Notes under the pieces: generated by a model
The model's input: the letters and a program-made list of their open reading frames with translations, nothing else
What the model was told of the DNA's origin: nothing
Databases searched by the model: none
Source of the DNA: Lingula anatina
Taxonomy: Eukaryota; Animalia; Brachiopoda
NCBI GenBank assembly: GCA_051362555.1
Contig: CM120644.1
Location: 15,956,534 to 16,020,533 of the forward strand
Direction: 5' to 3'
DNA: 64,000 bases
Part shown: positions 1 through 64,000 of the stretch, one piece after another
Position numbering within the stretch: the first letter of the stretch is position 1
How the letters are laid out: the number at the start of each line of letters is the position of its first letter
Position numbers and translations under genes: made by a program

Positions 1-3000
1 ATTAAAAAACAAGGATATATTTGGTCACTTCTTCCTTCTCAGAGGCAATGGCTGACAAAGTACCCTCCCCATCCCCATGAATTTGGTAAGAAATAAAAAC
101 TGCCAAGTAACGAACTGATATAATCGAGTGCTAAATTAAAAATGCTCCAAATTTCCATGAATTTCAAAACTTTATATATAGCCCCTTATAGTATATCATA
201 GACTCGCTGCCATTGCGTCTCTTTATAACAAAAAGTGATATGAAAACTATTCCGATAAACGGTCTTTTTGAAATTTAATGCCATGGAGGAATTCGAGAAT
301 TACCGTTTCGAAGAAAAAAGTGACATGCTTTCAGTTTTGCAAAAAATGTCATAAAGCGTTTGTAAAATAATTTTCAGCTTTGAGTCGGGAATTGAAAAAT
401 AAGATGAACCAAAAAGGTTCCGTTACAATATATAGAATTCAAAAAGTTTCTACTTTCTTTCATCAAATCATCCCAAATTCGAGACAAAAAACATTGTCTC
501 GGTGTCTGCTGGTCGATTTGGTCAATTGCCGAAAAGAATTCTGTAGAATTTGGTAAACAGAAAAAAACTTTCTATTACATGAATGTCCCTTCATCTTTAC
601 GCGAAAAATAATCTGTGCAACAAATTAATATCCGTGCGTCAGTTATATTGTACAATAAAAAGGTCCATTTTTACATTCCACTATCCTTTAATTTAGACAA
701 TTGACTCGCTTATTATTCTTATTAAACGCTTTGTTAATTATCTGGATATTTTTCGAGAATTCTGATTAACAAACTGACATGAATACCAAAATATTAAGAA
801 AGTCTCTTTCCCATTCTACGCACAGTAAAACAACTACACTTATATTCGCCAATCAGACTTTATTAGTCAGAAAAGTTTCGCAAAAGAAAACTTAAGAGAT
901 ATTTTATTCTGAGGAAGACAGCAAGGTTTGAGACATGATTAAGACTTGATCGTTTTTATTTCTTTTCATTCTAACATTAAACTTCAAACAAACACTAAGG
1001 TTTTTAACACCACGTTTTTAACTTCTAAGATTCTAATGTCACCAGTCGCGCTTTAATGAAAATTTGCACACTAAATTCAACAACGGATGTCTAAAACGAG
1101 AATGTTAAACAGCCAAAACGGTCTCACAGATTAAATAATTTTTAAAACTTTGACGAATGAAAAAATTGGAATTTGGTCAATATAAAGGTCCAGCGCAAAC
1201 TACATATTTCCAGGAAGCAAAAAAACATCTAATTTCATGGGTTTTTAGAAGTATTTCTTATGCTGGGCTCAAACTTAAGATTAAAATGCCCACAGTGCTT
1301 AATATTTTCTGAGCTAGCAAAAACACGTTTTTCAAATATTTTATTCGCCATAGAATTAAACCTTCAGACATACATGTATCTTGCTGTCTTCCTAAAGAAC
1401 ATCTCCAAAAATACCATTTTAAAAATGCCATGCAACACGCGTAAACTGTTCATTAAAAAAGAATGTATCAAGGCATAAGGGACAGATTTATTTATCAGAA
1501 AAAAGATGATATCGCTAACTAAAGTATACCAGATTTCAAATATTCAATATTTTCTCTGCTAAATTCGTGACGTCATAAACTAAAAATGGCACGAAAATGC
1601 CTTTGAAAAAAAAAGAGTTTTGAACTTTTGTGAATAGCCTGATATTGAAATTGTAAGCATTGAAAAGTTAAGTGCCAAAAGCAAGACCGAAATCCTTTAT
1701 GCCTTACAGAGTGGATTTTAAAGTTTGTCACAGTAATTACATGTATCATAGTTGTAATTCCGCTTATATATTTTCACCGACTGAAGCATTATAAATTTTT
1801 TGTGAAATCGCACCCAAGTCCAAACTGAAGTTAACCAATATACCTATGTAATTCTCTATAATTTTGAAGTGGAATTATATGTTTATACCTACTAGTATAT
1901 TGCATTTTACCATTAACTTCTCACTACACGTACTATAAATGTCAACATGCCAATGGCAAAGATTTTAAACTGGTCACTTCACAACATTTCCTCACGTGCA
2001 CGTGACAATTTTTCCGCGTAAAACGTTTGCTACCTTTGCTATATATCTAACAACGTACTTCAAAATACTGGAGGTAAACACGAGGTGCAATTGCAATTTT
2101 CATGAGACGTGAAGAAACAAAGACTTAATGGAGGAACCAAATGTCACGTGGGGAAAATATTGGGGAATGACTCCGTTTTAAGCTAGCATGCCACAAAATA
2201 CTTTCGAAAATAGAATCACAAATGCATCATCATTACAAACCCAACATACTGGTTAAATATCTTACACGGTTTCGCTGTTCAAATCGGTTGAAATTGAAAT
2301 AATATTCCATACTTAGAAGCATCTCGATCGCCTTGTGTCCATTCCCTGGTCACTTAGAAGTGAAGTAGTCACGTCTCTTTTCAGAGGGTAGGTTCATGTA
2401 GTATTGTGGGGGGCGAGGTAGGCCGAAGTAACCATTTTTTTCTGTTCAACAGTCACCACTACCTGACAGATGTAACTTGATTAAAAATTTACTAGATTCA
2501 AAATATGTAAAACGCATTGGTGTTCGACATACATCAAAATATCCAAGGAGTAAATATATCCCAGACCCTTACCCATCCCTAAAACAAAATTGCATTATGT
2601 AGGTCACTGGCTATCCAAATGAGGTCCACTGCACGCTGTCTACCGAGTAGTTTTCGCTGTTTGACAAACTAGTTCCTAAAGCTCCATCTGGTGGGAAAAG
2701 AAGTCTTCTCTGATGCAATCGGTAGCTTAGCAGGTTGTGCTGGGTTTATAATTTCAGTGGCAAGAAAAGAAATTTATTTGTGAATGTTCAATTACAAGAT
2801 GCTTAATGACTTTTTTCTCTATATATAATACCAAATGAATGTGTGGGTGAGTTTGATAATTTACTTGGGAATGCATGCGATTACATGTGATTTACTGTAA
2901 GCAAATGTGCCGTAAAAATTACACTTAATATGCTACATAACCTTAACACGATATCCTAATATCAACTTCAGACCAAAACTTCACAAAATACTCGTTTTTT

Positions 3001-3121
3001 AGATATTTAAATCATATCATTAAGTCAGAGGGGTTCGTTTTAGACAGAGTCGTAGGCCGTGGGTGGCGAGGAGGGATGGCAATTGTCCCCACCCTAGTTA
3101 TTTTACATTTTATTTTACATG

Positions 3122-3153
<32 letters not shown>

Positions 3154-4048
3154 AAAAGTGCTAAACTTGTCCTCTCTCCTGGTCCTTCAGACGTCGCTAA
3201 AATTTGATACAGGCTGGATAGACACGTGAACCAAAGGCGGCACGAATAGCCTGTTTGCAAGTAGAATAGACCATTAACAATTGCCCTCCCCCCCCCCCCC
3301 CCACCTCCCCTAAGCTTTTTTTTCTCAGTCTGTGGACCTAAGATTGCAATATGATTAAAAGCGCTCCGGGTCAGATATATTATCACATCAACATTGGGTT
3401 ATCAATAAGTTAAGCTAATATGTCAATTCAAAATACCGACCTGCGGTTTTTGCGTATGGAAAAAATCAGATAATACAAAAATATATGTAAATTACCCCAC
3501 AACATGGAATTACTCCTGTAAAATGATCTGGTATCTTTGCTTATTATGGAACTCGTTTCAGTTTCGCCTATATTAGTACTAGTAACGGTAACAAAAACCC
3601 GGCTTGTCTTGTATGAATGATGTATTTGAGAACGTCCTATAGGAAGTTGGTCCAAAATGACTATAAGATCCTAAAGGTCACGTTTCCTAGATTGGAATCC
3701 TACAGGACATCCGACAGAATTCTTCTTATGTAGTCACATAGGATTCCTAAAGATTCCTACACGACGGTCTATAGGAAACTTTCGTAAAGATAATATTATC
3801 TTTACCAGTAGGATACAGACTCGTTCTAGGTTAAAATAAAACTATTCGCTACAACACATACGAATTCCCTTCGTAATAAGAAGCAATAACAATACAAATA
3901 CAAGTGTGCCTTCTACTCGATAAAAAGTTCGTGTTGAATAAACATTAACTGATACTGGTATGGTACATGTGTACAGTATAGGCCTATATAATTATACTAA
4001 GATCCTACATAGCTTGGTATAAAACAAGGGGTGTTTCAAAATCCTCCT

Positions 4049-7000
4049 TTATATCCTGCTTTCTTCGTGGATCGTTTCCAGATTTCCAAACCCGGTAGAG
4101 GGCGCGTCTGCAGTATATGTTTGCACGTGCCGGTTAAGTGTGATGCTCATCGTTGAACTGCACGCGTCATTCAGCGGAGAAGACCGAGTTTTCTCGACGA
4201 GACCCGAACCCGGCACGCTCCCAGCATACCCGGATGTCACGGTCATGTCAACTGTCGACGAAAGGGAGAGGGATGGATTGAGCATGCGCATAGCGTCGAG
4301 AGGATTCAGAACGTAAATTGTTTCCACAGGGTCTGAGCGTTGGCTTTTTGACGATTTTTTATCGCTGAAGTTCCGCTTAGCAGAAGGCCGAGAGTTTGAA
4401 GAGATTGGATTGGCAGTAGTGCTATTGCCACCGATATCACTTTTATCGGTGATGGACGAGCAGGACGGCATTTCTTTGACCGCGTTCTTTAAGCTGGCGT
4501 TGAAAGTGGACGATTCTCCCTGCCCCAATTCCCCCGTTGGATCTCTACGGACAAAGTTGATCTGTAATATTCAAAAGTGAGAAAAAATAAATAATATGAA
4601 TGATTAAACATATGAGGAGTAAGAGACGATTGTCGTTTATATTAATTATTATTATTTTTAGTTTATTTTATTTCTTTTTTATTTCCAATAGGCGATCACG
4701 AACGTTAACGTGTAAAGTCGCACAGCGGGAAGGCAGAGGCGCATACGCTGGCCGACTCCTTTTCCGACTTTCACGAAAATGGCCAATCCATTCGATTTCG
4801 CACCATAAGTTAAGAAAAAATGGTGTCTGTGGGAATGTGGTCTATGTCATATGTTTAAGACTGGGTTCCCATATCTAGATCGCTATAACAGGATCGTTCC
4901 ATCTCCAAGGGGTTTCTCGCTAAATTGCTTGCAGCTTAAGCGGCTTAGATGTCTGGCACACCTACTGAAGCTGCTTAATGATAATTAATTATCCCCTGGC
5001 ACCTTCAATAGGCGTGACAGTCATTTAAGCCGTTTCAACTGAACGCAATTAATCGAGAAACCCCTTGGAGATGGATCGATCCACAACTAGTACGATAAGG
5101 TCTGGGAACGGTCCCTTACTTTACCTTGGGAACAAAAAGTAACCCCAGAGTCATGGCGGCCGAGGTTATGATGCTGATTGTGGAGAAAGCGAATGCGATG
5201 GATGGCCTCTCTGACATAATCATGCCGACGGCGGCGCCCACTCCGCACAAAACACAGGTGTTGTAGATACACATGCCTAGATACCTGTACAAGGATAAGA
5301 AGAGGCTGAATTAGGTTCAAAGAAGGCTAAAATACTCCCCCAGACGACGAAAGTCTAAGGAATTGATGCTGATTATACAAAAGCTTTATACCCTGCCTGA
5401 AATACCAGGAGCGCCTTCCCACTTTCTTGTAAACAATATGACGGATAAATGCAGCTAAGTTTTAGGTATTTGAACTTCCAACAGGAGAAAACATTTAACC
5501 TGAAGCCAAAAACAGTTATGTTGTACGTTTTTAATGTATCACGGACCATACAGTGCAAACGAGAAACTTTTGATTCTGGTCCTTCTATGGTAAACAAGAG
5601 AGGGGACAAGAATGATATAAATGCTTTAGTCTGTGTTGTATGCAGCAGGTGGCTGGACGTTGACAGACATTAATGTACATTTTGCGTTGTCAGTAGTGTC
5701 ATGAAGGTTTATTTCTTTTAATCACATTATTTTATACCTTCAATTTATATAATACGGTCAGCTTCGGAGAGTAAACCACTCTTTATTTTAGTTTTAGACC
5801 GAATCCGAAGCATGAATCTGAAGCGCACAACATGAAAGTTTTAAGAAACTACTGCCTTTAATTCTAGAGTTTTTCAACGCAGTATCACTTACTTAGAATC
5901 ATTCAACTCGGGAACGTAGACTTTTCTTGTCTCGAAGGCGAGGAAACATCCCAGTAGCAGCAACAGCACCTTCTCCGCGAACAACCCTCCTATCCAATAG
6001 GTCATCAGTTCCGATACACAGAACTCGTGTCTAACTACTAGACGTTCTTCCTCGTTCTCCTAAAATAAATTAAATAATTAATTAGGCCGCATTAAGAACT
6101 GTGGATTAACTAGACAGAGGGCGAAATATGGCCGACCCACTTGAACTACTTCCCCAAGGGGAATCTATTCAGTGTCTGTTAGCGGAACGCGATATTTGAC
6201 CAGCGAAAAAGTTAGTCCACTGTTTTGAATGCGGCCTCAGAGAGCAAGGGCACAGCCTTGCGCATTTTATGCAACGCATACAAATTACCATTAGCAGTTT
6301 CCATAGAAACTCAAATAAAATCCATATGCCAAAAATAACCCAAATCAACCACTTTGTAAAGGGAGAAAAAAGACTAAAACTTCGCCTTCTTTACATTTCT
6401 GGTCGTAGGCCTAAACTCAAACCACATATTCATACCCCAGTTCATAAAATGAAACAAAGGGATACTAAGATCGCATTCACAACGAATTGAGCCAGGCTTT
6501 ACAAATCCTGGGGACTAAATATGGCGGACGTACATGAAAGAAAAACCGCCTAATCTTTTAATAGTCTCTCCGCCTCTCACACGCCTCCCCATGTGTCGTC
6601 CCAATGGAGCCGAGATTTAATGACTGTCCCCCGCAGGGACGACGTGTGGGGAGGCGTGTGAGAGGCGGAGAGACTATTAAAAGATTAGGCGGTTTTTCTT
6701 TCATGTACGTCCGCCATATTTAGTCCCCAGGATTTGTAAAGCCTGGCTCAAATCGTTGTGAATGCGGTCAAACATTGCTTTACACGGGCTGAGAAAACAT
6801 TACGTGTGGGTGTGTTTTTTATTTTGTGAATGCGATCTAAGAAACAAAACAGTGTATACTAAAAGTGAAACGAGACAAAAACGATTATTTTTTTCTTCTT
6901 AAAGTAAAATCTTCCCCATTAACTAATTTTAAATATTAAAATATTAGCCTCGCTTTGCCGTCCTAAATCTCTTAGTGTATACCCACCGTTGCAGTATCGT

Positions 7001-10000
7001 TCTCCGAACCCAGCTTCATTGGATCAATTAATGCCCATGACGTCATTACGGCCACGTCCATCATAACCAAAATAGCAACCCACAGCAACAGGTGCTTGTC
7101 GTGAAGAGGCTGAAAAATAGGGCATCGGTGAAATATTTCTCATTAAATGTATCCCCAAATGCAAAGTTTTTAAAACAGCAGTTTTTTTATCGATGATGAA
7201 AATAAACCAAGTATTCGATGGGACTTTAGGTACTATATACAGCAGATACTTTGAATGTAAATTCTAAATGAATGGATTCAAAGAGGAGAGGTATATTCTC
7301 TAAAGAGGACGCTGGTCGAGAAAGCTAGACACAGAGAATTGTGGACAGGGGCGGATTTAGGCCGTCTTCTGGGTCTTCCGGAAGACGGTCAGATATTAAG
7401 TTTACATTGATGGGTATCTAATTTTTTCTGTCGGAACACGGTCGAAAATGAAGGATGAATCAACAAAGATAATTTGGAAGACTGTCAGAAAATATCTTTG
7501 GGTCCGCCCCTGGTGGAAGTCCAGTGTCACCAACATTGTTAGATACGGCAATGGGCATGACATGACATTTGATTGCCTTCTACCAGGGCGACAGATTGAT
7601 TTTTCACAAGATATGTCTTCAGATAAATAGACAGTCATTTGCCAAGGTTTACCCTATAATATCTGCCACCCTGGTAGAGAGTAACATTTCATGGGGCAAC
7701 ACTGATTTCCTTAAAAGAACGAAGTTTGATAATGGGAGACAATTGTTACATCTTCAAGCATTTTTTTTCCTATGCGATCAGTGTAAATTCCATCTCTCTT
7801 CGTATTCCACGTAATTCGCAATTCAAAGTAACATATGATCTTTACCATTTCAAAATAAAACATGAAATTGCGCTACTACCTTTCTCACTCTCCCCGACTT
7901 GTTTCCAAAGATCACATAAACACGCCATGTCTTGGCAAACATGGCGCCGAACGCGAGACTAAATGCTATGGACAGCAACCAGCCAGAGAGCTGAAACAGA
8001 AAACCAGACCTGTTTGTGTCAACAACAGTTAATAAAGTAGTCGCTTTCTTCTTCGCTTTCCACGTCTAAATTTCATATTTTATTTTATTTTCATGGTGAT
8101 TTTTCGAAGACCACATAAACACGCCTCTCTTGGTAGAAATGACCACCAAACGTTGAAACGGTCGCCAAAACAGAGCTAAATAGTTAATTTACGAACAAAG
8201 TGATATTGCATCGATCAACCAACATTATGAGTCCGCTGCGTTGGTACCATTATGTCATGACGCCTTCATAAACTATAATTACATGTATCTAGTTATAGTT
8301 TATACCATAGAATTGCCTAACACAATTGACACGAACGCTTAATATAATTGGGTTGAGATGAACCATTACCTGCAATTGTGGTATGGTACTTGTGTAATGA
8401 TTGATATAATATGTCACAATAACTACCTCTGTATTAACGCTCTATACTTAAAACTAATAACTGTGATGAAAGGTGTCAATTATGGGACTCTGACGTGTCT
8501 AATAAAATTTGAACGTGATTCTGGAAATGAAATGAAGACAACTGAAAATGAAGACCAGCGAACAAGCGAAATATTGCAAAACCTGCTTCGGTAAGGCATC
8601 AAACGAATCGCTGTCTTGGAGAAAAATCCAAAAAATCGCCAATTTGACTTATCCTGCTGTATTTCACAACGCCGAAACACCGGATACTAAATTTATTTTA
8701 TAAAGTCCTTTTTTTGTAGTATTAGAAAAAAACTCACCATACATATTATTGGCATGCTCTCAGCAGGCACAAGACGTGTATCTAAGGCAGCGAACGGCAC
8801 ACAGCAAAACGCCACGATACAACCACTCACTATCACGTTATTCAAATTTGGCGACGAGAGCTTGATGTGTCTATGGCAATTGAAAAGAAATGTCTTACAA
8901 ATAAATGAACGAATATTCGAATGTACTGTAAGTGAACCGATACACAAATATAATCTGAAGCCGAGTTCTGGGAATAATCACTTGGCAACCTTTTCATATA
9001 TTATGGCTCATCATATCCACTCAAATACAAAAACATCTGTTTTGACCACGAATAACAAAGATACGACTTTAAAATTAACACAATTATAAAAAATTCCCAA
9101 AATTTTTACATTTCGGAAGTGTGCTTGTGAGTGCGTGTTTGTGTGCGTGTGCATTTGCGTGAACTCCTGCACACACGTGTGCGATTGTACTTAATATCGT
9201 AAGAGTCATTTCATAAAACTAGTATTTGATAACAGATCTATAAATTCCGCCAATTACCTTATCCCTGTCAAGAAGATGGCTTATCTGTGAATGCAGCAGA
9301 ACTGAAATAACTAATTAAATGTCGATTTTAACTAAGATCATTACAGTGAGATCAACAATCTATCGATATACAGCAATGGGATTTAGTGTACTCTCTTACG
9401 CACCGGTGCTCCCTGAACATTACGTTGAAACCCAGTAAAGACAACCCCACTAGAACTCCGACTCCAGCAAGGCTGGTGATCACGACGGCAAGGAGTGCGT
9501 TGACGTAGGAGGTGGTCACGACGACGGGAGTATGGTCCGGAGGCACCTTCCCGCCTAGAAAAAAATCAACATGGGGAGCGTTCAGATAAACCCATCGTAC
9601 AACTGGATCGGTCCATCTCTGCAGGAGATTTTCCTTAATTGCAATCTCTGTAATCGGCTTAAGTGTCTGACATGCTTCCTCAAGTTGCTTTTAACTAATT
9701 AAGTAGCTAAGCAAGGGGGGGGGCGTGTATGACAATTAAGCATGGTTACACAGAATGCGATTTAGCGAGAATCCCCAATCAGGGTTGGATCGATCCAGCT
9801 GATACGGTGCTTGAATCTGAACGCGATCAAAATCGGATCCACTTAGTCCAGAGGACACGTGGTTTTCCCCTACACGCACACACACGCACACACACTTACA
9901 TGTATACCTTGCTTCCTTGTGGCTCACAGATAAGCCCTATAGTTTTTTCGATTTATAAGAGATATAGGTAATCTATCCGGAATTTTCGCGCCAAATCAAA

Positions 10001-10496
10001 TTTGCTATGAGAAAAAAATGGTAATTTTCTTCGACTTCGTCAAATCCATGCTTGTGCACTTTGATTCTTTCTAATTAAAAACTCTTATTCTAAATTCTTG
10101 GCCAGACACGTTTAGACTGTCTTTCTATAGATTTCAGAAGTAAATATAGACACAAGTACAAATTGAACTTAGTATCTATATCTTATGTAATAAGTTTTTT
10201 AAAAAACAGCCACCTACCGAGCCACTTCAGCATGGAATCATTGATGTAGATTTTTCTGGTGATCTCGTTGTAACGGCCGACTACCACTTGTACTGAACCT
10301 GAAATAAACATTTATTCAGTTGTATTTTTTTTTTCAATGTGGTTTAATTAGGGAATCAGTTTTATATCAAGCGTCACACTCGACGCAGTGACTGTAGTGA
10401 CATATACATGTATTAACAAGAGCGCCACTATGATAAAAGTGGTCGCCATTTGGCAGGCAATTTCGCTATCTAGTGGGCACATACGAGAAATTTTAA

Positions 10497-10553
<57 letters not shown>

Positions 10554-12830
10554 TGACGGAGCTGGTCCGACACTATGATGGCAACACAATGATCATACCA
10601 GTAAATGCACACTAGGTGGCTAAACAATGATCATGAACATACGTTAGATGGCAGCACAATACCTTGTACTTGAGCAACCTCCAACTGCCAGGGTCTACTA
10701 CCGTTCTCATAAAACATCATTGGACCCTGAAATTTAAATAAAGAGAAAAGATAAATAAACAAAGCTTAATTTCAACATGCAGAAGATAACGGCTTGGTAT
10801 CGATATGTTTGAACGAGTAACCGATCATTTTGATATAAAACTAAACAAACGGAATACCAATAATTCAGATTTGGTGTACACACAGAGGGTCCCAGTGGGT
10901 ATTTTCACTGCCCGTGAAAACCACTTTTTTCCCGTGAATCGTGAAACCTCTATTTTATTCAACGTGATTAGTGAAACACCCCATTCCCGTGATTAGTAAA
11001 TGCGACTTTTTGTTCTTTGTCCTTCGTGAAATGAAATAATTACATTCTGTGATTCGTGACTTTTAACTCGCACTTATTGCATTTTTTTTTATGAAGAGTG
11101 AATAAATGTTTCCCCTTGGACAGAGGTCAGGTTATTTCCCGTGATTTGTGAATTGATGATTTTATTCCCCGTGAACTGTGACCACTAGTCCCCTCCCCCC
11201 CCCCCCCCCAATGGAACTTCTGTACAGCTTGTTTTCTCACTCATACCGACCGTCATTCCCGTGAAGTTGGTTTTGTCCAATTCCTTCATGAACACCTGCA
11301 GCATGTGGCTGTCTTCGTACGTGAAGTCATCGAGGCGCTTTGGTCTGGTCACGACTTCCCCGTCTATAATCTCTGTGACATTCTGAATAAAAAATAGAAA
11401 GGCAGAATCAGAGGAAATTCCTGACAGTCTTCCAAATTATCTTTGTTGATCCACCCCTTATTTTTGACCGATTTCCGACAGAAAAGTTAGATACCCGTCA
11501 ATGTAAACTTGAAAATCTGACCGTCTTCTGGAAGACCCAGAAGACCGCTTCAGGCCTCCCCGGTACGCGGTTATCTATCAACGGACTTTGGTTTATTCAG
11601 GTGGAACTGCAGTTTCTTCATAAAATTCATTTCTACGTTGCAAGTGAAATTCACCTGTGTTTGTTTACATCACGAAAGAGACTCAGATATCACGAACATG
11701 AACTCAATACCCGTTTTACAGATCTTAATTTATTTTGAATTTCTTGATTAGGAAAAATTGAAATTACTAGATCTTCTCCTTTTATTTGATCTTTTTAAAA
11801 ATCTATTTCTTTATTAATTTAATCATATTTTTCTTTCTTATTTCTTTTATTATTATTTATATATTATTTTTTTTTAATTTAAATATCTAATCCGCACTGT
11901 ATGCATTTGAATATAAATATAAATACAAATGTAAAGTACCTGCTGTGCAATAATGGGTATAGCGGAATGCATAGCCAAAACGGCGGCCCATATGGCATCG
12001 TATCCATATGCATGATACTCGTTCAGTCCGTATTCAGCATAACTTGGCCACTCCTTATATCTCCTCTCATAGGTAGAGTAATCCTAGACGTAAAATACAA
12101 TACAAAACTATGATCAATATATTTTTTTATCTCGTGGCTTGAAGAGTTCTGAGACAAGAATGAATATGCAACAAATTTAAGCTGTGTAAACAGAAGTACG
12201 TGGGATTGAAGGTGCGACAACCTTTATGACCGAGAGTGTCCTAGAGTATAAGCAAGAGGAAAATTCTGATTTCTTCAGAATTGACCTAACCTGCCATAAA
12301 GATAAAGTATTTTTTCTCAATCAACAGCTAAATATTGAAATGGGGGGACGAGAATATCTCCTGAGTAGTGGCTAATATATTTCACCTGATGAAGATGCTC
12401 TGATAGACATCTAAATATTGGAGGTAAATAATGTCAGCATTCATCTGTTGATGAAAGTAAAAATAACTTTACTTGTATAACATAGCACAGCTGGTGTAAT
12501 TCTTCACTAATAAAACTATCAAATGTTATAACACTTCTAGACTCCCTCCCCAATAAACTCACCTGACCGTTCACGGTTTGTCGACCTTTGGTGAACTCCT
12601 CAAAGGTCATGATCTCCTTCAAGGTCAGCGCGTGCTCGGCGGCAGCTTTGATCTCATCGGCGTGGCATGACGTATCATTGATCAGCATCCAATCATAATT
12701 GAACCACCCGAAATACATCCATACGATTTTTCCACCGCTCATGCCAAAACGATAAGCCTACCACCATGAGAAGATACATATATATGCATGTATATATTGC
12801 CTGAGTTGCACAAATGCACAAATTGGCCAT

Positions 12831-12879
<49 letters not shown>

Positions 12880-15070
12880 GCTCACTTGTTAACGCAAGTT
12901 AATTCAAGTTTACCGCACCAACCACCAATGAACTACGGAAGCCAGATGTCTAGATGCCTAGACATCTGTAATTGGCTTAATTAGTAAACTCCAAACGCCA
13001 TGGCCATGGCTGCCAATATACCAAAGTCAGACAGGTTCATGTAAGTATGGAGGTTAAAAAATGATGAAGTTTACAGGCATTGGAGTGAACATAGTATAAT
13101 TTCTATTAGTCAAAACAATCACATATGAACGAATTTAACATAGCAATAGTGACTGAAACTGCATTTTACAGTGCAAACTGTCCATCGTGTGAGTTAACAT
13201 CATTCTTACATAACTTTATCTGCCTTTTATCTATTTTTCATTCGTTAGGTAGATCATGTTACGATTTATCCAATGCTGTAAATCTCCACCCCTATCGGTA
13301 TACCCAGTGGCAGATTTAGGGGTGGGTGTCAGGGGAGTCCTGACCCCCCCCCCCCCTTCGATGTCTGAAAAAATCACACCATTGGTCCCCTCTTGAAATT
13401 AGAATTTTCACTAGCTGAACCATAGTTCAAAACCTTACCAAATGGCACCAAATGGTCCACCGAAGGGCCCCGAACCCAACCCCCTTCAAATAATCCTGGA
13501 TCCGCCCCTGGGCAGACCGATATGGCAGGTGTGGCAGATATTGTCCGCTAGGAACCGTAGTCCATTTCCCATTATTACTTTGTACAGGGGACATTCGTCC
13601 AATACCACGACTAACCCTAACCTGTACAAATCACATGGGATCCTTGACTTCCATTCCTAGGACTACCATTCCTGTCACACCATGTAAATTTATAATCACT
13701 GTGATCAGTTTATTTAAGATGAACGACAACTTGTTTTTTTATGGGAGTAAGTGCCAGAGTGAATGGTGTTACGGCGATGCCATAGACCCCATTTACAGAG
13801 ATTAGATCGATCTACTTTAGATCGACCTAACCCTCTGGGGGTTCACGCTAAATAGCTGTCAGTCGGGCGGACACGAAAGTTAATTACCCCCTTACAGCTT
13901 GTAGTAGGCGGGACGGACATTTAAGCTGGATTATGTGACAGTAATCTAGTGAGACTCCCCGCGGGGATAGATCGATCTAAAAGCTCTGGGAATACAGCCA
14001 TGTGGGGAACAAGAAACTTACCTTACACATGATTTTGCGCAATGTCTGCTCATATCCATCAAATATTATGATACGTGCGTCACGGTTCTGCAATTGAAAA
14101 AAAAATCGGTGAATAGTTTGTAGCGGATTCTGAAACAAATGTGAAATGACACGCTGAACAGTTTCTTTTGCTTTGTATTTCTCCCCGTGGAAACCTAACA
14201 GATATGCACGTTGATGTAATATTGGAGTGGGTAAATCTTATCTCTTGCTATACAAGTATATTAAGGAGAACTATTGGCAAAATAACCTTCGTTCTTGAAA
14301 CAATGTTCATTATATTCATTACTTTATGTTGATGTGAGAAACTGACAGCAAGTTCATCAAATCACTTACACGCACATCCCTTTACGTCATAATTATCACA
14401 CTATCTAGAAGTTAAAACAGCTTCTTCATTTTCAAAGCTCCGAATCAATAAAATTCCCATTTCACTATCGTGGAGGTACTTCGCAGACATTTATGTGAAG
14501 ATGTGAAAATGAAGAACCTGCTCGTGACGTACGTACGTCTATGAAACTGGGGCGAAAAATATCAAGTAGGGGCGTTGTGCTTAAAGGCAATCTTAGGTTG
14601 AAAATATATACATATATACATAAATGAAAATTATCAGACACGAGCCGAAAATCTTTCATACTGTTAGCTTACGGTCAACCTGGGTGTAGGCCTTCATCAG
14701 ACTGATATGTGAGATCTGTTTACCGTAAGCTTCATTTGTAATCCAACTACCAAGCAAATGAATATTTTTGCTCATCTAACATGTAGAATCTTCTCTATTT
14801 TCTAAATTTCCATCTCCATATTAATAAGATTTCTACTTCACTATCATATCAATGGGGCGTTTCTCAGTAATTGCCGTAAGACGTGAAAATGAAGAGCTTG
14901 TCCGTGACGTCAGTGAAACTTGGATGAAAACAGAATGACAACTTCCATATTGATAAAAATCCTGCTTCATTGTCAATGAGGCACTTCTCAGCAGTATGTA
15001 TCAAAATGAGAATATGGAAAAGACAACTGTGAAACTTGGGTTAGTTATGAAAGGGGAGAAGGAGGTAGAG

Positions 15071-15101
<31 letters not shown>

Positions 15102-17372
15102 CTAGGAAGGAAGATTTTGGGTCCTAGGTATGTTTGTTAGTGTGTTTGTATGTATGTTTGCTACAGCGTGCCTTCAAATCCTGCATCTGCACGTCGGAGA
15201 GTTCGCCGCCCTCGTCAATGGTGTGGTAGGCAATGTTCTCTATGCCGCTGCGTTTAAAAAGCTCGTGAAGAGTTATCAGGCCCTGAAAAGTGGGTAAAAA
15301 ATGTTTTAAATTATAATTTATTAAAAACGTGATTTGAAGTTGTTGTTTTTGTTTTTTTTTCAAAATTCTTAGATACTACATTTATGTTAAAATAACAAAT
15401 GGACGACGAAGAAGAATTTAATTGATATAAAATTGATATAGCGTATTCAAATCAGTGATAGACCTTCATAATTGCTAAAGGATAAATTCTTAGCTATCAA
15501 ACGACATTTTACATTATTATCAAAGGCCATTTTACAAGACAAAGAAATTAATTTAACACCATGTTGTTTTTTTACAAAAATCGTATTTTTTCACACCTCT
15601 TCACATTTGTACCCAATGGTGGCCACCCGTTTCCACTTAAAATAGTTTATGATGAATTTATATCCTATGAAGTGCGACAACATTGTTGGTATGTTTCTCC
15701 AAAACGTCCGATAGATGTCTCTTCTTGATAGTTTGATTCGCGCTGCGGCGTATGATATCTGGAATAATTAATGATTGGTGTTAAATTCATGTCGCGAAAA
15801 AAAAAAAAGAAAGAAAAAGAAAAGAAAAAACATATGGTATGAACGGAATTAGAACATGCGAGGCAGCATTGTACTTTTATGTTGTTGCCTTCCTTTTTCA
15901 GGGGCGGATCCAGGGCTATTTTCTGACAGTCTTCCAAATTATATTTGTTGATCCATCTTCTATTTTTGACCGTCTTCCGACAGAAAAAGAATAGATACCC
16001 GTCAGTGTAAACTTGAAAATCTGACCGTCTTCCGGAAGACCCAGAAGACGGCCTCAATCCGCCCCTGTTTTTTTATCCGATATCTTTATTCAGGAAATTG
16101 TTTTTCCTTCTGCGCACGTCACATGTGAGTCAAATATCTCATGCGTTCTTCTCAATTCTGTCTTATGGGTCATTCGGATTGACAATACATTCAACAAAGC
16201 GAACTATTTTACACCACGCGGGAGTAATTCGATTAGAGACTCGGTCAATTCAACAGAGCTAACTAACAGTAAACAGCTAGAATCTGATTGAAAAATCTGT
16301 ACGGAGGTAAAGGATACGTATTCGCATGTCTCTGACCTCCGATAACTTAAATCCAGATGGTCCTGTACTGAATAGTTTTGAATTAACTAGGTTCCGATCA
16401 ATTACAAGTTCAACCAAAACACAGACAGACAGACATTTCCCATTCGACTTTGCGTGATTCCTAGCGGTATTCCAATAGATTTAACAACAATATTCAAATA
16501 CTACCTATAGCGGCACGAAGCATCACATTTTGAAATCCAGCCACTCTGAAATAATAACAGTATATCAAGCCTACTTTCTTCGTTTGTTGTTTTTTTTTTT
16601 TTTTCTTTTTTCTCATCTTCTTCATAAATTTTCTTTTAGAAAATATTCAGAACTCTCATAAAATTACGTAAGAGTGCGTGCTCTTATCTCTTGCTCTCAT
16701 TGTGCATGTGGACAAGAATAACATCTTATTAAGTCCAGCCACTAAATATGTGCGTATATGACCATTAAAATATAGCCAAAAATTAACTTTCCAGGAAAAT
16801 TCAATAGTTATCCCTCAATTACCTAAGTATGATCTTCCAAAACCGCCGCTGAAATAATTTTGACGATAGCCTTATTTTACAGCTCTTAAATTCAAATTTG
16901 CACGTGCTGTTACGAGTGAAATTCACGAGGCTCAACCTCAATAACTAGAGTGTCCCACAAATTAGAAACTTAGAACCCAAAAAATCATATCCTGACTTCG
17001 TCAACGTGTTAAAATTCGTACATTTACCTCAACGGTACAAAAACCCTTCAACACTACAAAATTCTCATTGATAAATCTCCAATTACATTTTTTTCGTGGC
17101 ATAAACATAATCCCGTAAAACGACCCTATTAGTACACTTACTTGAACAAGATTGAAAAATGGCGATGTTTGTGCAGTGGCCTGGGTGGAAACACTGCAGC
17201 CTCCTCCGATCACCATGATCTTCTGTGGCGGTTGTTGGAGCATCTTTGCTAAGGCTGCGGCGGCCACGCCTTCGTTACACTGAAACAGGAAATAAGACAT
17301 CTCAAAAGGCGAGACCAGAAAACCATTGAATATAATACAATAATGAATGATACATAAATAGTTTTTGAGTAT

Positions 17373-17403
<31 letters not shown>

Positions 17404-19889
17404 TAGTTATTCGTTAATTACTATACAGCATTGGTCAAAAAGGTTGTCCCACCCCCATTTACATGTACTTTTATTTACAAATGATCACCTAACAGCTGTT
17501 AATTGTTAGAAATAGTGTTTTTTATTACGTATACCGTGTCTAACATGATTAATGGTTAAAAAAATACAAAATAGTGGTGAAAATATACACATTTTATACC
17601 ATTTAGTAAAATTTATAAGAGGTACCCCCTCGAATCGACTGTTTCACTGTGACTTCTAAAGATGTATAGAAATGACTATAAAATTGAAAAGAAGCCATCA
17701 AATGTCACCAAATTCACACACAATTAGCATTAAGGTGTGCTCATTAAAGATCACGTGCCTAACAGCGTGTGCGACTACCGCGTACTGCAATTATTTCCTG
17801 TAGACGGCGCGACAAGCCTTCAACACGGGTTACAATTCTGTTTTGTGGGATATTGTCCCATTCTTCTTAAACAAGTTGGGGGAGCTGGTCCACGTTTTTA
17901 TGGGGTTGGTTCTCCTTTGCATTGCACACTCCAATACATGTCACAGTTGATTAGTAAGTTTGATATCAGGGCTCAAAGATGGTGGTTCCATCCTTAGACC
18001 ATTATGTTTCTTCAACAAACAGTTGCCAGGCGAGAGGTGTGAGCAAGTGTGCAGTCATGATAAAGCCTGGAGTTAACCCCAAAGTCAGTTCTTGAAGATG
18101 GAATGAGATATCAGCTGAGAATGCTATGTTCAGTGATCCCACAGGCACCTGAACCTGGCCATCCATCACTGGAAGGAAGTTGATTTTGATGCAGAATCAA
18201 ATTATTTCTTGTATCCCATCGATGGTCAAAGAGGGTCCATAGACATGTTAAAAAATGCCTCTTGGAAGGGTGTGTGCAGGATAATATCGCCTGAGGTGTT
18301 AGATCAATCCGGCTTTGGAGAACATTCCAAACCCATGGTATTAGAACATTGTTCCTTTTGGAACAAAACGTAACAGGGGCATTTTGATGTAATATTCTCA
18401 ACAAAAATCACTCCATTTGCAAGAGGTGACTTCAGGGATACTACTGGCTTCATTGTGACGACGCACTTGCTCACAGCTCTCGTCTGGCAAACGATTTGTT
18501 GCAGAAACACAGGGCTCTGAGGATGGGACAACCGTCTTTGAGTCCTGATATTAACCCTACTGAGCACCTGTGGCATAAATTGGAATGTGCATTGCAGAGG
18601 AGAACCAATTCCTAAATAATCTTGACCAATTCCGCCACGCTCTTTAGGATGAATGGGACAATATCCCACATAACAGAATTGTTACCCATGTTGAAGGCTT
18701 GTCGCGCCGTCTACAGGAGATAATTGCAGTACGCGGTAGACGCACACGCTGTTAGGCACGTGATCTTTAATGAGCACACCTTAATGCTAATTGTGTGTGA
18801 ATTTGGTGACATTTGATGGCTTCTTTTCAATTTTATAGTCATTTCTATACATCTTTAGAAGTCACAGTGAAACAGTCGATTTGAGGGGGTACCTCTTATA
18901 AATTTTACTAAATGGTATAAAATGTGTATATTTTCACCACTATTTTGTATTTTTTTTTAACCATTAATCATGTTATACATGGTATCCGTAATAAAAAGCA
19001 CTATTTCTAACAGTTCCCAGCTGTGAGGTGATCATTTGTAAATAAAAGTACATGGAAATGGGGGTGGGACAACCTTTTTGACCAATGCTGTATAAAAAAA
19101 CTTTTATTTATTTATTTATTTATTCATGTGATCAACCAACTGTGCAAATTTTAAACTACATCACCAAAAGAAACTGAAGAAACAAAATATGAAGATCAAC
19201 TTACTCATCAGGAAAACCACATCGTCATTTCAATATCACGCATATTGAATATTAAAGGAAATAAAAAACAATAAAGGGAAGCAAACCTTAGTGTCCATTA
19301 GCACGTAGTCCACATAGAACCCTGGCAGCACGGAGTCATTCTTATTGACGTCGTAAATGGCCAGCTCAAGAGCGGGGTTGATCCCAGCGCTATTATAGCC
19401 TTCTACCACATCGATCTCCGAAAAGATGGCCAAGGTAATGTTTCGCATCTTAACGGGTGTTCGAGTACTGTTTTCCTCGAAGGTTTTCGTCTTCCTTGTT
19501 GGTGCCATAGGTGAAAGTGTGCCCGACATCGGACTGCTGTTTGGCGTGGTGTTTGCCTTGATTCGACTTGATGTTATCTCCACCAACGAAGTTGAAGCCG
19601 AAGTCACCTCCGTCGTCTGTCCTAGATTTTGGAGGTTTACACGTGCACCCCTCGTCCTCTGGGTACTGGATGTTACATCGTCAGGATCATCGAGGGAACC
19701 GTCTGGCGTTAAAACGTTGGCTTTGGGCATAACATCTTCATCTGTAACGCTAGCAATGGTTTCAGTCCTATCTGCGGACGTTGGAAATGTTGTTGGCGTT
19801 ACGCTTGTAATGTTTAAAGACAAGGACCCGATTATACACAGCGAACACAAGACGACGCCAATGGCGATTGCTTTGCCTGCTGGCAACAT
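4049..19889 (-). CDS. GABA-B-receptor-like class C GPCR, paralog A (17 coding exons, ~1017 aa): signal peptide, Ser/Thr-rich stalk, Venus flytrap domain, 7TM, C-tail
   Basis: Exons read manually with consistent phases: 19287-19889, 17142-17279, 15597-15758, 15172-15282 (GC donor), 14022-14087, 12563-12757, 11940-12083, 11251-11382, 10663-10726, 10218-10298, 9404-9554, 8738-8870, 7880-7990, 6987-7109, 5893-6059, 5125-5284, 4049-4561; sum 3054 nt. GABA-B family motifs: MDTKC, GGGCSVST, WKRVATI, DARIII, GYDAIWA, TNFTGMTG, IKLSSPNLNN, FGAMFAKTWRVY, LAFETRKV..ELNDSKYLGMCIYN, LLFVPK. No cysteine-rich domain between VFT and TM1, as in GABA-B and unlike mGluR/CaSR. Confidence 0.93.
4863..5115. mobile_element. 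Palindromic MITE in intron 16 of paralog A
   Basis: Inverted arms GGATCGTTCCATCTCCAAGGGGTTTCTCG (from 4891) and CGAGAAACCCCTTGGAGATGGATCGATCC (to 5082); related GATCGATC-type elements at ~9575, ~31708-31975 and ~58216-58452. Confidence 0.6.
6085..6236. mobile_element. Small MITE with GGCCGCATT termini (PIF/Harbinger-like)
   Basis: GGCCGCATTAAGAACTGTGGA / TCCACTGTTTTGAATGCGGCC; flanks TTA/TCA. Confidence 0.55.
6469..6837. mobile_element. Palindromic MITE (PIF/Harbinger-like) with ~133-bp arms
   Basis: Arms 6469-6602 and 6636-6769 are near-perfect inverted repeats; an extra right terminus TTGTGAATGCGATC ends at 6837; TAA at 6466-68 and 6838-40. Confidence 0.75.
7346..7512. mobile_element. MITE with CAGGGGCGGA termini and 5-bp TSD (hAT5-like)
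   Basis: TIR CAGGGGCGGA/TCCGCCCCTG; GTGGA duplicated on both sides; family copies at 15899-16067 and, degenerate, ~11400-11560. Confidence 0.72.
10501..10548. repeat. (TA)n microsatellite
   Basis: Direct reading; others at ~37924-37978 and ~62453-62491. Confidence 0.9.
13305..13510. mobile_element. MITE with CAGTGGC(A/G)GAT...ATCCGCCCCTG termini
   Basis: Aligns with 23690-23958 (shared tctgaaaaaatcacacca, gggcccccgaacc and ccccttcaaataatcctggatccgcccc blocks). Confidence 0.62.
13785..13999. mobile_element. Second copy of the 38975-39190 MITE, next to exon 5 of paralog A
   Basis: Aligns end to end with 38975-39190 with few mismatches. Confidence 0.7.
15899..16067. mobile_element. MITE, same family as 7346-7512 (inverted)
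   Basis: CAGGGGCGGAT...ATCCGCCCCTG between TTTTT flanks; shares the internal GAAGAC/GTCTTC motifs. Confidence 0.7.
17426..19090. mobile_element. Non-autonomous Tc1-derived foldback element (1665 bp) in intron 1 of paralog A
   Basis: TA flanks at 17424-25 and 19091-92; ends CAGCATTGGTCAAAAAGGTTGTCCCACCCC; near-identical inverted arms ~17426-17863 and ~18651-19090; degenerate transposase C-terminus inside. Confidence 0.9.
18451..18615 (+). pseudogene. Degenerate Tc1 (DD34E) transposase fragment
   Basis: HCDDALAHSSRL...QPSLSPDINPTEHLWHKL matches Tc1 QDNAxxH...WPxxSPDLNPIEHLW; D-to-E spacing is 34. Confidence 0.8.
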
Positions 19890-20952
19890 CACAGAAACGC
19901 ATTGAGATAACGTACTGATGAGATGATTGTCTGCAAAATTATCTTATACACTGCCCGCATCTAACCATGCAGAGGCAGAAGCGCCAAGCACACTGACGCA
20001 GAAGCGATGTCCGAGAATATGTCTAAGAATGTCAATTAAAGCGGTAGCTCTCGTAGAAAACGTGTTGCTTTTGTTCCCGTGGACAAAAGATTGCCCGGTC
20101 AATTCTGATTGGCAGTTAGTCAGATGATAAAGCCACCGATTGCCCTGACATTTGGGAAATGCAGTTTATACACGACGTGCCTTACCTTGTAAGCATATGG
20201 GTGTCACGTGATCGGATAGCTTGGATTGAGCCCTTGCTGTAATAAAGCACAAATATTGGTAATCATCGGAATATTAAAATCATTATTTGAGATAATCAAA
20301 GATTGTGGTTGTTATGTATAATCACTATAATCGTCGAACAAACGATTCCGAGATTTTGCATCGGCTTTAATTTCGTCTTCGTTTTGCTTCGGCTAAATAA
20401 CTTTCTCTTCGTTGGAGGATTCAGACGTTTTTTGTTTCAATTTTATGAAAGGAATATTTATATCGCAGTCTGCAACATCCGTATCAGTATTCCGATGAGG
20501 CATTTATGATTGATTGTTTGCTGGAGGTCATAAAATAAGATTCTGGTTGTAATCAGCATTGTCGCTGAATAGAGGCTGTATGGAGTATGTATGAGATGTG
20601 TAAAAGTGCGTAGTTGTGTGATAAAGCAGATCATGTAGTGCTTATGTGACAATTTACCGTATTGCCATCATTTCCATGATATTAGCACGTTTTTCATATA
20701 GCATAAATGACGCAAATGGGGTCCAGAAATAATTATTCATTTCACACGCATGCCGAAATCGTTATGGTAGAAGTCAATTCAATATTAGATATTGCTTTTC
20801 CGCAATACAGATACTGTTCGCAGAAATTAACTTTGAATGTATCTGTAATTGTTTTCTCTCGTTTTTGTCAGGGTTTCTATGAGAGATATCAACCTGACGA
20901 ATTAGATTCCAAGCATCCCTTTTGTTCTAAACACACCAAGTGGAATACTTAA

Positions 20953-21288
20953 AGGGATAATTACTCTTCGTACGAGATCTATATTTCACAATAAAAACAT
21001 TGTGAACAACTCATAAAAATATAATATATTCTGTTGTACTACAAAAAAACGGCAGTTATAGCTATTATTCTGATATCTGAGCTTGTCTTTAGACCATATG
21101 ACCTCCATTGATGGCTATACTCTGTTAAAATCTCTTAAGAGATTATAACAAAAAAGCCAACCTTTTTTTAAACAAGGGACTAACTTTGAATGTAAAAATG
21201 GATTCATTAACCATTTGTTAGTATGGGAAAATTGTTGTTTAATCCAGGAAAATTCATTTTTTGGCCGAAACGAAGAGTTATTATCCCT
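20953..21288. mobile_element. TTAA-targeting MITE (Kolobok-like ends)
   Basis: TTAA on both sides; 19-bp TIR AGGGATAAT(T/A)ACTCTTCGT; a second copy lies at 57122-57465. Confidence 0.75.
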
Positions 21289-22196
21289 TTAAGCGATACA
21301 TTATGTACCGATATGACAGGAATGGTAGTCCTAGGAATGGAAGTCCAGGGTCCCATATGATAAGCACAGGTCAGGATTAGTCGTGGTATTGGAGTAAGCT
21401 TTTTGGACGAATGTCACCTGTACAAAGTTATGGGGTTCCTAGCGGAAAACAATTCCTGTCACACCGATAAACTTTGAGATTTTGACAACGTAAAGGAGTC
21501 GCCTAAACGGAACTTCCGCACTCCAAACGACCAATTAACTACCAACATGACAGGAGATAAACTGATTGAGAACTTGTAAAAGGGGGTACAATTAACCCAC
21601 TGTAGCGCAATTGTATTCATCTCTTAAAAGACCTCTTTAAGTGTACCGGTATAAACTGTAAGGCTAATGAATGCCACTCGAGCGCTCTCGACTACGTGAT
21701 AGACACATGGTGGACATGAAAATTCATTAATTTATAATAAGAACCGAAGACACAGCTTGGGTTTTCGTTACATTATTGGACACACATCAATGCAATACTG
21801 ATTATACATTGAGTAGAGACCAACAACACCTTTACTTTCATTCAGCGTTTTCCGAACATAATTGTTTCTCAAATATGTTGGGGTATTGTGGAATACAGAT
21901 TCATAAAAATGCTCTTTGAAAATGAAAGCAGTTTGTGTTCTTATAACAAATTAAAACATTCAACTCATAGCTGCAAATATACACCGTTAATATCAGGAGG
22001 ATAACTCAACTGAAATTAATTTAAAAGCACTTGAGATATGGCGATGATGTACAATATGAATGAAAAGTTATATTAAAATGTTATAATAATAGAAGAACAC
22101 GAAAACTACGGGTTACAGGGTAAGTGCATCATGTCAATTTTTGAAACAAATTTCAACATATCTGCTGAATTTTCTATTGCTGAGATGGTAGATTAC

Positions 22197-22198
<2 letters not shown>

Positions 22199-22227
<29 letters not shown>

Positions 22228-22900
22228 CTACTTACCTCTAAAGTCCACTTGAGAACTTGCAGTTCTAAAACTTCTAGGTCTCAACACACGGTTTCCATCC
22301 CTTTGCTCACCAATCTTTGGTAATCCAGACTGGAAAATGAAACTAAGAATTACCTCGTACTTTTCGTGTATTTAATTTGAATGTAGAGCGCTTTGTGGTG
22401 TATTCACATTAAATGTAAATACCTAGGTAAACAACACTTCTGTTCAATAAGGAGACTAATTGGTCCCCAATGATGCCCCGCTTACGACACGAGCTAGTGT
22501 TTGCAACCTTTTACACTTCAATTAGGTATATTAGACATGGAAAACTTAACCCACAAGCACGTTTATTCCGTCGTAATAAGTGCCAAATATGATTGTTTCG
22601 TCGTATTTTCATCAGGCCACGACACCACCAATAGCGATATTTATGGATAGTTGACACCTCAAACGAGTGCGTCAATTTCTTGCAATGTTTCAATTATCAA
22701 GGGTTTAACAAATGCGATGTTGTCCGTAATTTTGTTCCTCCTTAATTTACGGATAACTGTAAATTACCTGTGAGTTGCTCTTCAGATCTAGTTGACACCG
22801 TAAACGAATGCGACAGTTGCTTGCAATGTTCCTATTGTCAACACTTTCATAAATACGGTGTTGTCGGGGTGATTCTGTCTCTCCTTTATTTTCCGATAAA
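22199..22900 (-). mobile_element. Possible highly degenerate non-LTR (LINE) remnant
   Basis: Weak GVxxGxxLGP-like RT motif near 22462-22490 and a (TAT)n tract at the putative 3' end; no ORF. Confidence 0.25.
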
Positions 22901-23689
22901 TCTAAATTTTCTGTGAATTGCTCCTGTTGAATCTATTCGATCCTATAACATCAGAGACAACTTGAACACATAAAAAGTTATTTCAATTCTGATTTGCTAT
23001 ATTGTATTACTATTGTTTGAGTTACATTGTACTCCAGTGTTATTGTCTGTTCCCAACAAATCCATAAAATTAAAAGGGCGTTTAAATATTCGTGTTGCAA
23101 TGAACAGTGGGTATTGTTGCTGACAAGCATGTGCGACTGCGTGCTTCAGTATGTTTCATTGTACTTGTACGCTCGACCCAAAAAGTTCGGAAAATCGACA
23201 TTTTGAATAATTATAAAATAACCATATGAGACAAGGTAAATACTTTAACTACATATGACGGATAAAACAACCACCATTCGTTACTTTTTTACGCGCACTG
23301 GACAATAGAACTAATACTTTGGTGGAGATAAATGACTGTGGAATGATATGTTGCTGGTATCATTTTATTAAAATCAAATTTCACAAAAAGACCAACAATA
23401 CAATTCCATGGTACAGCGGTTTTATACTCATTAGTCACATTATAAGTAGACCAGGCATTATAACTTTGATTACCCTGGTTCAGGGGGTGACACTTCTATT
23501 GTCCAGCGTGTGTATGTAAGCACTGGAGATTTACCCACTACATATGCACATAATTCTTAATTATTGAAAAACAACTCCATCTTTCCGAACATTTTTGGTC
23601 AAGTGTTAGACTATGTATATCGGTGCTCGTTCTTCACTCTCAAAATATCCTTATCTGACGTCAGTTCGTCTTTCTGCGACGTCAGTTCT

Positions 23690-23958
23690 CAGTGGCGGAT
23701 TTTAGGGGAGGGTGTCAAAGGAGTCCTAACCCCCCTCCCCCCTTTGATTTCTGAAAAAAATCACACCAATGGTCACCTCTTGGAAGTTGAATTTTGACTA
23801 GATGAATCATAGTTCTAAACCGTACAAATGGCACTGTTGTCCTTAAAAAATACCAAAAAATTAGGGGCCCTTCAGCGGGCCCCGAACCCCACGCCTTGGG
23901 TGGGAGTTCAGCTTCGCATCCGTGGGTCCCCCTTCAAATAATCCTGGATCCGCCCCCG
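23690..23958. mobile_element. MITE, same family as 13305-13510
   Basis: CAGTGGCGGAT...ATCCGCCCCCG; flanks GTTCT/GTTCA. Confidence 0.65.
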
Positions 23959-24457
23959 GTTCATCTTTCTTCTTCTCTTCATCTGTCAACAGCTGTTCTA
24001 GGGAAGGTCACCCTGGGCCACATACACCCCCCTCCCTGTTTCGGAGCCCCCCCCCCCCCCACTCTCCCTTCCTCCTCACCAAAAAAATGGATAAATATTC
24101 AATGCAACAAGACATAATCCTAAGCAATTCGCATCTCAGCGTTACCCTATGCTGTATAAGTACATTGAAATATCTTTTCCCCGTCTACTTTTTCTTATTT
24201 TTTGAATCTCTGTGACGTCCCCTCCCCATTGGCAAAATCCATGCAGGGTATCCGCTTATGTCGGTTAATCGAATGTAATGTAAAACTTCGTTTGTTGCAT
24301 TGTGAGCTGCCCGCAATCGTCCTTGTAATTGCCAGCTGGCCTCACGTGTTTCTCGAGCGCCTGAGAAAAACGTGAAGCCATTTTCTGAGACAATGTTTGC
24401 AGGAGTGGCGACGATTCAACTGAATGCGTTTTGCTCTTTCTCCCTCGATAACTGTCC

Positions 24458-24460
<3 letters not shown>

Positions 24461-24492
<32 letters not shown>

Positions 24493-24637
24493 CGTGTTTG
24501 TTTATGTGTGTGTGTGCGCGTGTTTGTTTATATGTGTGTGTGTGTGTGTGTAGTCGATGTTGATAAAGTACTTTACATAGATTATCTTCTTGGAGCATTC
24601 TTGGAAAATGCTCTCTCTCTCTCTCTCTCTCTCTCTC
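24461..24637. repeat. Compound (GT)n / (CT)n microsatellite
   Basis: Direct reading. Confidence 0.85.
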
Positions 24638-26535
24638 TTAGGTTCAACAGCCAGGGGGATGGACTCCCGTAACCAACAGACCCATGTCCCTTTATAAAGT
24701 ATGCCAGTTGGTTACTAACCCAGGCTGGTGATGTGTATAATACAGTTATTCTAGGTTTAATGGCTTCATCCTGTTGTATAATAGACCACCATTCGAAAGA
24801 AATTAAGATAAAACAACCACAGAACCTAAATATATCTGGGTTACCTCTGTCAGCTTTTATTCCTTGTCACACTGCACGCGGCTAGTCTGCCAATATTTCT
24901 GATTCCGCTCTCCTTCTAATTCCGCAAAATTCTCGCTGGAGTTCAATCTTTCTTACCTGACTTTGGACTATATATCTGCTGATCCCCCACTGAAACTGAT
25001 TTAAATAACTGAAAGGTCTTATAAAGATTGTATCACAGAGCATAGCGAAATGAACCTACCTGTTGGGCAAAAATAAATATTCATCGTCTCTCCAAATGTC
25101 TTTTGGAAACTGTAAATACCATAGATGGCTTGTGGACTCGCGTGTTTATTCTAACCTTGTGTATTATTTGTCGAAAGTCTAATTCATCACCGATTTTAAT
25201 GATTTACGTTGCATTGTCTTATTTTATCCAATAATTGCGGTAGCGTCACGCAATACTGAGATGCAGACATGCGAGGGTTCTGCTCACAATCTTTTGCGTT
25301 TTTCTTTTTCTTTTTGCTGCATCAATGTTTTACGTTTTGCAACTACACTTTACATCGATTCTTGGAAATGCATTTATGCCCTGCCACGGTCTGTTATCCA
25401 CAATGAACGATCTCAGAAAGTTTTTATTTAACAACTTATACGTTATCTCTACGGATCTATTTGATCCTAAAACATCAGAGACATCTTGAACACCTAAAAA
25501 AAATTAATTTATTCTCATTGGCTATATTGTATTACTATTGCTTGAGTTACATTGTTGCCATGTCAAGTGTTATAGTGTGTAGTCTAAGGTTATCCTTGTG
25601 CACATACGGACTTGTCAAATGGTACCTTTTGACCAGTATTTATTGTTGTATACAGTATGTTACAATAATCGCAAACTGTGTCTTAACTATTTTAAGCGTA
25701 CTAAGGGTACTATTAAGCGAAATACGTTTGATACTTTTTCAACTTTTAGTATGCAAAAAGTTTGTGAATAACCCTAAAATGATTCATTTAAGGACTGGTT
25801 TACTGATAGCATCATTAATCATAATTCTCTCATCTATAAAAAAAAAGTTTAATTATTATGTGTCAAAAAAGAGGATTCTTATTCCCAAGGCGGTGATTTG
25901 ATCCTGCAAATGTCTAGGGAATCATTTCGTTCGAGTTACATGTGTCTTGCCAAATATATACATGTAGTACGTTGCCCAAATAGGTACGTCTCTTGGTTAA
26001 AACACATGCAAATGTCGAATCAAAGTGCAGAGATAGGTCGATTTATGATCAGTCAAAAGGTGCCATTTTCTTTTCTTATCGAGGGAAATTAAAACGAGTG
26101 CGAAAATCTAGAGAGAATTCTTTAAACAAACAATATGGTCTACATAAATCTATGGCATTTACATTGCCCAAATACGCACGTATACATTTATTTATTACTA
26201 AAATTATTATCTGAGCGAAATTAGTCAAAACGTATAACATAAGTAAGCAAAACCTGTAATAATGTTAACTTTAGGAAGTATCATGACAGACATATCATAT
26301 CAAATGACACAATGTTTTATCATAAAATTTTTAAAAAATATTTCCAATTCACGTAATATTGGAAAAAGTTAAACCTGCTATCAGTTGAATATTTCACTTT
26401 CTCCCGCGTAACATATGATAATTAAGCCATGTGGCAGAAACGGGCCATTCTTTTTAATATCTTTTTTTCTCCTGAGAAATTCAGGTCAGTGCCTGGGCTT
26501 TTTTTAATTTCTATTGCTTGTTTAATCAATTATTG

Positions 26536-29500
26536 TTAAAGGCGACTGTCTTCATTAACTGTTGGTACATATAACCCCGTACAACTACCAACCACCACGT
26601 GGTTTTCGAAACAACGGTTTTCAACGGGGGAACACGTGGCGCCGCTCGACGGGAAAACTGTTGGCTCGTGGTCTCCTCCATTGTCGTCTGCGTCAGACGT
26701 GGAGAACGAACGGTTTGTTATTCCAGTGGTTTTAGCATTCCGAGATCTGCTGTGTGAATCGTTTTCCGTACCGCCAAATTCAGAATAAAACCTAACTGTT
26801 GGAAATCTTGCCAACGGGGTGTTTAAACTCGCGCTCTTTCTGTCCCTTAAGTTATCTTCATTGCCCTGGTCATTGCTCGTAAAAACGGACGCTGTATTTG
26901 AAAGTTCTTTATGAACATTTCTTAAACTGGCTTTGAAAGTAGATGATATGCCATCGGGTTGCTTCCCATTGGGGTGTTTTTTAACGTAACTAATCTGAAA
27001 TTGGACCAAAGGGTACAGATGGACTAAGTTCTAAAACATGAAATAACGTTTAAAAATTCAAAAGAATTGGAACATGGCATTGCTCAAAACGGAGCATTTA
27101 ATTTCACCTGCCTTTTTTTAAATTATTGTGTGTGCCTGTTTTGTGGTGTATTTATTTACCTTAGGAACAAACAGCAAGCCTAACGTCGTGGCAGCTGACG
27201 CTATGATGCAAAGAGATGAGAAAGCGAATGTGATAGCTGGCCTCTCCGACACAATCATGGCGACAGAGGCGCCAACTCCGCACAAAACACAGGTGTTGTA
27301 GATACACATGCCTAGATACCTGGAGTGTGGGAATATTTATAGTTATACTTAAAATAAATAGAAAGATAGATAAACCAATAAAACCAATGATAATAGATTA
27401 ACAGTTAATTACAAATATCACAATACACGTGTTTAAATAAGAAACCATACCGGAAAAAGTGTGGAAAATAACATAAACGTAGCATCTAAAACAAAGTGAA
27501 TCGATAAGCCAAACAGAGAATTTATTTTATATGTGTCTTTTAGATAGTGAAATGACAGAATGTGAAAACAAGTACTGATATAGCACACAATAAATATCCA
27601 TATATTAGCTATCCAGGCACGTTACGAAAATTAAATACATTAATTAGTTAAGTGAGAGCACAGTCCATATATCCGTTAAAAAAATAATATCTAATATTTT
27701 TTATCATCTTATTCCAAATATTTACTTGTACCTACTTGGAATCATTCAACTCCGGCACAAAGACCCTTCTCGTCTCAAAGGCTAAAAAACACCCAAAAAT
27801 CAGAAGCAATCCCTTCTCTGCCAGCAGACCGCCAATCCAATACGTCTTTAACTCCGACGTACAGGACTCGTGTTTCGTTATCAGGCGTTTTCCGTCCGTT
27901 TCCTGGAATCATTAAAGATGTTTATACTTTTCTGAGTTCCAAAATCTTTTTTTTTTTTTTTTTTTTTTTTTGTTCTTTTAACTCAATTTCTCTTTCTTAT
28001 TCATCTTTTTTTAATTCATGTTACTTGTATGTACATGTATTTATAACCAATTAATTAATTCTTGATTTCTTCACGATAACATTATTTTGGATTGTCTACA
28101 AGCTCTTACGAAAAAAAAGCAGTTTCTCAATGCTGCAGTCGGCATTTATTCCAAAGGTAAATTTATAGATGTCTTATAATCAATGGGTCTGTGCTGTACC
28201 AGATACCTTGTTTAGGCAACACTGCTGCAGTGTATTAAAGATAAATTACCATCAGAAGCGCCGTAAAAATAAGATATTTCAGAATACATACCGTGGGAAC
28301 GTTATGAGTGTTGAATGCTTTTTTGTTTATTTGTTTGTTTGTTTGTTTATTTGTTTTTCTAAAATAAATTTATTGACATTCAGCCTGTCACTATATTCAA
28401 TAATAACCATAATGTTTATCTGCCAGCTGCTTTCACTGTATTCCAAAATGACTCTGTATGTGTGTCACCTAACCGGAAGTAGTACAAGCACCATTGGGAT
28501 ACTGAAATGAGACTTCCGCTTCCGGTGAACATACCGTGTCTGTCTGGATATGATACGTCAAGTACATCGGATCTATCACTGTCCATGCCGCCATTACGGC
28601 CACGTCCACCATTACTAAAAACGCCACCCCCACCAACAGGTGTTTATCCTGTAGAGGCTAGGAAAATAAAATTTGGCGAGAAATGTTATTTAACTGGCCA
28701 AAATAAATAAATAAATAAATAAAAATAAAAACAATTTTATCAATATATCCAGCCAACACCACAACTACATACAGCATAAATTTCAAAACATTATATTCAT
28801 TATGTAATGTAAACATCACTTTGGACCTCAACTATATGACATGTAATTATCACAACAAATTTTCCACAGCTCAAAAATTGCATGCAAACTTGAGTCAAAA
28901 AGTGACGACAGTTAAAACTATAACTGTAAAGTTTTAGCTTAGAATAAATGTGGTTGTATTAAATATAACATCGATTTACGTCCTTTTGCACTTTATATAT
29001 ATAAATGTCAATAAGAAATGTGAATGAGCAAGTCCGCTTACAGCGCCACAGCGGAGCTACTAGCTACATGTTGCCGTGTGGTTCTAACTTGTATACTAGA
29101 TGATGAATTATATTGCGCCCTATGACGAAACCGGGCCACAAACTGACCAAAGCTTGCTTTAAAATGTTGGAGTCTAAACGGTTTGAAGCACTGAATGCAA
29201 ATGCAATAATTATAAAATAAAGGATATATGATACAATTATAAAACAATACTTTTCTCATTCTCCCAGACTTGTTTCCAAAGATCACATAAACACGCCACG
29301 TCTTGGCAAACATGGCTCCGAAAGCGAGGCTAAATGCTATGGACAGCAACCAGCCTGATATCTGAAACACAATGGTGCAATTATTTCAGTTCCAAGTTGC
29401 ATTGATTCTTACTCCAGAGATCCCTAACTTTTTGTTTACAAACACAACAAACAAATGCCGCTCCTTTATTGGAAAACCTCAATTGCTATCATTTCCCTTA

Positions 29501-29596
29501 ATACAATGTACTGAGTACAACTTGGCGTAGGTTTAATGCACAGTGTCACAGTGGTAGCATTATCACTAATAACCGTATCTTCTATTTAATATTATA

Positions 29597-29632
<36 letters not shown>

Positions 29633-30549
29633 GAATGGCAATAATGAACACGATCGCCATCTACATGTACATCATAAATTAACTTTAGGGCCTTCGATCA
29701 TGATAAATGAGACAAGAAAAATATACGGCCTTTTTCTTTCAAAATCTAATTAAAAACAGGAAACTAACTCACCATGCACATCGCTGGTATGACATCTGCA
29801 TGAACAAGACGGGTGTCCAGGGCAACAAACGGCACGCAGCTAAATGCCACAACACACCCGGTCGCTATGACGTTGTTAAGATTTGGTGATGACAGTTTGA
29901 TGTGGCTACAAAAAATGAAATTAAAAAAAAAACAATACAGCTACCTCAATCAAGATTAAGATTAAAGCCTTGAATAAATGTAAATTACAACTTACGCTGA
30001 ATTTTTTATTTTTTAATTTTAAACATTTGAAATTGCAAGTATAAGCCTGTTTTTCAGCCTAGAATATTGCTTTTGCCTACTTAAGAAACGCTAATAATTT
30101 TGCACATTTATTTAATATTTTCTGTACTGGTACATAGATTGTCATGACTTTGTACAATATGATATATTAATGACGATACAATACAATTGGTGCATTAGTA
30201 AATCTTATCAGACACATTACGTATTTAGTTACTCGATGGGTTTGAGACAGGAGGAGCTTCTCAAAACAAAATGCCGTCTTCAGAAGAACCAGTAGCCATC
30301 CCTTCACAGACCCCTCCATCCCCACCATCCCCAGTATGTGAACTGCCTGAAGCAAAAGTCGCGTGTTCCATTGGAACTCATTGCTCTTCGAGAAAATTGT
30401 ACTACCGTAGCAAAGGTATATTGTTCTGCTTGTAATTAATTTAGTAGAAGTAATTGAGATACGGAGGTGCTGGAGAGAGTTTAGTCTCCTGCTAATTAAA
30501 GAAATACCAGTAAATACAAAGTAAGAAGATTTTTTATGTCTGCGGCCCT

Positions 30550-30583
<34 letters not shown>

Positions 30584-33500
30584 CACCTGAATAGCCATGA
30601 ATTTGATTGTGTTAGGGAATTTCTACCCTCTACCATGCCCATAGATTGATTTTCACTAGATATTCACAAATAAGTCTCTGCCTTAATTCATAACACATTT
30701 CTCCACAAAGTTACGTTGGAGAAAAGTGCACATATTTAATCTGCGGTCCTGGTAGAGGATATGAAATATCTTGCCTGCAGGGAATTTAATCCACGGTAGT
30801 CTTCTTAAAGCTTTATGTGATGCTCATCTAAGAAATGACTTCCAGGCCTTTGTTTTCATAAATGATTACAAACGAGACGTTTAATCTCATGTGTTTCCTG
30901 CTTAAAGGGTTTAAGAGAAATGCATAGTATTTGTAATTCACAGTGTAGCAAGGCAGCAATGTCAAGAGTCTATGAATGTTACTAACATTTAATCCTCAAT
31001 TTTATTTTGATTTATTTGTAAAATGTAATGCAGTTTAAAGAAATTGAGTGGGTCTTGGACAATAAATTTGGTACACTACCGGTAGCATGAAAAAGAATTT
31101 TAATTTAGTTCTCTATTGCTCACAAATTAATATTCGCTCACTGTAGGGACCATGACGAGAAGAGACAACACGAAAGATGTGAGAACTCAATATGAGTGTG
31201 CAGAATCCCCGTTGTATGACCAAAAACCACAAATATCAACATAAACAAGGTCCCAACATGACGTCCATTTAGATATATAGGCCTATTGTCATACAACGCC
31301 ACGTACCGATGGTCCCTGAAGACGATGTTAAACACTAGTAGAGACAGCCCGAGTAAAATCCCCAATCCGGCGAGACCAGTGATGACAGCTGCCAGAGCCC
31401 CATCTATGTACGACATTCTGTTTACGACAGGGGTGTGGTCAAGGGGTACTTGTCCACCTAGAAGACGAGAAAACAATCGAGTTATTTATTTATTTATTTA
31501 TTTATTTATTGTGTTGAATTTTTTAATAGTTTTTGGATACTTTTAAGAGTCTAATATGTTTATATCCATGAGGTGACCTTCAAAAATAAGGTTACTAGCG
31601 TAATAATAAGCAAAAATACACTGGATTACGTGTATCCATTTTGACGTTTCCGAAAGTAGGCCTATCATGTTAGATAGAATTATAGTTTCCTCAAACAGTA
31701 ATTATACGGCGTTCAGATAAACCCAATCTTTTAGCTGGGTTGTTCCAAATCTCCGGGAGATTCTCACTAAAGTTCTTTCAGTGTTAGGTCTACCTGCTTA
31801 ATTGTCTGACAAACCTCCTCGAGTGAAAGAGCTTGCAAGAGCCGAGCGCACACTACAGTTAATTACGCACTTGCAGGTGAACAATTATTAAGCTCATTAC
31901 ATTGACTGCGCTTAGGCAAGAATCCCGGCAGAGTTAGATTGATCCATCTATTTCGATGGGTTTATCCCAACGCTCCCTTGGCCCGTTTCATATCAAGCTG
32001 TACACTTAACTGAGAGATTACACAACAACCCCTGTACACGAAGCGGTCAATAAATTATTTAAACAGCACGAAGCGAACTTTTGAAAGGTAATAAACTTCC
32101 TTACAGCAGAATTAAATCATTACACATTAAGAAATACTTGTACGTACCAGCCCACTTTAACAACGATTCATCAATGCTTATATGCCCTGTGATCTCGTTG
32201 TGCACCCCAACAGCCACTTGGACAGAGTCTGAAATTTAACACAGCGAAACGGTAACCCTGACTACGACGTACAGTTGCTATGACAACTCAAACAAAATTG
32301 ATGACAATGGCGTTTTTAACCGATTACGTGCATACACTTATCATTATCTTCGATTTTCTCATTAAGGCGTTCATATCAGCCGGTTGATTGATGTGACTTT
32401 TAAAATCTACGTGACGAATTCAGTCTGAGTGCATGCTGCCTATGACAGAGAGATAGCGGGAAGAGAGGGGGGGGGGGAGAAATGGAGATATTATTATAGT
32501 TTTAGACACTTTTCGGGAAATATTACCCTGTACTTGGGCGATTTCAATTTGCCATGGCCTGCTGCCGTTTTCATAAAATGACATTGGACCCTAAAACAAT
32601 ATTCGTTAAAAAATTCGTTGAAGACGCACAAATGTATCATTCCATTATTTGTTTATTTATTTGTTTGTCTGTTTTTTTCGTTCAAATTTAAATAATTTTT
32701 TTCTTTTTCTTTAAGTCACACATATTTGCTTCAGCGAGAGATTAGATTTCCACTAAAATAATAAAATTGATTCAAATCAAAGAAAATGTGGCCAGAAAAA
32801 TTAAACAGGCTCAAAAGAAATTAACGTGTATCATACTTTAGGAACGCTTGTTTGTACCCAATATGTATTTCCCTTACCGTCATTCCTGTAAAATTTGTTT
32901 TCTTCAATTCCTCCATGAGTACATCCAACAGGTGACTGTCTTCGTAGGTGAAGTCATCGAGCCGCTTTGGCCTGACAACTGTTTCACCGTCAAAAACCTC
33001 CGTGACGACCTGAGTGAACATGAAAAAATATCTATCTGATGTATTATTTACAAAATATGAGGTGTAGCAAAAGCGTTTTAAGTCATTTTCATATCGAGAG
33101 GTCCGCTCCTCTATACCGCACTAAATTGTCTGGTTCTGACATGCAATGACCAATGCACCAATCAAAATAAATTGGGTTAACTGGTCGTAACGAGCGCAGG
33201 TTTATGGAATTCTCTTCGGCAAAAGCCATGCTAAGTTGACCAAATATGTTAGGTTGACCATCTCTAAAACTTGCAATACATGTTACTGCATGTGTCAGCA
33301 ACTTTCGTCAGTGATGAGTAAGTTCTATCAAACTGTTTGTGTGTTCATGACGGATCAAATATCTTGAAACACATCTACCGGGTAGCTGGCTACACAATCA
33401 CTTAATGGAATATTTCGCGGCATTGGTAATTTGGTAATTTTTGCATTGACAATTTTTTGACTGTCAGTTATTTTGCAGACGATTTTCATTCCAACGAACA

Positions 33501-35239
33501 ATTACAATCTGCAAGTACGACAAGTTCGCATACATGGAAATGAATTAAAACTTGCCTGTTTAGCCACTTCAGGAATAGAAGAGTTCAGGGCCAATGCAGC
33601 TGCCCACATGGCGTCATAGCCATAGGGGTGGTACTCGTTAAAACCATACTTTCCAAAACTGGGCCACTGCTTATAGCGTCTTTCATACTGATCAAAGGTC
33701 TAAAATAAAAAAAAAAATACCTGTACATGTACAAACAAGTACCGTATGAGCAACAACGTAAGATGATTTAAAATTTAACAAAGAAAACACCGCGTAGGCA
33801 ATATATGTGGAAAAGATCTTATTTATATAATACAGGTGCCACATATTTAATAGGCCTATTGCATAAATGAGGGAGAACATACTAGAAAAGGGCATAATTT
33901 TACATGTAAAATTCACCACCAATTTCAGTATTTAGCTTCATTTGCGCTAGATCCACTATGAACAAATTAAATATATAAATTTGCGTTAATGATTTACCAG
34001 CCCATTTATAGTCTCCTGACCATGAGTAAACTTTTCAAAGGTCATAAGCTCCATCAAGGTCAGCGCGTGCTCGGCGGCGGCCTTGACCTCCGACGGATCA
34101 CAAACCGTATCATTGACTGACATCCAGTCTTTACTATACCAGCCGTTGTATATCCATACCACTTTCCCGCCGCTCATGCCGAACCGATAAGCCTGTGGAT
34201 TGCGATAGATGGCGCTTAATTTACAGCAAAAACCCGTCCCTGTAATTCCTCAGCTAATTGTGTTTACGTCTTTTACCATACTGCGTATCTTTACGGCAGT
34301 CATTACAGTAAACTCACTTCACCTTGGCCTTATTTAAATCCTTCACTTAAACTGACCTTATCATTACCTTGACCTTACATTGACCTTTAGCTTACATGTG
34401 TACCTTGCAAAGAATTCTACGGAAGGTTTGCTCATAGCCGTCGAAGATGATAATGCGTGCGTCACGATTCTACAAGAAAATATTATCAGCTTTCATTACA
34501 GCAATGGTAAATGTAAATATGAAATAAATATACCTAAATAATTATAGTTCTGCTAGTACTATAGGCATACGAGAAAGCAGTTCCAAATGCGGACACAGAC
34601 TTTTATGACCGACGACTCGTTAGAGAAGACGCCATTATGGCCACATTCACAACCGCGTAATCCAATCGGGAAACACATTGGTGTCTGTTAGAGCAGCAAG
34701 TTTTCAAGTTGGTTGGCCATATTTGATCCGCGGATCTTTTAGTCTGCGGATCAACTTGTTCTTTGAGTGCACCTTCTGTTTACTCACCTTGAGGTCCTGT
34801 ATCTGAACAACTGACAATTCGTCTATATCGCCTACGGTATGGTAAGCCAAGTTCTCGATACCATTGCTTTGAAATAACTTGTGAAGGATTGCCATATCCT
34901 GTTGACAAAAGATACAAGTATTTTTAACAAACTTCAGAAAGGTTTCGGTTGAGGTTACCAAAACCGGTTTTGTTGAAAAATCTGCCGATCTAGGTAATAT
35001 TCTATTTTGATCCACAAGCATAAAATTCTGCTCTTCACGTGGCACTTAAAGGTATACGGTCGCCAATATGCAGTCTTAATTATGTACTTTGACTTTTTTT
35101 TTTTTTTTGGGGGGGGGGATAGGTCTTACTTCCATATGCTTATGAAACAAATGATATTACTTCAGCGTACTGCACACGCCTGTACAATATATAGGCTGTC
35201 TGTCTGTCTGTCTGTCTGTCTTTCTGACTGCCTAAACGA

Positions 35240-35273
<34 letters not shown>

Positions 35274-37908
35274 ATAGATACCTCTTGACATTCATATCCT
35301 ATGGTGGCGACTCGTTTCCACCCATAGTACTTCACAATGGCCAAATGAGCTTTGAGATAAGAACCCTTGGTCGGAATGTTCCTCCAAAACGTACGGTAGA
35401 TGTCTCTCTTAGATAGCTTCAGACGTGAAGAACCGTATGAGATCTGAAAAGGCCATGTTTGATTAAGAGAAATTGCCCTCTCATAAATGAAACAACAAGA
35501 AGAAGGATAAGAGCTAGCTTGATATGTTAAATTTCACAGCACAATGAGACCATTTCTGTCCTGGCAGATGGCGGAGATCATGTCATCCCGCCCGTCTGTG
35601 CGTCCGTGTGTTCGTGCGTACGTATATTTGTCTGCCCGTGCGTTAAAGGGATATCTGATCAAAGAATGTAGTGCGGACTAACAGATTCGCAGATCAAATA
35701 TGGCCGACATACTTGGACGCTTACCGGGTAATCCCCACAGTGTATAGTAGAGTATTATGCGGCAAGCTTTCAAGTGGGGCGGCCATATTTGATCCGCGGA
35801 TCAGCTCATCAGCATTCAACTTGGTTGTGAATGTACCTGAATTAGATTAAAAAAGGGAGTCGTCTGAGCAGTGCCAAGCGTGGATACACTGCACCCACCA
35901 CCTATCAGTATTATCTTTTGGGGTGGACGTTGGATAGCTCTAACCAGAGCGGCGGCGGCAGCTCCCTCATTACACTGAAATATAAATTATATACTGAAAT
36001 ATACATATATGTCCCAAAGAGAATCAGTTACTCTTGGTACAGAAAATATATTTTAAAAGTCAAAACAAGTCACATAACGATTGGAATGGTTAATTATTCG
36101 TTGTAAACGTTTTCGTCTCTTTCAGGCTCTTCAGACAATAAAATGATTGTGTATTTATTGTTACCAGGCAACTCTGTTGTCTTTTGTCTTATCTTAGAGA
36201 CAGTGGCAATTATTTTTTTTTCTTTGTTGCATAAATAATGATAGACATTGCAAGTCATTTTGTCATTTGGTGTTGGTATATTCCCTGTATTTAAAGTCAA
36301 TGATTGACCCTCAATGAATAGGTGACATGTCCCACATTTTTTGTCCCCACATTTTTTCACTTCTTTAATCTTCTTTGAAGAATATTTGACAGTGATCTGA
36401 AGACGTTTCTGCAAGGGAAACGTATTTCGTAGATACAGACTTGAGATTTAATATGGAATATTATAGTCTCAAAGGAATACCTCGGTAAAATTGCGTTCTT
36501 TTTTCCAAGAAATGTCAGATCTCATATAATATATCTGACTGGAGAAGTGTGAAGCCAGGGGTGTCGCTACCAATTTACTGACTGTCTGTTGCACTGCTAC
36601 ATTGTGTAATATGCAGTGATTTAATTGGGTAGAGCTCAGTTGGGCTGGTCAAAGCATGGCTTTAGCAAAGCGTGGTTCTGTCAAAAAGTATCCATATGTC
36701 GGCAACTACTGCATCGAAGAATTTGAAATTTTGCATGCAAGCGGTCGGTTTTGTAGTGCTTAAAATGAGTTAAGCAGTGTTTTACAAAATCGTTAATCTG
36801 TGCCAGAATGGCGCGAAAAAGACAGACACTGACACACAGATTATTATACCAAATGGAATGGTCTGCACAATTTTATAGAGTTATTCCCAGACTGATATAC
36901 CTACACAGAGGCCACAGGGCACACTGTCCTTCAGGATATGCTGCTGCAACCAAACAAAACTACCCAGTCCGTTCAGAATCAGGGGCAAATTGTCACCAAA
37001 ACGAGTTTCTTAAGGCTATTAACGAACACCAAACTGGTTTCAGCAGGTAAGGATACCAGGTAGTCATCGATGAAAACCTGAACCAGATTAAATAAAGGAA
37101 TAATCTGGAAACCACTTAACTACCATTTGATAGGGGGCACCTAAGGAACAATTTTAGGTTTCACGATGAGATTGCCGTTTCGCACTGAGTACTTTTAATA
37201 GCAGTTAACTTCAAGAACTAAAGGAATGACGGCTACCTTGGTCATCAAAATTGCCATATTTGAACACAATATATGAGTAGGTCATTACTCGCCAAATCAA
37301 CGGCCCGAATGTCCTACAAAAAAACTAAGCCAAATTGGACACGTTTTGACCGTTGCCTGGAATTTTATTGCAGATTAAACTCTAAAAACCTATCCTAAGG
37401 AGTACCTTGCCGTTTACAGGCTTGTGGGACATGTGACTCTTTAAAGACGATAATTTGAAAAATATGGAGATCCAAAATATCACTTTTAATGGTTGTCGTA
37501 TGCCATAGAAGGCAATGTAATTTGTTTGCTTCACTGGCGAATTCAATTAATGAACTGACTTCACAATGACATCAAAGAGATTATCAAAAGTTATTAAAAC
37601 GCAAAAAATAGGAATAAACTGATGAATTATGATTTTGGAAAAAATATTCCATATTAATAGTCAATTCTGTAATTTCTAGCCCAAGTTAAATGAAAAATAA
37701 TCATGACAATTTAACTTAATGTCTATCATTTTTTATGCAACAAAGAAAAAAATAATTGTCACTGTCTCTACGATAGGACAATAGACAATACAGTTGCCTA
37801 GTAACAATAAATACACAATCATTTTATTGTCTGAAGAGCCTGAAAGAGGCGAAAACGTTTACAATGAATAATTAACCATTTCAATCATTATGTGACTTGT
37901 TTTGACTT

Positions 37909-37981
<73 letters not shown>

Positions 37982-40900
37982 TATATGTCCACGTCAGAAT
38001 GGCCATTAAATAGGTTAGCCACCAGCGTTGGACAAGAGAGAAAAACATTAAAACATGTAGACCAACCTTAAACAGATGTTAATTGAGAAATATATAATGC
38101 GTTAATAATCATATTGCCATGAGGCTTATTCCCAATCGGGTGAGCCAAAAGTTGGTTATTGCATTATCATCCTCAATTAATTTGTTAATGGATCCGGAGA
38201 CAAACTCTACCGGGAGATTCGCCCTACATCTATGCTTTATCATTTAAACACTGTAGACCGCACAAAAATGAATGCACGTTTAAGTCAATTTTCGATGGAA
38301 AATACAAAAAGACAGAAGCAACACACATTTTAAGAGATTCAGGGCCGATTTATAATTGGTAAAAAAAAAGGTTGCTTCATCGGACAGGGAGAAACTCCTT
38401 TTCTTTGCCGTGTACGTGCAAATTTGCGGAAAAACTGCCATCAATTTTCCTTTGCCCTATACCGAATTACAGGGGCTAGCAACTTCAGGGCAAATGCTAG
38501 CTTGTTGACGCTGACCTGCGCTGTACTAACTAGCTGTACTAACTAACCTTAAAATCCAAAGCTGGCTAATTTGATAAACTAATCATCATCACCAGTGGGA
38601 TTTGTACAGTCAAATCCGTCAGTATGAAAACTGTCAAACATTGGCTCGATGTCTCGTCGGAGGAGATAATATATTATGGGCCTTAATTATGTCGTCAGGG
38701 AAGCATAAATAGTTTTGATACTTCCAAACAGTAATGCGGAGCACAATTTATCATTTGTAAATATTTGTAAATATTACATAATTAAAATATTAACATACAG
38801 ACAAATATGTTATTCTATCTATACTACTTTCCATTGTTTGCCCTCTTTATCTCAGTTTCACTTTTTCTTCAATGGTCTTTACACATACCGGTGTAGCGGA
38901 ACTGAGGGTCTTTGTAACAGACAGTCCAACATCCATTTAGTTATAATGGTTAGGGTTAAAATAGCCTGACCTAAGACCCCATTTCCAGAGATTAGATCGA
39001 TCTACTTTAGATCGACCGAACTCCCTGGGGGTTCACGTTAAATAGCTGTCAGCCGGGCGGACACGAAAGTTAATTACTCCCTTACAGCTTGTAGTAGGCG
39101 GGACGGACATTTAAGCCGGATTATCTGACAGTAATTTTAGTGAGACTCCCCGCGGGGATAGATCGATCTAACAGCTCTGGAAATACAGCCTAAGTGGGTC
39201 AAAATCTAGAGCGAGGCATAGAGAACAGGGCACACCTTACTGGGTAGACCGCATGTTAACTAAAATACGTCATTTTACGCCATTGGATGGGCACATCATA
39301 TATAAGACCATCTATTGTCACTTAATTGCCCTTTTTAAAAGAATTGAAAACTTGAGTCATCCTTGGTGGCATGAAGTGAAGAATTGATGAATTGAAAAAG
39401 ACTTGAAGTTGGTCTAAGTTGGTCCCGTATGTAAACGAAGCCAGGCCATTCTAAGTAAAAGAGAAAGCGGGCGGATCGCATAACGGGGAAATCAGAAGCG
39501 ACCGGTTTTAATTCAATATTTCAATTTATTAAACCCTTGAGTCCTACGGATCATCAGAATGTAATACAGTGACAATATAAAGTTATATCAACCTAACTAC
39601 CACTACGACAACAACTACTACTGATACGAATGATAATAATAATAATAATTCATCGGACTGACGTTAATCTTAGCTCCGATGCACATTTTAAGTATTTTCC
39701 TAAATTGTTTAATTGTGAGACATTGTTAAGTGATAATAATTTAATTAGTTAAAAGCCGCTTGGCTTTATATAATAAAATTTCTTGATATATTTCTGCCTA
39801 ATCGTACTGTAGTGAGGGCATTTAAAGATAAAGTGAAATTCATCCTCTACATCGTTTAAATTGCATAACTTACAGTTTCTTAATTTCTTATTTGTGTCTG
39901 TCTACCGGCCAGTCTGTACAGCTAGATTATGTGATGAAAGCCTACATTTTGCGATAAATTCCTTGTTTTTCTGTGAAATTGGCTGATTCAAATAAAATTG
40001 CACTGTGAAATTATCAACAAGAAGTTGATACAATAGCCCTTCACTCGCTGTGAATATTTCCGGTTTTAATGAAAGCACACCTGGTGGCGTAAAGCCAATT
40101 CTATTTCAGTTACATTACCTGGAAAATTAGAAAATCGAAGCATCCATGCAGCACAAAAGTGGTTAGTAAATGGAAGCTTTTTCATTTGAGACTGAAAGGA
40201 TATTGTTCCATTTTTCATTTTACCCTTTGAAAAAAAATACTTGTGCAACAAAGAGAATTGATTAGCAAAAAGGAAGCTCATTCAGCTATTGTAGAGTAAA
40301 AGGCTATTGTTGCGTTTTTTTTTTCATTGAAAACTTGGCCGATTTCTGTTTCACGCATGGTAACTTAACAGATAAATGCTTTGGTAGATATGTCTTAATT
40401 GACATACAAAGGCTATAGTTTATTGGAAAAACTCAATATCACATATAATATATAGAAAGATGTGAAGTAAACTTAGGTGAAAAAGGAAATATAAGTAACA
40501 AAGAACAACAAAAAAGCGATTATGAACATGCTCAAATTTTTTTAAAAAATCACATTACCTTTGTATCCATAACAACATAGTTCAAATGATACCATGGTAG
40601 GACTTTTGGGTCAGCGTTCACGTCATGAACCGCCATTTCCAAAGCTGGTACCACCCCAGCGCTGTTCCAGCCCTCTTTTACGTTAATGTCAGCGAACATG
40701 ACGAATGTTAAATTCCGCATGGTTGTTGACCCATTCATCGCTATCGGTGTTGTAAGGCGTAACTGAGAATCAGTGGACGAGGGAAGTGAAAACGGTGCGG
40801 CAGTGGTTGCAGATGATCTGTTAAAAGCGAAAGCGGCAATAGTTAGCGACATTGGCCTTGCTGTGGTGCCAGACGCTCCTTTCCGAGTCGTCACATTGAT

Positions 40901-41113
40901 ACTAGACTCCCGTACGCGAGATGTCTCGTTTGTGTACGCCTCATTTCCACGTATTGACTCCAATGATTGAGAACCGCTGTTCGGTTTAACCGTCCCAGAG
41001 CCTGAAGACGTCGTGTTTTCAGTCACTGTGTCACCTACAGTGAAGCCATTCACCGAAAAAAGGTTGCAAACGAACATTGTAACGAAGATCGAACCGACTC
41101 GTGGTAGATACAT
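26536..41113 (-). CDS. GABA-B-receptor-like class C GPCR, paralog B (17 coding exons, ~983 aa)
   Basis: Exons: 40559-41113, 35837-35974, 35282-35443, 34788-34898, 34404-34469, 33998-34192, 33556-33699 (GC donor), 32878-33009, 32527-32590, 32148-32228, 31307-31457, 29773-29905, 29251-29361, 28535-28657, 27736-27902, 27160-27319, 26536-26994. All 15 internal exons have the same lengths as in paralog A; same motifs; no stops seen. Confidence 0.93.
36100..36139 (-). ncRNA. Second minimal hammerhead motif (inverted copy, one stem II mismatch)
   Basis: AUUGU-CUGAAGA-GCCU-GAAAG-AGAC-GAAA-ACGU-UU-ACAAC. Confidence 0.62.
37826..37865 (+). ncRNA. Minimal type I hammerhead ribozyme motif (PLE-type)
   Basis: AUUGU-CUGAAGA-GCCU-GAAAG-AGGC-GAAA-ACGU-UU-ACAAU: stem I AUUGU/ACAAU, CUGANGA box, 4-bp stem II, GAAA box, 1-bp stem III with palindromic ACGU loop. 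Confidence 0.75.
38975..39190. mobile_element. PIF/Harbinger-like MITE with TAA TSD
   Basis: TAA on both sides; subterminal TTAGATCGATCTA inverted repeats; close copy at 13785-13999. Confidence 0.72.
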
Positions 41114-42152
41114 GTTGCAAGCGTGGCAAGATTACATTCCATATACCTTAGAGTACAATACCAAAACGTGAAACAGTGTTGAAGTACAGCCAAACCAAGA
41201 AATCAGTTCATAACAACTTTAAATGCAAATCCGTGTTGTTGATTGTATGTTAAACAGTCACAGTATTTCCTTTACATATGTGTGTCCTTGACTGATACAA
41301 AAGCCCACAGGAATAGAAACAAGGTCAATACGGTTGATATAAAAACTTAACATCTAGATTAATTTGTGCTCTTCTCTCATGTCGCCCAGTCCAATGCCGA
41401 CTGTTCCGCGCCATGCGTGCTGAGCAGGCGTAGTTCTTCAGTACTCTTTATACATAAACCTGCCAAGCTTACAACTGAGGAAATCTGTCAATTTATTAAT
41501 GAATTGCCAGACACGGAAAAATTCATCTCTAGGTCACGAATCGCTGCCATATCGAGTGCGTACCGTGGTTAATCCACACACGTGATACATCAAAAATTGA
41601 TATGAATATACCAATGAAAAGAACTCATCAAACTGTTGCGTTGAACATTTCGAATAAGCCAGATGGACTCTTTCTACCCTGTTTCCGTAATACGACAAGT
41701 TCGTATGTGCCTATTAGAGTTGACGTCAAGCTAACAGCTTGGTTACAAAAACAAATATTTGGGCCTTTATCTTATGTCTCAAAGCAACCACCATATAACT
41801 GACAGGTTGAAAATCAACCTGCACATTTTTGGACTAATGCCGTGTATATGTATTTTATGTTGAACTGATTGCCACTCTAGATGTCCGCCTTTGATCTGTC
41901 CCTGTAATTAAATACACTTCTAATTGCGCTGGTTGAAATAGAAACCTTGTAACAAGTATCATTCTTTGAATTATTTAACAGAATTGCTCTTCCGTATAAG
42001 TGCTAAAATGACAATCAATCTTTTGGCGCCATGTAATGATCATGCGATAGTATTAAATGAATGTTTCATGTGTATTTCCGCCTGCATGTACTAGCCATTG
42101 AGGAACCATGGGAGAGGTGAAAACATGTTCGCATATTTTGTGCATCTGTTGC

Positions 42153-42214
42153 ATACAATACAATACAATACAATACAATACAATACAATACAATACAATA
42201 CAATACAATACAAT
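42153..42214. repeat. (CAATA)n pentanucleotide repeat
   Basis: About 12 units, direct reading. Confidence 0.9.
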
Positions 42215-45142
42215 GCAATTCAATGCAAAAAAAATGTGCGCGGTGTGCGGTTCCATTAATAGGTCAATAAATTTTACTGTGATCACCCCCCCCCCCCCCC
42301 CACCCCCCCCCCCCCCCCGCCCTCTAAAAACAATAATAAATAAAAAATATATGCTTTCTTAAGATCTTGGCAATTGGTTATACAAGGGAATGAGTAAGCA
42401 AGGGACGGCGTTCTACATCGTGGAAGAAGTAAGCTCAGCAACACCTATACTTAATGGGAACATTTGGGACGAAGGACGCTTAGATATGTAGTTACTCCGT
42501 GCACATATTGTTTTTCAGTGCAATGTGTGTAGACACAAAAAATGCTAAAATGATCTTCATGTATCTACTCAAGGTCTCTCCAGTTTGGGTGTTCAATTCC
42601 CTTCTTAAATATCTATCCGTTTTAGTATATATATTTTTCTAATGGCATTTTCGCCACCGTGAAAGAATGAATAAGTTTTGTCTTGCTACTTACCTCAATT
42701 GCACGGGTGGTGGGCGGAGCAAATGGGGGGTTAGGTCGGTTTCCTGTGGCTAGTAATTGATATCACATTATCTGCCGAAGTGGCGCAAGCGTGATAAGAT
42801 AAGACGTCCTAATTTAGGAAAGAATGCGCCTTCTGAAGAGCAAAAGCAAAAAGATTGCATTCATACACTAAATGAAGATCTGTTAAAAATATTCATTATC
42901 TATAGGTACTATGAAACATTATACTAAAATCGCTTGCATTTATGTACTCAATGAAAATTTGTTTATAAAATATGCATTATGTAAGCACTATGAAACCTTA
43001 CACTCAAACCGTTTATATGTGAGTCTCCTAAATTGAACCTCCTACCTCGATGGAAAACAACATCGCTCATATTTACATGTTATTGATTTATAGAAGTAAA
43101 TGTTTAAAGGACACAGATGAGCACGCAAACCATTAACTGTTAACGAAATCTACACTTGCGTCAGCTTATGCATATAAGAAACGATTTACTTTCGATGATC
43201 AAGTTTTGTTCGTCAAATAACCATCCGTTAATACAACTGGCTTTCTTAAAGTTGCATTTAACTGCCTAAAAAGAAAATGAAATAGCTGAAATGGATGTTT
43301 GTATGCCAGCTTTAGATGGGGACGGTTTCAAATTGGTCCAAAATGGTCTAAACTTTCAAATCAAAAGTTTCAATTGAAAAGAACGCCTATTTCTAAATAA
43401 ATTATGGAGTAATATTGCGCGTCTTTAAAACAAGGAGATTATGAATAATATTCAGTCAAATATACAGGCGACTTCCCTGAATTTCTCTTGAACTTAAATT
43501 GACCAAATTTTTGGTCAAAAAGGTAAGACCCATTTTAGGCTTAAGTTCTTTTGTGAAAGCCGCTGTTGTTCGTACCGGTGTAACGAAACAGAAGGTTTGT
43601 GTAACAGAAAGCCCGCCCCTCCTCCCATTTCGTTATAATGGTAAGGGTTAGCTTGACCAAAGTGAGTTTAAATCTAGGGCAAGGTTTACTTGTACAAATG
43701 AATGGGAAGTGGACTCTCTATCATACACTCTGGACACTCTGTCACGTTACACCAGTATACATCAACTTATATTATAACAATACTTGCACTTAAAGAATGA
43801 AGTTAACGATTTCATTAAAAAGGCAAGAATTATATTACGGAAGGCTGAGCTGACGCGTCACAGATAATAGACTAATAAGCATACGTACGATATACAAGCA
43901 TATCGAGCGGAAACGTGGTTTTTTATTATGTTATATTTTTTCCAGTGCTGACTGAAACCCTGAAATGCAACTAATTGATGGATGATGCGCTTGGCTTTTA
44001 CTATATATGTTGCGTAATTTGGTAATCGTGGGAATATTGTGCTTCATTATATCTTCAGCCCATTTTACGTTTCCAGTGGTTATATCAATCTTCTGTACTT
44101 GTGGCATACGCGCTTATTAATGGCATAACTGTAACTTAGCGTAAAAATGTGATTTTTTTTTTCATTGCAATTAAATGTCTTGATTGCTGTCAAAGGGACT
44201 TAGCCTGGGTCTGTTAAATGGCAGTGCCTGAGCAGTTATGCAAACAATTACCAGCCATGTAATAAACCTAGAGATTTCATTACAGGGTCACAGAGAGTAA
44301 AATGACCGGCTTTTTATCTAAAGACATATATGTGAATATTCTATGAAAAGTCAATCTGTGGCCCTGGTAGAGGGTAATTGTCGCGTATGTTACAATAAAA
44401 GCATTCTGTGTCTAAACAGGGGGCACTATTAAGTGAAATACGTTTGATACTTTGTTCGTTTACAAGAAGTTGGTCAATAACCCCAAAGTGATATATATAT
44501 TCGGGCAGGTTCACTGAGAGTATCATTAATCATAAGTACATGTATATGATCTATCAAGGTAGTTAAATCATTATGTGTCAAAAAAGACAGGATTCTTATT
44601 CCCAAGGCGGTGATTTGCTACTGCACATGTCTAGAGTATTATTTCGTTCGAGTTGTATGTCGGCAGTCGTCTTGCCAAAATAGAACATGTTCGTTGCCCA
44701 AATAGACACCGTCTTTTGATTAAAATCAATACTAAACGTCGAATCATAGTGCAGGGACTGGTCGAATAATGATCCGCAAAAAAGTACAGTTGCCCAGACA
44801 CGCACATTATACGTATAAATTCCTTTATTACTAAAATGATTAGTTGAGTGAAATTATTCATAACTTATAACAAATAAGTCAGTAAAACCTGTAATAGTAC
44901 ATAATGTTAAAATTAGCAAGTGACATGCCAGACCAATAATATCAAATAATACAATTTTTTATTAAAAACTTTAAAAATATTTCCAATTTATGTGATATTG
45001 GAGAAAGAATTACCTGTGATCAATGAAATACTTCACTTACTGCCGAATAGCATATGATTATTAAGCCATGTGGCAGAAATGGACCAATTTTTGTAATGCC
45101 TGGCCTTTTTTTAATTTCTTGTGCTTGTTTAATCAATTTTTG

Positions 45143-48100
45143 TTAAAGACGACTGTCTTCATTAACTGTTGGTACATATAACCCCGTACAACTACCAACC
45201 ACCACGTGGTTTTTGAAACAACGGTTTTCAACAGGGGAACACGTGGCGCCGCTAGACAGGAGAACTGTTGGCTCGTGATCTCCTCCATTCTCGTCAGAAG
45301 TGGAGAACGAACGGTTTATTATTCCAGTGATTTTATCTTTCTGAGACCTTTTGTGTGAATCGTTTTCCGTACCACCAAGTTCAGAAGAAAACCTAACCAT
45401 TGGCAATCCTGACAAAGTTGTGTTTAAACTCGCACTCTTTCTGTCACTTAGGTTATCTTCATTGCCCTGGCCACTGCTCGTAAAAACGGACGCTGCATTT
45501 GAAAGTTCTTTATGAACGTTTCTTAAACTGGCTTTGAAAGTAGACGTTATGCCATCAGGTTGCTTTACATTGGGGTGTTTTTTAACGTAACTAATCTGAA
45601 ATTGGACCAAAGGGTACAGATGGACATTACAAGTCGTAAAAAATTGATACTGTGAACTACCATACTAGGTTCTAAAACATGAAATAACGTTTAAAAATTC
45701 AAAAGGATGGGAACATGGCCCTAATCAAAACAGAGCATTTAACTTTACCTGCCTTTTTTAAAATATTGTGTGTGCCTGTTTTGTGGTGTATTTACCTACC
45801 TTAGGAACAAACAGCAATCCTAACGTCGTGGCAGCTGACGCTATGATGCAAAGAGATGAGAAAGCGAATGTGATAGCTGGCCTCTCCGACACAATCATGG
45901 CGACGGAGGCGCCAACTCCGCACAAAACACAGGTGTTGTAGATACACGTGCCTAGATACCTGGAACGTGGGGATATTTTAATTATACTTGAAATTGATTG
46001 AGAGATAGATAAACCAATAAAATTAATGACAATAGATTAACAATTTTTAAACAATAAATATCACAATATAAGTGTGTAAATAAGAAACCATACCGAATAC
46101 AGAATTTATTTCACGTCTTTTAGATGAATCAAATGAATTGGCAGATTGTGAAAACGTACTGATATATTTAAACAAGGACAAAAAAAAACAAAAAAAGAAT
46201 ATTCGTATGCGAACCATGCACGTTATATATATATATAATTTTTCAATTTGCCAAATACTTATTTGTACCTACTTGGAATCATTCAACTCCGGCACAAAGA
46301 CCCTTCTCGTCTCAAAGGCTAAAAAACACCCAAAAATCAGAAGCAATCCCTTCTCTGCCAGCAGACCGCCAATCCAATACGTCTTTAACTCCGACGTACA
46401 GGACTCGTGTTTCGTTATCAGGCGTTTCCCGTCCGTTTCCTGGAATAATTAAAGTTGTTATAACTTTTCTGAGTTCTAAAATATTTAATGTTTTTTTAAC
46501 CTCAATTTCTCTTTCTTATTCATCTATTTCTAATTTATGTTACTTGTATGTACATGTATTTATTAACCAATTTATTTATTTATGATTTCTTCTCGATAAC
46601 ATTATTTTGGATTCTCTATAAGCTCTTACGAAAATAAGCAGTTTCTCAATGCTGTAATCGGCATTTATTCCAAAAGTAAATTCACAGATGCCTTATAATC
46701 AATGGGTCGGTGCTGTACCAGGTACCTTGTTTAGGCAACACTACTGCAGTGTATTAAAGATAAATTACCATCAGAAGCGCCGTAAAAATAAGATATTTGA
46801 GAATACACACCGTAGGAACGTTTTGAGTGTTGAATGCTTTTTTGTTTATTTGTTTATTTTTTTTTTTTTTTGTCTAAAATAAATTTATTGACATTCAACC
46901 TGTCACTATTCAATAATAACCATAATGTTTATCTGCTAGCTGCTTTCACTGTATTCCAAAGTGACTCTGTGTGTGTCACCTAACCGGAAGTGGTACAAGC
47001 ACCATTGGGATACTGAAATGAGACTTCCGCTTCCTGTGGACATACCATGTCTGTCTGGATATGATACGTCAAGTATATCGGATCTATCACTGTCCACGTC
47101 GCCATTACGGCCACGTCCACCATTACTAAAAACGCCACCCCCAGCAACAGGTGTTTATCCTGTAGGGGCTAGGAAAATAAATTTGGCGAAAAATGCCATT
47201 TAACTGACAAAAATAAAGCAATTTTATCAATATTTCCAGCCAACACCACATGTACATACAGCATAAATTTCAAACCATTATATTCATTACGTAATGTAAA
47301 CATCACTTTGGACCTCAACTATATGACATGTTTTTATCAATTAAATTAAATGTTTCACAGCTTAAAAAATAATTGGATGCAAACTTAGTCAAAATGTGAC
47401 GACCGTTTAAAATATAACTGTAAAGGTTTAGCTTAAACCAAACGTGGTTGTATTAAATATAACATCGATTTACGTCCTTTTGCACTTTATATATATAAAT
47501 GTCAATGAGAAATGTGAATGAGCAAGGCCGCTTACAGCGCCTCAGCGGAGCTACTGGCTACATGTTGCCGTGTGATTCTAACTTGTATACTAGATGATGA
47601 ATTATATTGCACCCTATGACGAAACCGGGTCACAAACTGACCAAAGCTTGCTTTAAAATGTTGGTGTCGAAACGGTTTGAAGCACTGAACGCAAATGCAA
47701 TATAATAAAATAAAGGATATATGATACAATTATAAAACAATACCTTTCTCATTCTCCCATACTTGTTTCTAAAGATCACATAAACACGCCACGTCTTGGC
47801 AAACATGGCTCCGAACGCGAGGCTAAATGCTATGGACAGCAACCAGCCTGATGTCTGAAACAGAATGGTGCAATGATTTCAGTTTCAAGTTGCATTTATT
47901 CTTACTCCAGAGATCCTCAACTCTTTGTTTACAAACACAACAAACAAATGCCGCACCTCCATTGGAAAACCTCAATTGCTATCATTTCCCTTAAAACAGT
48001 TGTCTTGCTTCCGGAAAACAAGAAGATAACCCTCTTTGTTGTTTGATACAGCTATCTTTATTTCCAACAAAGGAATGTGGTAAAAAACTGAAATAAAATA

Positions 48101-51100
48101 AAGAAAACCTATGTCAAAATGCTGACGATGACATTTCTATTACTTATTGTGGCACTTACAGGCCACCGTACCTTACAAAACTAGCGTGAAACGTGCTGCA
48201 TTCTTGCATTGACAAGTTTTAACGTGAATACATAATAAAAGCAGTTTACAGATACTAAAAATGTTCTTTACACAACCACAATTATCAAAACTATATAAAA
48301 TGTGGAAAACTCACGGTGTGCGTGGCCTATCTTTAGAAAAAACTCTGAACAGTTCACTAGCGGCTGCTGATGAGCGAGCATGGAGCCTCGACATGAAAAA
48401 CTAGGTCAAATACGAAGGCCCGTAACAACACACTCCTCGCCTGATATCTGATTGATATCACTATTTAACTACTACAATAAAAGTCAACTATAAAATAGAA
48501 TGCACAACATATACTAAATTTAGTCCTAACTTAGCCACTAAATTTGTAGTGTTTTGCTATTAAATCCCTCCTACATGTTCGCAACTTTACCAACTGTCAA
48601 TCAAAAGAATAAGTTCACATATTGGTCTGACATATTTCACAGATTTTCCATCTTTCACTGTTCTGACCTCCACAGTTCTGACTTTACTGTCACATCCACT
48701 GGGAAAAACATCTTCTACTACTCCCATTGGCCAACTGCCTCGATGTAACTCACAGTCTCTGAGCAGCACAATGTCACCGATTTTCAAGTCTTTCTGCAAA
48801 GCTGTCCATTTCCCTCGCTTTTGTAATGACTGGAGATAACCATCTCTCCATCGCTTCCAGAATGTATTAGAAAGGATCTGCACATACTTCCATTGTGACT
48901 GGTATATTTCTCTCATATCTGTTGATGTGGTTGGGGTAGGTAATGGCTCCTTCTTCTGTGTAAGCAACATTGCTGGCGTGATGATTTCTGGGTCCTCTGG
49001 ATCATAGGAAATGGGAGCCACAGGTCGAGAATTAATGACAGCACTAACTTCACACATAAAGGTAACTAGAACTTCATGAGTAAGCTTTTGGGTATGGCTG
49101 GTTAAAAACATAGCATCGAGTATTCTTCTGGCGAGACCAATAAGACGTTCCCAGGCTCCACCCATGTGTGATGCATGCGGGGGATTGAACTTCCACACAA
49201 TTCCCATGTCATGAAGGCTTTCTTGCACTGGACCATTTTCAACAAAGATACCTGTGGCTTTAATCTGATCCAGAGCACCTATGAAATTTGTGCCACGATC
49301 CGATCTGATAATTTTCACTGGTCCACGGATGGCTACGAAACGTCTAAGTGCATTGATGAAGGACGAAGAACTCATTTCTTCTATAACTTCTATGTGCACT
49401 GCCCTGGTAACTAAACAACCAAAAATCAGGGCCCACCTTTTACTTTCAGCCTGACCACCTCTTGTTCTACGCGTGACCACAGGCCATGGACCGAAAACAT
49501 CAATTCCAACCGACGTGAAAGGAGGTCCTGGGGTTACTCTATCCTCAGGTAGATCAGCCATGCGTTGGTTCAAGAACTTGCCTCGCAATTTACGACATAT
49601 TACGCACTTGTACAAGATTGAAGAAACTAGTCTTTTTGCTCCAATTATCCAAAATCCCTTGGAGCGAAGTGCAGACTCTGTCACATGTCTTCCTTGGTGA
49701 TGAGAAATTGAATGGTAGTGATTTACAAGTAAGTTTGCTATGTGAGATTTCTTCGGGATAATAATAGGATGCTTTTGACCTTTCTCCAAAGGAGCATTGC
49801 TGAGGCGTCCTCCAACACGCAGAATGTGTTGGTCATCTAGTACTGGTGATAGTGTTGTCAATTTGCTGTCTGCAGGTACACTGGCTTTCTTTTGCACCAT
49901 GCTAATTTCTTCTCTGAAGGCATCTTCCTGTGCTTTCTTTATTAGGAATATCTCCGTAGCTTCGGTATCACTAGGGTCTTTAGGAGACATTTGCTTCTTT
50001 TCCTTCCAGGCTCTGCAAAACCTCTTCAAGAGAGAAATTGCCCTGACAAGAGATTTCCATGTTGAAAACTTTTCAAACCTAGCAGCAATGCTTCTTAACA
50101 ATACTGTAGCCTTCACATTGATTGTTGGACGTATTTCACAATCTGCATCTTCGTCAACTAGGTCAAAGTTACAGTTTTCACCAACTGTTGCTGTGACAAC
50201 ATCTTTCAAGAAATCTGGCCCTGTAATCCACTTACTACTTGAAAAATCCTGAACTGGGGTATTGCATCTTGTGCCGCAATCGGCTGGGTTTTTCTCTGAG
50301 GGGATATACTGCCACTGAGACGCCTTGGACCGTTTCAATATTGTAGCTACACGGTTGCTGACATATGTGTAGAACCGTCTGGTGCGGTTATAGAGATAAC
50401 CGAGAACGACTCTACTATCTGTGCAATACTTGAATGTTTCCATCGGAAGGTCAAGGTGTTCGGAGATTGTATCTGCAAGCTCTGTTGCTAAGACAGCTGC
50501 ACAAAGTTCTAAACGTGGTATGGTCACACCACCTGGTGGTGATAGTTTGGACTTTCCCATGATAAAACCTACTTCTGTGGAGGTATCACGACGAGCTTTC
50601 AAGTAGGCAACTGCTGATATGGCACGTTCGGAGGCATCTGAGAATACCCATACCTCCAGGGAATCTGCTAAACTGAAATCCACTGCAGTAATCATCCTTG
50701 GAACACAGAATTCCCTCAAGGAGAAAAGTGAACTTTTCCAAGATTCCCACTGGTGATAGAGATGTTCTGGCAAAGGGTCATCCCATCCAACAGCTTCGAC
50801 ATGCATCTCTCTTGCTAGCATTTTCCCGGTAACTGTCACTGGAGATAGGAAGCCAAGAGGATCAAAAATACTGTTGATGGTTGATAGAATCCCACGTTTG
50901 GTAAATGGTCTTTCAGGAATGAAAAGGCTGAAACCAAAACAATCCTTATCCATATTCCATGAAATTCCAAGAGATGCTTGAGTAGGAAGCTCTTCTGTAA
51001 ATAGGTCAAGATTCATGAGTGTTTTCTCTCGGTCTTCTGTTGGGAAGGCATTCACCAAGTCTGGAGAATTGGAAGCGATTTTATGTAACCAGATTCTTCC

Positions 51101-54100
51101 ATTTTCCCACAAAACCTTCTGGGTTCTTTTCACTAGGTCTGTGAGGCTTTCCGAATCTGATCCTGTGATGAGAGCATCATCTACATAAAAGTTCTTGGTG
51201 ACAAAATGTTTCACATCTTCATCAGCATGTTCCACTGCTTTCCTAAGGCCGTAAGTGGCTACGGCAGGTGACGGAGTGTTCCCAAATACATGGACTCTCA
51301 TTCGGTATTCAATTATCTCTTTCTTCGGGTCATTATCTCTGTACCAGAAGAATCGTAGGAAGTCTCTGTGTTCTTCATTTACTAGAAAGGAGTAAAACAT
51401 CTGTTGGATATCTGCTGTGACTGCGATTCTGTCTTTCCGAAATCTTAAAAGTACTCCCAATAAACTGTTGGTTTGGTTTGGTCCAGTGAGTAGATTCTCA
51501 TTCAAAGAGTACCCTTCATACTTGACAGAAGAATCAAAAACTCCTCTCACTTTATCAGGTTTTCTGGGATGGTATATTGCAAAAAGAGGAAGGTACCAGA
51601 CTTCCTTTCCAGGTGGAAGCTCGGGGGCTACTTCCGCAGCTTGAGTATCGAATATGTTCTCCATGAATTCCACCATATGCTGAAGTTTACGTTCGTCTTT
51701 CTTTAATGCTGCGTCAAATGATTTTGCCCTGCCAAAGACTTGTGACCTGTTATTCGGCATTCTCTGTCTTGGGTGTTTGAATGGGAGAGGAGCCATCCAC
51801 TGATCCTTGTCTTTTTGCATAGATTCATTCATAATGTCAAGAAATTCCCTGTCCTCTGTGGACAAACTAACGCGGTCGTCTTGGGCTGTAATTTTGAAAA
51901 CATCTGAACCAATCTGATTTTCTTCTTTCAAGAGTATTGCACTGGGACATGGTAGAAAGTTTGTAGGGCGCCCGTCGTTCATGATGTTGGTCTTGAAGGC
52001 GGATATCCTCTTTGGCTGATGTACTTTTCCAAGGCAGACTTCACCAATGATTACCCATCCGAGTGGTAGTTTCTGGCCAAATGGATGATTCTTAGAACCC
52101 AGGAGTTGATCTTGAACATGATGTGCTTCAATTAGATCTCTGCCTATGAGCAGACCGATTTCAGCTTTGGGGTTCAAGGGAGGAATCTTCTCTGATAAAG
52201 AACTCAGGTGTTCATACTGCATAGCCACGTCCGGAGTAGGGATTTCAGAACGATTCTTAGGAATGTCACACTCAATTATTTCGGGAAGCACAAAGGACTG
52301 AGTACCATCATAAGACTCAACAATGAGGTCCACAGCATGCCTTGCTGATATGTGAGTGGTCCCTGAGCATGAAGACAATGAATAACTACGCAACCCTCCT
52401 GAGATCTGCAGCTGGTCAAAAAGAGCTGGGGTTCCTAAGGACTTGTTACTCTGATCATCATGGACAGCATAAACTGCAACAGCCTCTTCTGGTCGGCCTT
52501 TGGGAAATACCCTCACTAAAACATTTTTAGCACATGACCGTCCAACGAATCCTTCTTCACACAATGCAGTACATTTAGTAATCACCTCCCCGCCATTCGC
52601 TCTTGGGGCAATACCTTCATCTGTGGAAACGTTGTTTCTTCTCTCAGCATTGTTTCTTCTTTCTGGAATACCACTCGGGGCACCTTTTACTGGGAAATTG
52701 GTTTGGGAAGGAAATGTTTTCTCTCCACAAGATGACTGAATGTGGCCCTTACGACAGCAACCAAAACAATAGCCATATTTCCTCATAATACACTTCTGCT
52801 CATTCGGGCTTTTCTGACCAAACACTCTGCATTCCCTGAGTTCATGGTTTGTGCCATGCAGTGGGCACTCTTCCTTTTGAGCGACATCAGTCTTCCTGCT
52901 TGTTATCATGTTTCTTTCCTTTGGTCTGTCTTTAATAGAAGTATTGTGTGTAAAGTCATACTGAAAACAAGGATTGTTCTTTGTTTGGCTCAGCTTCTTA
53001 ATGAATTTGACGAATTCAGGGAATGGAGGGTAATGGACTCTGTTGTTCTCTTTGTATTTCACGGCATGAGATGTCCACTTGTTCTGTTGGTCCTGAGTTA
53101 ACTTGGCTACTATTGGGTTTATTCCTACCGCTGAGTCAAGATAGGACAGGGTCAACCCACACAATTCATCTTCCTTAAAGGCCTGAATCTCTGACAGGAG
53201 ATCTAAAAGTTCATACAGTTTCAGTGTATCCTTTGACGTCAGTTTAGGAAACATGTCTATTTTCTTCCTCAGGACAGATTCTATTAACTCTGGGCTACCG
53301 TATCTTTCCTCCAATCTTTCCCAAATCTCTTTGACTGCTTTCTGAGGTTGACTTGGATTTGCTGTTTTAATACTAATTGCATGCTTTCTGCTGGTGGGAC
53401 CCAGCCATCTGATGAGTAAGTCTACCTCTTCTGATGCTGACAGTGCTAAATCTTTCTTCATACTAACAAAACTTTCTTTCCATGAAGCATATGTCTCTGG
53501 GGTTTCTTGAAATGTAGTTAATCGAGTGAGGAGCAACTCCTTCTTCAGTAGATAATTCATTATCCCTGTCATTTCTCTGCCATTTTCAGTAGCTGGTGTG
53601 AATTCAGAGGCATTCGGATTCAACTGTTCTGGTAAGACTCTTGGTAATTGTGGAACTTCAGTACTGGTGACTGCTGATGGAACGGGTTCTGGTCTACGCG
53701 CAATTTCTAAAAACTGAGGTGCCGTCACTGCTGACACACTTTGTTCTTGTCTTGTATCTGATTGTTGGGTGTGTATGGTTGCTGCTGAGTGTCTCTCTAC
53801 GAAGGCTGCTGTGCGATTTACAGCACTTTCTATGGGTAGACCGGGGGATTCTGGTCTTCTTCTATGGGGAAACAACTGTATTTCTTCGTCTTCGAGTACC
53901 TGCGCTTCGGCCTCTGCTGCAGCGTGAGATTTCCTTTCCATTAACAGCTCAAGCTCTGCTTCTAATTCAGCTTTTTGTCTGTTTCTTTCTGCAGCTCTGA
54001 TCACGTTTTGTTCCTCCAAAATTGCCTGTCGTTTCTTCAGTTCTACTTCTTGCTCTGCAAACTTGAGCCGTGCACGTGCCGCTTCTGCTTTCGCTCTCTT

Positions 54101-54771
54101 TCTGATTGTGGATGAGGTGCCTGTTGATGAAACAGATCTAGATCTAGCTGATGTAGCTAATTCTGCACCCAAGTCTGGAACTGTGCTTGATGGCTCTTCG
54201 GCGCCTGTTGACATCTTGAAATGGAACTAGAGGTGAATTGACTTCTAAATGGGCTGGACCTTTTTTACTGTCTTGCTTCCGGAAAACAAGAAGATAACCC
54301 TCTTTGTTGTTTGATACAGCTATCTTTATTTCCAACAAAGGAATGTGGTAAAAAACTGAAATAAAATAAAGAAAACCTATGTCAAAATGCTGACGATGAC
54401 ATTTCTATTACTTATTGTGGCACTTACAGGCCACCGTACCTTACAAAACTAGCGTGAAACGTGCTGCATTCTTGCATTGACAAGTTTTAACGTGAATACA
54501 TAATAAAAGCAGTTTACAGATACTAAAAATGTTCTTTACACAACCACAATTATCAAAACTATATAAAATGTGGAAAACTCACGGTGTGCGTGGCCTATCT
54601 TTAGAAAAAACTCTGAACAGTTCACTAGCGGCTGCTGATGAGCGAGCATGGAGCCTCGACATGAAAAACTAGGTCAAATACGAAGGCCCGTAACAACACA
54701 ACAGTGTACAACCTGGCGTGGGTTAAATGCATTGTCACAGTGGTAGCATTATCACTAATAACCGTTTTTTC

Positions 54772-54820
<49 letters not shown>

Positions 54821-57800
54821 ACGGCAATAATGAACACGATCATCATCTTCATCATAAAATAAACTTTAGGGCCTTCGATCATGATAAATGAGACAAGAAA
54901 AATATACTGCCTTTTTCTTTCAAAATCTAATTAAAAACAGTAAACTAACTCACCATGCACATCGCTGGCATGACATCTGCAGGAACAAGACGGGTGTCCA
55001 GGGCAACAAACGGCACGCAGCTAAATGCCACAACACACCCGGTCGCTATGACGTTGTTAAGATTTGGTGATGACAGTTTGATGTGGCTACAAAAAATGAA
55101 ATAAAAAAAAAACAATACAGCTACCTCAATCAAGATTAAGATTAAATCTTTGCATAAATGTAAATTACAACTTACGCTGAATTTTTTTAATTTGAAACAT
55201 TTTAAAGGGCAAGTATTAGCCTGTTTTTCAGCCTAGAATATTGCTTTTGCCTGTTTAAGAAACGCTAATAATTTTGCACATTTATTAAAAATCTTCTAAT
55301 TCCCTTAAGTGTAGAAATCGATTTTAAAAGCGCACGCTTTTAGAGCGATTTTGCTGACCTACATAAAAACACCAATCTTGGCTGCTACAGTACTTTACAG
55401 GTGGTTCTGGGGTTGACCTATATAATACACGTGACCCACTTTCTCGTTCAGAAACAGTCATGTTGCAATGAAGCTGTTCTCCATGAAAATCTGAATATTC
55501 AATCATGGTTAAAAAGTGTGATGCCCATAACTGCTCAAACTCAAAGCATACTGGGCACAGCTTGCATAGGTTTCCGCAAAAGCACAAATTACCTACATAA
55601 AAACACCAAACTTGGCTGCTACTTTACAGGTGGTTCTAGGGTTGACCTATATAATACATGTGACCCACTTTCTCGTTCATGTTGCACTGAAGCTGTTCTC
55701 CATGAAAAGCGTGAATATTTAAATATGGTTAAAAAGTGTGTTGCCCAGAACTGCTCAAACTCAAAGCATACTGGGCACAGCTTGCATAGGTTTCCGCAAA
55801 AGCACAATCTACGTCGCCAATGGATCAGGTTTGTGCAAACAAAAAGGAAGAATTTCACTGCACCCTCGCCATCGTCTCAGGCCGTTCTTTGTGGGGCACA
55901 TTTCGCGGCAGACTGTTTCGAATCCCCACTTATGAACACGATGGGGTTCAAGACAAAAAGGTCTTTGAAAGAGGATGCTGTGCCTACTCTTCATGCCAGT
56001 GTGAAGCGACCAAACACCGGAGAAAGTGAACGGACCGAGCAGTTGATAAAACGCCGCGGCAGGGTCGTTAAGAAGCTTGAAGTATCCAGAGTGAGTAATT
56101 ATTATTCAGTTTATTATATAATGCCTACCAACGCTATATAAAGCTAATTACAATTCACTTAGATAGATAATAGTTAAGGAAAATTTGTGACTGAGTGCGG
56201 ATGATTTCCGATCGAGTTTATACTTCACATCTACTCACAGCAGTAATAGGGGGGAGGGGGCGACGGGGGGGGGGGGGGTGGAGGGGCATGTGTGCACATG
56301 TAGTTGTGTATTTTGACGTAATGGTAATTGCTTTCAGTCAATCTTATCAGACACATTACGTATTTAGTTACTCGATGAGTTTGAGACAGGAGGAGCCTCT
56401 CAAAACGAAATGCCGTCTTCAAAAGAACCAGTAGCCATCACTACACAGGCCCAGCCATCCCCACCATCCCCAGTATGTGAGCTGCCTGAAGCAAAATCCA
56501 CGCATTCCGTTACATTATCGTAGCAAAGGTAAATTGTTCTGTATTCATTTGCTACTAGTTATTAATTTAGTAATTATGATGTGGAGGTGCCGTGGGGATT
56601 ACAGCTAATTATCCCACTAATTGGAGATATAATAATAAACACAAAATAGGCAGAGATATTTTTTAAATTTTTGGCAGCCTTCTCCTTCCTTCAAATTTCT
56701 TATCAGGTTTAACTTTCTTTTTTTTTTTTTTTTTTTTGTTGTCACCTAACTATTCATGAATTTGATGGTGTTAGGGAATTTCTACCCTCTACCATGCCCA
56801 CAGATAGATTTTTCACTAGATATTCACTAACAAGTCTCTGCCTAATTCATAACACATTTCTTAAGTGCACATATTTAATCCTGTGGTTCTGGTAGAAGAT
56901 AGGGAATATCTTGCCTACAGGGAATTTAATCCAGGTAGTCTTCCTAAAGCTTCATGTGATGTTCACTTCCAGGCCTTTGATATCATAGATGATTACTAAC
57001 GAGATCTTTTAATCTTGTGTGTTTCCTGCTTTTTACAACATATACAACCAGTTAAGGGTGTAAGGGAAATACATACTATTTGTAATTCACAGCAGCAAGT
57101 TCAAAAGTATGAATATATTAAAGGGATATAATAACTGTTCGTTTTGGACAAAAAATTAATTTTTCTGGAGTAAACAACAATTTTACCACACTTATCAATG
57201 GTTGATGAATCCATTTTTACATTCAAAGTAAGTCCCTGTTTTTTTTTTGTTTTTTTTTCTAAAAAGCGTGTTTTTTGTTGTAATCTCTCAAGAGATTATA
57301 ACAGAGCATAGCCATCTATGGAGGTCACGTGGTCTAAAGCTCAGATATCAGAATAATAGCTACAACTGCCGTTTTTGTGGTACAACAGAATGTATTGTAT
57401 TTCTATGAGTTGTTCACAATGATTTATTGTGAAATATAGATCGCATACGAAGAGTTATTATCCCTTTTATTTTATTACTCACATTTAATGCTCAATTTAA
57501 TTTTGATTAATTTTTCAAATGTAATGCAGTTTGGGGAAATTGAGTGGGTCTTGAATAATAAATTTGGTACACTACCGGTAGATTGAAATAGAATGTATTT
57601 TTTTTTACTACTAAATTTTAATTTAGTTTTTTATTGCTCACAAATTAATATTCACTCCCTTTAGGGACCATGACGAGAAGAGACAACATGAAAGATGTGG
57701 GAACTCAATATGACTGTGTAGAATCCCCGTTGCATGACCAAAAACCACAAATATTAATATGAACAAGGTCCAAACTTGACGCCCATTAGTTATATTGTCA

Positions 57801-60800
57801 TTAAACGCCACCTACCGATGATTCCTGAAGACGATGTTAAAAACTAGCAGACACAGCCCGAGTAAAATCCCAAGCCCGGCGAGACCAGTGATGACAGCTG
57901 CCAGAGCGCCGTCGATGTACGACATTCTGTTTACGACAGGGGTGTGGTCAAGAGGTACATGTCCACCTAGAAGACGAGAGGACAATCGATATTTAATTAT
58001 TTATTTATTTATTTATTATTATTTTTTTTAATAAATTTGTTACTTTTTAGAATCCAATGTCGATGTCCATCAAGTGACCTTACTGAATGCGGTTACTATA
58101 ATAAGCAAACAATAAGCAAATAAAAAACACATTAGATTGCGTGTATCCATTGCGATATGTTTCCCAAAGTATCATGTAAGTCATAATAATAGTTTCTTCA
58201 AACAACAGTTAGGCCGCGTTCAGATAAACCCAATCATATAAGCTGGGTCGATCCAAATCGATCGATTCTCGCTTCAGTGTGATCAGCTCAATCCAGTGAA
58301 AGAGCTTCCGAGATCCGAGCGCACACTATAATATAGTTAGTTACCCCATTGCTGGTCAACAATTACACTGATTACATTGATTGCGCTTAAGCAAAAATCC
58401 TCGCAGAGTCGGATCAATGCAGCTATTTCGATGGGTTTATCTGAACGCTCCCTTAGACAGTTTCATATCAAGCTGTACTCTTAGTTGAGAGATTACACAA
58501 CAACCCCCGCACACAGGGCCGTAGCCTCCGGGGGGGCAGGGGGGGCAGCTGCCCCCCCCCTGGAATTTGGAATTTTACACACCACACCCTCCCCCCTCGG
58601 TAGCTTCGCCCCCTCGTGTCGGCTTACTGCCCCCCCTGGCATTTTGCTCAGGCTACGGCCCTGGCACATGAAGCGGTCAATAAATTATCTAAACAGAACG
58701 AAGCGAACTTGTGAAAGATAATAAATTTGCCTACAGCATAATTAAAACATTTCACATTAAGAGATATTTGTACGTACCAGGCCACTTTAACAGAGATTCA
58801 TCAATGCTGATTTGCCCTGTGATCTCGTTGTGCACCCCAACAGCCACTTGGACAGAGTCTGAAATTTACCACAGCGCAGCGGTTACCATGGATACGAAGT
58901 ACGGTTGCTATGACAACATAAACCGAATTAATGACAACGGCGTAACTGATTACGTGCATTCACTTATCGTTATCTTCGATTTTCGCATTAAGGCGTTCAT
59001 ATAAGCCAGTTGATTGATGTGGCTTCCAAATCTGCGTGACGAATGAGTCTGGATTCATGCTGCCTATGACAGAGAGACGGTGGGGAAAGAGAGAGAGGCG
59101 GGAAACAAATATATTATTATGGGTTCAGACACTTCCGGGGAACATTTACCTTGGACTTGGGTGATTTCCAACTGCCAAGGCCTGCTACCGTTTCCATAAA
59201 ATGACATTGGACCCTAAAATAATATTTGTTTAAGAAGTTCGATGACGACGCACAAATATGTCATTCCATTATTTATTTACTAGTCATTTATTTATTTACT
59301 AGTCAAATTTAAATATGATTTTTTCTCTTTCTTTGGGTCACACGTTTGCTTCAGCGAGAGATTGGATTTTAATAATGTAAAATCGATTCAAATCAAAGAA
59401 ATGTGACCAGAAAAATCAAACAGGCTCCAAAGAAAATAACGTTTACCATACTTTAAAAACGCTTGTTTCTACCCAATATGTATTTTCCTTACCGTCATCC
59501 CTGTAAAATTTGTTTTCTTCAATTCCTCCATGAGAATACTCAACAGGTGACTGTCTTCGTAGGTGAAGTCATCGAGCCGCTTTGGCCTGACAACTGTTTC
59601 TCCGTCAACAACCTCCGTGACGACCTGAGTGGACATGAAAGAATATATATATATATTTTTTTTTCTTAAGTTCCATCGTGATACATGTATATATGAAGTG
59701 CAGCAAATGCGTTAAGTCCTTTTCGTATCAAGAGGTCCAGATTTCTGTACCGCACCAGTTTGTCTGATTCTGACATGAACTTCTGTCGGGGGTCGAGGAA
59801 CGGGAAAGTATGGGGGTTATTTCCTTCAACAAACCCCAAAACAACAATCAAAAGCAGTTTGGTTAACTGGTCGTGTCGAGCGCGAGTTTTTGTGAATCTC
59901 TTAGGTAAAAGCCATGCTTAGATGGCACCGTTCTAAAATAAAATAAACTAAAATACGTAATTTTAGGGCCCTTCAACGGACTTCTAACGCCTCGCCAAGG
60001 GGCGGGAAGGGGAGGCGTCGCCTGCCGTTCCTAAAAAAGGACACCCTTCGAACAATCCTGGATCAGCCCCTGCGTTCGATGTTTAAAATGCGTTGAAAAT
60101 ATACGGGCAGGGTAGGGAGACAAGAACAAAGCACCCTCCTGTCGGTTTCAGCAAGCTCTGCTGACAATATGAATGAAGAAGAGAAAATCAGAAGGGTTGT
60201 TCAGAACCAAATTAATCGGCGGACTTACAGATCCACGGATCAAACATGGCGCACACTTGACAATGGATTCCCTCCTCCCCTTGCGCCGTCCCTGCAGGAA
60301 CAGAGCAATTGAATCTCGACATGGTTTCAAGTGGATATGTAAGTCAGCGGATCAAATGGTTCTGAATAGGCCCTTAGATACTAGTCGATCTGAAGTGCTC
60401 GTTTTTTTTTAATTGCTGTCAGCAGCTTCCGACAGTGATGAGCAATCTCTATCAAACTGTTTGTGTGTTCATGACGGATCAAATATCTTGAAACACATCT
60501 AGCTGGCTATAAAATCACTTAAGGGAACACTTCGCGCCATTGGTAATTTTTGCATTGACAATTTAAATATTTATGACCATTAAAACACTGGCAACGCCTA
60601 GCAACCGGCGTCATAAGTATGGCGCCAAAAGGAGAACAATGACATTCAAATGAGAAAGCGACCTCATAAAGTGACAAGAACTTGCAAATAAGCAGTTAAG
60701 AGTACAACTTTTGAACATTTCAATTTTTCGACTGTCAGTTATTTTCGCAGGCGGTTTTCATTCTTACGAACAATTGCATTCAGCAAGTAAAACAAGTTCG

Positions 60801-62415
60801 AATCAATGGAAATGAATTAAAACTTACCTGTTTAGCTACTTCGGGAATAGCAGAGTTCAGGGCCAGTGCAGCTGCCCATATGGCGTCATAGCCAAAGGGG
60901 TGGTAATCGTTAAAACCATACTTTTCAAAACTGGGCCACTGTTTATAGCGTCTTTCATACTGATCGAACGACTGAAAATTAATTTTAAAAAAATACCTGT
61001 ACATGTACAAACAAGTACCGTATGAGAAATAACGTAAGATGGTTAAAACTTTAAAAAAAGAAAGCACTTCGTAGGCAATATATGAAAAAGGTGTCATTTA
61101 TGTAATACAAGTGCGACATAGTTGATCTTACCTAAATGATGGAAAGAGTACTAGAAAAGGGTATAATTTTACATGTACAATTCACCATAAATTTCAGAAA
61201 TTAGCTTCATTTGGGCTAGATTCACTATGAACAGGTTAAATATACAAATGCGCTGATGATTTACCAGCCCATTTATCGTCTCAAGACCATGAGTAAACTT
61301 CTCAAAGGTCAGAAGCTCCATTAAGGTCAGCGCGTGCTCGGTGGCGGCCTTGATCTCCGACGGGTCACAAGCCGTATCATTGACCGACATCCAGTCTTTA
61401 TTATACCAGCCGTAGTACAGCCACACCACTTTCCCGCCGCTCATGCCGAACCGATAAGCCTGTGGATTGCGACAGATGGCGCTAAATTTACAGCAAAAAC
61501 CCGTCCCAATAATTTCTCAGCTAATTGCGTTTACGTCTTTTACCATACTGCGTATCTTTACGACAGTCATTAGAATAAACTCGCTTGACCTTGGCCTAAT
61601 TTTAATCCTTCAATTTAACAGACCTTATCATAACCTTGACCTTACATGTACATTGACCTTTATATAGATTACATGTGTACCAGTACCTTGCAAAGAATTC
61701 TACGGAAGGTTTGCTCAGAGCCGTCGAAGATGATAATGCGGGCGTCACGATTCTACAAGAAAATATTATCAGCTTTAATAAAAGTGGTAGGCCTACATGT
61801 AAATATGAAATAAATATACCTAAATAATTGTAGTTGTGCTAGTACTGTTGACATATACAGCGAGAAAGCAGTCCCAAATGCGGACACAGACTTAAATGGT
61901 GTGATACGTTCCCACAGACGACACGTTAGAGAAGACGCCATTATGGCCCCATTCACAACGTTAGTTGATCCGCACAATTCCCTCGGGGAACGCATTGGTG
62001 TCTGTTTAAGGATTATGCAGCACGCTTTCAAGTGGGTCGGCCATAATTGATCCGCGGATGTGGTAAAGTCCGCGGATCAACTTGTTCTGAATGTGCCTCA
62101 TGTGTACTAACCTTGAGGTCCTGTATCTGTACATCTGACAATTCGTCTATATCGCCTACGGTATGGTAAGCCAAGCTCTCGATACCATTGTTTTCAAATA
62201 ACTTGTGAAGGATTGCCATATTCTGTTGACAAAAAAAAACACAATTATTTTTAATAAGCTTCAGAAAGGTTTTGGTTGAGTTTACCAAAACCGGTTTTTT
62301 TTTGGGGGGGGGATATGTCTTCTTTGCATATGTTTAAGAAACAAATGAAATTATTTCAACGTACTGCATGCACACGCCTGTATGGTATATACATGTAGTC
62401 TGGCTGTCTTTCTGG

Positions 62416-62494
<79 letters not shown>

Positions 62495-63150
62495 TACCTC
62501 TTGACATTCATATCCAATGGTGGCGACTCGTTTCCACCCATAGTGCTGTACAATGGCCAAATAAGCTTTTAGATAAGAACCCATGGTCGGAATGTTCCTC
62601 CAAAACGTACGATAGATGTCTCTCTTCGATAGCTTCAGACGTGCAGCACCATATGAGATCTGAAAACACCAAACTTGATTAAGAGAAGTTGTTTCCATAA
62701 ACGAAACAACAAATAGACAGCTTACTTAATATGTTAAATGTCACAGAACAATGGGGCAATTTTTTGTGGTGACAGAAGCCGGAGATCATGTTATCCAGCC
62801 CATCTAAGAAATCTGTTCTAAGAGCATAGAATAATTGCGGACCAACGAGTATGGTCGATATACTTGAAAGCTTACTTGGTAATCCCGGGAGGAATCCATT
62901 CAGTGTATATTAGGGGATTATTTGGCAAACGTTCAAGTAGGACGGCCATATTTGATCCGCGGATCTGTTAGTCAGCAGCTCAACTCGGATGTGAATGCGG
63001 CTTCGGACGTACCTGAATGAGATTGAAAAAGGGAGTCGTCTGAGCAGTGGCAACCGTGGATACACTGCACCCTCCACCTATCACCATTATCTTTTGGGGT
63101 GGACGTTGGATAGCTCTAACCAGAGCCGCGGCGGCAGCTCCATCATCACA
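45143..63150 (-). CDS. GABA-B-receptor-like class C GPCR, paralog C (exons 2-17; exon 1 lies beyond the window)
   Basis: Exons: 63013-63150, 62498-62659, 62112-62222, 61687-61752, 61265-61459, 60828-60971, 59493-59624, 59150-59213, 58778-58858, 57816-57966, 54954-55086, 47744-47854, 47046-47168, 46273-46439, 45800-45959, 45143-45595. Internal exon lengths are identical to A and B; introns and 3' flank align with paralog B. Confidence 0.92.
48001..48432 (-). repeat. 3' LTR of the BEL/Pao element (432 bp)
   Basis: Direct repeat of 54269-54700; preceded in element sense by a purine-rich tract. Confidence 0.96.
48433..48442 (-). promoter_or_regulatory. Polypurine tract of the BEL/Pao element
   Basis: AGGCGAGGAG immediately upstream of the 3' LTR TG in element sense. 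Confidence 0.75.
48587..54214 (-). CDS. BEL/Pao gag-pol polyprotein (1875 aa): Gag, Zn knuckle, aspartic protease, RT, RNase H, integrase
   Basis: Uninterrupted ORF. Motifs: CFGCCRKGHIQSSC knuckle; protease-position YAVHDDQS; RT ADIQQMF, VHVFGNTPSP, FYVDD; RNase H FSDAS, IPRLELCAA, TDS, NPAD; integrase HH-CC, GIDVFGP, SDRGTNF, GGAWERLI; C-terminal FWKRWRDGYL. Order PR-RT-RH-IN and the motifs are typical of BEL/Pao. Confidence 0.96.
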   Translation of the reverse strand: MSTGAEEPSSTVPDLGAELATSARSRSVSSTGTSSTIRKRAKAEAARARLKFAEQEVELKKRQAILEEQNVIRAAERNRQKAELEAELELLMERKSHAAAEAEAQVLEDEEIQLFPHRRRPESPGLPIESAVNRTAAFVERHSAATIHTQQSDTRQEQSVSAVTAPQFLEIARRPEPVPSAVTSTEVPQLPRVLPEQLNPNASEFTPATENGREMTGIMNYLLKKELLLTRLTTFQETPETYASWKESFVSMKKDLALSASEEVDLLIRWLGPTSRKHAISIKTANPSQPQKAVKEIWERLEERYGSPELIESVLRKKIDMFPKLTSKDTLKLYELLDLLSEIQAFKEDELCGLTLSYLDSAVGINPIVAKLTQDQQNKWTSHAVKYKENNRVHYPPFPEFVKFIKKLSQTKNNPCFQYDFTHNTSIKDRPKERNMITSRKTDVAQKEECPLHGTNHELRECRVFGQKSPNEQKCIMRKYGYCFGCCRKGHIQSSCGEKTFPSQTNFPVKGAPSGIPERRNNAERRNNVSTDEGIAPRANGGEVITKCTALCEEGFVGRSCAKNVLVRVFPKGRPEEAVAVYAVHDDQSNKSLGTPALFDQLQISGGLRSYSLSSCSGTTHISARHAVDLIVESYDGTQSFVLPEIIECDIPKNRSEIPTPDVAMQYEHLSSLSEKIPPLNPKAEIGLLIGRDLIEAHHVQDQLLGSKNHPFGQKLPLGWVIIGEVCLGKVHQPKRISAFKTNIMNDGRPTNFLPCPSAILLKEENQIGSDVFKITAQDDRVSLSTEDREFLDIMNESMQKDKDQWMAPLPFKHPRQRMPNNRSQVFGRAKSFDAALKKDERKLQHMVEFMENIFDTQAAEVAPELPPGKEVWYLPLFAIYHPRKPDKVRGVFDSSVKYEGYSLNENLLTGPNQTNSLLGVLLRFRKDRIAVTADIQQMFYSFLVNEEHRDFLRFFWYRDNDPKKEIIEYRMRVHVFGNTPSPAVATYGLRKAVEHADEDVKHFVTKNFYVDDALITGSDSESLTDLVKRTQKVLWENGRIWLHKIASNSPDLVNAFPTEDREKTLMNLDLFTEELPTQASLGISWNMDKDCFGFSLFIPERPFTKRGILSTINSIFDPLGFLSPVTVTGKMLAREMHVEAVGWDDPLPEHLYHQWESWKSSLFSLREFCVPRMITAVDFSLADSLEVWVFSDASERAISAVAYLKARRDTSTEVGFIMGKSKLSPPGGVTIPRLELCAAVLATELADTISEHLDLPMETFKYCTDSRVVLGYLYNRTRRFYTYVSNRVATILKRSKASQWQYIPSEKNPADCGTRCNTPVQDFSSSKWITGPDFLKDVVTATVGENCNFDLVDEDADCEIRPTINVKATVLLRSIAARFEKFSTWKSLVRAISLLKRFCRAWKEKKQMSPKDPSDTEATEIFLIKKAQEDAFREEISMVQKKASVPADSKLTTLSPVLDDQHILRVGGRLSNAPLEKGQKHPIIIPKKSHIANLLVNHYHSISHHQGRHVTESALRSKGFWIIGAKRLVSSILYKCVICRKLRGKFLNQRMADLPEDRVTPGPPFTSVGIDVFGPWPVVTRRTRGGQAESKRWALIFGCLVTRAVHIEVIEEMSSSSFINALRRFVAIRGPVKIIRSDRGTNFIGALDQIKATGIFVENGPVQESLHDMGIVWKFNPPHASHMGGAWERLIGLARRILDAMFLTSHTQKLTHEVLVTFMCEVSAVINSRPVAPISYDPEDPEIITPAMLLTQKKEPLPTPTTSTDMREIYQSQWKYVQILSNTFWKRWRDGYLQSLQKRGKWTALQKDLKIGDIVLLRDCELHRGSWPMGVVEDVFPSGCDSKVRTVEVRTVKDGKSVKYVRPICELILLIDSW
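54258..54268 (-). promoter_or_regulatory. Non-canonical primer-binding position (GTAAAAAAGGT) of the BEL/Pao element
   Basis: Directly follows the 5' LTR; lacks the TGG that pairs with tRNA CCA; complementary to LTR-internal sequence (see findings). Confidence 0.6.
54269..54700 (-). repeat. 5' LTR of the BEL/Pao element (432 bp)
   Basis: Element-sense TGTGTTG...GCAAGACA; direct repeat of 48001-48432; AATAAA about 60 nt before the LTR end. Confidence 0.96.
55725..56090 (+). pseudogene. THAP-domain exon, probably the first exon of a truncated DNA-transposon gene, antisense within intron 11 of paralog C
   Basis: MVKKCVAQNCSN..LHRFP..RRQWIRFV..VLCGAHF..CF..LKEDAVPTL is a complete C2CH THAP with AVPT box. 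It ends at the donor AGA|GTGAGT with no downstream exon visible. The region ~55298-56335 is absent from paralog B. Confidence 0.8.
57122..57465. mobile_element. Second, inverted copy of the TTAA MITE, in intron 11 of paralog C
   Basis: Reverse complement aligns with 20953-21288; absent at the homologous site of paralog B (~30975). Confidence 0.72.
58514..58663. mobile_element. 150-bp MITE with CAGGGCCGTAGCCT TIR and 5-bp TSD
   Basis: Perfect 14-bp TIR; GCACA duplicated; empty site in paralog B (~32035). Confidence 0.8.
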
Positions 63151-63164
63151 CTGAAATAAAGGTG

Positions 63165-63197
<33 letters not shown>

Positions 63198-64000
63198 AAA
63201 ATAGCCATCAAAAATAAATTAGTCACCAGTGGCCTTGTTGGCAGTCACCTTCTGGTGGAAACCCGTAGGACAAGTAAGTAAAACGTATAAACCAACCTAA
63301 ACCATTTATTCACAGATGTAAAGAATGCGTTTTAAAATAATAATCCATTAGCCATGAGGCGTATTCCCAATCAGGTGAACAAAAAGTCGGTTAAAGTTGC
63401 GTGAGTGCATTATTATCCTCAATTAATTTGTAAATGGATCCGGAGACAAACTCTACCGGGAGATGCGCCCTATGCTTTATCAATTAAGCACTGTTGACCG
63501 CAAAAAATGGATGAATGCTTTAAAAGTCAGCTCTTGTTGGTATGAGCAAAAAGACAGAACTACCTGTAACACACATTTTAAGAGACTTGGCTCGATTTTT
63601 CACATATTATAATTGGTAAATGGACCCCTCCCCCCCCCCCTTAAAAAAATAATAAATAAGCACGTCGCTTCATCGAACAGGGGGAAACTCTATTTCTTTG
63701 CCATCTATGCGCAATTTTGCGGAAAATACCATCGAATTGTCTTTGTCTATGCAGTGAGTAAACTTTCAGGGCAAATGCTAGCATGTTGACGCTGTCCTGC
63801 CCTGTACTAACTACCTGTACTAGCTAACCTTATCCCAAAGGGAATTGAGATCCTAAGGTGGCTAATTTGATAAACCAATTATCGTCACCAGTGGGATTTG
63901 AACAGTCACATCTATCAGCATGAAAACTGTCAAACATTGGCTTGCCGTCTCGTGGGAGGAGATAATTTGTTATGGGTCTTAATTATGTCGCCAGGGAAAC

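Follow-up and report, generated by a model that had tools for sequence, protein, structure and literature searches.

Results

A BEL/Pao retrotransposon within a class C GPCR gene

The window, by which we mean the whole 64-kb stretch of DNA that was analysed, carries a complete LTR retrotransposon of the BEL/Pao type on its minus strand (54700-48001), the strand to which all element features described below belong. The copy is young and intact. Its two 432-bp LTRs are identical (5′ LTR, 54269..54700, bounded by TG...CA; 3′ LTR, 48001..48432, with the same intron present), a 5-bp target-site duplication, ACTGT, flanks the element (54701..54705, second copy at 47996-48000), and a polypurine tract abuts the 3′ LTR (48433..48442). 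The single gag-pol ORF (48587..54226) is 1879 aa long from stop to stop, with its first Met at residue 5. It encodes, in this order, a Pao peptidase A17 domain (PF05380), rve (PF00665) and DUF5641 (PF18701), its reverse transcriptase (RT) motif is YVDD, and over residues 215-520 it matches an NCBI protein of Lingula anatina at 100% identity. By protein content, identical LTRs, polypurine tract and target-site duplication, the element belongs to BEL/Pao.

The retrotransposon lies within an intron of a class C GPCR gene, in the same sense as the gene (minus strand, span 45143-63207; exons include 47633-47878, 45761-46036 and 62354-62725), and the insertion is flanked on both sides by 7tm_3 and ANF_receptor matches. 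We take this host gene to be GABA-B-like from a motif that it carries. The strong splice sites of the LTR and its poly(A) signal could disturb the gene. A second class C GPCR gene seems to begin at about 41131. The same host intron region also holds a THAP-domain ORF on the plus strand (55344-56141; PF05485, E 4e-16), accompanied by short direct repeats at 55391-55812; this ORF is probably a DNA-transposon relic or a derived gene.

The LTR exon junction is complementary to the primer-binding site position

In element sense, the 5′ LTR is directly followed by GTAAAAAAGGTCCA. The primer-binding site (PBS) position, GTAAAAAAGGT, occupies 54258..54268 with zero spacer from the LTR. The initial annotation had pointed out that the TGG typical of a tRNA PBS is missing here, and we found none in the 30 nt after the LTR; an 18-nt tRNA-3′-end PBS of the ICTV type is absent by the same count.

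The LTR itself contains a 227-nt GT-AG intron (54356..54582) with the donor GTGAGT at 54582, a branch-like TTGAC (54385-54381), a pyrimidine tract and a CAG acceptor whose AG ends at 54356. Exon 1 (54583..54655, its start being placed from a related copy) ends in ACC, the 5′ part of the predicted primer, and the first 8 nt of exon 2 (TTTTTTAC, 54348..54355) form its 3′ part, so that the spliced junction reads ...ACC followed by UUUUUUAC. Removal of the intron had been proposed to create an 11/11 complement of 54268-54258 whose pairing starts at the base immediately following the LTR, with unspliced RNA pairing over 8 nt only. Both statements held, and every coordinate was correct on re-reading. 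Downstream of the acceptor, an AATAAA polyadenylation signal lies 25 nt away (54325..54330), and a U5 terminal hairpin that adjoins the PBS (54271..54291) is predicted by folding.

The LTR holds 37 GT and 29 AG dinucleotides, and the best PBS complement among all GT..AG pairs is the junction of the 227-nt intron. On a simple ad hoc score restricted to intron-side letters, the acceptor comes first among the 29 and the donor second among the 37. An 11-bp match at some GT..AG pair of this LTR was reached by 5 of 1000 shuffled PBSs and by 11 of 1000 random 27-mers from the window. Taken singly, the match in the window is therefore only moderately unlikely; it lies far beyond chance because of the RNA reads and the seven relatives described below.

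Two further donors lie within the intron, GTAAGT (54422..54427) and GTACGG (54439). Use of the former would remove 72 nt, and the pairing over 14 positions that had been claimed for the resulting junction could be reproduced by hand (12 Watson-Crick pairs, one G-U and one mismatch). No such joint is listed among the RNA reads, and we dropped this shorter intron as the main route.

RNA reads contain the predicted junction

We searched seven of nine raw-read RNA runs, picked by species label and each sampled at 6-30%, for the junction reads that the initial annotation had proposed to look for. The joint 54355/54583 was present in three of the seven runs (X7, X8 and X9, all from one study). The sole joint listed inside the LTR connects 54340 to 54583 with 18 letters between them; these letters are 54341-54355 plus a 3-nt insertion allele, and the joint thus equals the predicted junction. 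Reads spanning it numbered 5 in X9 and 1 in X7, and loose ends reading across it were found in X9 (7), X7 (16 and 5) and X8 (13). In X1, X2, X4 and X5, at the same 6-30% sampling, the junction was absent from the listed joints. Intron-containing reads occur too, and the junction reads stem from diverged copies, not from the window locus.

The same splice sites are also joined to other sequences. The donor is connected, in element sense and with the break at most 2 nt from the donor, to foreign sequence in stranded runs (46 reads of X2, 16 of X1 and 5 of X5), and the acceptor is connected to foreign upstream sequence in 6 reads of X9. Because both sites also join foreign sequence, they behave as real donor and acceptor. 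The foreign sequence attached to the donor has no match within the 64-kb window. A related LTR copy appears to be the promoter and first exon of a foreign transcript (54581-54655; X1, X2 and X5). In X2, depth over 54584-54671 was 46, 42 and 25, then 3, with the drop falling between 54628-54649 and 54650-54671, which suggests that transcription from the related copy starts about 60-70 nt before the donor, at ~54640-54655. An exon 1 of only 3 nt, beginning at a CA initiator and yielding a literal Tf1-like 5′ primer, was set aside, since the X2 reads reach ~60-70 nt past the donor.

A flank other than the PBS mostly follows the LTR end in X7 and X9 (19 and 20 reads), and the spliced reads may therefore derive from a 3′ or solo LTR; none of the reads in the RNA runs examined carried both the junction and the PBS. 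The runs consist of RNA only, and an intron-less genomic copy could be the source of the junction reads. The simplest origin of such a copy would in turn be a spliced RNA.

A survey of related elements

Relatives were collected from scans of bacterial genome bins and metagenomes that yielded animal-host contigs with BEL/Pao. These gave 36 distinct BEL/Pao-related loci, namely seven with a readable LTR and a non-TGG PBS, five of TGG type, five partial loci, and 19 without readable ends that were left out before counting. Among the partial loci, L016 retains the acceptor side (7/8) with the donor off the contig, L006 has a GT-starting PBS and a cut LTR, and L003, L030 and L045 each have an LTR with intron signals and no PBS of their own. 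Two LTR copies defined the LTR ends of the window element, L002, L004 and L007; on the single-LTR contigs of L008, L015, L029 and L031 these ends were placed by eye. The viral contigs scanned contained no relative, and neither a genus search around G003 (1 of 21 genomes) nor a family search around G002 (3 of 251) produced a new host-contaminated genome.

Bacterial genome bins with animal BEL/Pao copies (L001-L014, G001-G005 and G026-G030, with 13 matches in G004) point to host contamination or, for G029, where three BEL/Pao matches lie inside its single contig, possibly to a host-integrated copy. Five contigs of G004 (L039-L043) carry BEL/Pao-like RT-RH-IN stretches and have no LTRs; a promoter-like gap and another ORF follow these stretches. 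Together with L013 and L014 the five contigs make up a clade of their own, and they look like a different kind of element. In L008, an extra ORF-like stretch of ~700 nt (4200-4950) separates the PBS from gag.

Junction pairing is kept through compensatory changes

A junction helix is present in all eight clade elements with readable LTR and PBS (the window element and its seven relatives), and it is perfect in six of the seven relatives. The 11 bp of the window element, three from exon 1 and eight from exon 2, recur with the same 3 + 8 division in L002 and L004, whereas the exons contribute 5 + 6 pairs to the 11-bp helix of L008 and 6 + 5 to that of L029. L015 reaches 14 bp (7 + 7) and L031 15 bp (9 + 6), the latter beginning 3 nt past the LTR end. 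L007 pairs at 10 of 11 positions (6 + 5) with a mismatch at helix position 3. The helix thus spans exactly 11 positions in six of the eight elements, and it begins on the first base after the LTR in seven. The introns of the relatives, in which splicing is predicted only, measure 76-697 nt.

The PBS sequences differ among the relatives (e.g. GTGGAAAAGTT, GTCGAACAATT and GTAAAATATCT), and each matches its own LTR only: when PBSs were swapped between elements, the maximum was 9 bp and none of the 56 combinations reached 10. L007 scores 0 in the strict form of this test owing to its mismatch. Per-element nulls ranged from 0 to 22 of 1000. The donor that provides the pairing is the sole upstream GT with that extension in all eight elements (1 of 20-60), and by intron-side score it ranks first or second in seven, the exception being GTATAT in L008 (12 of 74). 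The acceptors rank 1, 1, 3, 6, 1, 1, 7 and 2 over the eight elements. Pairing at the acceptor in unspliced RNA amounts to 5-8 bp across elements.

The check for covariation that had been suggested earlier was thus positive on both sides of the junction. Among the seven elements whose helix has zero offset, positions 1, 2 and 5 do not change and the remaining eight of the 11 do, and pairing is intact in every cell except one; beyond that one mismatch, seven of the eight variable positions switch between different Watson-Crick pairs. The initial annotation had cautioned that the core of the window helix is a low-complexity U6/A6 run. L008, L007 and L004 answer this concern, as their helices are not U/A runs.

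A C-C mismatch closes the helix in six of the eight elements, at position 12 in the window element, L002, L004, L008 and L029 and at position 16 in L031; it may act as a recognition or stop signal. In six of the eight elements a poly(A) signal lies 22-38 nt past the acceptor, and in L031 it lies 67 nt past it; L002 has none.

The junction elements group apart from TGG-type relatives

The five TGG-type relatives have short LTRs (173-236 bp), and a scan of all of them found no perfect junction match of 3 + 3 or more. In an RT-RNase H tree of 32 rows, a branch with support 100/99 separates the junction elements from the five TGG rows. The junction side consists of the seven junction elements with RT, the partial ones and L045, the sister of L031; L031, which lacks the RT stretch, is outside the tree and L045 stands in for it. 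The tree is midpoint-rooted only and kin share labels, and the separation is accordingly to be read as clustering, not as independent origins.

Two details touch on tRNA-type sites. L004 has a TGG at +2. A stretch of 9 nt is common to the junction-type site of L007 (6170-6185) and the TGG-type PBS of L038 (4044-4062), the latter resembling a tRNA-Lys PBS; the shared stretch could be a trace of a switch away from tRNA priming, or chance.

Discussion

A probable primer assembled by splicing

We consider it probable that the spliced LTR junction serves as the minus-strand primer in place of a tRNA, in cis or in trans. The initial annotation had proposed a splice-dependent primer, and the junction reads together with compensatory pairing in the relatives support that reading. 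Action in cis is the form that we favour, by a modest degree. The primer is then probably a Tf1-like self-primer that is built by the spliceosome and cut after ...AC by RNase H.

In outline, Pol II would start inside the LTR, ~60-70 nt before the donor, and the spliceosome would take out the cap-proximal intron. The junction would then fold back in cis onto the PBS and thereby close an R-U5 loop predicted to contain several hairpins, and the RNase H of the element would cut just after ...AC (between 54348 and 54347, a site predicted from Tf1) to leave a 3′-OH on the first base after the LTR. Strong-stop DNA would cover only the 79 nt of exon-2 R and U5 before jumping to the 3′ R, and progeny would inherit the intron only from the unspliced 3′ copy. 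Fold prediction gives the helix in the window leader a probability of 0.99 when spliced and 0.10 when unspliced, and in the spliced form it closes three hairpins. Across the clade, the predicted cis helix exceeds 0.9 in four of the eight elements; the others give 0.39, 0.18, 0.01 and 0.00.

Two features of the alignment are what such a primer would be expected to leave behind. The 3′ end of a minus-strand primer has to lie on the base directly following the LTR, since it fixes the right end of the DNA, and an LTR-adjacent register is therefore expected. The new PBS arises when plus-strand synthesis copies the primer, and tight covariation between the two would follow if the junction is the primer. 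The intron persists in all eight elements, although a spliced 3′ copy would erase it. That one RNA must splice its 5′ copy of the intron yet keep its 3′ copy poses a sharp puzzle for this model.

Alternative explanations

Pairing could also take place in trans, with a short, spliced and polyadenylated LTR RNA from a 5′, 3′ or solo LTR annealing to the PBS of another genomic RNA before being cut. This route, whose likelihood is a part of that given above to a spliced-junction primer as a whole, would suit the poly(A) signal found shortly after the acceptor in six of the eight elements, the runs with junction reads in which the LTR end mostly enters a non-PBS flank, and the predicted failure of the cis fold in half of the elements. 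The window duplex is, however, short and AU-rich (-12.7 kcal/mol including outer pairs), and the spliced window leader is predicted to fold with the helix almost fully formed. Tf1, moreover, primes in cis (PMC7175516). We regard the trans route as a possible but rather unlikely variant. A helix that is real and yet structural or regulatory, acting in translation, export, packaging or 5′ poly(A) suppression while another RNA or a protein primes, seems more doubtful still. It is in keeping with the expression role that 5′ leader splicing often has, and priming by the spliced junction is a function that we infer. Against it, the helix starts on the first base after the LTR in seven of eight elements, and this constant end register is the constraint expected of a primer 3′ end; nor is any other primer site visible.

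That a host tRNA half, an internal tRNA segment or another small RNA primes, the LTR match being secondary, is improbable to a high degree. The TGG at +2 in L004 and the stretch that L007 has in common with L038 speak for it, but the eight PBSs differ widely while each matches its own LTR junction. Moreover, Pol III transcripts avoid U6 runs, and a complement of the window PBS needs one. ARAGORN found no tRNA within the 64-kb window. We give practically no credence to a chance match between a low-complexity U6/A6 run and the T-rich tract of an acceptor-like site. For the window alone, such a match has some plausibility, since some GT..AG pair gives 11 bp with 0.5-1% of the shuffled or random PBSs, yet the pairing is repeated in seven more elements, involves helices that are not U runs, and uses the best-scoring splice sites. 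The predicted joint is also the only one listed among the reads, and the swap matrix and the reads together refute a chance origin.

Implications

In a broader form of this reading, it is likely that a whole BEL/Pao clade of aquatic invertebrates has swapped tRNA priming for a primer put together by the host spliceosome out of two LTR exons. Reverse transcription would be licensed once the cap-proximal intron is spliced out, the intron would hide the primer in DNA and in the unspliced 3′ copy, and the 11-bp helix with its C-C mismatch may be an RNase H signal. If true, self-priming would have arisen a second time, independently, among LTR elements, and this would be the first example encountered in this work of a reverse-transcription primer made by splicing. 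It would correct the textbook view of Belpaoviridae as tRNA-primed, explain why PBS finders fail on these elements, and tie transposition to the host's control of splicing instead of to pools of tRNA or silencing by tRNA fragments. The junction complement would also offer a simple rule by which the PBS, the ends of the LTRs and their introns could be annotated in a widespread clade.

Comparison with known systems

The ICTV profile of Belpaoviridae describes an 18-nt PBS for tRNA-Arg or tRNA-Gly and priming by a host tRNA, with replication poorly understood (PMC8742986). The window element resembles the profile (genus Semotivirus) in its LTRs, polypurine tract, single gag-pol, Pao peptidase A17/RNase H, integrase, 5-bp target-site duplication and animal host (PMC8742986). 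The clade departs from it in its GT-starting PBS without tRNA signature and in its LTR intron, whereas the TGG-type BEL/Pao elements of our set fit the profile and fall outside the junction clade.

The initial annotation knew of no self-priming in BEL/Pao and of no primer made by splicing, and none appeared in the titles and abstract openings of the literature searched; subscription papers, supplements, Repbase and GyDB may record missing PBSs or LTR introns. By term look-up in the available text, PBS, tRNA and splice are unmentioned in the Sinbad paper (PMC554778), and primer, PBS, tRNA and intron in a BEL/Pao survey (PMC3118150). The portions available of PMC6934838, PMC3601003, PMC8220671, PMC7472051, PMC4558846 and PMC2678813 do not describe a splice-made primer.

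Other LTR elements share single traits with the clade. The PBS-less fungal GalEa Copia elements, biv-TRIM with its conserved hairpin site and Tcn2-5 likewise have no canonical PBS, and a priming route of unknown kind was proposed for them (PMC6934838, PMC7175516); in the text available on them, the candidate is an internal-region hairpin or nothing, and no LTR intron or junction complement is mentioned. The ta-TRIM solo LTRs of Echinococcus produce LTR-initiated RNAs that splice to foreign exons (PMC4558846), much as the LTR donor is joined to foreign sequence in X1, X2 and X5. In the accessible part of that account, ta-TRIM has a tRNA-Leu PBS and its splicing is unconnected with priming.

The closest parallel is with Tf1/Tf2 of Schizosaccharomyces pombe and with Tj1, another self-priming member of the Tf1/sushi group (PMC4600332). 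As far as the available excerpts describe them, these elements too lack a tRNA PBS and use ~11 nt of their own LTR RNA as its complement; in Tf1, 11 nt of LTR RNA form the complement of the PBS, and RNase H cuts between bases 11 and 12 (PMC7175516), and six of the eight helices reported here span 11 positions as well. The Tf1/sushi group is made up of Ty3/gypsy chromoviruses, however, whereas the proteins of the present elements are of Pao type and place them elsewhere by protein phylogeny. Unlike in Tf1, the complement is absent from DNA and unspliced RNA and is made by a spliceosomal intron, and the primer would lie ~60-70 nt inside the RNA, as judged from the related copy, instead of at its 5′ end, with cleavage taken by analogy. 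A splice-made primer is without precedent in the literature searched, and the system is Tf1-like in its working while not being a member of the Tf1 group.
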